A stretch of DNA of 57,596 bases, counting the filler, from Sphacelaria rigidula (lineage: Eukaryota): the NCBI GenBank assembly GCA_964200075.2. It is 7 parts of 7 records of this genome, joined end to end, with 100 filler letters (N's around TTAATTAATTAA, not from the genome) between each part and the next. Parts side by side here need not be neighbours in the genome. Positions count along the whole stretch, not along the records: positions 41,214 to 49,355 come from CAXNAA020012140.1; 6 more parts are not named here. One strand, 5' to 3'. Positions 1 through 57,596 of the stretch are shown one piece after another. The translations under genes and the position numbers were made by a program. Each line of letters starts with the position of its first letter. Positions within the stretch are counted from its first letter, which is position 1. The notes beneath the pieces were generated by a model. It was not told the origin of the DNA and searched no databases. It saw only the letters and a list, made by a program, of their open reading frames with translations.

Positions 1-4
1 TACT

Positions 5-310
5 CACTGGAGCATCAGATGCCCTCCAGAGGGTTCGTTGATGTCCATTCCAGAGGGATGAAACACCCCTACAGAGCATTCAGACCTTAGAAGTCACTGG
101 AGCATCAGATGCCCCCGAGAGGATTCGTTTATGTCCATTCCCGAGGGATGAAACACCTCTAGAGAGTATTCAGACCTCAAAAGTCACTGGAGCATGAGAT
201 GCCCTCCAGAGGATTCGTTTATGTCCATTCCAGAGGGATGAAACACCTCTAGAGGGTATTTTACCCTCCAGAGGGTCATTGACCTTCCAGAGGATGAAAA
301 TCACGATAGA
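5..310. repeat. 90-bp tandem repeat (~3 units), also forming the left arm of an inverted repeat
   Basis: CACTGGAGCAT(C/G)AGATGCCC starts at 5, 95 and 185. The array is cut by the contig start. Confidence 0.9.
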
Positions 311-754
311 GGATTTCCAAACAGGAGCAGAATGGCCGCGTGTGCAGTTCAATGTCGGACCAGCAGTCGCGGCCATGCATTTTGCCATGCAGAATATGCA
401 TCGCACTCCATCGGCGTCGGCGCACACGCCTCTCTCAGCTCTAATCGAGGCATTTGCGGCTTCATGCCAGGCCGCGCTCCAAGATCAATCGGCGTCTGCT
501 CACGTGAAATTCAACGATGATTCTGCACCTGCCACGCCCAAACCCGTACGTTTGGCGCTTCGATGGGCGACATTGCGTTCTCCGTTCGTCTCTCATGAAA
601 AGTTCAACGAACACGAGTCCAGCCCCTCCTCCACTTGAAGCCGAAGTCTTGCTCGCGCTCCTGAACGGCGCCTAACACCAACCGTTGGTCACGACCACGT
701 CACCCGTGCTGGTAGTTCCAAGGACAACACACGCGGCCTTTCGGCTACTCCCCT

Positions 755-920
755 TTAAACACTTTATCGTGATTTTCATCCTCTCGAGAGTAAAGTAACC
801 CTCCTGAGCATAAGAATAGCCTCTAGAGTGTATTTCATGCTCGGTTCCGGTTATAAAACCATTCCTCTGAAGGGCATCTCATGCTCCAGTGACCGCTGAG
901 GTCTGAATCCCTCCAGAGTG
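755..920 (-). repeat. Inverted copy of ~157-320 (right arm of a foldback-like element)
   Basis: AGGGCATCTCATGCTCCAGTGAC (871-893) and TATCGTGATTTTCATCCTCT (765-784) are reverse complements of motifs at 183-205 and 290-309. Confidence 0.8.
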
Positions 921-2868
921 CCAAAAATATGGTGCTCTGGAGCACGTGGTTTTCGTGAACGTCCCTTAGAGGAAAATAGGAACAGCAGAGGGAAAGATGA
1001 GCATCATTCCTCTGGAGAAGGGACCGCCTATGGCCTCTAAGTCATTTGTTGCAACTCCGGAGCACATAGCCCTACAGTATCCTCCAGCTTGTATATTTAC
1101 ACTGGTGCACTTGTGTCCTACCTGCTTCCAGGGCACCTTTACGACCATGACGCCAGATAAATTACCATGACTATAATCCTGCAGCAACGAGCACGAGTTG
1201 GGTGCAGGGATACACTGCAGTAGTTGGGTATGATGTATGTCTTGTTGGTGGAAGTTTAAACTTGAGCATCTTCTTCCATGATCGCGGAGTCGTGCGGTGC
1301 CGGAACCATACGCGGAGTAGGGTGCGGGCAATAACCGGCGGTTTACTGCATACATACCCATGGACAGTGCAGGCAGACAAAGCTGAGCACACTGCTCAAG
1401 TCGTTTTCACGTCGCACCGTAAGCAGAAAACATACATATAGTCCAGCGCTGTCTGTAGTGTACTTTGCCCGCTTCCCCTTCACGTTCAACTGACTGCAGC
1501 GGGGAGCATGTGAGCATGCTGCTAGAACGGGCGTCGTGAAGTATACTCAGTAGCTGACGGTATATATCACCCATGAGGATGCACCCAAAGCTACAAGCAT
1601 CCACTTTGTTTAGCCAAACGTGGCGCATATACCGCGCTAACTCTGCAGTATATTGTGCTGCACGTATACAAGCATGATATGGTATTGTTCTGCACGGCAT
1701 TGTACAGTTCAGTACAGCATCAAACCGTGCGTAATGTTGTGGTCGTCATATCGCGTCATCAAAGTACGCCGTGTACAACCGCCACCGAAGTTTTTCGCGT
1801 GTTCAATCGAAAAAATGCTTGACTATTATTGAAATGGTCAATACGGGACTACGGGGTTTTCAAAACCTGTATGTAGGGACATATGAGGTTCATACTGGCA
1901 CAGCACCATAACCACAAGCTGAAGCTACATAGCATGGCTGTGTTTACATACACTCGCAATTAGTGTATGGGATCTGTAACCAGCGGAAGCTGTCGAAGAC
2001 TTCGATCCTCCTGCTCGATTGGTATACGAATTAGGGGGCTAGAGGATAAGTTTTCGACACTTTCTGCTGCATCTCGAATCTCATCCACTGATACTTGAAC
2101 GGCAAAAGCTGCTCGCGAATAAGTTCCTTTTTTGCCCAATTTCAGGTATTGGCGGGCGAAATAAGGACTTATTTCGAACAGCTTTGGTGTACAGATTCCA
2201 TTTGCGAGTGTATATGGGATTGTACAGCCTCTGATTTTCGAAATAGAAATCCTTTTTGCCCGATTCTGAATTTGTAATTAAGAGTTATTTCGAACGGCAG
2301 AGGCTGTACGAATTCCAGATTCTCACAGCACCTATTCCTTAAAAATTCCAGGAGATTTCAATATTGACACAGACCTTCGAGGCCCCAAAATTCACAGTCC
2401 TCTAGATAATTGCGAATACCCAAGATCCTCTAGCGAGGATTTCAAAACGGACGGAAGCGAGGATGACGTTTGGAAAGTCTACAAGGCAGCCGAATGGCCG
2501 CGTGTGAACTCCCAGCACAGCTTGAATTCATCGCGCGTTTTCACACGCCCGCAAAATGTCAGTCATGGTGCACATATGACGGTAGTTCACGACACAGTTC
2601 CGATACATCGCGCGCTCCGAAGCACCTGGTGAATGCCGATCGTGATCGCAATCACGAGGATGATTTGCGGCACAGATCAAGTTCATCGCCCGTTCACTCA
2701 CGCTCGAAGGATACCGTTCACCCAATCGCACGCACCCCTCCTGCTACGCATCCGTCACGCCCCCGCCGTTTACGCAATGATATTACTGTCCATGCCAACG
2801 ATATCCAAAATATATTTTTGGACATGTCACCGGCTCTCGAATCCTCAATTGAAGAATCAAGCCGCAAC

Positions 2869-3152
2869 TATAGAGCCCTCCTGGACTCAGAACAAGGTCA
2901 CAAGATTGCTCCAAGGGCTTCCTCCCTCACTAGGGCCTGGAGACTTCAAGACAGTTGTTATTCATAAACACACAGCCTTCGTTATCGGAAGTAACCACAT
3001 GCGTGAAGCATGTGATGTTCAAATCCACATAGTCTGCCGATCAGACCCGTAAGTCCGTCGACCAATAGAAAACGCCTGCCTACAGCAGATTATTCCACTT
3101 GTATATCATCATGAACCTGCACGTACGTGTACTGGAGGTGGACTACTCTACA
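2869..3152 (-). repeat. 3' LTR
   Basis: Closely similar to 6125-6404. Reads TGTAGAG...CTCTATA in element orientation. Confidence 0.9.
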
Positions 3153-3453
3153 GTACCCCCCAAAACTCCGTACTACTCGAAATAGGACGCGAGTTTGACA
3201 AAACAGTAGACACCGACTATCACGTATGCTACCTTTGTCCCCCCGGTAGTGACACACGACCTTGTACTGTCATGTTCCACGAAAACAATGACGTGCACAA
3301 CCTTGAACATCGACACTCAAAGACAATGTCTCAAGCGAACTCAGGCAAGTCAACCATTCTTCAACGGTAATTTCCACGTAAGCATTCTCACACAAAGCAA
3401 AGGTGTCAAGTATAGTACAATCTTAACCAGTATCATTCGATATCATCATATTT

Positions 3454-6030
3454 TCAAAGCTTCATACCATACTTTGCCTGTAAACGTTCTCGTACCTTTT
3501 TACTTAGTCCCAACTTACGCAGCTCAGATTTTACAAATTGCGGGGCTCCGTCCAAAATATTTTCCAGAGGCTCCCACGAGTCGTCATCTTTGCCAAATCC
3601 GACCCACTTCACTTGTGCATATAATCCATCTCCTGCTTCGCCCTCAGATATACCGACAATAACCGCCATCTCGAACTCGCCTTGTGCAAAAGCATACTGG
3701 AACACCTCCTTCACATCAGCCGTAATCTTCAGCTCCTTGTCCGCATAAAACCGAAGGCGGGCGACATGCACATCCTGTACCTCGCCATTCACAATGTTCT
3801 GTACCCCGTACACATGTTGTTGTTCTTCCGTCACAATCCGCCAAGGCCCCGTCCACGTACTCACAAGCTTCGGCGTAGTTCCCGAACGCCTCACCCTCGC
3901 CGCCAGCACGTAATCGCCCACCACAAAGTTAGGAAGCTTTCCCTTACTAGCCACACGTCTCTGTAGATCGCGATTCTTGTCGACACGCTGCGCCACCTTC
4001 TTGTGCCACTCTTGCTGAGCCTCAACGATTGACGTCACCTGTCGCCTCAAAGTGTCTTCGTCAAGCACATCGACGCTCCATTCGCCCCCAGTTGACGATG
4101 CCATAGTAGAGAAGCTGGTGCGCGGTGCCCGGCCAAACATAACATGGTATGGCGTGCTAGCATAACGCTCTCGGAAAGCAGTGTTCAATGCCCACTGCAC
4201 TGCAGGTACCAAACTCACCCATTCACGAACATCACGCCTTTCCTCTTGCAACATTGCCTTCAAGGTACGTACAATCTCACGCATCATTCACTCACAGGTG
4301 CCATTAGACCATGGGGAGTTAGCAACCGCGAATCGGCGATCCAGCTTCAGCGCCTTCTCAAGCGCTCTCATTACACGATTCTTGGAATGCGATGCCGTAT
4401 CGCTGACCCATACTTCTGGCGACCCCAGCGTTTTGCAACCATGTCAACAGATGCTTCATCGTCGTGGCCGCCGTACAAGACTCCGTGGGCTCCAACCGCA
4501 CGAAGTTGCACATATCGTCCATCATGATTAATATATACTTGAACCCATCTCCTTCGTCCAAGCCACTAGTTCCCAGGGGGCCACTCTCGCCAACGTAGAG
4601 AAAATCAAACTGCAGCACCTCCCCTGGGCGTGTACCATGCACCGTCTTCCCGAAGGGATGCGGGACCTTCTCCCCCGCCTTAAAATCCAAACAGTGCAGG
4701 CATTGCTTCACAAACTCAGTCACATGAGTCTCCATCCGGAAGCAACAACGATACTCTTGTAAGCGCTGTAAAGTTGCCACAACCCCTCGGTGACCAGCCC
4801 CTTTCATGTGAGCGCATACCATCAAGCGTGTTTGTAGTTCTCTCGCTTCCGGTGGGATCCACAATACATTCCTTCCTGCAACATGCACGCGAAACAAATC
4901 CTCACCGTCTTTGAGGACACGCCCAACAGCGGCAGTAAACGTCTCGACCCCATCAAACATACCTCCTAACCCCTCACGGCTTGCTCTTGGGCTTCACGAA
5001 CGGCCTCTTTCGACGGTAGCGTGTCATCAGCCTCTCCACTTGAAAAAACAGCGATGGCTCTCACGGATACCGCTGGAACGTTCACCCACCGGGACAGTAG
5101 ATCTCCCCAATAGTTACGCTCACCAGAAATATGCCTGATTGAATAATCATACTGCCCGACTACAGTCTTCTATTGTTCAAGAGGCTGGGCGGCAGTTTTC
5201 GCCAGTGTGGTCACGCATGCTTCGGGATCAAAAATATAAGCGAGATTGCGATGGTCCGTAAATATGGTCACTCCTCCCCACAAAAGGTACTCCAACCTAC
5301 GAAATGTACTCACGGTGGCATATCCTTCCTTGTCCACCGTAGCCCACCTCAACTGCGCTCCTCGAAACGTCGCACCAAGAAACCCTAGGGGCTCATGACT
5401 CATGCCCTCCACCGCTATATCGCTATTCGATTCAGCTCTCGGCACCTGGGTCACGAAACTACCCCAATGAAGATCCGACGCGTCTGGAAACATGTCGTCT
5501 CATAGCCCTCCTTGGGATGTGACAGAGCAACAGCATGTGCCACCAAATCTTGCGCCGCTGTCCAAGCTTGTGCACGTCCACGCCGCCTCTTTGATTGCCC
5601 TGTTTGAAGCAACCCGCTTTGTACCACGCACATTGCCGACCATATGCTCCTCGAGCAAAGACGAAGTGGCTCCACCATTTGAGCAAGGCGCGGAAGAGAC
5701 GTCCGCAACCAATTCACCGCTGGCAAAAATTGCATCAACTCGCCCGCGGTTTGAGGACGCCTCATACTCGCCAAACCGCTCAGTCTCTCCATGTCGTGAG
5801 CCACCTGCCTACCCGAGAGAACCTTTCCGCACCACGTAATTCGCGTAACATAAAACATACACTTGTGTGCAGCCGCAAAAAGACCAGTATCCTCGAGGCG
5901 GCTTAAAATCGCATTCAGCGTGCACAGCAAGTCATCTTCATTTGCCCTCCACCACAAGATGTCATCTACCCACACCTTTTATGGAAGTCCAGTCAATAGC
6001 TTCGTCATAGTGCCCTAAAAATACCATCGG
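3454..6030 (-). pseudogene. pol: Frameshifted pol remnant: RT C-terminal half, RNase H, integrase, chromodomain
   Basis: WVDD RT motif (ORF 5451-5975). DAS...W...D.E...FTDHRNL RNase H (5170-5493). H..GAGHRG...C..C zinc finger and DF core (4358-4960). Integrase C-terminus with WTGPW and chromodomain VKWVGF...SWEPLEN (3454-4287). Several frameshifts. Confidence 0.92.
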
Positions 6031-6124
6031 TGAGGTTTCAGGTTTTTCGATAAGTTCTCCGCAGCTGCCCACAGCTGAAAAACCTCTTCCAGAAACCAGC
6101 GGTTTCCTCTTAATAAATGTTTAT

Positions 6125-6404
6125 TATAGAGCCCTCCTGGACTCAGAACAAGGTCACAAGATTGCTCCAAGGGCTTTCTCCCTCACTAGGGCCTGGAGAC
6201 TTCAAGATTGTTGTTATTCATAAACAAAAAGCCTTCGTTATTGGAAGTAACGACATGCGTGAAGCATGTGATATTCAAATCCACATAGTCTTCCGATCAG
6301 ACCCGCAAGTCCATCAACCAATACAAAACGCCTACAGCCGATTGTTCCACTTGTAGATCATCATGAACCTGCACGTGCGTGTACTGGAGGTGGACTACTC
6401 TACA
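6125..6404 (-). repeat. 5' LTR
   Basis: Direct repeat of 2869-3152. Confidence 0.9.
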
Positions 6405-6430
6405 TGTGACTACCTGTTGGTAGTAGAGAG

Positions 6431-7100
6431 CTTTGGGGGTGCTGTAGACTCTAGCCACCATTGTTACCTAAGGTAAGGGACATTGTGTAGGTGGAGTTGC
6501 GGGTCTGATTGCCGGACACTGTGATTGATGGGTGACCTTTATGACGTGAGACTTGCTTTTGCTACTCTGGTGGAGAGAGGCTATGGCCCGGTTCTCCTGT
6601 ACTATGCTGAGGGTTAATATATGAATAACTAAAGCTACTGAAGTCCATGTGTCCGTGATCGGAGGGCCCACATGGCGATCTGATCTTGAGTGACAGAAGT
6701 CTCTAGGTTGTGTGAAGCATAATTTTCTCTTGTGGAACATGACAGTGCATGATCATGTGTAACTCGGAGGTGGACAAAGGCAGCATGAACGTGATCGTCG
6801 GTCTCTACTTCGAGTAGTGCAAAGTTTTGGGGTTGCTGTAGAGAAGTCCACCTCAAGTACCCGTACAGGAAAATGATGAACTATGGACTTGTCTGAAATC
6901 AGAACAAGGTTACAGTGCTGCTCCAGAGGCTCCGAAACTCAAGCAGTTTTACAAACAGCATCTCTTACTTCACCAGAAGTAACCTTGCACCTCGTGTGCA
7001 AACATCATACATCATGGAGTCCACCGATCATACTCTCAGATCCGTTATCCATCAACCAGCCTATAAACGCCCCCTATGCATTCTCTCCACTGCAGTCATA
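6431..7100 (+). mobile_element. Two further diverged LTR relatives, each preceded by a PPT-like tract
   Basis: CTTTGGGGGTGC|TGTAGAC at 6431 and GTTTTGGGGTTGC|TGTAGAGAAGTCCACCTCAAGTAC at 6824 mirror the PPT/LTR junction of the main element. Internal matches include TTGCGGGTCTGAT and TATGAATAAC. Confidence 0.65.
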
Positions 7101-8143
7101 TACCCGAACAAGGTAACCATGTTGCCCGGAGTCTACAGCATCCCCAAAGCTCGCTTACTACCAACAAGCAGTCAGACCTAGAGCTTGATAGACTCAGACA
7201 TCATTGTTGCCGAAGTCTACCGTCAATTTTCACCCAGAATGGCAATTCCTACCGCAGTATACGGTAACAGCCATACGAGCTTGTCCAACTGCCGCACAAC
7301 TCGCAAGAGATCGAAAACGTCCATCATGAACACAATCGCGCTACTTGCATCGCTCCGAGTCAAGGAGCGATAGCTGACGCCCAATTCTCAAACCCATGCC
7401 TCAAACAAGTCTCCTGACTTCAAACCGGCGAGAAAATGTAAACGTCAACGAACTTCAAATTCTGAAGCCATAGTGACAATCCGTCTCCCGCATTCGATAC
7501 CGTTCAACATACAAATTACTCTCTCGTACATTTAACACTTGTGCAACGGAGTGCAACAGCCAAGCAATATACCTGAAACTAGAATCAAATAAGTATCCAA
7601 CACGTCTAGAATGCAGCTGGACTCTTGCTTGCTCACCTCCGTGAAACGTTTGCCTCGCCCGTCTCTTCATCGTGAAAGCTTCATCGCCCACTCAACTCAT
7701 GAGCATACGAAAAAGAAGAGAAGCCATGGCTCAAACAGCTTTTCAAGCCATGTATACCAATCCAACAACAGTAAACGGACCTCGACCTCCGCCATCATTG
7801 ACAACCCGCAGTGATATCGTTCTGAAACTCGCTTCTACCGAGTACGTCCATGTAGCACCCCCACAGTACCGCTGAGCACTCCACCAAACGGTATACTCGC
7901 ACCGCCGAACCAATCACACCCTGGACAATAGAAGGCATTTATTGCTGTAGCAGTAGAATTCACCGTAATAGACGAGTATATTCTCGATTGTAATGGCTAT
8001 CAACGATGAAATGTCTCCGTCCATTGCCCTGACCATGTGCATTGAGACAAGAAATCAAAATCTATTGCTGGTGACCATGTATATCGATGGCAGGTTTCGA
8101 GAGTTCATTGTTACTGACCATTTATATTGATGGAAATTTGCGG

Positions 8144-8243
8144 NNNNNNNNNNNNNNNNNNNNNNNNNNNNNNNNNNNNNNNNNNNNTTAATTAATTAAN
8201 NNNNNNNNNNNNNNNNNNNNNNNNNNNNNNNNNNNNNNNNNNN
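8144..8243. other. Artificial contig linker
   Basis: N44-TTAATTAATTAA-N44, which puts stop codons in all six frames. Confidence 0.97.
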
Positions 8244-8522
8244 TCCGATCGGGCGGGCGCCCGGCGCGCTCCTGGCGATAGGGCGTTGGGGGGGGTCGGG
8301 GTGTTTTTTTTTTTTTTTTGGTGGACAGACTACGCCTACACGAAAAAAGGCCGCTGCCATGCATATGCCACGCGTCATGGGTGTTCGTGCATGAGCCACG
8401 ACAAGCTGTGTATTGCCGTCACAGTGCAACGAACAGTATCTACAGAGGTGATCGTATCAGCCGTGCGTTTGGTTATGGATGCACGAAGATGTCAGTACGA
8501 ACAGCACAATGATCCGTCATTG

Positions 8523-8603
8523 GGGCCGAAGCTCATGAGAGTAGGGCGGTCCGTGCGCTGCGCCAAGTTGACACAGGGTTTGAGTGGGTTCGACTCTCAC
8601 ACT
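8523..8603 (+). mobile_element. tRNA-derived head, probably of a SINE (or a tRNA pseudogene)
   Basis: GGGGCCGAAGCTCATGAGAGTAGGGCG is A-box-like. GAGTGGGTTCGACTCTC is a B-box/T-arm. No complete cloverleaf is visible. Confidence 0.45.
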
Positions 8604-9494
8604 GAATCGAGCGAATTTCCCCGACCGCTCGAGGTGCTACTCCACATGACTGCTACACGGTGGCCTAGCCGAGCCTCCGGGTCATCGGTGCACGATCCCG
8701 ATAGCGGACTAAGTGTTGGGTGAGGGTTTCTCCTTCCTTCTTGCACTGTGCACGGCAAAATACTGTTTCACGCCCATCTGCGCTGAAACGTCGCGTTTGG
8801 CATCACTCCTGCTAGCCGTCTGCCCCATGCCCACTTGGCAATTTGTCGACGTCAACAATATGATATACTCGAAGAAAAATTCGCAAGACTGTCAGCGGAA
8901 AACTCGAAACAGAAGCCATGGGCGCTCGAAGGGTCATCTTTGTTTTTATGAAGAAATTTTGAATAACAATTGAAGAAAAAAAAGAAAGAAAAAAAACGAA
9001 AAAAAAAAGAGGAGAAAGTCAGAGTGTTTACCACATTCCGCAACTGTTGTTTACAAACACCTCCGCTGTTCGGAATACATTTGTACGTGCATCCCCCCGA
9101 CAGGGCACTGGAGGCTGTTGTGAGAGGCAGAGCAGACGGTTCGGCCGGCCCTACCTTATCTTCCGTGCTCGGCGCCCTGGTTAGGACCGGCGGTTCCGGC
9201 TGCCTCGTGTGGGTATTTTTCCACGGACTCCATCAAATGTCCGCGGACGACTACGTGTCAGGGGAAGGATCCGGTAATTCAGCGGTCGCTAAAACGGAGA
9301 CATCGGGTGGGGTAGGGGCGCCGCAGGTGTCGCAAGGTGCTCCAATTTATTCCTCAGAAGAGACGCGCCCGTTTTGTCACGCTTTGAAGATGTCAGGGTT
9401 GTTGGTAAGAAACGGAAATGAGCAATGTGACCGATAGAGTGCCAAACGCGAAATCGTTGTCCGGCAGTACGTGACTCAGCTTTCCGAATCTTGA

Positions 9495-9654
9495 CCCTAT
9501 TGGGACCGGACTCCGCGAAACATATGGTTTGCGCCTAGGGGTATTTTTGTGACTCGACATCATTTTCAGTCGTTTCCAAGTAAAAATAATGCCGATTCGC
9601 AATAAGGCCCCTTCGTGCAAACCACATGTTTCTGACAGTCCGGTTCCAAAAGGG
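9495..9654. mobile_element. piggyBac-like MITE
   Basis: TIRs CCCTATTGGGACCGGACT / AGTCCGGTTCCAAAAGGG, with TTGA on both flanks. Confidence 0.75.
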
Positions 9655-10618
9655 TTGAGGGGGCTAACAGTTCCCAAGCGCTCTCGCCATTGTGTGTGCA
9701 GTGAGCGTTTCCCCCTGATCAGCGCCGCCGTTCGGCGTCGATTCTCGCTCTCCCAACGGACACGTTGTTCAGGTACGTATCCTGCGCATGAATAGCAAGA
9801 GAGGTTGATGTAAACAGTGCCCGCAGTTTTCTGTTTTGTTCCATTCTTTGAAAAGGAATGTCATGATTTGGTGGAAAGTCCCTGGTCAAACGATGGTATC
9901 ATCATCCAAGGCGGTAACCATCAACTTTTGGAAAACTTCCAGAAAGTTCAAAGCGACCGTGGATGGCGCTAACGTGAGTCGAACCACTCACCCTGTACAC
10001 ATACAACAGTAGTACGTGATGCTGAACGCTGATTGATGGTATATATATATATATATATATATAATTTTTTTTCATCTTTTGAGTGAGTATAGAACTCTTA
10101 CACGTATTTTTTTTTTGGGGGGGGGGTACGGCAGTGGGGTCCTTAGGCTTGAACTACCTGGGGCGGTGGTTACGGTGGGGCGGAGATTCAGCAGTTGTAG
10201 AATGTGTTCACCGCGGATTTTGACAACGAAGGTGGCGTATGTTGGTGGTGTTGGCGTTGAACATCGCCTGCGATAGCTTTTGGGCAGGACTGCCGCAAAC
10301 CGCGGGCATGAAAAATGCAGACGGCCATGTGACGGCCATGTCGGGGAGTTTCGACTGTTCGAGGCGGGGGCGGAGGCGGAGGCGGGGGCGGGGCGGTTAG
10401 ACCCCATGTAAATGTATGGGTTTGTCCGTGTATTGGTGTGGATAATCCAGTCGACATATCGGCCATTTTTGTCGATAATGTGGGTTCGTGTGTGACGGTT
10501 CACGTATACACAGCTGAACGAACATCTGTGCACACAGATAGCTGGCTAGCTAGCTATCCAGCACCGTACTGGGCAGCGCAGAAAAATGTTGGATTTTGGT
10601 CTGATTACATAAATGTAA

Positions 10619-11093
10619 GGCCACTTCTTATAGACTGAAAAAAATCTCTCTGAGAACTGCCCTTTTGAACCTTTCACACGGATTATTGGCGAAATACGGG
10701 TCTTGGTGGACTGGATCTCCTCGGAAAGATTCGCTATATTCATCACGAGGATTCCAGCGCGCTTGTCCGACGTTTCGTGTGCCCAGTTTAATTTTTGGCC
10801 GGGCTCTGGATTTTTTCAGTCACCCCCCAAAACTTCGAGTTGTCGGGAAACAGTACGTCTTTTTCCCGACATATGGATGATTTTGGGGCCGACTGAAAAA
10901 ATTCAGAATCCGGTCGAAAGTAAAACTGGTCGTACAAACATTCGAAAAAGTGCGCTAGAATCCTCGTGAAAAACATCGCCAATCTCCCCGAGGAGGCGAA
11001 ATCCGCCAAGGCCCGTATTCCGCCAGTAATCTGTGATACTAGCTTCAAAACAGCAGTTCTCATAGATTTTTTTTCAGTCTAAAAGAAGCGGTC
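10619..11093. mobile_element. PIF/Harbinger (Tourist-like) MITE
   Basis: TIRs GGCCACTTCTTATAGACTGAAAAAAATCT / AGATTTTTTTTCAGTCTAAAAGAAGCGGTC, with a TAA target-site duplication. Confidence 0.85.
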
Positions 11094-11244
11094 TAACTGG
11101 TGCGGTGTGTGTTGCGCTTTTTGTCCCTGCGGCTCCAGAAGCTGTACTGTTGCTTGTTCTGGTTAGCGTTTGTATGAAGAGGTACTCACAAGAAGATTTA
11201 TAGATGATGCAATGACCAGGGTAAAGCGTGCGTTCCATGTTTGG

Positions 11245-11325
11245 GTGCTCCGTCTCGAAAGGGATGCGTGGTCAACGGTCAAACGACCAAGGCATTCAGC
11301 AAATGAATACCTCCCCCCCCCCCCC
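11245..11325. repeat. Interspersed repeat fragment, inverted copy at ~33035-33110
   Basis: GAAAGGGATGCGTGGTCAACGGTCA versus TGACCGTTGACCACGTATCCCTTTC. Confidence 0.7.
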
Positions 11326-12550
11326 TCCTTCCCTTCCTTTTCCCCGGAAGAAATGGTTACATTTGATGGTGGGGCTTGGGTGGGGGGGGAAAAAAAATGC
11401 ATTCTTACGGACATCAGATCAAGTTCCACTATCCAACATGCATGCGATGTTAGCCCTGCAAGCCTCATTCATCTGCAGCGGTAAGATAATGCTCCATGGA
11501 GGAAGGCGACATGACCCTGGCTTTACTTCATCGCGCCCAGCATTATGACGAAAAAGCATGACCGCGCAAAAGGAGAGTGTTGACGTGTTGATGGGTGTTG
11601 GGTTCTGTCGTTGGAAAATACAGCGGATCATCAAGCGGCTGGCGTGATTGCAGACACACACGATGCTACTGCAGTGTAGCCAGCAGGAACAAAATGAGCG
11701 GCACGAACCGGTACAGGAAAAACACAATGTACTGACGTAATTTGATTGATCGATTGGTTAGTTGATTGATCGATTGACCTATGCCCAGGACGCTTCCGAT
11801 ATAAAATTATCTCGGTGTTCGTGACGTTGCGGTCTTGGATTGCGGCGGTAAAGCCGCAGTGGCCCCAGCTGGGCCCTTGTTAAAAGTGACTCTGAAATGA
11901 AGGTCTGCCGCACGCACCCGGGGTATGGTGCCGTGTAGTTGCACGGAAGCGTGAAGTTATATTGAAGCATAAATCGTGTTCGTGTTGTCGCCGTTGCCCT
12001 ACATTCGCGAGGGTCCGCAGCAAGCCGGCGCTGAGACGCGACTAGCCGTTTCCCGGCAAATTCCCCCTCGGTCGTCCCGCACTAGTTCCAGCCACTACCA
12101 TGCCGGTTTTCAAGTACACGTACAAGACTTGCTTTCTGGCATGCCGTAGACTAAAAGTTGCAAAGTGCTGTTTCTCGGGCAAGCAGGAGACAGCGTCAAG
12201 CGCCAAGCAGCTGCACTCTGGACCGAGGGGTCCCAAATCCGGGAATCACGGCACCACCCTCTCCAGGTCGCCCAAACCTCAATCTGGGGCCGTACGAGGG
12301 GGTGAAAGGGGCGAACACGGGATACCCTGTTTGGGGGGTTCGTACCCCCCACATCGATGGATGTTGACGATAGCAGTTGCTGTGTGTGCGCATAAGTTTT
12401 CACATCCATGTATGTAAAATCATGTTGCTTCGACACTCCGTACACTGCGTTTCATCCGTAGCGGGATGCCTCCCGCGGTACTTCCTGGTCACTGCACAGC
12501 GGCGGGACGCAGAATGACTACACACACTGAACGACGTCACATGCTTTGTG

Positions 12551-12979
12551 AAACACGGGATCTTACAAATTTTCATTGGGGATAAGAGCCCAAGGAATTA
12601 AAATCTTCGTATCCGCACCAAATATTCGAAATGTGGTTCCATTTCTTCACCTACTGATAGCTATTGACAACTGCTACACGCCATAGAAATTTGGATTTCG
12701 AACACCGAAATGTTGGGGTCCTAGATGAAAAAACAATTTTGTGGAATTCCGGGTGTCCGAGCGGACGCCAAAATGGTTCCAAAATATTTTTAAACCTAGG
12801 ACCCAAACATTTCGTTGATCGAAATCCAATTTCCTATGGTGTTTAGCAGTTATCAATAGCTATCAGTAGGTGAAGAAATGGAACCATATTTCGAATATTT
12901 GGTTTGGACACGAAGAATTTAATCCTCCGGGTTTCTCGTCCCCAATAAATGATCGCCAATTTGTAAGATCCCATGTTTT
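12551..12979. repeat. Long imperfect palindrome (foldback MITE / hairpin)
   Basis: Arms of ~200 bp: GGGATCTTACAAATT...TTCTTCACCTACTGATAGCTATTGA versus TCAATAGCTATCAGTAGGTGAAGAA...AATTTGTAAGATCCC. Centre GTGTCCGAGCGGACGC at ~12753-12768. Confidence 0.92.
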
Positions 12980-13074
12980 GAGCGTTTTGAGTGGACCCTG
13001 TGCTGCATCATTCCACGCTGTCCTATGCAGATGGCCACCTCAGAAACGCAGCCGTTTGTATCTGCGTATCAAGA

Positions 13075-16000
13075 ACGAGCTGCTGCCAAGCTCTCTTGTT
13101 GCCGAGTGCAACAGAAGCACACGCACGCGTGATCTGCCTTTTTCGTTTCGCGCGACGAAACAAAATGGAAACAGAAAAAGCTTGGCTTGGCTGTCCTCGC
13201 CCGCGGATCGTTCACATTTTGCAGCCAGCTGCTGCGCACACCCACGCACGATGGATGTCGTGTACTAGCATGCTGTCGACTGCAACACGCTGCTATGTTG
13301 TCGCTCGCTACAGCCGCTTCCTCTGCTCAGCCAGCGCCCGTGCTATCAACGAGCTCTTGCCAACAAGCTCTTGTGACCGAGTGCAACAGCAGCACGCGGG
13401 TGATCTGCACTTTTCGTTTTGCGCGACGAAATGAAATGGAAACAGAAAAAGCTTGGCTCGGTTTTTCTCGCCCCCGGATCGTTCACATTTTGCACCCAGC
13501 CATTGCACACACCCACGCAGCATGGATCGTGTACAGCATGCTGCCGACTGCAACACGCTGCTATGTTGTCGCTCGCTACAGCCACTTCCTCTGCTCAGCC
13601 GGCGCCCGTGCTACCAACAAGCTGTTGTCAAGCGTTCTTGTGACCGGATGCAACAGCTGCACACGCGTGATCTGCACTTTTCGTTCCGCGCGACGAAACA
13701 AAATGGAAAGAGAAAAAGCTCGGCTCGGTCTTTCTCGCCCGCGGATCGTTCATAGTTTGGAGCCAGACATGGCACACACCCGCGCAGCATGGATGTCGTG
13801 TACAGCATGGTGCTGACTGCAACACGCTTTTATGTTGTCGCTTGCAACAGCCATTTTTTCCGCTCAGCCAGCGCCCGTGCTACCAACAAGCTGTTGCCAA
13901 GCGCTATTGTTACCGAGTTCAACAGCAGCTCCCGCGCAATCTGCACTTTTCGTTTCGCGCCACGAAATGAAATGGACACAGAAAAAGCTTGGCCCGGTTC
14001 TTCTCGCCCGCGATTCGTTCACATTGTGCAGCCAACCACTGCACACACCTGCACACTATGGATGTCGTGTACAGCATGCTGCCGACTGCAACATACTGCT
14101 ATGTCGTCGCTCGCTACAGCCACTTCCTCTGCTCAGCCAGCGCCTGTTTTACCAACAAGCTGTTGCCAAGCGCTCTCGTTACCGAGTGCAACAGCAGCAC
14201 ACGCGTGATCTGCACTTTCCGTTTCACGCGACGAAACAAAATGGAAACAGAAAAAGCTTGACTCTGTTCTTCTCGCCCGCGATTCGTTCACAGTGTGCAG
14301 CCAGCTGCTGCACACACCCGCACAGCATGGATGTCGTGCACAGCATGCTGCCGACTACAACACGCTGCTATGTCGTCGCTCGCTACAGCCACTTCCTCTG
14401 CTCAGCCAGCGCCTGTGCTACGAACAAGCTGTTGTCAAGCGCGCTCGTTACCGAGTGCAACAGCAGCACACGCGTGATCTGCACTTTCGTTTCCCGCGAC
14501 GAAACAAAATGGAAACAGAAGAAGCTTGACTCTGTTTTTCTCGCCCGCGGATCGTTCATAGTTTGGAGCCAGCCACTGCACACACTCGCGCAGCATGGAT
14601 GTCGTGCACAGCATGCTGCCGACTGCAACACGCTGGCATGTTGTCACTGGCCTGGGCCACTTCCTCTGCTCAGCCAGCGCCTATGCTACGAACAAGCTCT
14701 TGCCGAGCCCTCTTGTTACCGAGTGCAACAGCAGCACACGCGTGATCTGCACTTTCCGTTCCGGGCGACGAAATGAAATGGAAACAGAAAAAGCTTGGCT
14801 CGATTTTTCTCGCCCGCGGATCGTTCACAGTTTGGAGCCAGACACGGCACACACCCGCACACCATGGATGTCGTGCACAGCATGCTGCCGACCGCAACAC
14901 GCTGCTATGTTGTCACTGGCCTGGGCCACTCCCTCTGCTCAGCCAGCGCCCGTGCTACCAATAAGCTGTTGCCGAGCGCTCTTGTTACGGAGTGCAACAG
15001 CAGCACACGCGTGATCTGCACTTTTCGTTTCGCGGGACGAAACAAAATGGAAACAGAAGAAGCTTGGCTCGGTTTTTCTCGCCCGCGGATCGTTCATAGT
15101 TTGGAGCCAGCCACTGCACACACCCGCGCAGCGTGGATGTCGTGTACAGCATACCGCCGACTGCAACACGCTGCTATGTTGTCACTGGCCTGGGCCACTT
15201 CCTCTGCTCAGCCAGCGCTCGTGCTACCAACGAGCTGTTGCAAAACGCTTTTGTTACCGAGTGCAACAGCAGCACACCCGTGATCTGTACTTTTTGTTTC
15301 GCGCGACGGAACAAAATGGAAACAAAAAAAGCTTGGCTCGGTTCTTCTCCCCCGCGGATCGTTCACATTTTGCCGACGTCGTGTACAACATGCTGTCGAT
15401 TGCAACACGCTGCTCTGTCGTCGCTCGCTACAACCACATTCTTTGCACAGGCAGCGCCCGTGCTACCAACGAGCTGCTGCAAAGCGCTCTTGTGAACGAG
15501 TGCATCAGCAGCACACGCGTGATCTGCACTCCTCGTTTCGCGCGACGACACAAGATGGAAACAAAAAAAGCCTGGCTCGGTTTTTCTCGCCCGTGGATCG
15601 TTCACATTTTGCAGCCAGCCACTGCACACACCCGCACACCATCGATGTCGTGTACAGTATGCTGCCGACTGCAACACGCTTTTATGTCGTCGCTCGCTAC
15701 AGCCACTTCCTCTGCTCAGCCGGCGCCCGTGCTACCAACAAGCTGTTGTCAAGCGCTCTCGTGACCGAGTGCAACAGCTGCACACGCGTGATCTGCACTT
15801 TCCGTTTCACGCGACGAAATGAAATGGAAACAGAAAAAGCTTGACTCTGTTTTTCCTGCCCGCGGATCGTTCATAGTTTGGAGCCAGCTGCTGCACACAC
15901 CCGCACAGCATGGATGTCGTGCACAGCATGCTTCCGACCGCAACACGCTGCTATGTTGTTGCTCGCTACAGCCATTTCTTCCGCTCAGCCAGCGCCCGTG

Positions 16001-16386
16001 CTACGAACAAGCTGTTGCCAAGCGCTGTTGTTACCGAGGGCAACAGCAGCACACGCGTGATCTGTACTCTTCGTTTCCCGCGACGGAACAAAAGAAAAAA
16101 CAAAAAGCTCGGGTCGATTTATTCGCCCGCGGACCGTTCACATTTTGCAGCCAGCCACTGCACACACCCGCGCAGCATGGATGTCGCGTACAGTATGCTA
16201 CAGACTGCAGCACGCTGGTATGTTGTCGCTCGCTACAGCCATTTCTTCTGCTTAGCCGGCGCCCGTGCTACCAACAAGCTGTTGCCAAGCGCTCTTGTGA
16301 CCGGATGCAACAGCTGCACACGCGTGATCTGCACTTCTCGTTTCGCACGACGAAACAAAATGGAAACAGAAAAAGCTTGACTCGGT
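13075..16386. repeat. ~269-bp tandem satellite, ~12 units, truncated by the contig end
   Basis: ACGAAA(C/T)(A/G)AAATGGAAACAGAAAAAGCTT recurs about every 269 bp. One unit near 15372 lacks ~30 bp. Confidence 0.97.
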
Positions 16387-16486
16387 NNNNNNNNNNNNNN
16401 NNNNNNNNNNNNNNNNNNNNNNNNNNNNNNTTAATTAATTAANNNNNNNNNNNNNNNNNNNNNNNNNNNNNNNNNNNNNNNNNNNN
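16387..16486. other. Artificial contig linker
   Basis: N44-TTAATTAATTAA-N44. Confidence 0.97.
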
Positions 16487-16933
16487 TTATGTCATGTAGT
16501 TCTTGTCTTGATACACCTGGTAAGCTTGTACGTACGGCTGTCCCTCGAGAGGCCGCAAGATGGAACGCTGCGATTCTTAGTTCTTTAGTTCTTTGGTTGG
16601 CGGTATTTGGGGCCTTGAGCCTCACCCGTAGTCGGACCCCGTGTTTATTCCTACTTGTCGCGCGTCGAGTTGAAAAACCGAGTGCCACCCCCTGAAGTCC
16701 GAATGGCCACCTGCGGCACCGTATCTTCTGAGGTCAGCCATATGTACCCCCTCTTTTCTTTATTATTTATTCCTGTTTAGCTTGTATCGCGTTTTGTGAG
16801 TTTTTAATCTGGGTCTTTTGTGTTGTTTTCCTTGTTTCTTTTTTTTGCTAGCCTGTGACCACGGAAGGCGTCCGTATCAGATGCCCAGTACGAACGTACC
16901 GCGCAGATATCGGAACGGTTTTTTAGTGTGAAG

Positions 16934-16934
<1 letters not shown>

Positions 16935-17000
<66 letters not shown>
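16935..17000 (+). repeat. (CAA)22 microsatellite, possibly the 3' tail of a non-LTR retroelement
   Basis: Perfect CAA run. The retroelement-tail interpretation is inference. Confidence 0.9.
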
Positions 17001-19619
17001 AAACCCGCTACAGACCGTAAACAAACATATGGTACGTTCCATAAACGCGCCCTCGAGTTCGACGATGTGTCCGATCAGTCAGCAGTGTACGGCGATATGC
17101 ACTGTCTGTTCTGTGCTGTTATCAAGAAAAAGTCAGTTGTAGTACAGTCTAAAACCATTTCAGACTCGCTCCGCCGCGCCGCCAAGGTTACTGGTATGAT
17201 ACTCTGGAATGACGATTTCTGACTACCACGAGTACAGACAACGGTGGCTAGAAATCTTGTAAAATGTAGCAAAACTACTGACAAGGTGTGCAAATGCAAT
17301 ATTCGGCATTGATGTGTACAACAGTCTCGCTCATCCTCAAAATAATCCGAGCGGATGGGCAAATTTCCGCACGTGGGCACTTGATTTCAGGCCAGGACAT
17401 CTGGGTTTTGCGTTCACCTTTGAAGTGAAAATGATACCGATCCAATAAACGACCCGTGCTGCCAGTCAAAGACCCGCCTCGAGCAGCCTCAAGTGTTTAT
17501 GGTTGACGGGAAATCCGACTCCAACATGCTCACGGACCGTCATTTGATTCGCCGCACATGAGATCCGAATAATGGACACAGCTTTCCGCTTTCCGCAACG
17601 GAAACCTGGTGGCATCTGCCTTTTTGACCGGCACCACCTCCACGTGGTGCTGTGTATCCCGCCGTACACGACGCCGCTTGTTGCGTAAAAAACAGCAGCT
17701 GCTTGCGCACACGGGTTGTTGTGGGAACACCGTCTGATACGCTCAGATGAAAGCCTTCGCGCTGCCGGCCTCTCTGCTCCTCATCTGCTGGTCTCCGCTA
17801 CTGGTGAATGGTGCGATGCTGCTCTTGTAGCGGTTTCTGGCGATCAGCTCGATCCGATCCCGTCAGTTCCCAACAGCAATTCAGGCACATCCTCGGCAGG
17901 TGTGAGCGGTAGGCGACAGTAAAGCAGAACAGTACCGCGTGCCAGTAGATCACGACCATACGTGCGTGAGGTTCATATAGCAGGCCGTAGAATGAGGGTA
18001 TCATAACGGGGATACACAGAGGATGATCTCGTGTTCGGCAGTCGTCGTTGAGTGTCTCTCCACGAACCAAGCGGTTACTTCAGTGTCTGGTCCATTTTGA
18101 GAATAATAGATATCCTGATTCAAACGACCGTAGTTTGGCCTCCATCGTGTGTTGAGTTTCATGTACGGCGTCGTAATTTTTATTTCTCATCGTAGATTCG
18201 GTGTGCGCTCTTGCGACGTTTCGGGTATACATGGAAATGGATGATCTGAGCTTTTCATAGCGCCATGTGGCTGCGTTTCGCAACCCCACGTGCCTCGCAA
18301 GATGAGGTCCTAGGGAGGATTGGATGGTATATTACATGTTCCAGTAATGGCAATAAGGAAGTACCTGCTGAAGAACATGGACGCGCATGCGCATGGCATG
18401 ATATTCACCCCGATTTCATCTTTGTCGAAGCCCGTAATTAATACTCCGTACTCCCGAGTATAGATTATCGGATCGTGCACATTTGTGCGTCATCCTCCCC
18501 ATACCGCGCCACAAACACGTGCAACACTGTGCATAATGCTTCCCGTACAGCGCTTCGGTCAATCTCCGTGCGCACGTCCAGTGACTTGTGCAGGGTTTAC
18601 GTGGTGTGTGCGACTAGACTCGTGGAAGTATGTGCAACATCTCTAATGGAATCTGACACGATGTCGCACATGCGTTGTATCATGCTGTGATTGGCCCATG
18701 TCGCACATGCGGCTGTTCTTGCATGTATTACATTGAGCTTTGTTGAGGCCGACAGCTGAGCCTATAGTTGAGTTTCCGACAGATATTTCGATGAGCAACT
18801 CTACGGGTACACTGAGCTATCGTGGGTAAAGTGCTGTACTTTATTCCGGAAGAGCATACTTCTGTGCTGAGTTAGCTTGCGGGGCACCGTACGGTACCCA
18901 ACGGTAGAATGAGTGTTGCACTGCCGCGGGTGATCGATAAGTAAGATGATGATGTACTCCCACGAGATCGCGCTACTGGTAACAGTGGGCAAAATTCTTC
19001 AACGCTACAACACAACTTGCGGCGGCACAGGTTATGAGGGAAATCAGGTAAAAAACTAAATATTCGCTCCTCTTGTGAATCTGGAATAATTTCATCACAT
19101 TTTCCTCGGCAAGCATCCGCGAGGAAACGGTTCGAAAGGCCACTACATAATCCCGAACTAAAGATAGAGGCGGTACGTATACCATCTCCCCCTCGAGTAG
19201 CATTTTTACATTATGGTGCCCCTGGTGCACGGTACGCCAATAAAATGTCTGACAATTGCACGCACACAAACGAAAGAACTCATTCTGCTATCCTACATGA
19301 TGATTACAGAGATGGTACTTCCCCAGTTCGACATATTCATCCCTCCTTCTCTTCTCTTCCTTACTGGGTACCGCTTCCCCGGCTATATTGAGTATCATTA
19401 CCTCAATGCTTGAAAACAAAAGGTCGCCTGCCTCGCTTGACGATATTGATGTTCCCTTGTTTTTGTACGTCCTTGTGCAGCTGTCGCTCTTCCTCCTGTT
19501 CTTACATGGTACCAACCATTTTTTATCTGACAGCTGGATCGAGGCGACCTAGAGTCGAGCTGGGTGGGTCCACTGCTCACCACGAGCTAAAGTTTTAGTC
19601 TTATAGCTTTATCTATGTT

Positions 19620-19790
19620 GATTTTTTCGAACAAACGAACAAAAACGCTAACGCTAACCCTAATCTCAACCCAAGGCGCACGAGACCCTGGGGCAAGAGG
19701 GATACATGAGTTCTCCCTCGCAAAGTGTGCGTTGGCAGACATGAAATCGTCGCCGCAGGCGCCGATTTCGACAAAGCACGTTCTGGACGA
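19620..19790. repeat. Interspersed repeat with a degenerate telomeric core, inverted homolog at ~37160-37335
   Basis: The reverse complement reads CAGAACGTG...GGCGCCTG...GATTT...GTCTG.CAACGCACA...TTAGGGTTAG, shared with 37165-37320. Confidence 0.65.
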
Positions 19791-20079
19791 GCTGGGTTCA
19801 CTGCTCATCTGCTCCAAACCATATTTTTTCTCAGAACTTTCTCGATCCTAAAATCAAGTAGTAATGTTGTCAGCCATAGATATGCGATCAAAGATTTTTA
19901 CGTCTACTGGGAGGAGCCGTTGCATTATGTAACGATTCGTCCCGATACACAAACCGCAGATCTGCGCTCCGATCCTTCACTTGGTGTTCATTTTCCCGAC
20001 CACGTCAGCTGTCACCGCCAAGGTGTCAGCGAAACAGACAGTCTAGTGTTCAACTTCGGGTAGTTATTCCCTATCACCC

Positions 20080-20600
20080 TCCCCGTCATACCACCCTATA
20101 GAGGGCACGTTGGTGTCGGTTGACAACGACTCTGTAGAATACGCCACTCGCTGCGCAAGCTGGGGAACCATGTCATCCGGGTTTTTTCGTTCGCGTGCGC
20201 TGTTTTCGCGGTAACCATGATGGTGGTCGAGTTACAACACATATGTTGTGCAAGGTGGAGGACCTCAACTCCGCGCAAAGGGGACCAACTTACCACGTAG
20301 TGTTTACATAGTAAGACACACATGGGGTAGTGTAACCCGTGGCTGTCTCTGGAAGTGGCGATACCAGAAAATGAAGCAACTCATTCGAGGCTGTCACCCA
20401 TGAGCAAAATAACTGGTACGCTTCAGGCCAAGCAATCTCAGAAGAATGTAGTTCATTCTTCATGTGATTAGCCGAACACATCACGGCGCTTCGCGCTTGG
20501 TGACAGCGAGCCTGGCCCGGCGAAAACCCGGCGCTCGTGCTCGGCTTTGTAGGGATGTGAGATTCATGGCCATATGACTACGTCATGCAGAATCATGAGT
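20080..20600. repeat. Interspersed repeat family, inverted copy at ~33720-34270 and a fragment at ~43383-43450
   Basis: GTGTAACCCGTGGCTGTCTCTG...CAGAAAATGAAG...CGAGGCTGTCA matches the reverse complement of 33955-34025. Confidence 0.85.
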
Positions 20601-23025
20601 ATACCCCCCCCCCCCCCCCCCAAAAGGGGGGGGGGAGGGGGAAGGCCTTGGAGTGGGGGGGGGAACGGTCGAAANNNNNNNNNNCCGGCGCTCGTGCTCG
20701 GCTTTGTTGGGGTTGGGGATTCATTGCCATTTATCTACGCCATGAAAAATTATGAGTTTCCCCCCCCCCCCCCCCCCCCGAAAGAGGGGGGGTGAGTGAC
20801 TGTCTCGTCTCGAAGCCGTATCGTCGACTCGAAATACAGGGAAATTCAGGGGTTTTCAGCATCTAAGGGCCCTCTTCGAGTGGGTTCGGGAGTAGGATTC
20901 CTAACCAACCTGTTATGTGTCCAGGGCATATGTCTTGTCGGGTAAGAGGCACGCCGGGGGAGCCCGGTGTCACTTCAGAAACGGGAGAGTGCATGTTGTC
21001 TTTGACTTCACGTTAAAAATCGTTCCATTCTCTGTGCAGTACCTTCTAATACCCGCAGTGTGTGCATTTGATACGTGTACTTTCCGTTGTCACCGGCTTA
21101 CTACCCAAAATTACGTTCAAGGAAATCAAGGAAAATATACGTAAATACCGTAGGACATCGTTAAAGGACATTCACCATCAGGCCATGTAACCACCGCTGG
21201 TTACATGTTCTAATGGTGGGTTCCCCTTCAAATGATAAACGTCCATTACGCAGGGGTCTACGCAGGGGACTACGGGGAAAATATTTCGGGACACGTAGGC
21301 CCAAGATCGAAAAAATGAGTTTTTCAGGGGGTGGGGGGCACACTCACCGTGCGGTCCCCTAGTTTTTTGACGAGGCGTTGGCGGATGTGGTCATCTCCCG
21401 TGTACAGAGATCCTTGGCATGGAGAACGCTGAGATGGCGCACATACCGCCCTCCCAAAGCTCATTACTCACCATGATAACATTTATGGGATCATGCTCTT
21501 TGTCGTGTGCCTCGAGTACCCACCAGTCGTCCGGGCAGGTTTGGCGAGTCATGATATGTTGTTGCTACTTTGGCTACAGGCTGTCGCTACCGTGCGCTCG
21601 TGTGTGTGAGCGTGGCCGGCATCTGAGGTCATCGGGACAGAGCGGGCAACGAGCAGAAGCAAATGTACGAATTCCGCAAAGCCCACCAGACTTTTCGGTT
21701 TCTGTCAGTATTTATTGATCGATTTCTTGCAGCGATATTCAACAAAAACAATCGAAAAATCATGACAATCTCCGAGAAAATACCCTCCGGGAGGGGGGAG
21801 GGCTCCGTGTCCGAAAATCTTCTTCCCGTAGCCCCCTGCACTGCGTGTTCTAATAGTTATGTTCATTATCTCAGGTGTGTGTTCGATTCTCGGTGAGTTC
21901 ACTTTTCCCCATCTGTCCGGACGTGTTTTTCCGGCGCTGACTACATAATCCAGTGGTGAATTTCGTCGAATATACCAACGATGTGCGGGTTCGAATCACG
22001 GCGCGGTTTCTCTCTCTCTCCCGCCCGGACGTGGTTTTCCGGGGGAGGAAAAATATCGCCTGTAGTTGCTTCAGTCCTGAGATCATGCAGCGGTGGCGAG
22101 GGGCTTTCGACCTCAAAGCATATATCTCTTTGCCGACTACATAGTCTGCTGGTGAATGACCTCTAATGAGGAGGAGATAGAGTCCATCGTGCCCACGCGG
22201 CACGCTAAACCAAGAAATAAATAGACCCAGATCAAAAACTAAAGGTTACCAACCAAGACAAGAAAAAATCGCATCGCTCTATCCTTGTACCCGTACAATA
22301 ATTGACCAGCGTGTATCACCCACCGGTTGTAGGCCGCCCGTGCCCTTTCCCCACACATACCTACGTATATGCAGAGGGTTTTCAACATCTAGACGATATC
22401 AAGTTATCACATATTCTTATTCCGGAATAATCCTAGTTGGGCTCCACGAGCAAGACACCCTCCCGCCGAACGCAGACACTCGAGAGACAACCATACGTAC
22501 GAGCATGTTGGACATTCAAAAGAAAAACACCACATGACAATACATCAATCACGTTGGGGAATGGTGCAATTGACGGAAGGAGTTGGCAAAGAAACCGACA
22601 GAGGGGTGGTGGGCATTCCTGTCACCTCCGCCATATTCAATCCGGTACATATCTCGCTACATAAGGTATATATATACGAAGTATATATATATATATATAT
22701 ATATAACCCTCCAGAATAAATGACTAAGTCATGAAAGATGACGTGTTTGTACATGCAATCAAGCTCCAGCGCTGCATCAAATATATATATATACGTATAC
22801 TGTAGTATATATACCGGAATGCCCGCACTTGGTCCGCATACGAACACCATTGCACTTTTGAACATAATCTTTGCTTGATAATTTCTCGACCGTGGGTGAA
22901 GTCATCACCATGAAACTTGGTGCACTAGTCGGACACAACACAGGCATTACATGCACCGGAGGACAGCTACAGCTCCTTTCGATCACCGAGCAATTAAACT
23001 AAGCGAATACCGATATACCGTCGAC

Positions 23026-23232
23026 GAGTCATGCTACGATAGGGGCGGGGGAAAGCAGTCAACAGTTGTTCGAACGCGCTTGCTCCCGATAAATAACGCT
23101 CATTAATACTGCTTTACACCGATATTACCCAAATACAAGCGCAACGCGAGTGGTCTAGTTCGTTTGACGCATCTATTGGCACATTTTTTCGTAGAATCAC
23201 CCCCCCACCCCCCCCCTATCGTAGCATGGCTC
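23026..23232. mobile_element. Sola-like MITE (GAG...CTC termini)
   Basis: TIRs GAGTCATGCTACGATAGGGG / CCCCTATCGTAGCATGGCTC, flanked by CGAC/CGAT. Confidence 0.8.
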
Positions 23233-23348
23233 CGATACGCCCCGAAAAACGCTATCTCGCAGCCCAGATTCTGTGCACTGTGAGTGACTGCACGTATGGG
23301 AATGGTGGTGCACTCAGTTCTAGATCATGAGCACCTGGGAGGGAAGTG

Positions 23349-23553
23349 CAAGGGTAGATCGAGTAGAATGTACTCGATTGCGGGGTATTCTGAAAGTCGT
23401 ACTTGGAGTACACAAATTGGAGGTAGGGTTTCAGAAATCGCTTCCTAGCTATTTTTGGGGTACGACTCCCATCACTCTACCCTAACTTGAGTACCCCAAG
23501 TACGTCTTTCAAAATACCCCGCAGTTGAGTATACTTTACTCGACCTACCCTTG
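23349..23553. mobile_element. Palindromic MITE with a 3-bp TSD
   Basis: TIRs CAAGGGTAGATCGAGTA / TACTCGACCTACCCTTG extend imperfectly for ~75 bp. GTG on both flanks. Confidence 0.8.
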
Positions 23554-23714
23554 GTGCAGTGCTGGCGAGCAAACATAGGTCAGTATTTGCACAACCTCTG
23601 GATAATGAAGATCTGTAGAGAAGTCCTCCACGTATCGCCTGTAAAGATGCTCAGCGCGGGAGGCACGGTCGTACGCGCGCTGTCGTCGCTGCAAGGCGCT
23701 GAAAGTTCGGTCAC

Positions 23715-23971
23715 GAGCAATGCTACGGTAGGGGTGCACTTTTCCCGCAAAATCCTGTCTAGTTCAGGGGTTCATAACGATTCTAGATGCACAAGAATAT
23801 GGGTCAGGGCATCCCCGTTTGCAAATTAATTCGGGATGTCCCTAGCAGATTGGAACAGTAATCCTGGCGTACTCCCGCATATTTCATAGGTCGTGTTTTG
23901 GGTGAGATGAAGGGTTCGTAACAATTTTAACTTCAGAAAATAGTTATGCTTTTCCTACGGTAGCATCGCTC
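23715..23971. mobile_element. Sola-like MITE, copy 1
   Basis: TIRs GAGCAATGCTACGGTAGG / CCTACGGTAGCATCGCTC, with a TCAC TSD. Confidence 0.82.
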
Positions 23972-24349
23972 TCACATGTCATGTAAATCACAATCAACAA
24001 GCCCATGTGTCTGGAGCTGAGATCGGGCGTTGCAACAACCCGCTAGGGGGTGAACAGAACTCAAATTCCAATCCGAAAGCATTGTTTTTGTTTTGGCGCT
24101 GGACTGAGTTCACATCACGGGATTTTTTTTACATATCGCTACGAGATGCGATATATTCAAGATATATCATATATCATGTTATATATAACGTATCAATAAT
24201 GATGTCACCTGATATGACACCTATTTGATACGTAATGTGATGTATCACATGATATATGCAGTACATTTCGCGTCTTCTGTGATATTCCCCTCTATACATA
24301 CGTATCACCGAGTCGCCTCCGTACTTGCTAGTAGTTGGGACCTGTGCCA

Positions 24350-24600
24350 GAGCAATGCTACCGTAGGGGTGCACTTTTTTCGCGAAATTATGTCTAACTC
24401 AGGGGCTCCTAACGGTTCTAGATGCACAAAAATAAGAGTGAGGGCATCACCGTTTGCAAATTCATTCGGGATATCCCCAGCACATTGGAATAGTAATCCT
24501 GAGGTACCGTCACATATTTTCGTAGGCGGTGTTTTGCATGAGATGAAAGGCTCCTAACAATTCTAACCTCTGAAAATATTTGTACACCCCTACCGTAGAA
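24350..24600. mobile_element. Sola-like MITE, copy 2 (altered right end)
   Basis: Colinear direct repeat of 23715-23963. Confidence 0.78.
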
Positions 24601-24629
24601 GGAAAGTAATGAGCGCCAGAATGTTGGAG

Positions 24630-24729
24630 NNNNNNNNNNNNNNNNNNNNNNNNNNNNNNNNNNNNNNNNNNNNTTAATTAATTAANNNNNNNNNNNNNNN
24701 NNNNNNNNNNNNNNNNNNNNNNNNNNNNN
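24630..24729. other. Artificial contig linker
   Basis: N44-TTAATTAATTAA-N44. Confidence 0.97.
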
Positions 24730-25650
24730 GGGGGGGAAAGGCCACCTTCCCCCCCCAAGGGCCCCCCCTTTTGCGCCCCCCCCCCCCCCCCCCCCCTCGA
24801 GAGTCGTCTGCTCGCAGTCTGGTCTCGACTGTACATCCGGTACACCGCTCCTTGTTCCGTGTTCGAAAAGGTAACGCCCAAATCGATCGTCCGGTCCAGT
24901 GCAGCAGCGACTCAATTCCATTTCCTTCTGCCGTCGCTCCTTGGACAAGTCTCGGCTCGCGCGTCACCGCTTTTCGCCGAACGAATTAACAACGTCGAAG
25001 CACAGAGGAACTTGAGTGGAACTTGACCGTAGGCGCACGACCCACTCGCCGCCGCTGCCAACCATAGTCATGAACCTTCGGCAGGTATCACTTCAGCCCA
25101 TCCAGGAGTGAAGTACCTTGCTTCATCTCGAACAAGTCGTCTGGAGGCTGTCCAAGTCAAGAACGACACGTGCAAGGAAAGGCAGGCAGAGCGGACGAGG
25201 GCAAGCAAGAAGAGTGCAGGGGGCGACACAGCACAGCAGAGGCGGAGGGCGGGAGAGGGGGGGGGGCGAATACACGATACCAAGGCCGAGGGAAGCGACT
25301 ACCACTGGGACAGTCCGCAGTAGATGCGTCGCAGGGCCACGGGGCACATTCCCCAGAGATAATCAACCACCACGATTTCTTCTTCATATAGAAAAGAAGC
25401 CTGTATCGCCGATGATACTATGCCTGTGTCTTACCGGAAAATCTCTATCCGAGCGCGAGGAAAATAAAAGTTGAGGTTACTCCCTTACGCGGAAACGACA
25501 AATGATGACTAAAACACCAAAAGAGTGAACGCGAGACATATAGCACCAAAGGTCACCCCAATTGCAGCGGGTGACTATCGCACAAGTAACATGGTGCGAT
25601 GAACGTCGAAGTCCAAACACTTCTTTTTTCCTTCTTGTCGCGTGACGGAC

Positions 25651-28600
25651 CTTTGGCAGAAGCAGCGCGTTCACGCTCCAGTTTTTTCCTATCTTGCTCT
25701 CTTTGTTTGGCGTCTGCTCTCTCGGTTTGCAAGCGCTGCTGTCGAGCATACTCTTGGCCTAGCGCGGCTTCCCCCCAGGACTTGAGGAAGAGATAGTAGG
25801 AGTGGAGGGGATCACCATCCGATAAGAAAGAAAACGCGGCGTTTGATGCCTGCTTCAGCCGCAGCAGCACCTCGAGCTTTCGGAACATGAGTTAAGACGG
25901 CGAAGAAACGGGTAAGGGGGCATGGAGGTTGGGGCGTGAGGCACGGCGCGTGTTGAGGGGAAAAATAGCCAGAGCAAACAAGTCCAGCAAACAGACGTGC
26001 GAGCACCTCTTGATCCCTTACCTGTGGCGATCGAACCGTAGTCCGTGCCGTCCCCACCATCATTACATGCTGTCTCGGAGTAGGCGGAACCACGACCCCC
26101 TCTGGTACACGAAAATCAGCAACAAATGCCTCATCTTCTCCCACCGCCTCGTCATCCGCTGCTCCCGCTTCCTCATCACCCTCCACAGGGCTTGCTAGCC
26201 CGCTGACAGACCCTGGTCCTTCGTCAGGTGACCCTGACCCCAGACCACTCTTGTCGGGATGCCCGATGGCCGCATAGGATCCCCGAGTTACTGGTGGATG
26301 GTCAGGGCGACCAGATGTTCTGCCATAGTATCCGTACACCTCTTCCTGCGGCGAGTTCTGGAGTTGTTACGGTTAAAAAATGACAAGCATGGGACAGAGA
26401 AATGGTTGTGAATAAAGTACGAGCAGATTACTCAAACTTCATGTTGGCGACCGGGTGTACATGGAACCAAGTTGTGCACATTTTAGTGTATGCCGAGTCA
26501 CCAATTTTTTCAAGCACCTGTGTTGCAGCCAACACTATGCACATGAACGAGAATATGCTTCGAAAGGGGGCGAGTTCTGGAGTTGTTACGATTAAAAAAT
26601 GATAAACAGGGGACAGAGAAATTGCTGTGAATAAAGTACGAACAGATTACCCAAACTCATGTTGGCGACCGGGTGTACATGGAACCAAGTTGTGCACGTT
26701 ACAGTGTATGCAGAGTCACCAATTTTTTTTAGTACCTGTGTTGCAGCCAACACTATGCACAAGAAAGAGAACATGTTTCGAAAGGCAGGCTGCGATGAAA
26801 TGGATTGGATAACAAGTTCTCAGGTGAGCAACGTCGTTATTATCAACGTGAAAAGAGGAGCGTACCGCCATTTCCGAAAGTTGAAGAGTCTCTCTTGTCA
26901 ACATTCAACGCCATATCCGCGGCAACATCTGCGCGGCGGAGTTGCCAACAGCCTCATAAATTTGATGTATCTGCATGTATCAGAGGATCCGGGTGTGCCC
27001 CCATCAACCGACTGCTGTGCCTCAAAGCGAAGCTTCGACTGCACTTAAACTCTAGGGAGAGGGCCAACACAACTTCGGCAGTCACCAACATGGCGTGGTC
27101 GGAAACGCAGGAATCAATCACCTCATCATCTTCGTCACCAAGCCCTCCCTGGCCGCCGTGGGCATAGCTCCCTTGAGGAGCGAAACGGCCGAGGCCCTCT
27201 ACCTCTAGCGAGTGGTCGACATTCGGTAGCCCCAAGTACCGCAGAGAGTCCACTTCTTGCTCCTAGGAGCATTATGCGTTCACGAGTGAACAACAGCAAC
27301 AAACAGATAGACATGAACCTTTTTGGAACTCACAATGGAAAATTGATCATTTCCAATTGACACGGTTTTTGAGCAAGATATGGTGGATGGATTACAGCTC
27401 AGACGCAACAACATTCGCCAAATGCGTATTTTTCAGACCCATGCGAGTGACAAGTGGAACAAAAATAAGGTTTCGTATTTGCCGAAGTACCGTATCAGAC
27501 CCGGAACCCATTGCTGTTTTTTATAATGGGGTGTTTCATAGTGGTTTTGCTGATTATTGTTGATGGATACAATTGGACACACTCCATCCGTTGCGTGGTG
27601 TGACTGGACAAACCTCACCCGACCTCTCCAAGGAGGACATTTTTCCTGCAACCGCCGCGTGTGCTACTGGATTCTTCTTCGGTCTTCCATTATAAAATGG
27701 TTGCGGTCAGCCTCTTCTGCTTCCATATTTTCCTCTTTATCAGGGCTTCTCATAATGAGGCGTTTGGCCCGGGGACAGGAGGACAGGGTTCCAAAAGGGT
27801 TAATCGCCAGTTGCGCATGAATCACTCGTGTTGAGTTACGGCCCATCCGCTCGGAAAAATACAGGTGGAACTTGAAGAACTCTTATTCCGCGCTGTAAAA
27901 CATACGTGGCACAACAAGCAACCTGAAGTGAGAGGAAAATGGTGGGAAGCTTGGGGTACAAGAGTGTATGATTGTGATGTTACCTCGGCGGTGAGGCTGC
28001 TTGCCCGGTGAAGCACCGAAGATCCCTTACTGAAGTCGGTAGGATCCAGCATCCAACGCGCGTCGAAGCGGTCTAGCATCAACGGCGCCGCCTCCGGGTC
28101 CTGCCAGCGGCACGACATGGGACAAGTCAACACGTTAAACAGAGGACACGCACACCAAGGCAAGAACATAATCGATACGGACGGAAGAGCACGAGGTAGA
28201 CGGGGGCGAGGGACGCTGGGTTGGATATTGTAGGCTTCGCCCGTTTCACGTTGACCGGCGCTGCTTCATAGCACTTCAATAAGGATTGTTGAGGAATGAA
28301 CGTTGGTCTCTTTTGTGATGCTCGAACAGCACCACATTTACCGTTGTGCTCACTGTGGTCTGACTTCACCTGCGTGGCAAGTCATCGTACATACATGACT
28401 GAACACACGGACATACGAACGTAATCGAACGACTAGAAAACGCTATTTTCCACTGTTCCATGTTCCATGTTCCATCCTTGCCCACCCCGACACCACAACT
28501 AAAAACCTGCACCAACGTATCTTGTCTTCCTTCTCACACCATGCCCAACAGTGGAGAGCGACTATGCTGTGAGTACATAAAGTTTGACTTCACGATCGAC

Positions 28601-29283
28601 GAGGGAAGGCACCGCTCAACCCTGCTCGCGATGAAAATAAAGGCAAGCACTGAAGAAGGAACGCAAAGTGCTGAAAGTTTTCGTTTTTTAGACTCCAGTG
28701 CTTGCCTTCCTCCTGCGTCACCCAGGCTGATACGCCCATATATAACGAAAAGCGTAGACTGGCGTCCAAGATATACGGGATGACAACACACACACAACAC
28801 AACGGAAACACCGGACCGCCGAGACCTTCATGTTCCTCTCCATCTCGTCACATAAGTGCAGTAAAGACCGAAAAATCCCAAAGACGGTTGCCGTGTACAG
28901 TACAGGGCAGTGTGGTTCGGTACGGTACGATACTGCTCGCCGTGACTTGCAGGTCAGCCTCGTGACTCGTCACGTGTGCCGGCTGCGGTGAACCCCGACA
29001 AGGCAGTATGACGCCAGAACATGACCCATCAATGAAAAATATAAATATCTTCTACACTAACTCGGTACGTGTGTCAAACCTGCGGCAAGACTAGAGGGCG
29101 AAGGTGGGCACCGTCCTCCACCGCTTGAGCAGCATCATCATCACGGAAAAATTCGCAGGCGTATGCTTGCACATAAATTTCTTGCAATTCCGAGTCGCTG
29201 TCCTCATCGCCCTCAGGGTCGCCCGCTGCTGCGCCAGCTCCGGCCGCCCCGCTGCCACCGGCGTCGCCGTCGCCGTCTCCGGT
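25651..29283 (-). CDS. SFSWAP: Suppressor-of-white-apricot-like splicing regulator (DRY_EERY + SURP domains), multi-exon, partial
   Basis: In-frame GT-AG exons: 29283-29080 (IYVQAYACEFFRDDDAA), 28100-27984 (LMLDRFDARWML), 27262-27122 (VDSLRYLGL), 26345-26022 (PPTPRQHVMMVGTA) and 25876-25651 (LEVLLRLKQASNAAFSFLSDGDPLHSYYLFLK, SURP). A start exon at 29999-29985 (MYCGK) and a following exon at ~25148-25068 are possible but tentative. Confidence 0.85.
26351..26785. repeat. ~220-bp tandem duplication in a SWAP intron
   Basis: GCGAGTTCTGGAGTTGTTACG at 26351 and 26570; the units are colinear. Confidence 0.92.
27318..27799. mobile_element. piggyBac-like MITE in a SWAP intron
   Basis: CCTTTTTGGAAC / GTTCCAAAAGGG termini, flanked by TGAA/TTAA. 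A split homolog lies at 35264-38380. Confidence 0.8.
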
Positions 29284-31164
29284 CTGCAATATTTGTCGAG
29301 GAATTGCGACATCGAATGGGCAATCGAGCTCACGTGAAAATATTATTAATACAGCTGTCGAGCAGGGCTGCTCCCTAACGTCTTCAACGCCGGGCCCCAC
29401 AGCTGGGGGCTAGTAGGATAATCGTTTTTTGACGGGGCTCGGGATATAGCAGGGCAGATCTACCATCAAACAGACTAGTGCTGTACCCCGGGAATTCTCC
29501 GTCAGAATGAAGAAAAAAAGTAAACGAGGTCCGACAGGATATTCGGTGGAGACTCCGAATACGAATTGGGGATTTTGAAAAAAGAGTGGAGAATGACCCC
29601 TTTATACATGTAACACGTCAAATTCCATGTATCGGATGTGTTTCTTGTCGGCATATATAAGAAGGCAAGCGGTGAATAATCCTTCGAGTAAAGTGCCGTA
29701 CCGTGGTATCCTAAGGCATTACATGATGGCAAAGTCGGTGTAGCGAGAACAGCGAACAGTGTGCGAGAAGACTTCAGTGGTGCGGTGCCGTTCGTTATGG
29801 TGACAAATATGGCAGTGCAGTGCGACACAAAATATTACAATCGCCACAGGGCACGGCGTCAACACTAATTATCCGCTTGTCAAAGCCCGTGCGAAGCTGC
29901 TTCAGCAGCTGGCGCGGGCAGGAACGCCCTGCGCGGTCACCAGACTGCCCTGTTGCGGTTGCAAAAATATCAAACGCCTCTTACCTTACCACAGTACATC
30001 GATGTACGTACGTCCCTTCCTCAAAATTGGGCGGACCTCAGCTTGCCCCCGATCTTTGGCGAAAAAAATATGACATCACGATTTTCGCTTCCCTGATTTT
30101 GTCCAGATTGGAGTTCATAAAATGCGTTTCCCGATTTTGGTCCCCTGATTTACGTACAAATCGAGAACGGTGACTGCCATAGAAGTCGGTCTGAGTGGCA
30201 GATCGATTTTTAGGCTAGCCCAGCTCGTACTTCACGGCTGCTGTACTGTACTGTTGAAAAATGTGACAGGGCAACGCATGATGCGGGCCGAATCTTGTGA
30301 ACGAATGCTATAGTACGTGTTTCATGTGCTGTACTGTGCTGCTGTAACTGTCTGTACTACTGTTGCATGTGCGCGCGCTGTAGCATTTCTTTTCCTCGTA
30401 CGCATTGTCTCTTCAGCCAGGGTTCTAAATCGAGTTCGAAACTTCGATTCCAAATCGCGATTAATCGAAAATCAAAGTAAATCGACAATTATAGGGTCTC
30501 GATTTTCGATTAATCGCCATCTTCGATCTCAATCTGAGTCTCTAGGCGAGCAGCTTGGGTGAGCACGGCGCCCCTGCGTACCTCGTAGATGTCCCAGCTC
30601 GGCTTTTTTTATCGCCTGGCCTCATGGCATCATCTAATCCCATCACAGACTACCTTGAGGGCAACAAGGTGATGGAGGGTACCGATTCCGACGAGGGTGA
30701 AGGGACCGGCGATGTTGTGTTGGTGGACGAGCGGCCCGGACAGCTTGCCGCTAACCCAGTGAACTCTCGAGGGTCGACGGCGGTAATACGGTTACGCCCG
30801 TTGAGTGCCTCGGGGTGGCAGCTGTCACCGAGCAACATGAATTATGGGTCTGTCAGGCAAACAGCAGCTTTTCGAGTGGTTGCGAAGTGTACCAACACAC
30901 TGCTGTAGAACCGAGCGAGCACTGGATTCGCTACTCCGTTGGTGGCTTCGTGTGCTCGATGTTCTTTGCCCTTTGCTCTGCGTTGTGTCCTACAGGATGT
31001 CTTCTCTCGTACGTGGGCGTGGTTTATCCAGCAGTTGGCAGTTGTTGACAGTCAACAGTTTGACTTACTTCCACTTCCTCAGGTATCCGTTTTCGGTCGG
31101 AGGACGAAAGGCGAATGCAGGGTCTCAGCTCCCACACATGCCTCAACTACGCTTTTGTTTTCAA

Positions 31165-31291
31165 CCCTTTTGGAACCCACTGACGATTTATATTTTCGTG
31201 AATCGGCATCATTTTAAGTCATTTTCAAGCCAGAATGGCCAGAATGATGCCGGTTCACAAAAATAAATATCGTCGGTGAGTTCCAAAAAGG
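31165..31291. mobile_element. Short piggyBac-like MITE
   Basis: CCCTTTTGGAAC / GTTCCAAAAAGG termini, flanked by TCAA/TTAA. Confidence 0.72.
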
Positions 31292-31794
31292 TTAATGCGT
31301 TTTTTTTCCAAAAAGCTCATGCTTCTCGTTCAAAGGGGTCATTTTGAAGCGGAAACCCTGCGGAGGCCTTAAAATTACTTGCTTTTAGTTTGGAAGACGG
31401 AAAAACAAGAACCTATCATTTATGCGAATCACATGCGCGCATTTGAGTTGATAATTTTGATTGATTGATTGATTGATTGATTGTCTCACTTCAACTGACC
31501 ACCCATGGGTCCAGCCGTGGTCGCATGATATGCGCGCACGAGAAACAAAAGCCCAGCCTCAACCGGCGAGGTTGACTGTGACAGCTGACCAAAAGCAGTC
31601 GACTAGACTGACTGTAGAATGATGACATGTGGCACGTTCTCAGCATGCAACTTTGTCAACTTCACTTCAAGGTAAAACAGACCAGGGATGGTAGTTTCCT
31701 GGTAATTCACTTCTTCAACTGGACGTAATATTCACGGATGTGTACGGAGGACAATCCCCTCCGCGGTGGGGATTATTGTTTTGGAAAACCTTAC

Positions 31795-32790
31795 GGAGCG
31801 GAGCTGATATCCAAATGTGCGAAAAATTAAGGATTATGACGGAGCGGATATCCGCGATTGAAAATGTGACAGATTGTTGCGGAGCGGATATCCGGCCCTG
31901 ATCGTGTTCGGTATTGAAATCAATGGAATAAACTATTCGAGGTACGCGCACCGCCGCCGTGTTTGGAGTACGCAATCCACTTTGAGGCGCACGTGTGTGT
32001 GTGTGTGTGTGTGGTGTGTGTGTCGTGCAAACCGCGGTTGTCATGATTACAGCAGAATTTCAGAACCGCATCGGTGAATTGCTGATCAAGAACAACATAT
32101 AACGAAGTACGAGTATGTACTTCGAATTTCAAGTTGTCCGGCAATCGGAACAATTTCGTCCGCGGAAAGCCGTGGCTTTTCAGCAGGGATGTGTACGGAG
32201 GAAATGGCGTTCTTTCTCTTTTTGCTCTGAGATCAACAGCAAAACAAGTTTGACGCAAAGAGGGGCAAAGAAAACAGCTGATGATGACGGGGAATCGAAC
32301 CAGCGTGTTCGCATTGCAAAAGACATCGTCTTCCTCCCTCAGGAGCCATTTGAAAAAAAATCGCGGTTTGAAATCCGTGAAAAATTCGCCACGGATTACG
32401 CTATAAGTCCGTAGCAGGAGCCGTAATATGAATCCATTTGAAGCGGAATGTGCGCGGATCGATTCCCCGTACCGATTACTTTTTCGTGTTCCCTCTTTTA
32501 CTCATGTTTGCTGTTAGTTCTGAGGCTACAGTCTTCAATCCGTAAAACCACGGTTTCATCCGTTCATATCCCTGCTTTCCAGCGGTTCAACCCGTAAGCT
32601 ATGCTACGGAGAACTCACGGATGGACTACGGAGTGGATAGAACCATTCCGCAGAAAACCGCGTTTCACGCTTTCAACTGCGCAGCCATACGGGGCAGGGC
32701 GGAGTGGATATCCGTACATGTGAAGACTCACGCATTATTGCGGAGCGGATATCCGGCCTTGCTCATGTCACGAGGCGGAGCGGATTTTTG
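31795..32790. repeat. Region with a recurring GCGGAGCGGATATCCG motif (probable DNA-transposon subterminal repeats)
   Basis: The motif or variants occur at ~31796, 31840, 31879, 32699, 32740 and 32775. Confidence 0.55.
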
Positions 32791-32871
32791 GAATACAAGA
32801 CAGGCTGGGCCGCCTAAGAAGCGGACTTTCCTTCAGCCGGTTCTAACTGATGATCTATTGCGAGTTATGCC

Positions 32872-32971
32872 NNNNNNNNNNNNNNNNNNNNNNNNNNNNN
32901 NNNNNNNNNNNNNNNTTAATTAATTAANNNNNNNNNNNNNNNNNNNNNNNNNNNNNNNNNNNNNNNNNNNN
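32872..32971. other. Artificial contig linker
   Basis: N44-TTAATTAATTAA-N44. Confidence 0.97.
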
Positions 32972-34570
32972 GGTGCCGCGCGTCCCATCATACGGGGCTC
33001 CCGCCGGCATTCTCCCTTGCGTTATCCTACAATGACGGGGGGGGGGTGACTCATTTGTTGCTTGCCTTACTCGTGTGACCGTTGACCACGTATCCCTTTC
33101 AAGACGGAGGGGGGGGTATATTGGGCTATTTCTTGCACAAGAATGCATCTTGAAATCGTCGGTTAAAGCAAGAAGCAGCAGTAACTTTAGTTCGAACGCG
33201 CTTGGTACCAAGAAAATATACCAATTCATGCTGCTTCGCACCTTCCTCGCCCAAATACAAGCGCGCCGCCAGAGTGTTCGGTCGTCACACACACGCATGG
33301 GCCCTTGTTTCTCGTGGAAGGAACTCCCCCGTATCTTGGAATCACTGTCCATGTTTTGTCTTTTCCCCCCTGTTGTTTCTCCGTACGGCTGGAGTTCATC
33401 AGGATCATCGCTGGCGACAGCGAAAATTCAGGTTCTAGATACTTGAATCTAGTGTAGCGGTAGAATTTCCGCTCTGGTATCCGTTTTCCCGCGCTTGGCG
33501 AAAGTGTCGAGCACGCGTGTGTTGACATACGTGGCCCGCAAGTACGATAGAGCCTGTGGGCATCTTGTGGTTATGGTAAAGATTGTACACAGAGTAAAGG
33601 ATCCGAAGCGCCTCATGTGCGCAATTTTCGGAGTGTTTCTGCTCTCCTGCAAGTCTTCAATTTCTCTCACGTTATGATCGACTCTTGCAAGTTGAGGCAA
33701 TATGGCGATGAGGATGGGGAGTGTAGTCATGAAATTGCATGCCGTAGTCATAAGGCATGCCGTAGTCATAAGACCGTAAGGCTAATGACCTTGTATCCCT
33801 ACAACGTGGGGACCGGGCACGCTGGGTTTTCGCCGGACCAAGCTCGCAATTACCGAGCGCGAAGCGCCGTGATGTGTTCGTCACGTCGCATGAGGGGTGA
33901 GCTGCATCCTGCTAAGATTCTCCGACCCGAAGCGTACAAATGGTGTTGCAAATGGATGACAGCCTCGACTTGGTCACTTCATTTTCTGATATCGCCATTT
34001 TCAGAGACAGCCACGGGTTACACACCGCCTCATGGGTGACTCACCATTGAAACAACACGGAGTACGATCATCCCCCTCACGTAGTACGGCCATCCCCCTC
34101 ACGCGGAGTCGAGGTTCTCCCACTCCGCACAATATGATGTAGCTCGACCACCGTCATGGTTACTGCAAATGAAACCGAAGCGGGAAGAGAACGGGCAACC
34201 CGGATGCCTAACTCACGCAGTGAGTGGCGTGTTCTACGGCGTTGTTGCCAAATGACGCCAACACTTGAAGGCAGAGCGGTGGGGGGGGGGGGGTTCGCTC
34301 AACGAGGCTGTATCTGCGTTTGTTAGGAAGGTGCTCTTCTTTCTCGGGATCGTTCTTGTTCATGTCCTCACATTTGTCGTACATGAAGGGTTTGCATCAA
34401 ATAGTCAGAAACAGATATGTGGCAGAAACTGAGAGCTTTTTATCCCTCCCTCTGTTGTCTTCTTACCGCGTGTTTTGTTCCACCGCAACGTCACGGCCGC
34501 TGCTGCTGTTGATATCCCTTGTACGGCCGTTTCCTTGTGTCGCTTCGTGGGGGGGGGGCGATTTGGCCAG

Positions 34571-37500
34571 CACGGTGCTGTACGTGTCTATGTGCGTGGA
34601 CTGGCTATGGCACTTGGGGTTCAACTTGCTTGTGGCAGTTTCAGGCGCGTACGTGGCTTTGTTTGCTCTCTCCGGGGCGAGTCTTCTTCTGTTCCACACG
34701 TGAGTTACCGGCCACTTACTTCCATCGCGAGTCGTCCGTTCCCTCCCGCCCTTCCAAGGTAGGGTCACGGTTAGGTACAGGCCGAAAGTAGTGGAACGCA
34801 TTAGGGGTAGAATTGAAGTCTCATGGGGGAAGGGACTTGGTGAGAGGTGAAGTCAGAGCTGAGGTTGTGCGAGAAGCAGATGTTGATGGACTGTCCCACA
34901 TTAACTCATCCATGAGGATTCCAGCTGTGATGATGAGATAAAACATGCCGAAGATGAGTAATTGGAGGCACTCGCTGAAGAAAGACTCTGAGGGGAAGAA
35001 AAATCAGGGGAAAAGGCGGAAATGGAACGCGACAGGCTTGCGATTTGAGACAGGTCGTAAGTCCAGTCTCGTGCTAGGTCTGAAGTAAGGAAGCCGCACA
35101 AGAAGCAATTCGGCTTTTGGGGCAGGTGTTTGTGTAAAATATCGGAGTGCCGTGCTATCAACTAGTCCATGTATCATCTCCCGTTTCCTCGCAGTAGTTT
35201 CGCCATGTATTTAGTTGTTGCTCCCGATATCGGGTAGGATGTTCCACCCCCCTGACCTCTTCACCCTTTTGGAACTCACAATAGAAAATTGATCATTTGC
35301 AATTGACGGGTTTTGAGCAAGTTGTGTTTTTGATTGTTTACAGCTCAGACGCAACAACATTCACCCGTGCGAGTGACAAGTGGAACGAAAAAGGGTTTCC
35401 TATTCACCGATGTACCGTACCAGACCCTGGAACCCATTGCTGTTTTCGAATGAAACATAGTTTTTGCTAATAGATTGCCCTGTGTCCAGGGTGCGTCCAA
35501 TTTCAATTTATTTCGGTGATTGTGATATGACGTTGCGGTCCCGGATTTCGGTGGTGAACCCGGAGTGGTCTCGGCTGGACCCTCTACTCTATAATGAAGG
35601 TCTGCCCGTAACTTATTTTGTATTAACAAGTGGTATTCATCTTCCTGCGGTAGGTAGTGGAGGGACTGGTGGACTCGCTTCAGTACCAAAATGCCCAGGT
35701 ATTGTCATGTAAATGCTTTGTTTTGTGTCTCGTTCGAATCACGTGATCCGCCTGGATCTGAAACACGACGGCTGCATCGTCTGCGGCAACCTGACCCGCA
35801 CGTGGTTCAAGTTCAATTACCTGTGCTCCGAGGGGGACCTGGACAAACAGCAGTTGCCGCTGTCCACCTAGGATCATCCTCCAATCAAAGTCTTGAATAA
35901 GAACCCCCAGCGTTTGGTGCCCATGTACAAAGATGATCTGCGTATAGTATCATCCTCCAAAACGTACCTGACAAGGGGGCAACACCCCCGTACAGACAGA
36001 GGCAATGCTAGCGGATCCTAAGTCCTGACAGTCTGTGACAGTCTGGCAGCCGGCAAGATGTTTTTGGTAGTGTCTTTCTAGCGCTAGCAACTTACAGTGC
36101 ACTGGAGCAGAGCTTGCAGGTGAATATTTCGGCGATTGCCTCAGCTGCAGTTCGCCCAGTGGATCTCTTTCTCGATACTCCCGAGTAACATCACATACAT
36201 GTACAGGTGGGACCGTACAACCCTCCATTTCATTATCAGTCGAGATGTACCAGACTCTGCATTTGTTTTTTTCACGGTGGTCAGATGTAGATCGTCCTTG
36301 TACATGGGCACCGAACGCTGGGGGTTCTTACTCAAGACTTCGATTTGGAGGGTGATACTAGGTGGGCAGCGGCAACTGCTGTTTGTCCAGGTCTCCCTTG
36401 GAGCACAGGTAATTGAACTTGAACCACGTGAGGATCAGGTTGCCGCAGACGATGCAGCCGTCGTGATCCGCCTGGATCTGAAACGTGGCCGGCTGCTTGT
36501 AAACACCATCTTCCTGCTTCTTCCTCTTCATGGGAGGAGGCAACTTTCCGTGCGACTGTTCATCATTTATCATTTCTTCGATGACGGTTTGGAAAGTATC
36601 GGCGTCGAGCGACATAAGGGCATTTTTGTCGTACTAGGATAGTGTAGCCAAGAAGGCTTTCGCTTCGTCGTCGAGGAGGGCCAAGTAACCGACAATAACT
36701 GGTTCTTCCGATGCAGACTTGACTTTCCCTCTCGCGTTGTTGCTTTTGGAGGGAGCCATCTTTGTCTAACAAGTTGGTGGAGGAGTGACGGGGCGGGGAG
36801 TGGGCTGTAGGGCGCTAGGGAAGAGACATGGATGGACGAAGAAAGATTCATTTTTTGAAAATAAATTTCCTTCGGGACCTGATCTCCCTGGCACTCGTTC
36901 TCACTCAAGGCTTCGATTTTGACAGTAGACTTTGCCACTTAGTAGTTCGAGATAGTTCTCGGAATTTTACGGCTTGTGAACAGGTGCAGTGTTGGATTTT
37001 AGTGTAAACACCGAAATCCGGATCTTTAACCCTTTGACCCCGATGTAGGTCATCTGCTGAATCGGCATCAATATTCACTTGAAAAAAGTATTCGTGATCC
37101 AGATGGATTACCCGCACCGCTAAGGGTTAAAGGGGGCTGTGTTCCTGGTGTGCTCCTAGCGTGCGCAGAACGCGTTTTCGTCAAAACCGGCGCCTGGGGC
37201 GCCGATTTGAGGTCTGGCAACGCACATTTAGCCTTGGAAACACGTTGCACCCCGCGTGCCCGAAGGTTCTCGGTATGTCTTCGTTGGGGGTGGGGTTAGG
37301 GTTAGGGTTAGGTTAGTGTTCTTCGAAATGCATCAGCACCTGTGCAAACCATAAATTCACAAGAAATATGTCAACTACCAAGTGGTCGAGTCATCTCGAT
37401 TTTGAGTATGATAGATGTAGATCGTCCTTGTACATGGTCACAAAACGTTGGGTTTCTCACTCAAGATTTTGATTTGGAGGATGATACTAGGTAGGCAGCA

Positions 37501-38864
37501 GCAACTTCAGTGTGTCCAGGTGCCCCTTGGAGCAGGATGCGTTTGGTGTCCGTTTGACGAAGTTATCTCCCAAAAAACGAAATCGATGATGGCTTTCGAC
37601 TGGAAAAATCTGTGCAGATTATGTATTGGACATGGATCTCATACGTACACTCTCGGGCATATAGTCAACCAGCCTGGTAGGAGCCAATGCGGTTCAGTAC
37701 AAAGTACCGACAGGAACGGTCCGGGAACCAGTACTGTAGCCAGTGTTCATTCTAGCCGGAACGGCTCCGCGGCTCTATATTATAAGCTCTACAGTTGGGG
37801 TTTAGGGCTGAGATTCAGAGAGCGAAGGTTCAGATAGAGCTGTACACCAGCGGGTGACGTCTGAATGAATATGAAAAGCATGACGATGCAGCGCCCCACT
37901 CGGGTACGTCGTCTGCTCAACCCATCAAGATCTCTCGTGACAATGGCCCTGCTCCGCTATAAAACGGTCACTGCGAGCAAGCGCGCCACAGCCACACCAA
38001 GCACCTCACAAGTGCACAAAATCTAGCAAAAAAACTATCGCAAGAATACCGACGCAAAATCGGAGTCGGGAAAAACCTCTTCGTCGAATTTTCACCCGCA
38101 GCAGAAACCAACTTCACTTTGTGAAATTGGAATTATTGTCGATGGATATGCAATTGGACACACTTTAGTTGTTGCGTGGTATGACTGGACAATTCTCACC
38201 CGACCTCTCCACGGAGGACATTTTTCCTGCATCCGCCGCGTGTGCTATTGGATTTTTCTTCGTCCTTCCATTATGACAAGGTTGCCGTCAGCCTTTTTTG
38301 CTTCCATCTTTTCCTCTTTGTCAGGGCTCCTCATAATGAGGCGTTTGGCCCGGGGACATGAGGAGAGGGTTCCAAAAGGGATAATCTATTGAACGCCATG
38401 GTGGGCGATCTGCTGAATAGGCATCATTTTCCCTTATTTTTCAATTGCAACTTGTGCCGACTGCACAGATTACCTACCCTGGTGGTCAAAGGGTCAAATG
38501 CATACTGTAGTAGAGTAATTTGGCATTCAAATGCACGCAACCCTGCGGAGAACACGTGAAAATCGATCGCACATATGCCTGTTCTTGATCGCCCCCCCCC
38601 CGCGCGCGCCCATTGACCGCCAACATCCCCTGCAGTACCCTGGTGCGGATCAACCTCACCACCGATGAGCAGCGGCACCTGGGCAAGGTGGACTATCTCA
38701 TGGAGCCAAACGGGAGCGGGCAGTATTATAACCCATTCGATTTCGGCTGCGCCGGTAACTGCACGTCGCGTTTCTGGGGGACGTACGATAACCCCCCCGC
38801 AGAATTGATGAGGCGATTGTCGGGCCCAGATCCCGTAGACTCTGAAATGGCGAACTTTGTCTGA
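34571..38864 (+). CDS. DHHC-type protein S-acyltransferase, last two exons
   Basis: Exon 34571-34699 (hydrophobic TM segments ending SLLLFH) splices in phase 2 to 38636-38864. The join gives FHTTLVRINLTTDE (TTxE motif) and NPFDFGCAGN (PaCCT motif), then a stop. The DHHC exon itself was not seen in this contig. Confidence 0.82.
35764..36466. repeat. Inverted repeat with ~180-bp arms (35764-35945 / 36285-36466); third partial copy at 37413-37535
   Basis: CACGACGGCTGCATCGTCTGCGGCAACCTGA versus TCAGGTTGCCGCAGACGATGCAGCCGTCGTG. Confidence 0.92.
35950..37117 (-). pseudogene. Degenerate coding-like sequence of unknown function inside the nested insertion
   Basis: Successive overlapping minus-strand ORFs broken by stops and frameshifts, with CIVC, GAHVQ and WYI motifs. 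No family recognised. Confidence 0.3.
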
Positions 38865-41113
38865 AGCCGCCAGGTCGTGGTGCGCGTCGTGGTTGTATCA
38901 GTCGCCCTAACTGCTTTTGTAGCTTATGTTATGTGTTATGAGTATTTTGGTGAGTGCAGTTGGCCCGTGTGATGACTGATTGGGGCAGGGAATGGGGGTG
39001 GGGGTGTAGGGGAGTGACTTCGGGAGATCTTGTATGCAAGTCTTCACGAACACCAGAACAATCCGAAAAGTTGCACGGTATAACTCTGTTATTCTAGTAT
39101 TATATTATTCCACGCAGTGAAATTACACAGAACTTCAACGTGACTTCCGACAACAGTTTGCGTATGAGAGACTCTGCCCCAACTCAAAAATTTTGGCTAG
39201 AATCTTTCCTGTATTAGCACCTATGTTCCTGTGATGGGGGAGGGGGTGCAGGGGGGTTCATGATGTCTGCTCAAGCTGGGGCTTTGGTGTTGGGTTAAGG
39301 GAGCGTATGGGAGAGGAATGACGAGTGCTGACGTCGATCTCCGTGAATTTCGTTATTCTGGACGCGGTGCGTAAAGATTTGTGCTTTTGGTGTTCTGGTG
39401 AGTGCTGAATGATGCAGAATGATCATGAATACCCTTCGGCCGGTTTGCACACCTGTACATTTAGTTATACCTCGCTTGCTGTATTGCCCTTGTATGGCTG
39501 CGGTCAGTCCAAGGTTGAATGTTGTTTGTAACCCTCTGTCATGCTCTGTTTGACGCTCATGTGGTGTGCCGTGAATGCTCACGTGTTGTCGTTGAAGCAG
39601 CACTCTTTCGTCTCCTGGTGTTAGTGCGTTGTGTGTGCGTGGTGTTTTAGGCTTGCTCGGGCGAATTCTTGCGCGACTGGGTGTGTAGTAGAAGTGTATT
39701 GTAGCGTACCATCTCCCTCGTGGGCTCACCAACGGTTTTGAAGCCCAACCCTGTGCTGCATCGTTGTAGGGTGGGGAGAGGGGGGCGGGGGGCGGGACGT
39801 CATTCGGTGATCATATTGCTTGTGCTGGAATTGGTGTGGGGGTATGGGGTGACCCTTGCCGGGTGGTTGACGATAAGCTTGTAGGGGGCGTTGCGTTGGA
39901 ATTGACACGATGCTTTTTCAGGTGTCCCTCCGTGATGAAATTTGCTTGCATGCTATCGCATCACCGTACTAACCGGTAACATTGATTGCCGGTCATGGAG
40001 ATCCGGGATATTTTTTTCTCATGAGGAAGATGTTTTCGGCCATCGTCTTCGCCATGCATCCCGTCCCCGAAAGTTAGGGGCTTGAAAGTGTTCCTCTTTT
40101 GAAAAAGGATTCAGCTCGCCTTTATTCGTTGAAATAGAAATTGGAGTCGATCTTTCGTTGAAAATTCAAAAACGTGAAATATTCAAGTAGGGAAAAACGG
40201 TAATGTTGCTATCATGACCTGCGTTGAATTAATGCCCATATATTGGCAACAGCGGGCGCAGCATGGGAAAACAAAACTTTACCAATACCCGATGACGGCA
40301 CACGCGATGTGTATTAGTCGACTCTGTTGAAGTAATAACAGGGAATTCTATAGAAGTGTAGGATGTTTTTTTTTTCTCTAGGGAGAAACACAAGTTTTTG
40401 AAAAATTCCATATCTTACTTTTACGGCCAACACCCAAGATCTTGCTTCTGCTCTAGGATCTCGAATATTCGGTGTATATCCCCCTTACTCTGCGATACGA
40501 TCGGATTCTCCAACACTCAACCAGTGGATCCAGAAGCTACACCGCCACTTTCTACGAAGATTGTTGATAGCACCGCGACTAGTTTAGGCACCATGCTCGT
40601 CCTTTTGAGGATTTGTTTTTACGGAAAGGCGGGGAAGGCACGGCACGGGTGTTTTTCGTGCGCAAAAGACATGGCACGGGCACGTTGCATCTCAACTCCC
40701 ACCGGTGGGGTATCGTCATCTTATGTCTTCAGAGCTCACGTCACATTAGTTCAATTCCTTGAAAACATTAGTTCCTTCTCTCCGACCCTTGGTCACGGGG
40801 TGCAAGGAACCCACCACCCATGACCATAAAACCAAGAGTTGACAGAGGATGTCTTTACACAAAAACGGTACAGTACACGAAAAAACGAGGCCGCAAAAGC
40901 CGATCGAACTACAAGGAACACCCTGCAAGCTGACAAATTACCGGCGTGCGGTCTAGACGACCAAATTACCACCTACTGCTGCATATACATGTAGAAACAG
41001 CAAACAACAGCCGATGTTCGAAAATGGGGTTGAAAAAAAAAGGAGGTTCAACTCAAAAGTCGTGCTTTTCCTGACCTAAATCCATGACACATGACTTTCA
41101 TATGGACCACCCC

Positions 41114-41213
41114 NNNNNNNNNNNNNNNNNNNNNNNNNNNNNNNNNNNNNNNNNNNNTTAATTAATTAANNNNNNNNNNNNNNNNNNNNNNNNNNNNNNN
41201 NNNNNNNNNNNNN
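41114..41213. other. Artificial contig linker
   Basis: N44-TTAATTAATTAA-N44. Confidence 0.97.
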
Positions 41214-41284
41214 GGATGTCTGACACACTTATGAGCCTCTTTTTTCGTGCAACCAAATACCCCCCCCCTATCGTAGGATGACTC
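41214..41284. mobile_element. End of a Sola-like MITE inserted into TPR exon 4
   Basis: CCCCTATCGTAGGATGACTC matches the TIR of 23026-23232 and abuts TPR coding sequence. Confidence 0.78.
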
Positions 41285-41310
41285 AGCAACTCCGCATCCG
41301 CGTACTGGCC
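41285..41310 (-). pseudogene. Interrupted TPR exon 4 (GQYADAEL...)
   Basis: TGCAG acceptor followed by 26 coding nt, then the MITE. Confidence 0.75.
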
Positions 41311-41608
41311 CTGCATTGTAACAGACAGCGTGAGGGCGTCATCGCTCTAACCACGGCTGGACCTACAACTACGGCGAGATGCTCGGATCAACGCTCCGCC
41401 CAGGCGTGCAACGGATGAGCGCTCTATGCTTAGAACCTACCCTACTACGCCCGATCCCTTCACGGCTTCGACCTACAACCACTCGATTCTGCCGCACCCA
41501 TCGCCCCACGACACGGTTGCCCAGAGCATCCGTAAACAACATCAAACATAACACAGCGGTGTAGATACATCGGCATACAAACACCAAGACATATCTATCG
41601 CCTCTCAC

Positions 41609-41734
41609 CTGAAGTCCATACAACACCGCACGGTTGCCGAGCGTTGAGGCCAAGTCCGGGTGCACAGGGCCTAGAACCTTCTCCTGGATCGCCTGGCACC
41701 GCTCGTACAGCAACTCCGCATCCGCGTACTTGCC
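41609..41734 (-). CDS. NB-ARC-TPR gene, TPR exon 3
   Basis: 126 bp, phase 0-0, AG/GT boundaries. GKYADAELLYERCQAIQEKVLGPVHPDLASTLGNRAVLYGLQ. Confidence 0.92.
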
Positions 41735-42031
41735 CTGCAGCGTAGCAGACAGTGTGAGGGCGTCGTCTCTCAAGCCACGAATGGATCCACAACTACGACG
41801 AGATGCTCGTGCCACCGGCGCCGCCTTGGTGTGCAGCCAGTCAGCGCCCTATGCTTAGAACAAACCCTACTACGCCCGATCCCTCCACGGCTTCGACGTA
41901 CAACCACTTGATAATGCCGAACCAATCGCCCCACGACACGGTGGACCAGAGCATCAACGAACAACATGGTACGCCACGCAGCGGTGTACACGTCGGCACA
42001 CATACACTAAGACGTCTCCATCGCCTCTCAC

Positions 42032-42157
42032 CTGAGCCCCATACAACCCCGCACGGTTGCCGAGCGTTCCGGCCAAGTGCGGGTGCTCAGGGCCTAGCAC
42101 CTTCTCCTGGATTGCCTGGCACCGCTCGTACAGCAACTCCGCATCTGCGTACTTGCC
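42032..42157 (-). CDS. NB-ARC-TPR gene, TPR exon 2
   Basis: 126 bp, phase 0-0. GKYADAELLYERCQAIQEKVLGPEHPHLAGTLGNRAGLYGAQ. Confidence 0.92.
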
Positions 42158-42455
42158 CTGCAGTGTAGCAGACAGCGTGAGGGCGTCACACCTAAAGCCA
42201 TAGCTGGAACCACAACTGCGGCGAAATGCTGGCGCCACCCCCCCGCCCAGGTGTGCAACGGATGAGCGCTCTACGCTTAGAACCAACCCTACTACGCCCG
42301 ATCCCACCACGGCTTCGACGTACAACCACTTGATTCCGCCGCACCCATCGCCCCACGACACGGTTGCCCAGAGCATCAGCGAACAACATGGTACGCCACA
42401 CAGCGGTGTAGACACGTCCACACACAAACACCAAGACGTCCCCATCGTGTTCCAC

Positions 42456-42581
42456 CTGAGCTACATACACCCTCGCACGGTTGACAAGCGTTACGGTCAA
42501 GTGCGGGTGCTCAGGGCCTAGCACCTTCTCCTGGATCGCCTGACACCGCTCGTACAGTGGCTCTGCGTCCGCGTTCTTGCC
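42456..42581 (-). CDS. NB-ARC-TPR gene, TPR exon 1
   Basis: 126 bp, phase 0-0. GKNADAEPLYERCQAIQEKVLGPEHPHLTVTLVNRARVYVAQ. Confidence 0.9.
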
Positions 42582-45369
42582 CTGCAGTATAGTAGACAGC
42601 GCGAGGGCGTCATTTATCAGGGCACAGCTGGACCTACAACTGCGGCGACATGATCGTCAGACCGCTCCGTCCAGGTGTGCAGCCGGCCAGCACTCTATTC
42701 TCAGACCCAACCCTACTACGCGCGATCTCTGCACGGATTCGACGTACAACCCCTCGATTCCGCCGCACGCATCGCCCTACGGCACGTTGGCCCAGAGCAT
42801 CAGCGAACAACATCAAACACCACAGAATCGGAGACACGTGAAGAAACGCCTTCGTCGGTTATTATTATTATTTATTATTATTTTTCCGTAACTGCCCACT
42901 ATTCAAGAAAGGGGAAAATAAAGAGCAACCGTAACCCTCGCCCCCAAGTTTGTGCGCGCTGACAGACTCGTCGAAAACTCCTGAACCGTTTGATATCCCC
43001 ACGTTGGATCCGAAATGTGTTCATTCACTGCGCGATCCCGTCTGACGAAAATAACGGAAGCGGGACCGTCGAGGACAAACATGGTATTTTTGTGTTCGAC
43101 GGAGAAATACCTGCAGCTGTCAAGATCCAAGCCAGAACGTTACACTCGTGACTTGAAGTAAGGGAAACACCCCGCAATGAAACAAAGCACATAGCGGTGT
43201 GCACTAGCTGAAGAAGATTGCGTAGACCGCACCGTAGACAGCGTCATCGATTTACAGTTTCTCCCCACTCGAAAGTAGAATATTGTCGATGAAGTGATGA
43301 GATACGTCGTTTTTCTACCAACATGGAACGTATTTCATATCATCTACGTGGAAACGCTCTATCCTTGACTGCAATTGTGTGAGGGGGGGTGTACTCATGA
43401 TCATGCATGCCATAGTCATCAGACCATTGACCTCGCGTCCCTACAAAGCCNNNNNNNNTGGGACTGGGCGGGGAGGGTCGTGCTGGTGTGGTGGTGGGGG
43501 GGGGGGGGGGGGGGGGGGTGACGTGTACATACAGGCAGTAAAGTGGAGTGTGCTCCCCCACAAACAGCCTGGATCTTCGTCGGAGTGTAAATGTATGATG
43601 TTTTTGGCCTAGATGTTGCCAAGTTTCGCTGATGCTCGACGTAATAAAACGCATATGAATTACGCGGGACAAAATCAGAAAATGTGGGGTCAAATTATTT
43701 TGACGCTCTTCGAAGCATTTTGGTAGCGATAGCGATATCAATGGAAACGGGACAAGACTTCCACTCGGGGATATCACAACGGCCAAGAAAGGATAGTTTA
43801 TTGTACACATGTAGGGTCTGAAGCTGGTGAAAAGCAAACTGAAAGATGAGGGTTTCGAGACAGGGAAAACGTGAGTGCATCAGCAGAAGAGAGTATTTTC
43901 TGGTGCACATGTAGGTCGTCAACCCTTTCACCCCCAGGTACCGTCCAAGGGCAAGCGATCTGTTGAATCGGCATCACTTGACTCATTTTTCAAGCGTAAA
44001 TAATTCGAATTCCACAGTTTGCATACTGTACCCCAGTGGTGGCAGGCTCGAAGGGTTTACGTGGAAGTATCAACAAGCACAATGACATAATATTGTCATT
44101 ATGTGGGTTTCTATATCGAAGGTGAGAATTTCGGTCAAAAATTCGGTGATCATAATTGCCATTGACAAGGGTTGAGATGATTCGAATCAACTGCTACTCG
44201 GGGTGGAATATATTAATATACCATGGCAGGCATGGTGTGGAGATCAGACGCCATCCTACAATTTACTTTCTGTGACTACATAGTGGGGTTGAGAAGCTGA
44301 TACACTAGTTCTAGCTAAATCAGGAGGATTTTTGTAATTTTTCGTAGTCCGCCATTTGCAACGGTTCGTTCGGATGCCACCGCTGATCCCAGTCAAAGTT
44401 TGACCTCCAAGTTTGAGGATCGGAATATATTAGGCATCCGCTCCGAATTCCGGAGCACAAATAGTATTTGCGCTCAATATTGAACGACTTGCGGGCTAAA
44501 TCAGCAGGAAGTGTCACTGATGATTTTAGTCCAAAAAACAATCATTTCCAGCTCTAGCGCAATGAAGAAGTAAAGACGATAAAATAATGCTCTGTAAAAT
44601 TTATCACGAGAGCGATCGAGGTTGATTCAATCCCTCGCCTCTGTAATGTACAGAGCTCGGTTGGGCAATTTCGTAGTAGAGTATTTTTCTGAATTTTCTG
44701 GCATCGTATTCTTCCCCCGCACTCGGAAGTCTTTACGGCGATAGATATTGGGTGAATACGCAGGTGGAACTCAGGACACAATCTATAAGGTAGTGTTGTC
44801 GGGGTGATACGGAGCAAGGACCTCGTTCATCACGGGGGGTACTATCGACCGTTACTGGCCCAAAATACACAGTTTTTCGGCTCTAGCGCAATGAAACAGG
44901 CAGAAATTAAAAAGAACAAAACTGTACAATCGTTCACGAGAAATGAGCAAATATTGCACCGTGGGGTGAAAATACGCTTAGCGGCACGTCGGCGCCTGGC
45001 TACTGTTTCAAGCGGACACGGTGTGCTTTTGCCTATGGCCAACCGCTTACTACTGAGGAACCAGCGATTCGCGCTGGTGCACATTTATGTTGGACCACAT
45101 GTTCGGTGGCAGTCCGGCGCTTCAAGGCCTCTACTGTGGACGATGACCGCACGGCACAAGCTGCCCATCCGGTCTCGAATCCAAACCAATCGTTGAAAGT
45201 CGGCACCAAACTTCGTGCCTGCGTTTGGACGTGGGTTTGCCCGAAAGGGACTTTCGTTTCGAGCGAAACCTACGAATTGGTGAAGATCGTGAAATCGAAA
45301 CATGCCAAATCGCCTGATTTCGGGTCCACCAGAGTTGATCCTAGCCATGTCTGAAATCTCCAGTGCTTC

Positions 45370-48071
45370 TGTTCCGGATTGACAGGTCATATTTCAGTCG
45401 ACTGGGCTCCATGTGATAAGTTTTAGTCATGCCTGGTATTCGATGTGCCATACTCCTTTCTTCAGCTTTCTGGGATTGTGCCCCCTGCTTGCTGTCAAAA
45501 CGGTTTTTACCGACATTCGAGACGTCTACCAAGCATACAGCCTGTTCGCCGATAATAAAAAGAAGCATGAAGGGCATCTCCGGGACTGCTCATCAGAGTT
45601 CACTCTGGTCTTCGGCTATAAAGCCCATCTTGCATGCATTAGATGCTGCTCGTGTTATTTGTGTCGTCACTTGCGCTGTGTTCGGGCCTCACATGGTATA
45701 CCCACCACCGAATTCGTGCAGATTGGTTGTGCAAGAATGCGCACGAGCACAGCGGTGCTCGGGCACCCATGAACTGGCGTTTGTTCTATACAGCGTATTT
45801 ATCCCTTGCAGTCTGTGTTTCGTACCATGGCCCCGCGACCACACGCACTAGATTCCGGGGGGAAAGCTTAGTGCGAGTACAACTGCTTTCATGGGATGTA
45901 GTACGCTGTGTCAGTGACGCGATCATAATCAAAGGATAGGCAACAATACTGCTCCACTGTACCTGTAAACGCTCGCCCTCCTATCGCTGTCAAGAGTTAA
46001 TGTGCCGTACAACTGTAGCACGACGTCCATACCCATAATCCGGTTATCTCACACCTACTCAGCTACGATATGTTAAACCAGACTACAGACCCGGTCAACA
46101 ACCGTCGTTGTACAACTCACGCGTTCGAGGTCATGTTACTTCATTTCTTGAATCAAATCGCCTTTTTCCATGTATTTTGTTCATAATAGTTCATTTATGG
46201 TATTTCATTCAGCATGCCTTGTTTTGATTTTTTTATTCACTATTCCAGTGATTTTGTCTCCAGGTTTTACAGAATTCGACGAAAGATTGGGGGGATGGTT
46301 GCTCGATATGTTGACGAAATCGCACAGATCATGGACTCAGAGATGGAATGAGTATGTTTCACCCGCGCTCTCCGATCAAGCGCACCCTACCTGACGTTCT
46401 GCTACCGTCTGGCATGTCTCCCTTCGAGCTCTTGTTTGGCCGTAAGCATCGCACACGTGCGGTTGCTGTCTCAGAGATACAAACCCTTCCGTGTCCGCGC
46501 ACCCCATATGAGACACGTCATAGCCGACAAGTTTTCTCGACACGTGTGGGGACCAATCTGGGAAACGACACCTACATCTTATCTGACTCCTGAATTCGTC
46601 ACCTTGGTACAGATCGCTCAGAAATCCGCTCTGTTTGAGGCACTAAGGTATAGAAAAACAGAGGGAAGACTCCAGCGGGGGGAAGTTTAAGACAGTTTCT
46701 CCCACTCAGACCTTGATGTTTTCCACGCACTCCTCTGGCATTTACATCACTCCATATTTTCTTCTAGCGTGCCACCGCACCCGAAGGAGTGCCCTGCCAC
46801 CCTGTCACGCAGCGATCCCTTGAAGCTTTTCCCCATAGGTTTTACCTTCAGGAAGGACTTTAGCGGTGCCAAGATGAAGGTCCAGGTGTATGACTACAGA
46901 AATCACTTCTGGAGCGTGCGATAAGAGGATGGGGACTGGGAAGAGCTATCTCGCCGTGAACTCAAGCGTCCAACGCTTGAGAAGGGACACCAAATGTAGA
47001 TTGCGGCACTAGGGTTCACAAGGAGCTATGTTATGACTGTATGTCTCGTTGTCGGATAGAAAAACGACGTACGGGTATGATTCCCGTGAGCAGCGGTGTG
47101 TTTGTACCCAGGGCCAATACACGTCTTCTCTTGTACGTTAGACCACGTTGTACGGAAACCAATCCGTATTTGTACCAATATGAGTATTTCAGCCCGTTTG
47201 AACCTGATTTTCTCCCGTGGATTGATTTTTCGGACCCCAGTCCGTTGGGCAATGTTTTTCGCCTAGCTCTGAGGAAAAGCCTCATGTGATCCCATACCCA
47301 CTGACCAGTTCGTGGGAAGGCTTTTTTAGTGTTCCCGTTAGCGCCAGGTTTGGTTCGAGCCCCTCACGTATCCAGGATACAGTGTCGCTCATCTGGGGTG
47401 TTGACGCACAGCCGGGATAGCTAATCTCCAGTGTCACTGACGTGCCGGGAAGACTGTGGGGCAGGCGAATGCGGTTTCTGTGGTCGGAAAGATAGTCAGA
47501 TGTATTTTTCTTCCCTCAAGGCTGGGGTTTTCCCTGCCTAACAGGGTTTACCCGTTCATGAGATTCGCGACGAGGTTTCCCCTGCACTGTAATCATGAAG
47601 GTTTTCGCGTTTCATCTTCAGGCGGATGATGCGTAGGCTTGTCGTTTTTTTCGTCCCTTTCAGCCCTTGCTTACTTTTGTTTGGCCTGATACATCAGGCT
47701 GGGGGCATGTTCCGGATTGATATATCATATGCCACTCGACTGGGCTCTGTCATATTTTAGTTATGCGGTACTCGAGGGGTCATACTCCTTTCTGGGGTCG
47801 TGCCCCCTCTTGTCACAGCGGTCTTGACCGACACTCGAGACGTCTAGCAAGCATATAGCGTGTTGGCCGATAACAGAAAAAGCATCAACGCCATCCCTGG
47901 GACTGCTCATCAGAGGTCACTCTGACTTGCGGCTAGAGTAAGCCCGTCTTGAATGCAGCAGGTGCTGCTCGCGTTGTTTGTACGGCCACCCACACTGTGT
48001 TCGGGCCTCACTTTGTATGCGTACCACCGAACTCGTACATATCGGTTATGCAAGATGCATGCACACGGCCA
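45370..48071 (+). mobile_element. Old, internally deleted Ty3/gypsy element in the NB-ARC-TPR intron
   Basis: Diverged LTRs start TGTTCCGGATTGA at 45370 and 47708. PPT-like GGGGGCA precedes the 3' LTR. CA end at 48071, with CTTC on both flanks. Integrase remnants WNEYVSP.../MSPFELLFGR (~46345-46450) and EDGDWEELS (~46930). Confidence 0.8.
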
Positions 48072-48386
48072 CTTCTCTCTCATGACTCATGCTCGTTTAA
48101 TAAGTGGCTTTGCCTCAACATATGTTGTAACAACCAGCATTAAGTGACGGCAAACCGTTCATCGAACCACGCCAATACTGCAGTAGAAATATCATATTTT
48201 GACCGCACGAAAGCTTTCACAACACGATCACCCCGTTCTCACAACATCCCGCCTAAGCGATGAACTTGGCTCGTGACAACCACCGTCATGACAAGCGTAT
48301 ATTTTGTCGTGGCAACCGCCCAACATTACCTCGGGCCACATCTCACATCTCGTGCTGCGGGAGTTTTGCACAGCAAACAAAGGTAC

Positions 48387-48597
48387 TGTAATGTGTCGGA
48401 GGACCGCGTGCGTTTTGGACCGCAGCGGAGTTTAAACGCCCCTATGGTTGGGGTTGAAATTGGGATCAGTGTTAGGACCAGGATCAGGGACGCGGCCACT
48501 ACAGGGACTGGCCCGAGCGTTCTTGAAAAACGTCGATTCCGGGGGGCTCAAAATGCCATGAGGTCCGAAAGAGCGCGCGGTCCTCCCACGCGTTACA
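48387..48597. mobile_element. 211-bp TGT...ACA MITE (same family as 55260-55470)
   Basis: TIRs TGTAATGTGTCGGAGGACCGCGTGC / GCGCGCGGTCCTCCCACGCGTTACA. Confidence 0.75.
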
Positions 48598-48665
48598 ATG
48601 CATCATCTACTGACAAGTACTTGCTCTAGGTGAAAGTGGGCGTGAAAAATAGACCTAGAACCCAC

Positions 48666-49052
48666 CTGCAGTAGAAACAGCCCCCCGATAAGCGCATAGA
48701 CATTGGCCACGTCGGTCGACTCAGCTTCACCCAAGTCCCTCAGGCTAGCTTCATAGGTCTCCACCTCCAGTTGCTTATTGCCGGACAGGTCCTCCAGTGA
48801 TCGCCAGAGACGAATCAGCGCGTACAAGTTTGTGATCAGCCCCTTGTTTTGACGAAAGTCCCTGACCACGGGCAGCTTGCCCAAGAAGTGCGTTTGGCGG
48901 CTGACAGCATCCTTGACCAAGTCCTGCCTGTTCCTACACTCCACTTTGATGAAGTCCGACAGTAGATCGTGAAGCCGAAACGAGCATTTCACCTCATGCA
49001 ATAGAGCATTGTGCGCGAGGAACTCAGCTCCCGCTCTGGCCCCTTCGTCATC
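48666..49052 (-). CDS. NB-ARC-TPR gene, winged-helix/linker exon with an MHD-like motif
   Basis: 387-bp phase 0-0 exon, CTGCAG|GAT...CTGCAG|GTGGG. DDEGARAGAEFLAHNALL...SFRLHDLLSDFI...DVANVYALIGGLFLLQ. LHD corresponds to the STAND NTPase MHD motif. It lies on the same strand, upstream of the TPR exons. P-loop exons are outside the contig. Confidence 0.8.
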
Positions 49053-49253
49053 CTGCAGCGCGGTTCAGTGACGACGGACACGTCAGTGTCACGTATTCGT
49101 GATCCTACAAGTTTCACAATAACAAAAACTGTTTTGATGGCCCCAACTGACGGTAATCACTACATAGTCACGGTACCCTGTGTTGTTTTTTTCGCCACTT
49201 CATGGATGTTCAAGCCATGCCCCTCAATCGACGTGCGGTAAGATCAGGACACC

Positions 49254-49284
<31 letters not shown>

Positions 49285-49355
49285 GGCGGGGGGGGGGGAG
49301 GGGGAAAAAACAACTAGAGGTTAAATGGGAAAAAAAAAAAAAATTTCTTTTTTTT

Positions 49356-49455
49356 NNNNNNNNNNNNNNNNNNNNNNNNNNNNNNNNNNNNNNNNNNNNT
49401 TAATTAATTAANNNNNNNNNNNNNNNNNNNNNNNNNNNNNNNNNNNNNNNNNNNN
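49356..49455. other. Artificial contig linker
   Basis: N44-TTAATTAATTAA-N44. Confidence 0.97.
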
Positions 49456-51047
49456 GGAGTTCCTTCGGCATCAGGACGGCAGTCTCCCCCCGTAGGTCTG
49501 TGACTACTCTAGCGATACGCCTTCCTTACAAATATTTCGAATGGTAACCCAGGAATAAAATTGCACTTTCAAGACGCAGATAGGCTCTATCATCACCAAC
49601 ATCTCCATCTCTAAAACCTGGTATTTTGTGTCGAACGTAAAATAGTTTACTTTTACTGATTGTAACTATAGAATTGCGTGCCGAGCGGGAGCGTTAGGTT
49701 TGATCCGCAGTAGTCCGAATGGTCGCCTGCGGCACTGAACCTCATGGGGTTAGTATTTTGTTCTGTAGTATCGTTTTTGCGTCAAGGTTTCGGGGTCCTA
49801 CGTGATCTTAATCTTATTCCCTCTTCTTGACTATTTTGGATAGTTGGCCGATGACCACAAGAGACGTCCGCATCACATGACTAGAGCGGAAGTTAAGAGT
49901 ACAGAACAACGAGACATAATATAACGGAACAAAGAATTCCAGATTATTATCCCCACCTCAACATAGCATATTTCCGGGGAAAGATGTTCCAGAAAATGCT
50001 TCCAACAAAGCTTGTGAGAATCATATTTCTTCAACTGCTCTAGATGGTTATGATCTATTTTGAATCAACCCATGAGAAAACATTTTTGAGGCACCCATCA
50101 CCCAAAACCCTCACCATACTGCATTTCAAACGTCACCATTTATAGGGAAAACCAATTGAAACTTTGCAACCAAGAATTTAAAGCTGAGGAGTAAAAAAGG
50201 ATAGGATTAGTCCTAAGCGTACATCAATACAGGCTTCATGATAATGAACGTTCGAAATTCATTGATCAGCGAAGGCTTTGGGGTGTCTATTCAATAGTTG
50301 CACACGCCGTATCATACTGACCACCATGGACAAGTGAAGAGGGTCAAGTAGCTGGGATTTCGTTCAAGGTCCTGAGGGTGACGGTAAGGGACGGACAGGT
50401 ACCCGGACCACTCAGTGGCCTTGAACTCGTTTGTTGTAATCTGTCGGACGGCCGCATTGAAAAGAGCTGCCTCGACTGACCTACCGAACTCGATGCAACG
50501 CAGTCGCAAATACTACAAAACTCAACACGCCGTCAGCCCATTACGCGAAGAGCAAGGTAATGCCATCGTTATACTGAGTTTCGCTCTTCATCGTCAAACA
50601 GCAACTCTCGAGAAAGAAAAGGAGGAGGCAGGATCGAAAAAACGAAAGATGCAGTTGGGCGAAAACCACAATTTCTTCGGGTACTGTATCAGCCCGTCCG
50701 ATCAGACAAAACCACGGTGTCTTCATCAGAATGCCCAGTGCTCACAATGTACACATCGGAATTTCACAAAAAAAGTGTCGCACTGGAGATCTGAACAAAC
50801 GGGAAGGCCGACACACACCTCGTAGTACGTGGAGGTCGGTTATTCCAGAGCAATTGTCATGCCCATACTTGTCATATCTCGATGTCGGGGGCCGAGTACA
50901 AGATAGTTTACTATGTTCACGCCCGTGGTCCCTTCAGCACAAACCGAGTTAAAAGTTGCAATCTACACCTTCACATTTTCAACCATTGCCAGTACATCTT
51001 CTATATTTCGGGGGAGACGATAACAGTGATTTCATCTAGACTCTCAC

Positions 51048-51119
51048 CCGTCAAGTGGCACCAAGACAGGTTCAGCTCCTCGAGAGCATCCAGCTCCCCA
51101 AGCTTCGCCGGTAGTGAAC
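51048..51119 (-). CDS. Single leucine-rich-repeat exon (24 aa)
   Basis: 72 bp, phase 1-1, TGCAG|...|GTGAG. (G)SLPAKLGELDALEELNLSWCHLT(G) fits the plant-type LRR consensus. Not in the ORF track. Confidence 0.88.
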
Positions 51120-53012
51120 CTGCACATCACGAAGGCGAGCTACGTATGGAGCTGCCTTCAGATATCCAGATACAGCACATTCGTAGCAACACTCTTCAAT
51201 CATCTGTGGTAAAGGTAAATCCAGTCAGAGGGGATTCAATCTTACGCACGGGAGGACACCTCAGCACCCGGCGACTAGCGGGATCAAGCACTTTCTCTCA
51301 GTTTGTGCGCTTTACAGTACTGTACATCTGTGCCGAACGACGTGACGTGTGAGCACCTCAGGGTGTTAGTACCCAGGAGAAGTAGCGAGTAGTTGTATTG
51401 AAGCATTGAAGCTAACATAAACGCCAGTGTGAGAGTGGACGAGTAGAACCAAATGGTGGAGCCCTGGACGAAGCCCCCATTATCTACGAAAATCGACTCG
51501 GTGCTCCGCTTCCCGCGGTGGGGAGGCCAACCTTGTCTTCATCCAAGTCCAGAGGAGGCCAATACTTCATGGTGGCCTGCAAGTGCTGTGGTGGTTCGGA
51601 CATCAAGCGTATAGAAGGTTCTCTTGTTTCGCTCGCGGAGGCTGGCCTATAATTTCTGTACTGAAGGTTGTTTTGTTACGTTGGGTGCCGATCCCCCTGA
51701 AACGGACCCCAGGCCAACCACTGGGAATTATGTGCAAAAGCAATAGGTGTCGGTTGGACAATAGCCGTGAGTCAGGGGTTGGCCACCACGGGATCCACGG
51801 TACAGAGTCATCAAGGATGCTACTCTCGAAGAGCTGGGAGCTGCTCAGCTAGTGCAGTTTAGTCGGGGTCACCGACGTCGAAGGTTAGCCAGCAAGTTTG
51901 TGCGGAAAACACGTGTGTCCCCCAAGCGATTGAGCGAAATCGGGGAGCGTGCGATCAGGTAGTGGTTGAACAAATTTTTTGCTTCAAACTGTGGACTCTT
52001 TTTCAACTTTCCCCATTAATCTAGCGCGCGTACAATCGTAGAGTCATGGCCCAAGACAGATACAAGGAAACATGGAGTATACGCCCACGAACAGGATAAC
52101 ACGGCACGAAGCCCCCGAGAGGCGAGGTTAAATAAACACGTCAGCGGGAGAGAAACACACAGGCACACACCAAAGTACACGTGCGGTTCCAAAGGACGGA
52201 CCAGAATGAGAAACATCATCGGCTACATGGTATTCGGGCCGTGACAGGCTGAAAGCCAAAATACGGAAACTACACACGGTCGGCATACCGAACAAGTCAG
52301 GACAGGGCAAGCCAACCAAGGCAAGACTAACCGACAGAGCCGAAGCATGATAGGACTGGATAGTGTCACAAAAAAGTAGATATTCGTGTAACTTTGTTCA
52401 CGAGAGTTCAAAGAGTCACTGGACGCCTTTTGGTTCAACCACGATGGAGCGATTTTGACCACCATACTGTGTGTAACATCTGTCGGTTGCTAGAGCCCTG
52501 TACATGGGCGCCGTGGTTTGAAATGACTCGGTCCGAGGCATACACCCTGTAGCGCATCACTCATGCAATCCCTTCACACATTTCGGTGAGAGAGTCCCAA
52601 CATCACTGCAATATCCAGATATACTAAATGTGTAGAAAACGGAAGGGGCAGGTCGACCCCGTCTACGTACGCTAACCGATCGCCTGTCATCATCTGCCAA
52701 GTTTTGCCAATGATTACGCCATTGACTTACAGGAAGCAAGGACAGAGTAGGAAACAAACCGCTCGCATCCGATCTCACGTCGTTCTGCATGCTCGGCCTA
52801 TCGACGGCCTGAACCAGACCCATCCACGACAAGGACGTAACACGCGTGATAAAAAAGGCTCGTCGTGGCTTTCCAAATGTAACTGGGGAAGTATTGGTCG
52901 TGTGCTCAATCCGCCTGCTTCTACCGTCACCAAGACAGGTCATGGCAAGGGCCGACCGAACACATCGCGGCCTGCATGACTGCACCAAGTGGTGTTCGTT
53001 GTATTCGCTCAC

Positions 53013-53219
53013 CCATCAACTCGTTGTATTGGATAATACCATGCGTTCCACTAGACAGATCCAGCTTGATAACACGCCCCTCCGCATTCACGGTAACGCC
53101 AGACCAATGCGATAGGTCCTCAGCTGTTTTCCAGTTTCTCCGCGTCCTTTCGAGCCACTCGGGACCGCCGTTGGTGTCGTAAAACCCGCAAAGCACCGAC
53201 CGATCATTTGCCGCGGACC
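53013..53219 (-). CDS. LRR N-cap exon of an LRR-domain protein (possibly ROCO-type)
   Basis: 207 bp, phase 1-1. DRSVLCGFYDTNGGPEW...NW...LSHWSGVTVNAEGRVIKLDLS...NELMG. Splices in frame to 51119. Confidence 0.87.
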
Positions 53220-53537
53220 CTGTACAGCGACACGAACAGCAACCACACCGTGATCGCCCAGAAGCTCAGTTAGCAGTCAGCAAGTGGCTCGAACTTGTGA
53301 GGGGAACCGATATTCAAACAACAGGGACAAAGCCTATTTTGCACAATAGTAAAGATGGAAACCAGAACAAAGTGACCAAAGTCAAGAAAAAAAGCCATAC
53401 TAAGGACACTCCACTCACTTGCAGCAGTAAGCGTACGCACAACAATGCTTTTGTGCGAGAGAGAAGTCTAGCGTTGATTTGAGTTTCATTATTGGCTCCA
53501 ACTCGAGTATTTTATTTATTCCGTATGTGCTTTCCTT

Positions 53538-54894
53538 TAGGCTCTACTTTCGTATGCGCGTTTCCATCTTGAATAGCTCCGGTTTTTTTTTTATACGCTT
53601 TTATTTTGTTTTCAAGCCCCATTTGAAGCCTTTTTAGCGCAAATTAGGCGCGCTTTACGCGCCTTATTCCCGTCCTTGTTCTGGCGTTGTGGCAGTATCC
53701 CCTCACGAGGCGCGCCTTCTAGCATGAGGACAAGACGACAAGTTGGGCATTCGAAGTTTTGTTGATTATTTATAATTAAAAAATGAAGCTTTTCTTCAGT
53801 TATTGAGTTTGGAGACCACAACTTGCACACCTACACCCTAACCACGTACGGAAATAACAAGAGCCACTACACTTATGATACTTGATACAGCAGTAGGGTT
53901 TTGCAGCCTCTAGACACAGGGTATTGCGGCTTTTGGCCTCTCGCCCGGCAAGCTACAAGCTCAAAGCTACCACCCCTCCCCCACCCCCCCCCCCCCCCCC
54001 CCCCCCACACCCCCCCCCCCCCCCCCCCCCACANNNNNNNCTAAGCCGGGGTTTCTTGTCCTTTGTCCCCCCGCCCGGCAAGTTATAAGCCCAAACCTCC
54101 CCCCCCCCCCCCCCCCCCCGCATCATTTACCGTCAGTCGAAATTGAAAATCTTGTCTAACTACCGGTACCGATTGTACAACATCATAACCGCGGATTCGA
54201 TCCGGCCACCTAACTCTTTCTCGTGCCGGGAGTTCAAGTACCCCCTCAAAAAACACTCGCTCCATGGGCGCGGACGATGGCTGGATAAGTACAATATCCA
54301 TCGCCACGAGATTCCAACTGGGAAGCCTGTTCTCGTTGTCATCCCGAAACGACAGCAAACCATACTCCGAGTGCGCGCCAGAGGCTGCGACCAAAAAGTA
54401 GTAGTTCTCGGACAGTAGGCCCGCCATGACCTCGTCAATTACAAACGGGAAAACAGCAAGCTGGCGGACCTCGTCCCCGGTGTAGCCTGCGTGCTGCTTC
54501 ATGTATTTAGTACAAGCGTATTATTTATCCAGTCTTTGACATATTTTTGAAAGCAACGTAGTACCCTGTCTATTAGATGAAAACTGGAGCAGTTTGTTCA
54601 TCAGACCCGCAACACAATAGTAACACGAAACATGACCATGGAAATTCGGAAGTATCAAGTATTGGAGCCTAAAGACTGACGCCTGTCGGCCTGTGGGGTG
54701 ACGAGTTACGCCACATGGAGCACTGGCGAGCAAAAAAGTATCGCAGTTTTATGCGCGTTTGTGCGCGTTTCAAGCAAGTTAAGCTCGTCTCAAGCGTATT
54801 AAGCCGATTATAAGCTTTGCGCTAAACAGGCCTATTCAAGCTCAAAAACCGAAATTATGCTTAACTTCATGCGCGCATACGGAACTAAGGCCTA
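53538..54894 (-). mobile_element. Internally deleted hAT DNA transposon
   Basis: TIRs TAGGCTCTACTTTCGTATGCGCG / CGCGCATACGGAACTAAGGCCTA. The 8-bp flanks CTTTCCTT/CTTTTCTC match 6/8. Contains a transposase remnant. Confidence 0.7.
54160..54502 (-). pseudogene. hAT transposase C-terminal dimerisation-domain remnant
   Basis: LPSWNLVAMDIVLIQPSSAPMERVF, then a frameshift to ...IESAVMMLYN. Confidence 0.78.
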
Positions 54895-55259
54895 CTTTTC
54901 TCTCGCCTGTAGCACTGTCGTATGTTTACAGCTACACGCTGATATCTTACTTGGGGATATCGAAGACTTCAGTGACAAGCTTCTGCAGAAAGCGTGTCGA
55001 GCCTCGGAGGGGCATGTCGGAACCGAAACTATTTCATTAACTAATTGGACACTTCTCACCCCCAGTGGTATCCTAGACACCCAACCTCACCAAAACATCG
55101 CTGTACCTCATGTGTGGAGAAGTGCGTGCTATTCTCAAGACACTCAGCACACGCAGCGAAGAGGATATCAACGCAAACACCAACACGACGAAAAGCAGTA
55201 AAGAAGTCCTATATTTTCTCTCTCTCCCCATGTACGTGAACAGCCCGTGTTGCACCCCT

Positions 55260-55470
55260 TGTAATGCGTGAGAGGACCGCGTGCTTAGAGGACCGCATCG
55301 GAATTTGAACATCCCCATGGTTAGGGTTAGGGTTAAGGTTAGAGTTGGGGTTATAGTCAGGAGCGTGGTACCTGCAGGGACTGGCCCGATTGATCCCGAA
55401 AAACATCAATCCTGAGGTGTTTTGAACTACGGCGCGATCCTCTAAGCACGCGGTCCTCTCACGCATTACA
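55260..55470. mobile_element. 211-bp TGT...ACA MITE with an internal telomeric-like tract
   Basis: Perfect 33-bp TIR TGTAATGCGTGAGAGGACCGCGTGCTTAGAGGA. Core GGTTAGGGTTAGGGTTAAGGTTAG. Confidence 0.85.
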
Positions 55471-57596
55471 CTCCTCTCCCCAGAACTGCAACAACGCATA
55501 CCGTCCAAGAGGGTATACAGCACGGCGTGTACATTGCACGCTGGGAAATAGCTGCTGCTGAGCTCTCAGACTCTGGCGGTATCTGGTAGCAAGTAGGTGT
55601 CAACGAGGGTAGCCGGCGCATAGTGGTCTCTGTCTGCCCCATACACTGGACATCCACAAGAAACGCGTTTGTCGGGGCAAGCACTCCACTACAGGATTGC
55701 CAAAAATTAGTCAGCAGCATTCATTTCTTCAATTGATTTTTCAAGACCTTACACCACACCGGTTCCACGTTTTTCGGGAGCCGCACTTTTGTATTTTGCC
55801 AAACTTATATTTTTGCCCAGCAGTCCAGAACGGTAAAGCCTAGAACAAGCTACCATTTTCCTCTCGACTTTCCGTCTCTCGGCAAAAAAGCTTGTTCGGG
55901 CATAATAAAACTGCGGCCGCTGGAAAACGCGACCATGTCCTGGAACCGTCTCAACAAGTTGGGCAACTCGTTCCAATGTATCAAACTCCGCCTAGCTCTC
56001 TTTTAGGGCCAAAAACGACGAAGGTCAAGAAGGACCTGAAAGGCATTTTTACATGAGATTCTTTTGCTTACCACCGCGCAATCTATCAGATGGGGATTTT
56101 TCTTTTCCACCGCACAATTTCGATCGAAAACTCATGTGTCAAGAGCAGTCGAAAATTTTGAAGACGGTTGAAATTACGGCCCATCAGATCGGGATTTTCG
56201 TTTTCCACGGCACAATTTCGATCGAGAACTCATGTGCTAAGACGGGCCTCAAGACAGGCCCTCTGCACCATCTTCATTGTTGAGTGGTCAAAATTCGTGT
56301 GCAGCTGTTTTGCTTATCGGGTGTGTTTTTTTCCTGTGCCAGTGTTGTGATTGGTGTGTGCTGTTCGTTGCGACACGTGAGGATCAATGTGCTTTTTTTG
56401 GCACAGAAGGTGTGTCATCACTTCTGTGAAGCCCTCGTGGGTTCGTACACTGTTCTTTGGCAGCGGCTGATGGCAATACCGGTGACGGAATCATACTGAA
56501 CCAGGTGACAAATGTAGGGTTTCCCAATTCTCGCCCTGGAAGAAAGATTGCCCGCCTGATGTCCAGAAGATGTGCCGCCGGAGTGCTTCCATCAGCGTAT
56601 TTTTCATCATACGCTGTCTGAAGATATTTTCCCGAAAAGTCGAAACCGTGAGCCTCGGCGCGAGAGCAGGCCATCTCGTCCGTGCGTACTTCCAGATCGA
56701 TGGTGATTCAACAACTCACACTCAACATTCCTCGCCGGCCAACGGTACGCAGTCGTCCGAAACAACAGTGACTTCCGACACGGAACATTTGCACATCAGA
56801 ATCACAGCTGCTCTCATCTCCCGACAGTTGCATGAGCCAGACATCAACATCTCGGACGTCCAACCTAGGCTTTTCGCCCATTAACCGGGAAGACATGTCT
56901 CCTCTTTCGAGTAAAAATGCACTCTCAGTCATATCTTGTACTTTTGATCTCACGATAATATTGTTCATCATCCTGCCCTAGCCTTTTGCCCATTAATCGA
57001 AACTGCACGCCTTGCCAAAAGTTCGAATGAAACCCCACTCTCAATCCGATCCGCTGCTCTCAATCTCACGAATATATTGGAGTTTACGCCTAGCTAATTC
57101 GATAGTGTACATGTGGTCATCCTACGACAGGGAAGGGAGGCGAGGAGGGCGGGGGGGGGGGGGGGGGGATTTTTTTTCGAAAGCAGCAGCAATTGTCCAA
57201 ATGATGTTTCCGAAAAAAACACTAATTCATGCTGCTTGACACCATTCCCCCCATATAAAAGCGCACCGTGAGCGTTTTAGGTCGTCTGAAACACCCATGA
57301 GCCTTTTTCGTGAAATAGAACCCCCCCCAGCCCCCCCAGCCTCATCGTATGATGATTCAGATGCGGTTTCCGGGTTGATATTTCTTGTTATGTTTTTGAA
57401 TACCCCGAGTTGGCAATGAGTGATGCTACGGTAGTGGTGCACAAATATTTCATCAGGTTACAGTTGTTACGGGCCTTTCATCTCATCCAAAGCACGACTT
57501 ATGAAATATGTGAGAATACGCAAGGATTCCTATTCCAATCTACTAGGGATATAACAGGGTTGCCAGAAAAATGAGAAGGTATTTTGAAATGAGAAT

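Follow-up and report, generated by a model that had tools for sequence, protein, structure and literature searches.

The window analysed here is a stretch of 57,596 nucleotides from Sphacelaria rigidula (assembly GCA_964200075.2), in which seven parts of about 8.14 kb are joined by N44-TTAATTAATTAA-N44 linkers. The true genomic context of the locus is therefore positions 41214-49355 only (CAXNAA020012140.1). This part carries a tandem array on the minus strand, at 41284-42854, whose 424-bp unit consists of one exon and one whole intron. TRF reported a single array (41284-42813, period 424, 3.6 copies, 83% matches, 0% indels, score 2036), a repeat search gave copy spacings of 425/422/424 and 423/424, and the shifted copies were recovered at E = 0.0 when the 41214-49355 part was compared with itself by blastn. 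The features are listed below in the direction of transcription (a slash marks a splice boundary; X1 is a sequencing sample).

48666..49052, minus strand: upstream exon, 387 nt, 129 aa, phase 0; acceptor ctgcag/GAT, donor CTGCAG/gtgggt
42855..48665, minus strand: putative long intron, 6084 nt when 42582-42854 is added; repeat relics inside
42582..42854, minus strand: start of the array, unit 0, an intron copy (alignment A1); acceptor ...CTGCAG intact
42456..42581, minus strand: TPR exon 1, 126 nt, 42 aa, phase 0; TPR_12 E 2.7e-7
42158..42455, minus strand: intron 1, 298 nt, GT..AG; conserved core 42277-42376
42032..42157, minus strand: TPR exon 2, 126 nt, 42 aa, phase 0; TPR_10 E 1.2e-6
41735..42031, minus strand: intron 2, 297 nt, GT..AG; conserved core 41855-41954
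41609..41734, minus strand: TPR exon 3, 126 nt, 42 aa, phase 0; TPR_12 E 3e-7
41311..41608, minus strand: intron 3, 298 nt, GT..AG; conserved core 41430-41529
41284..41310, minus strand: TPR exon 4, truncated to its first 9 codons (GQYADAELL); partial tblastn match and alignment A1
41214..41283, no strand assigned: end of a high-copy repeat adjoining the broken exon 4; bin depth 659134 in X1 against about 65 for single copy

A preliminary description of this DNA had proposed one 126-bp phase-0 exon per 42-residue TPR, within a unit that includes an intron of about 297 bp. This anatomy was confirmed by the TRF period of 424 and by the lengths of the exons (126 nt) and introns (297-298 nt). The three 126-nt exons are free of stop codons and are bounded by AG...GT, the predicted splice sites; intron donors begin with GTG[GA]... 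and acceptors end in ...[CA]TGCAG. The exon peptides follow the pattern GK[N/Y]ADAE[P/L]LYERCQAIQEKVLGP.HP.L..TL.NRA..Y..Q, and Pfam matched TPR_12 and TPR_10 in 3/3 of them (E 3e-7 to 3e-6), the TPR_10 cut-off being reached by all three and that of TPR_12 by two. Residue 1 of the exon falls on position 16 of the TPR_10 profile, out of register with the Pfam repeat, and hence an exon represents one period rather than one structural TPR. The amino-acid differences lie mostly within the helix-A half of the exon, with 9 of the 11 variable residues at positions 24-41. Only three exons are intact. A tblastn search with the exon peptide returned 25 rows up to E 10 and found no further TPR exon below E 0.1 in the whole window, nor any plus-strand TPR match below E 0.1 in the 41214-49355 part.

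The family was assigned by homology, using the upstream exon, which is predicted to encode the end of a winged helix (with its LHD motif), a helical linker and the first half of a TPR. A word-indexed protein search with the 129-aa exon yielded 626 candidates, none of them at E<=1e-3; a full HMMER search (phmmer) then gave 136 relatives at E<=1e-3, the best of which are 63-66% identical. In 10/10 long relatives scanned, the matched stretch is located directly after NB-ARC, and in 7/10 it is followed immediately by TPR_12 or TPR_10. Eight sources were looked up and the five that are named are all brown algae (Sphacelaria, Nemacystus, Cladosiphon, Choristocarpus); the exon end '...LQ/V' is common to most rows of the relatives' alignment (A2). 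The AF2 model of the exon (pLDDT 77.3) contains a helix, a beta-hairpin and then helices. Pfam placed no family on the exon or on its 153-aa ORF, and a sequence-profile search of the PDB gave only unrelated proteins (best E 0.035). As a Foldseek comparison of the model with the PDB produced 0 matches at E<=0.001, the winged-helix reading is drawn solely from homology and secondary structure. No P-loop was found in the window in six frames, the NB-ARC part of nine relatives had no tblastn match in it, and the sequence part ends 300 nt upstream of the exon end at 49052. The earlier suggestion of an NB-ARC-TPR gene is nevertheless supported by the similarity of the upstream exon to the stretch that follows NB-ARC in NB-ARC-TPR proteins of brown algae. 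The locus would represent the 3' part of a gene of this NLR/STAND-like type, with the NB-ARC domain itself outside the window.

To reach the array, the transcript would have to be spliced across a gap of about 6 kb, from the exon at 48666 to the exon at 42581. No TPR or NB-ARC match was found by tblastn in 42855..48665. The repeat relics that fill this interval are a (TAA)n run (42855-42885), a G-run element of high copy number (43383-43528) and a pair of direct repeats (45370-45745 and 47708-48067, 77% identity by blastn). Several of its bins reach an X1 depth of 1e3 to 3e6, where single-copy sequence has about 65. An ORF at 46315-46590 was considered as an integrase relic; this was a guess, the ORF had no Pfam match at E<=0.01, and it was set aside.

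Gene layouts of this kind have been known from brown algae since 2012 (PMC3341825), and no new kind of system is added here. The published sections of Zambounis et al. 2012 available to us (PMC3341825) describe Ectocarpus NB-ARC-TPR genes with repetitive 42-aa TPR exons. The design is in print, and the background given earlier on exon-per-repeat NB-ARC-TPR and ROCO-LRR receptors was accurate. As in Ectocarpus, the TPRs would come after the NB-ARC region, and each TPR period is a 126-nt phase-0 exon with the motif GKY..A[E/D].L[Y/F] ... G.[E/D]...[VIL]A..L.N.A.L...Q. The methods section of PMC3341825 prints the motif as GKYxEA[E/D]PL[Y/F]...Gx[D/E]xxx[V/I]AxxLxNxAxLLxxQ. Compared with it by eye, GKYADAELLY...GPEHPHLAGTLGNRAGLYGAQ retains, in register, G, K, Y, A, E, L and Y followed by G.E...LA..L.N.A.L...Q. 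It departs from the printed form at four points, having D instead of E, L instead of P, L instead of V/I and 11 instead of 8 residues in the spacer. Signs of gene death are shared as well, as are truncated or inactivated exons (41284-41310 and unit 0 at 42582-42854) on the coding strand and none on the opposite one. The Ectocarpus description differs in that no NB-ARC lies in our window, and the species is probably not the same one, as even the best relatives of the upstream exon are only 63-66% identical. Teng et al. in 2023 (Plant J 114:246) reportedly extended repetitive-TPR-exon genes to other brown algae.

A comparison of the units is informative about the age of the array. The introns align end to end at 81-84% identity and the exons at 83-91%. 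At 16-19%, the introns have diverged as much as the exons have at synonymous sites (pS 0.13-0.28; dN/dS 0.27-0.69), as predicted by neutral decay after an old co-duplication. We consider it most probable, at about 0.65, that this is the 3' end of an NB-ARC-TPR gene with an old array of co-duplicated exons and introns that has drifted neutrally and is now quiet and decaying. The TPR domain would be built from 126-nt phase-0 exons, each contributing helix B of one 42-residue TPR and helix A of the next. We infer that the 424-bp block of one exon and its whole intron was duplicated in tandem, via unequal exchange or replication slippage, after which the introns would have drifted at about the neutral rate. 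On this account they can still be aligned only because they were copied together with the exons and changed at that rate ever since. The layout would permit units to be gained, lost or skipped in frame, an earlier proposal that is supported by the 126-nt phase-0 exons and by the phase-0 donor of the preceding exon. The sections of PMC3341825 available to us contain no statement on whole-intron co-duplication followed by decay at the synonymous rate, which may nonetheless be in print. Counted against this explanation are the absence of NB-ARC from the window and, as discussed below, the incompatible site clusters and the low-variability core of the introns and the unbridged position 41284.

The preliminary description went further and took the homologous introns to be the recombination substrate. 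On a view of this kind, ongoing germline or somatic crossovers in the introns would keep changing the number and order of TPRs and thereby diversify the receptor. Whole-intron periodicity and phase 0 do make every crossover an in-frame event, and the abstract and section 27 of PMC3341825 propose somatic recombination for the NB-ARC-TPR family. The mosaic signal among the units is weak. Four intron sites at columns 202-207 of alignment A1 group unit 0 with unit 3, and four at columns 333-339 group unit 1 with unit 3; these incompatible clusters show that units have exchanged or converted sequence at least once. Furthermore, the longest identical tract (40 bp, shared by units 1 and 3) is located within the intron core. 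However, the longest tracts between units measure only 39-40 bp, and the units have remained about 17% different, whereas frequent exchange would have homogenised them. The four intron copies can be grouped in three ways, supported by 3, 5 and 6 informative sites, and adjacent informative sites share a grouping in 6/13 cases, against approximately 4 expected by chance (hand calculation). When each exon is paired with its upstream intron, the groupings agree, exons 2 and 3 being the closest exons and introns 1 and 2 the closest introns. Our literature search found no paper on unequal crossing-over in Ectocarpus TPR exons and, according to the available part of PMC11378527, no somatic recombinant NB-TPR or ROCO loci have been reported.

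Two samples from different studies, X1 and X4, bear on the same question; X1 may be the assembly's own sample. Both carry the same unit-specific pieces at single-copy depth, with a few SNPs in X4. The depth of the unit-specific contigs was 60.9-67.8 in X1 and 18.3-30.5 in X4, against 65-70.8 and 24.5-34.1, respectively, in the flanks. Parts of every unit are covered in X1, where the array stretches without a contig among those listed are 41448-41710, 42100-42158 and 42319-42512. None of the 15 listed joints, out of 104, falls inside 41285-42854, with the proviso that Logan contigs are interrupted at repeats and lose rare variants, so that copy-number or somatic variants could escape. With intron divergence equal to pS, identical tracts of at most 40 bp, weak mosaicism and the same units in X1 and X4, the proposal of introns as a recombination substrate was not borne out, and we regard it as unlikely. 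Active intron recombination at the array is unsupported, and both the shared units of the two samples and the drift-like divergence argue against constant reshuffling here. One sequencing run containing the locus is labelled 'algae metagenome'. The exon motif had 0 matches in metagenome contigs, and of the 114 pattern matches obtained with the protein alignment A3 none was confirmed.

The contigs also speak to the integrity of the assembly. The junction at 41284 into the array is bridged by none of the contigs listed: 70 contigs of X1, 71 of X4 and 21 of X5 match up to 41284 and then continue into unrelated sequence (agreement 0.34-0.39), and short N runs and homopolymer tracts lie nearby. Such a pattern could arise if the array or its ends were an artefact of collapsed or chimeric repeats that were misjoined. 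We find this extremely unlikely, as exact unit-specific contigs at single-copy depth cover parts of every unit in X1, the same pieces recur in X4 from another study, and the boundary at 42854 is bridged by contigs in both X1 (42513-43405) and X4 (42516-43405).

High-copy repeats adjoin both sides (41214-41283 and 43383-43528) of a 2.1-kb block, 41285-43382, that includes the array. In addition, 48 X1 and 53 X4 contigs join 41284/5 to 43381-43387, which implies that the two flanks lie together elsewhere in the genome. The block could thus have been carried or moved by a repeated element, with a transposon moving the exon cassettes. The sides of these joints are only 22-53 nt long and involve C/G homopolymer runs, however, and joints of this kind are often repeat-derived. 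No terminal inverted or direct repeats relating the flanks of the block were found, the block carries on in the reading frame and register that the exon at 48666 would lead one to expect, and section 27 of PMC3341825 sees no sign of transposon involvement. Transport by an element is, accordingly, highly improbable.

Equal-length phase-0 exons would also suit a process at the RNA level, in which TPR exons are included alternatively as cassettes while the DNA is left unchanged. A contig of sample X6 joins 42031 to 41733, the exact junction of exons 2 and 3; X6-X9 make up small shares and their label 'RNA?' is a guess, none of the runs listed for the locus being recorded as RNA. The spliced contig has 20 mismatches in 204 nt, which indicates that it derives from a paralogue and not from the array locus. 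X6 also contains exact unspliced pieces (42362-42517 and 42686-42836, depth 3) and may therefore include DNA or pre-mRNA. As no skipped-exon junction was seen among the contigs and only three intact exons are available here, alternative inclusion is possible but doubtful.

The introns themselves are not uniformly variable. Conserved intronic motifs had been named as worth looking for, and a core of about 100 bp was found in all four intron copies of this one array. It has 13/100 variable columns, compared with 63/196 in the intron flanks and 24/126 in the exon. The difference from the flanks gave a Fisher p of 4e-4 for a region picked after looking, and a scan permutation reached it in 31/5000 cases. 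Pure neutral decay does not predict such low variation. The core could be a functional cis-element, for instance one that regulates splicing, gives rise to small RNAs or directs recombination, kept alike by selection or targeted conversion. There are only four copies, though, all from one array; the pattern would also follow from one conversion tract, and the depth of about 4x single copy in the intron-only bin 41758-42029 of X1 could be accounted for by the four local copies alone. We regard a functional role of the core as unlikely. The core was rejected as a hidden coding exon, as no codon-position bias was seen (10:6:8). The intron shows neither excess RNA folding (z -0.05 and +0.66) nor covariation (term +0.25; 3/68 pairs compensated), and a structured RNA or a precursor of miRNA was rejected as well. 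Rfam gave 0 matches at E<=1 over 41214-49355. A relic TPR exon inside the intron was likewise rejected, the best exon-against-intron local alignment (z 2.14) being reached by 15/300 shuffles. A more specific and very unlikely version is that the core is a dedicated cis-signal for pairing and exchange of TPR cassettes or for regulated skipping, and that the repeat-flanked 2.1-kb block is a movable cassette donor. If true, the core would supply the mechanistic foothold still lacking for the 'controlled exon shuffling' that has been proposed for immune receptors of brown algae.

Old duplication followed by neutral drift remains our preferred explanation, and the ends of the array give an indication of its present state. 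Unit 0 has lost its own exon and the first approximately 40 nt of its intron and is 74-77% identical to the other three introns, while exon 4 ends after 27 nt at the high-copy repeat. The array looks old, quiet and damaged at both ends, with an exon lost upstream and an exon cut downstream, and such damage suggests that the gene is probably in decay, within a family in which genes are born and die at high rates. It may have lost its function. On the other hand, splice sites and open frames are preserved in all three intact exons, and the gene may still work by splicing from 48666 to 42581 and skipping exon 4.

Several known systems share parts of this design. Brown-alga LRR-ROCO genes, as far as PMC3341825 and PMC11378527 could be consulted, are candidate immune receptors with one repeat per exon, equal exon lengths and a constant phase. 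They differ in having 72-nt LRR exons in phase 2 (available part of PMC11378527) and a ROC-COR GTPase instead of NB-ARC. ROCO introns often hold opposite-strand LRR exons, none of which was seen at the array. The repeats of fungal genes of the highly internally conserved (HIC) type are near-identical and form contiguous coding sequence rather than an exon each. In contrast, the units of the array are 81-91% alike and separated by introns, so near-identical repeats are absent here. The fungal WD40/ANK/TPR NLRs with HIC repeats resemble the present family, in the account of PMC13449251 available to us, in being of NB-ARC/NACHT type, in repeats that are gained, lost and shuffled, in an unequal crossing-over hypothesis and in hypervariable binding-face positions; the same text describes the situation in brown algae as 'a sort of weak HIC'. 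Human LPA exemplifies the classical case of exons duplicated in tandem through unequal intron exchange, and shares with the array the duplication of an exon-plus-intron block whose symmetric phase keeps the frame. Its kringle IV-2 is a copy-variable tandem unit of this kind, nearly identical between copies and varying greatly in number between individuals, whereas the array units are about 17% diverged and showed no variation between the two samples. Patthy is said to have reviewed exon duplication. VLR assembly proceeds by somatic copying of LRR cassettes into a germline gene that is incomplete; the cassettes of the array, unlike these, lie in transcriptional order as ordinary exons that can be spliced, and the contigs showed no somatic joint. 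The analogy with lamprey VLR, with repeat cassettes as building blocks of the candidate receptor, is drawn in section 28 of PMC3341825.

Candidate mechanisms for the reshuffling of repeat exons are passive unequal exchange, a controlled or somatic process, and alternative splicing. To our knowledge, brown algae do not have the NLR-LRR receptor types of plants and animals, and their main candidates for sensing pathogens are the NB-ARC-TPR and LRR-ROCO genes. The array provides one clean, measurable case, in which the unit is an exon plus its whole intron, the intron clock equals the synonymous clock and two samples agree. It favours plain tandem duplication, and its testable lead is the conserved intron core.

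N44-TTAATTAATTAA-N44 linkers recur every ~8242 bases (8144-8243, 16387-16486, 24630-24729, 32872-32971, 41114-41213 and 49356-49455), and this regularity means that the window consists of seven pieces of ~8.14 kb and not of one stretch of the genome. Hence, the real context of the array is 41214-49355 only. Features cannot be taken as continuous across the linkers, and adjacent pieces need not adjoin each other genomically. In the piece that carries the locus, Tandem Repeats Finder gives a single array at 41284-42813 (period 424, 3.6 copies, 83% matches, score 2036), a separate repeat search gives copy spacings of 425/422/424 and 423/424, and the shifted copies of the array align with E = 0.0 in self-blastn. 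This 424-bp tandem periodicity is far beyond chance. The array is coded on the minus strand and comprises, from its upstream end:

42582-42854, minus strand: fourth intron copy (unit 0), preceding exon 1; good acceptor, but lacking ~40 nt at its start and the exon that belongs to it
42456-42581, minus strand: TPR exon 1, 126 nt, stop-free, AG/GT bounds
42032-42157, minus strand: TPR exon 2, 126 nt, stop-free, AG/GT bounds
41609-41734, minus strand: TPR exon 3, 126 nt, stop-free, AG/GT bounds
41284-41310, minus strand: fourth exon copy, GQYADAELL, which ends after 27 nt

The preliminary description of a tandem repeat of a TPR exon together with its whole intron is thus borne out. The introns are 298, 297 and 298 nt long, start with GTG[GA] and end with [CA]TGCAG, and a (TAA)n run follows the fourth intron copy. 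The peptides of the three exons are GKNADAEPLYERCQAIQEKVLGPEHPHLTVTLVNRARVYVAQ, GKYADAELLYERCQAIQEKVLGPEHPHLAGTLGNRAGLYGAQ and GKYADAELLYERCQAIQEKVLGPVHPDLASTLGNRAVLYGLQ, and all three match both TPR_12 and TPR_10 of Pfam (E 3e-7 to 3e-6). Since position 16 of the TPR_10 profile (42 positions) aligns with exon residue 1, each exon encodes one 42-residue period, shifted relative to the structural repeat, and presumably holds helix B of one TPR followed by helix A of its neighbour. A tblastn search with the exon peptide on both strands of the whole window found no further TPR exon below E 0.1 among the 25 matches listed up to E 10.

Genes with one exon per repeat are known from brown algae, and the design is not new here. 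As the preliminary description rightly stated, such genes have been proposed as exon-shuffling pathogen receptors in Ectocarpus: excerpts of Zambounis et al. 2012 (PMC3341825) describe 24 NB-ARC-TPR genes, with 42-aa (126-nt) exons building the TPR domain in 13 of them, and the exons of our array follow the TPR exon motif printed there. The same excerpts report inactivated TPR exons in introns, almost solely on the coding strand, and state that the mechanism “was not investigated in depth”; the authors argue against illegitimate recombination as the simple explanation and detected no evidence that transposons are involved. As cited in excerpts of PMC11378527 and PMC13449251, Teng et al. 2023 (Plant J 114:246) traced the family in further brown algae and favoured alternative splicing, and according to these excerpts somatic recombinant loci have not been reported. 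The targeting of TPR exons by miRNA has been predicted in Ectocarpus (excerpts of PMC3874173 and PMC3341825).

No P-loop motif was found in the six frames of the window, and neither was an NB-ARC domain; tblastn with nine NB-ARC-TPR relatives matches only 48300-49058 and 41549-42764. The gene family was assigned through an exon located 6 kb upstream of the array:

48666-49052, minus strand: upstream exon, 387 nt, phase 0, acceptor ctgcag/GAT, donor CTGCAG/gtgggt

This exon terminates in ...ESTDVANVYALIGGLFLLQ, the exact register in which the TPR exons start (GKY...). With this exon as query, a word-indexed protein search yielded no relatives; full HMMER yielded 136 (E<=1e-3), the closest of which share 63-66% identity with it. 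A Pfam scan covered the 10 longest-looking of these 136 matches: NB-ARC (PF00931) lies immediately N-terminal of the matched stretch in all 10, TPR_12/TPR_10 follows immediately in seven, and in one an APAF-1-like winged-helix match overlaps its start. Eight relatives were looked up, and all five that are named come from brown algae (Sphacelaria rigidula, Nemacystus decipiens (two), Cladosiphon okamuranus and Choristocarpus tenellus). Among the short relatives (read-through ORFs of contigs), most terminate in “...LQV”, indicating that the end of the upstream exon is conserved. Its AF2 model (pLDDT 77.3) shows a helix, a beta-hairpin, an LHDLL-bearing helix and then five helices, a prediction that agrees with the end of a winged-helix domain followed by a linker. 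A Foldseek comparison of the model with the PDB gave 0 matches at E<=0.001, and the best PDB match of the sequence profile had an E-value of only 0.035. The assignment to an NB-ARC-TPR gene is therefore supported indirectly, by the homology of the neighbouring exon to the stretch that follows NB-ARC and not by the domain itself.

The preliminary description also proposed that the homologous introns are a recombination substrate that diversifies the number and order of the receptor TPRs. The identities between the units bear on this proposal.

Table. Pairwise identity of the array units
Units 1 and 2: exon 86.5%, intron 83.8%
Units 1 and 3: exon 83.3%, intron 82.9%
Units 2 and 3: exon 91.3%, intron 80.7%

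With the intron copy that lacks an exon, the other three introns share 74-77% identity. For the exon pairs, Nei-Gojobori counts give pS of 0.28, 0.21 and 0.13 and dN/dS of 0.27, 0.69 and 0.54, so the intron divergence of 16-19% falls inside the synonymous range. The introns would be alignable because they were copied together with the exons and drifted neutrally afterwards; to judge from these sequences, nothing need be keeping them alike. Pairing each exon with the intron upstream of it gives concordant groupings (the closest exons are e2 and e3, the closest introns i1 and i2). Frequent exchange would be expected to make the units uniform, yet the longest tracts of perfect identity shared by two units measure 39 bp (exon, units 1 and 2) and 40 bp (intron core, units 1 and 3). 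Identity over 39-40 bp is at or below the length usually needed for efficient homologous recombination. The parsimony-informative sites of the four intron copies are divided 3, 5 and 6 over the three possible groupings. In the alignment of the array units (A1), a cluster of four sites at columns 202-207 groups units 0 and 3, and another four at columns 333-339 group units 1 and 3. As no single tree fits both clusters, some exchange between units must have taken place. The signal is nevertheless small, as 6 of 13 neighbouring informative sites agree versus about 4 expected by a hand calculation.

The intron core is a ~100-nt stretch found in all four intron copies:

42701-42800, 42277-42376, 41855-41954 and 41430-41529, minus strand: intron core (A1 columns 221-320)

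In units 1-3, 13 of its 100 columns are variable, compared to 63/196 in the intron flanks and 24/126 in the exon. For core versus flanks the Fisher p is 4e-4, the region having been picked after looking, and 31 of 5000 permutations in a scan gave a value as extreme as that observed. Variable columns are distributed 10:6:8 by codon position, so the core is not coding, and a relic exon inside the intron was tested and dropped. The core folds as RNA no better than its shuffles, shows no covariation and has no match in Rfam. On the basis of four copies, a single conversion tract and a cis-element are both plausible.

Eleven sequencing runs were listed, labelled as coded organism A and “algae metagenome”, and nine contain part of the stretch. 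Runs X1, X4, X5 and X6 were compared as Logan contigs, which break at repeats and drop rare variants. In X1, exact unit-specific contigs cover 41286-41447, 41711-41881, 41885-42099, 42159-42318 and 42513-43405 at a depth of 60.9-67.8, versus 65-70.8 in the single-copy flanks. X4, from another study, contains the same pieces (41286-41447, 41711-41879, 41885-42094 and 42516-43405) with 0-3 differences each and a depth of 18.3-30.5 versus 24.5-34.1 in the flanks, where its contigs show 0-8 letter differences to the window. X4 is thus a second individual in which each of these units is present as a single copy. None of the 15 joints listed, out of 104, lies inside the array. The agreement of X1 and X4 speaks against rampant variation of the array, with the caveat that rare variants are dropped from such contigs and that X1 may be the assembly's own source. 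The intron divergence, the shortness of the identical tracts and these shared single-copy units do not support the introns as an ongoing recombination substrate here. The proposed mechanism amounts to ordinary unequal exchange between duplicated exon-intron units and is not new in kind; the array probably arose in this way, and the data agree with its being old, quiet and in part broken.

In X6, whose “RNA?” label is a guess, one 207-nt contig joins 42031 to 41733, which is the predicted exon 2/exon 3 junction if one ambiguous G is allowed. Its 20 mismatches in 204 nt indicate a paralogue as its source. This contig demonstrates splicing at these sites in family members, and says nothing of the splicing of this locus. 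X6 also contains exact unspliced pieces at depth 3. Contigs with G>A at 42552 (42540-42573, the 5' part of TPR exon 1) have depths of 5047 (X1, ~80-fold the single-copy value), 3301 (X4) and 14280 (X6); the conserved TPR exon start thus occurs in many genomic copies and possibly in abundant transcripts.

The depth of the bin 41214-41485 is 659134 in X1, and 70 contigs of X1, 71 of X4 and 21 of X5 match up to 41284 and then run into unrelated sequence. Hence, a high-copy repeat ends exactly at the break in exon 4; none of the contigs listed bridges the 41284 junction. The 6-kb gap between the array and the 48666 exon contains a short, very high copy element with long G (or C) runs (43383-43528; outside the gap also at 20543-20610, 53971-54031 and 49254-49305) as well as other repeated bins. 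The ~70-nt core of this element ends in CCCTACAAAGCC, its bin depth is 3.3 million in X1 versus 65 for single copy, and short N runs lie inside or beside its copies (43451-43458, 20675-20684 and 54034-54040). In 48 X1 and 53 X4 contigs, 41284/41285 in the left repeat is joined to 43381-43387 in the G-run element, with sides of 22-53 nt. The two flanks of the array thus seem to be adjacent elsewhere in the genome, or these joints may be a homopolymer artefact. A search for inverted repeats around the 2.1-kb block (41285-43382) found none, and no related locus was confirmed among metagenome contigs.

Inside the putative long intron, two direct repeats (45370-45745 and 47708-48067) of ~370 nt and 77% identity, 2.3 kb apart, may be old LTRs; the ORF between them, suspected to be an integrase, has no Pfam match. 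Just downstream of the donor of the upstream (129-aa) exon, 48387-48597 is 69% identical over 212 nt to 55260-55470 in the last piece, and the X1 depth of 3170 in the bin 48286-48557 marks this stretch as a dispersed repeat. Elsewhere in the window, three consecutive ORFs at 3457-5978 on the minus strand match Chromo (E 7e-7), Integrase_H2C2 (E 7e-8) and, weakly, RVT_1 (E 0.004), and form a relic LTR retrotransposon with a chromodomain.

In-frame splicing from 48666 to 42581 might still put the three intact exons to use. The locus nevertheless looks like a family member on its way out, and such a decaying copy agrees with the high rate of gene birth and death that the excerpts of PMC3341825 describe for the NB-ARC-TPR family.
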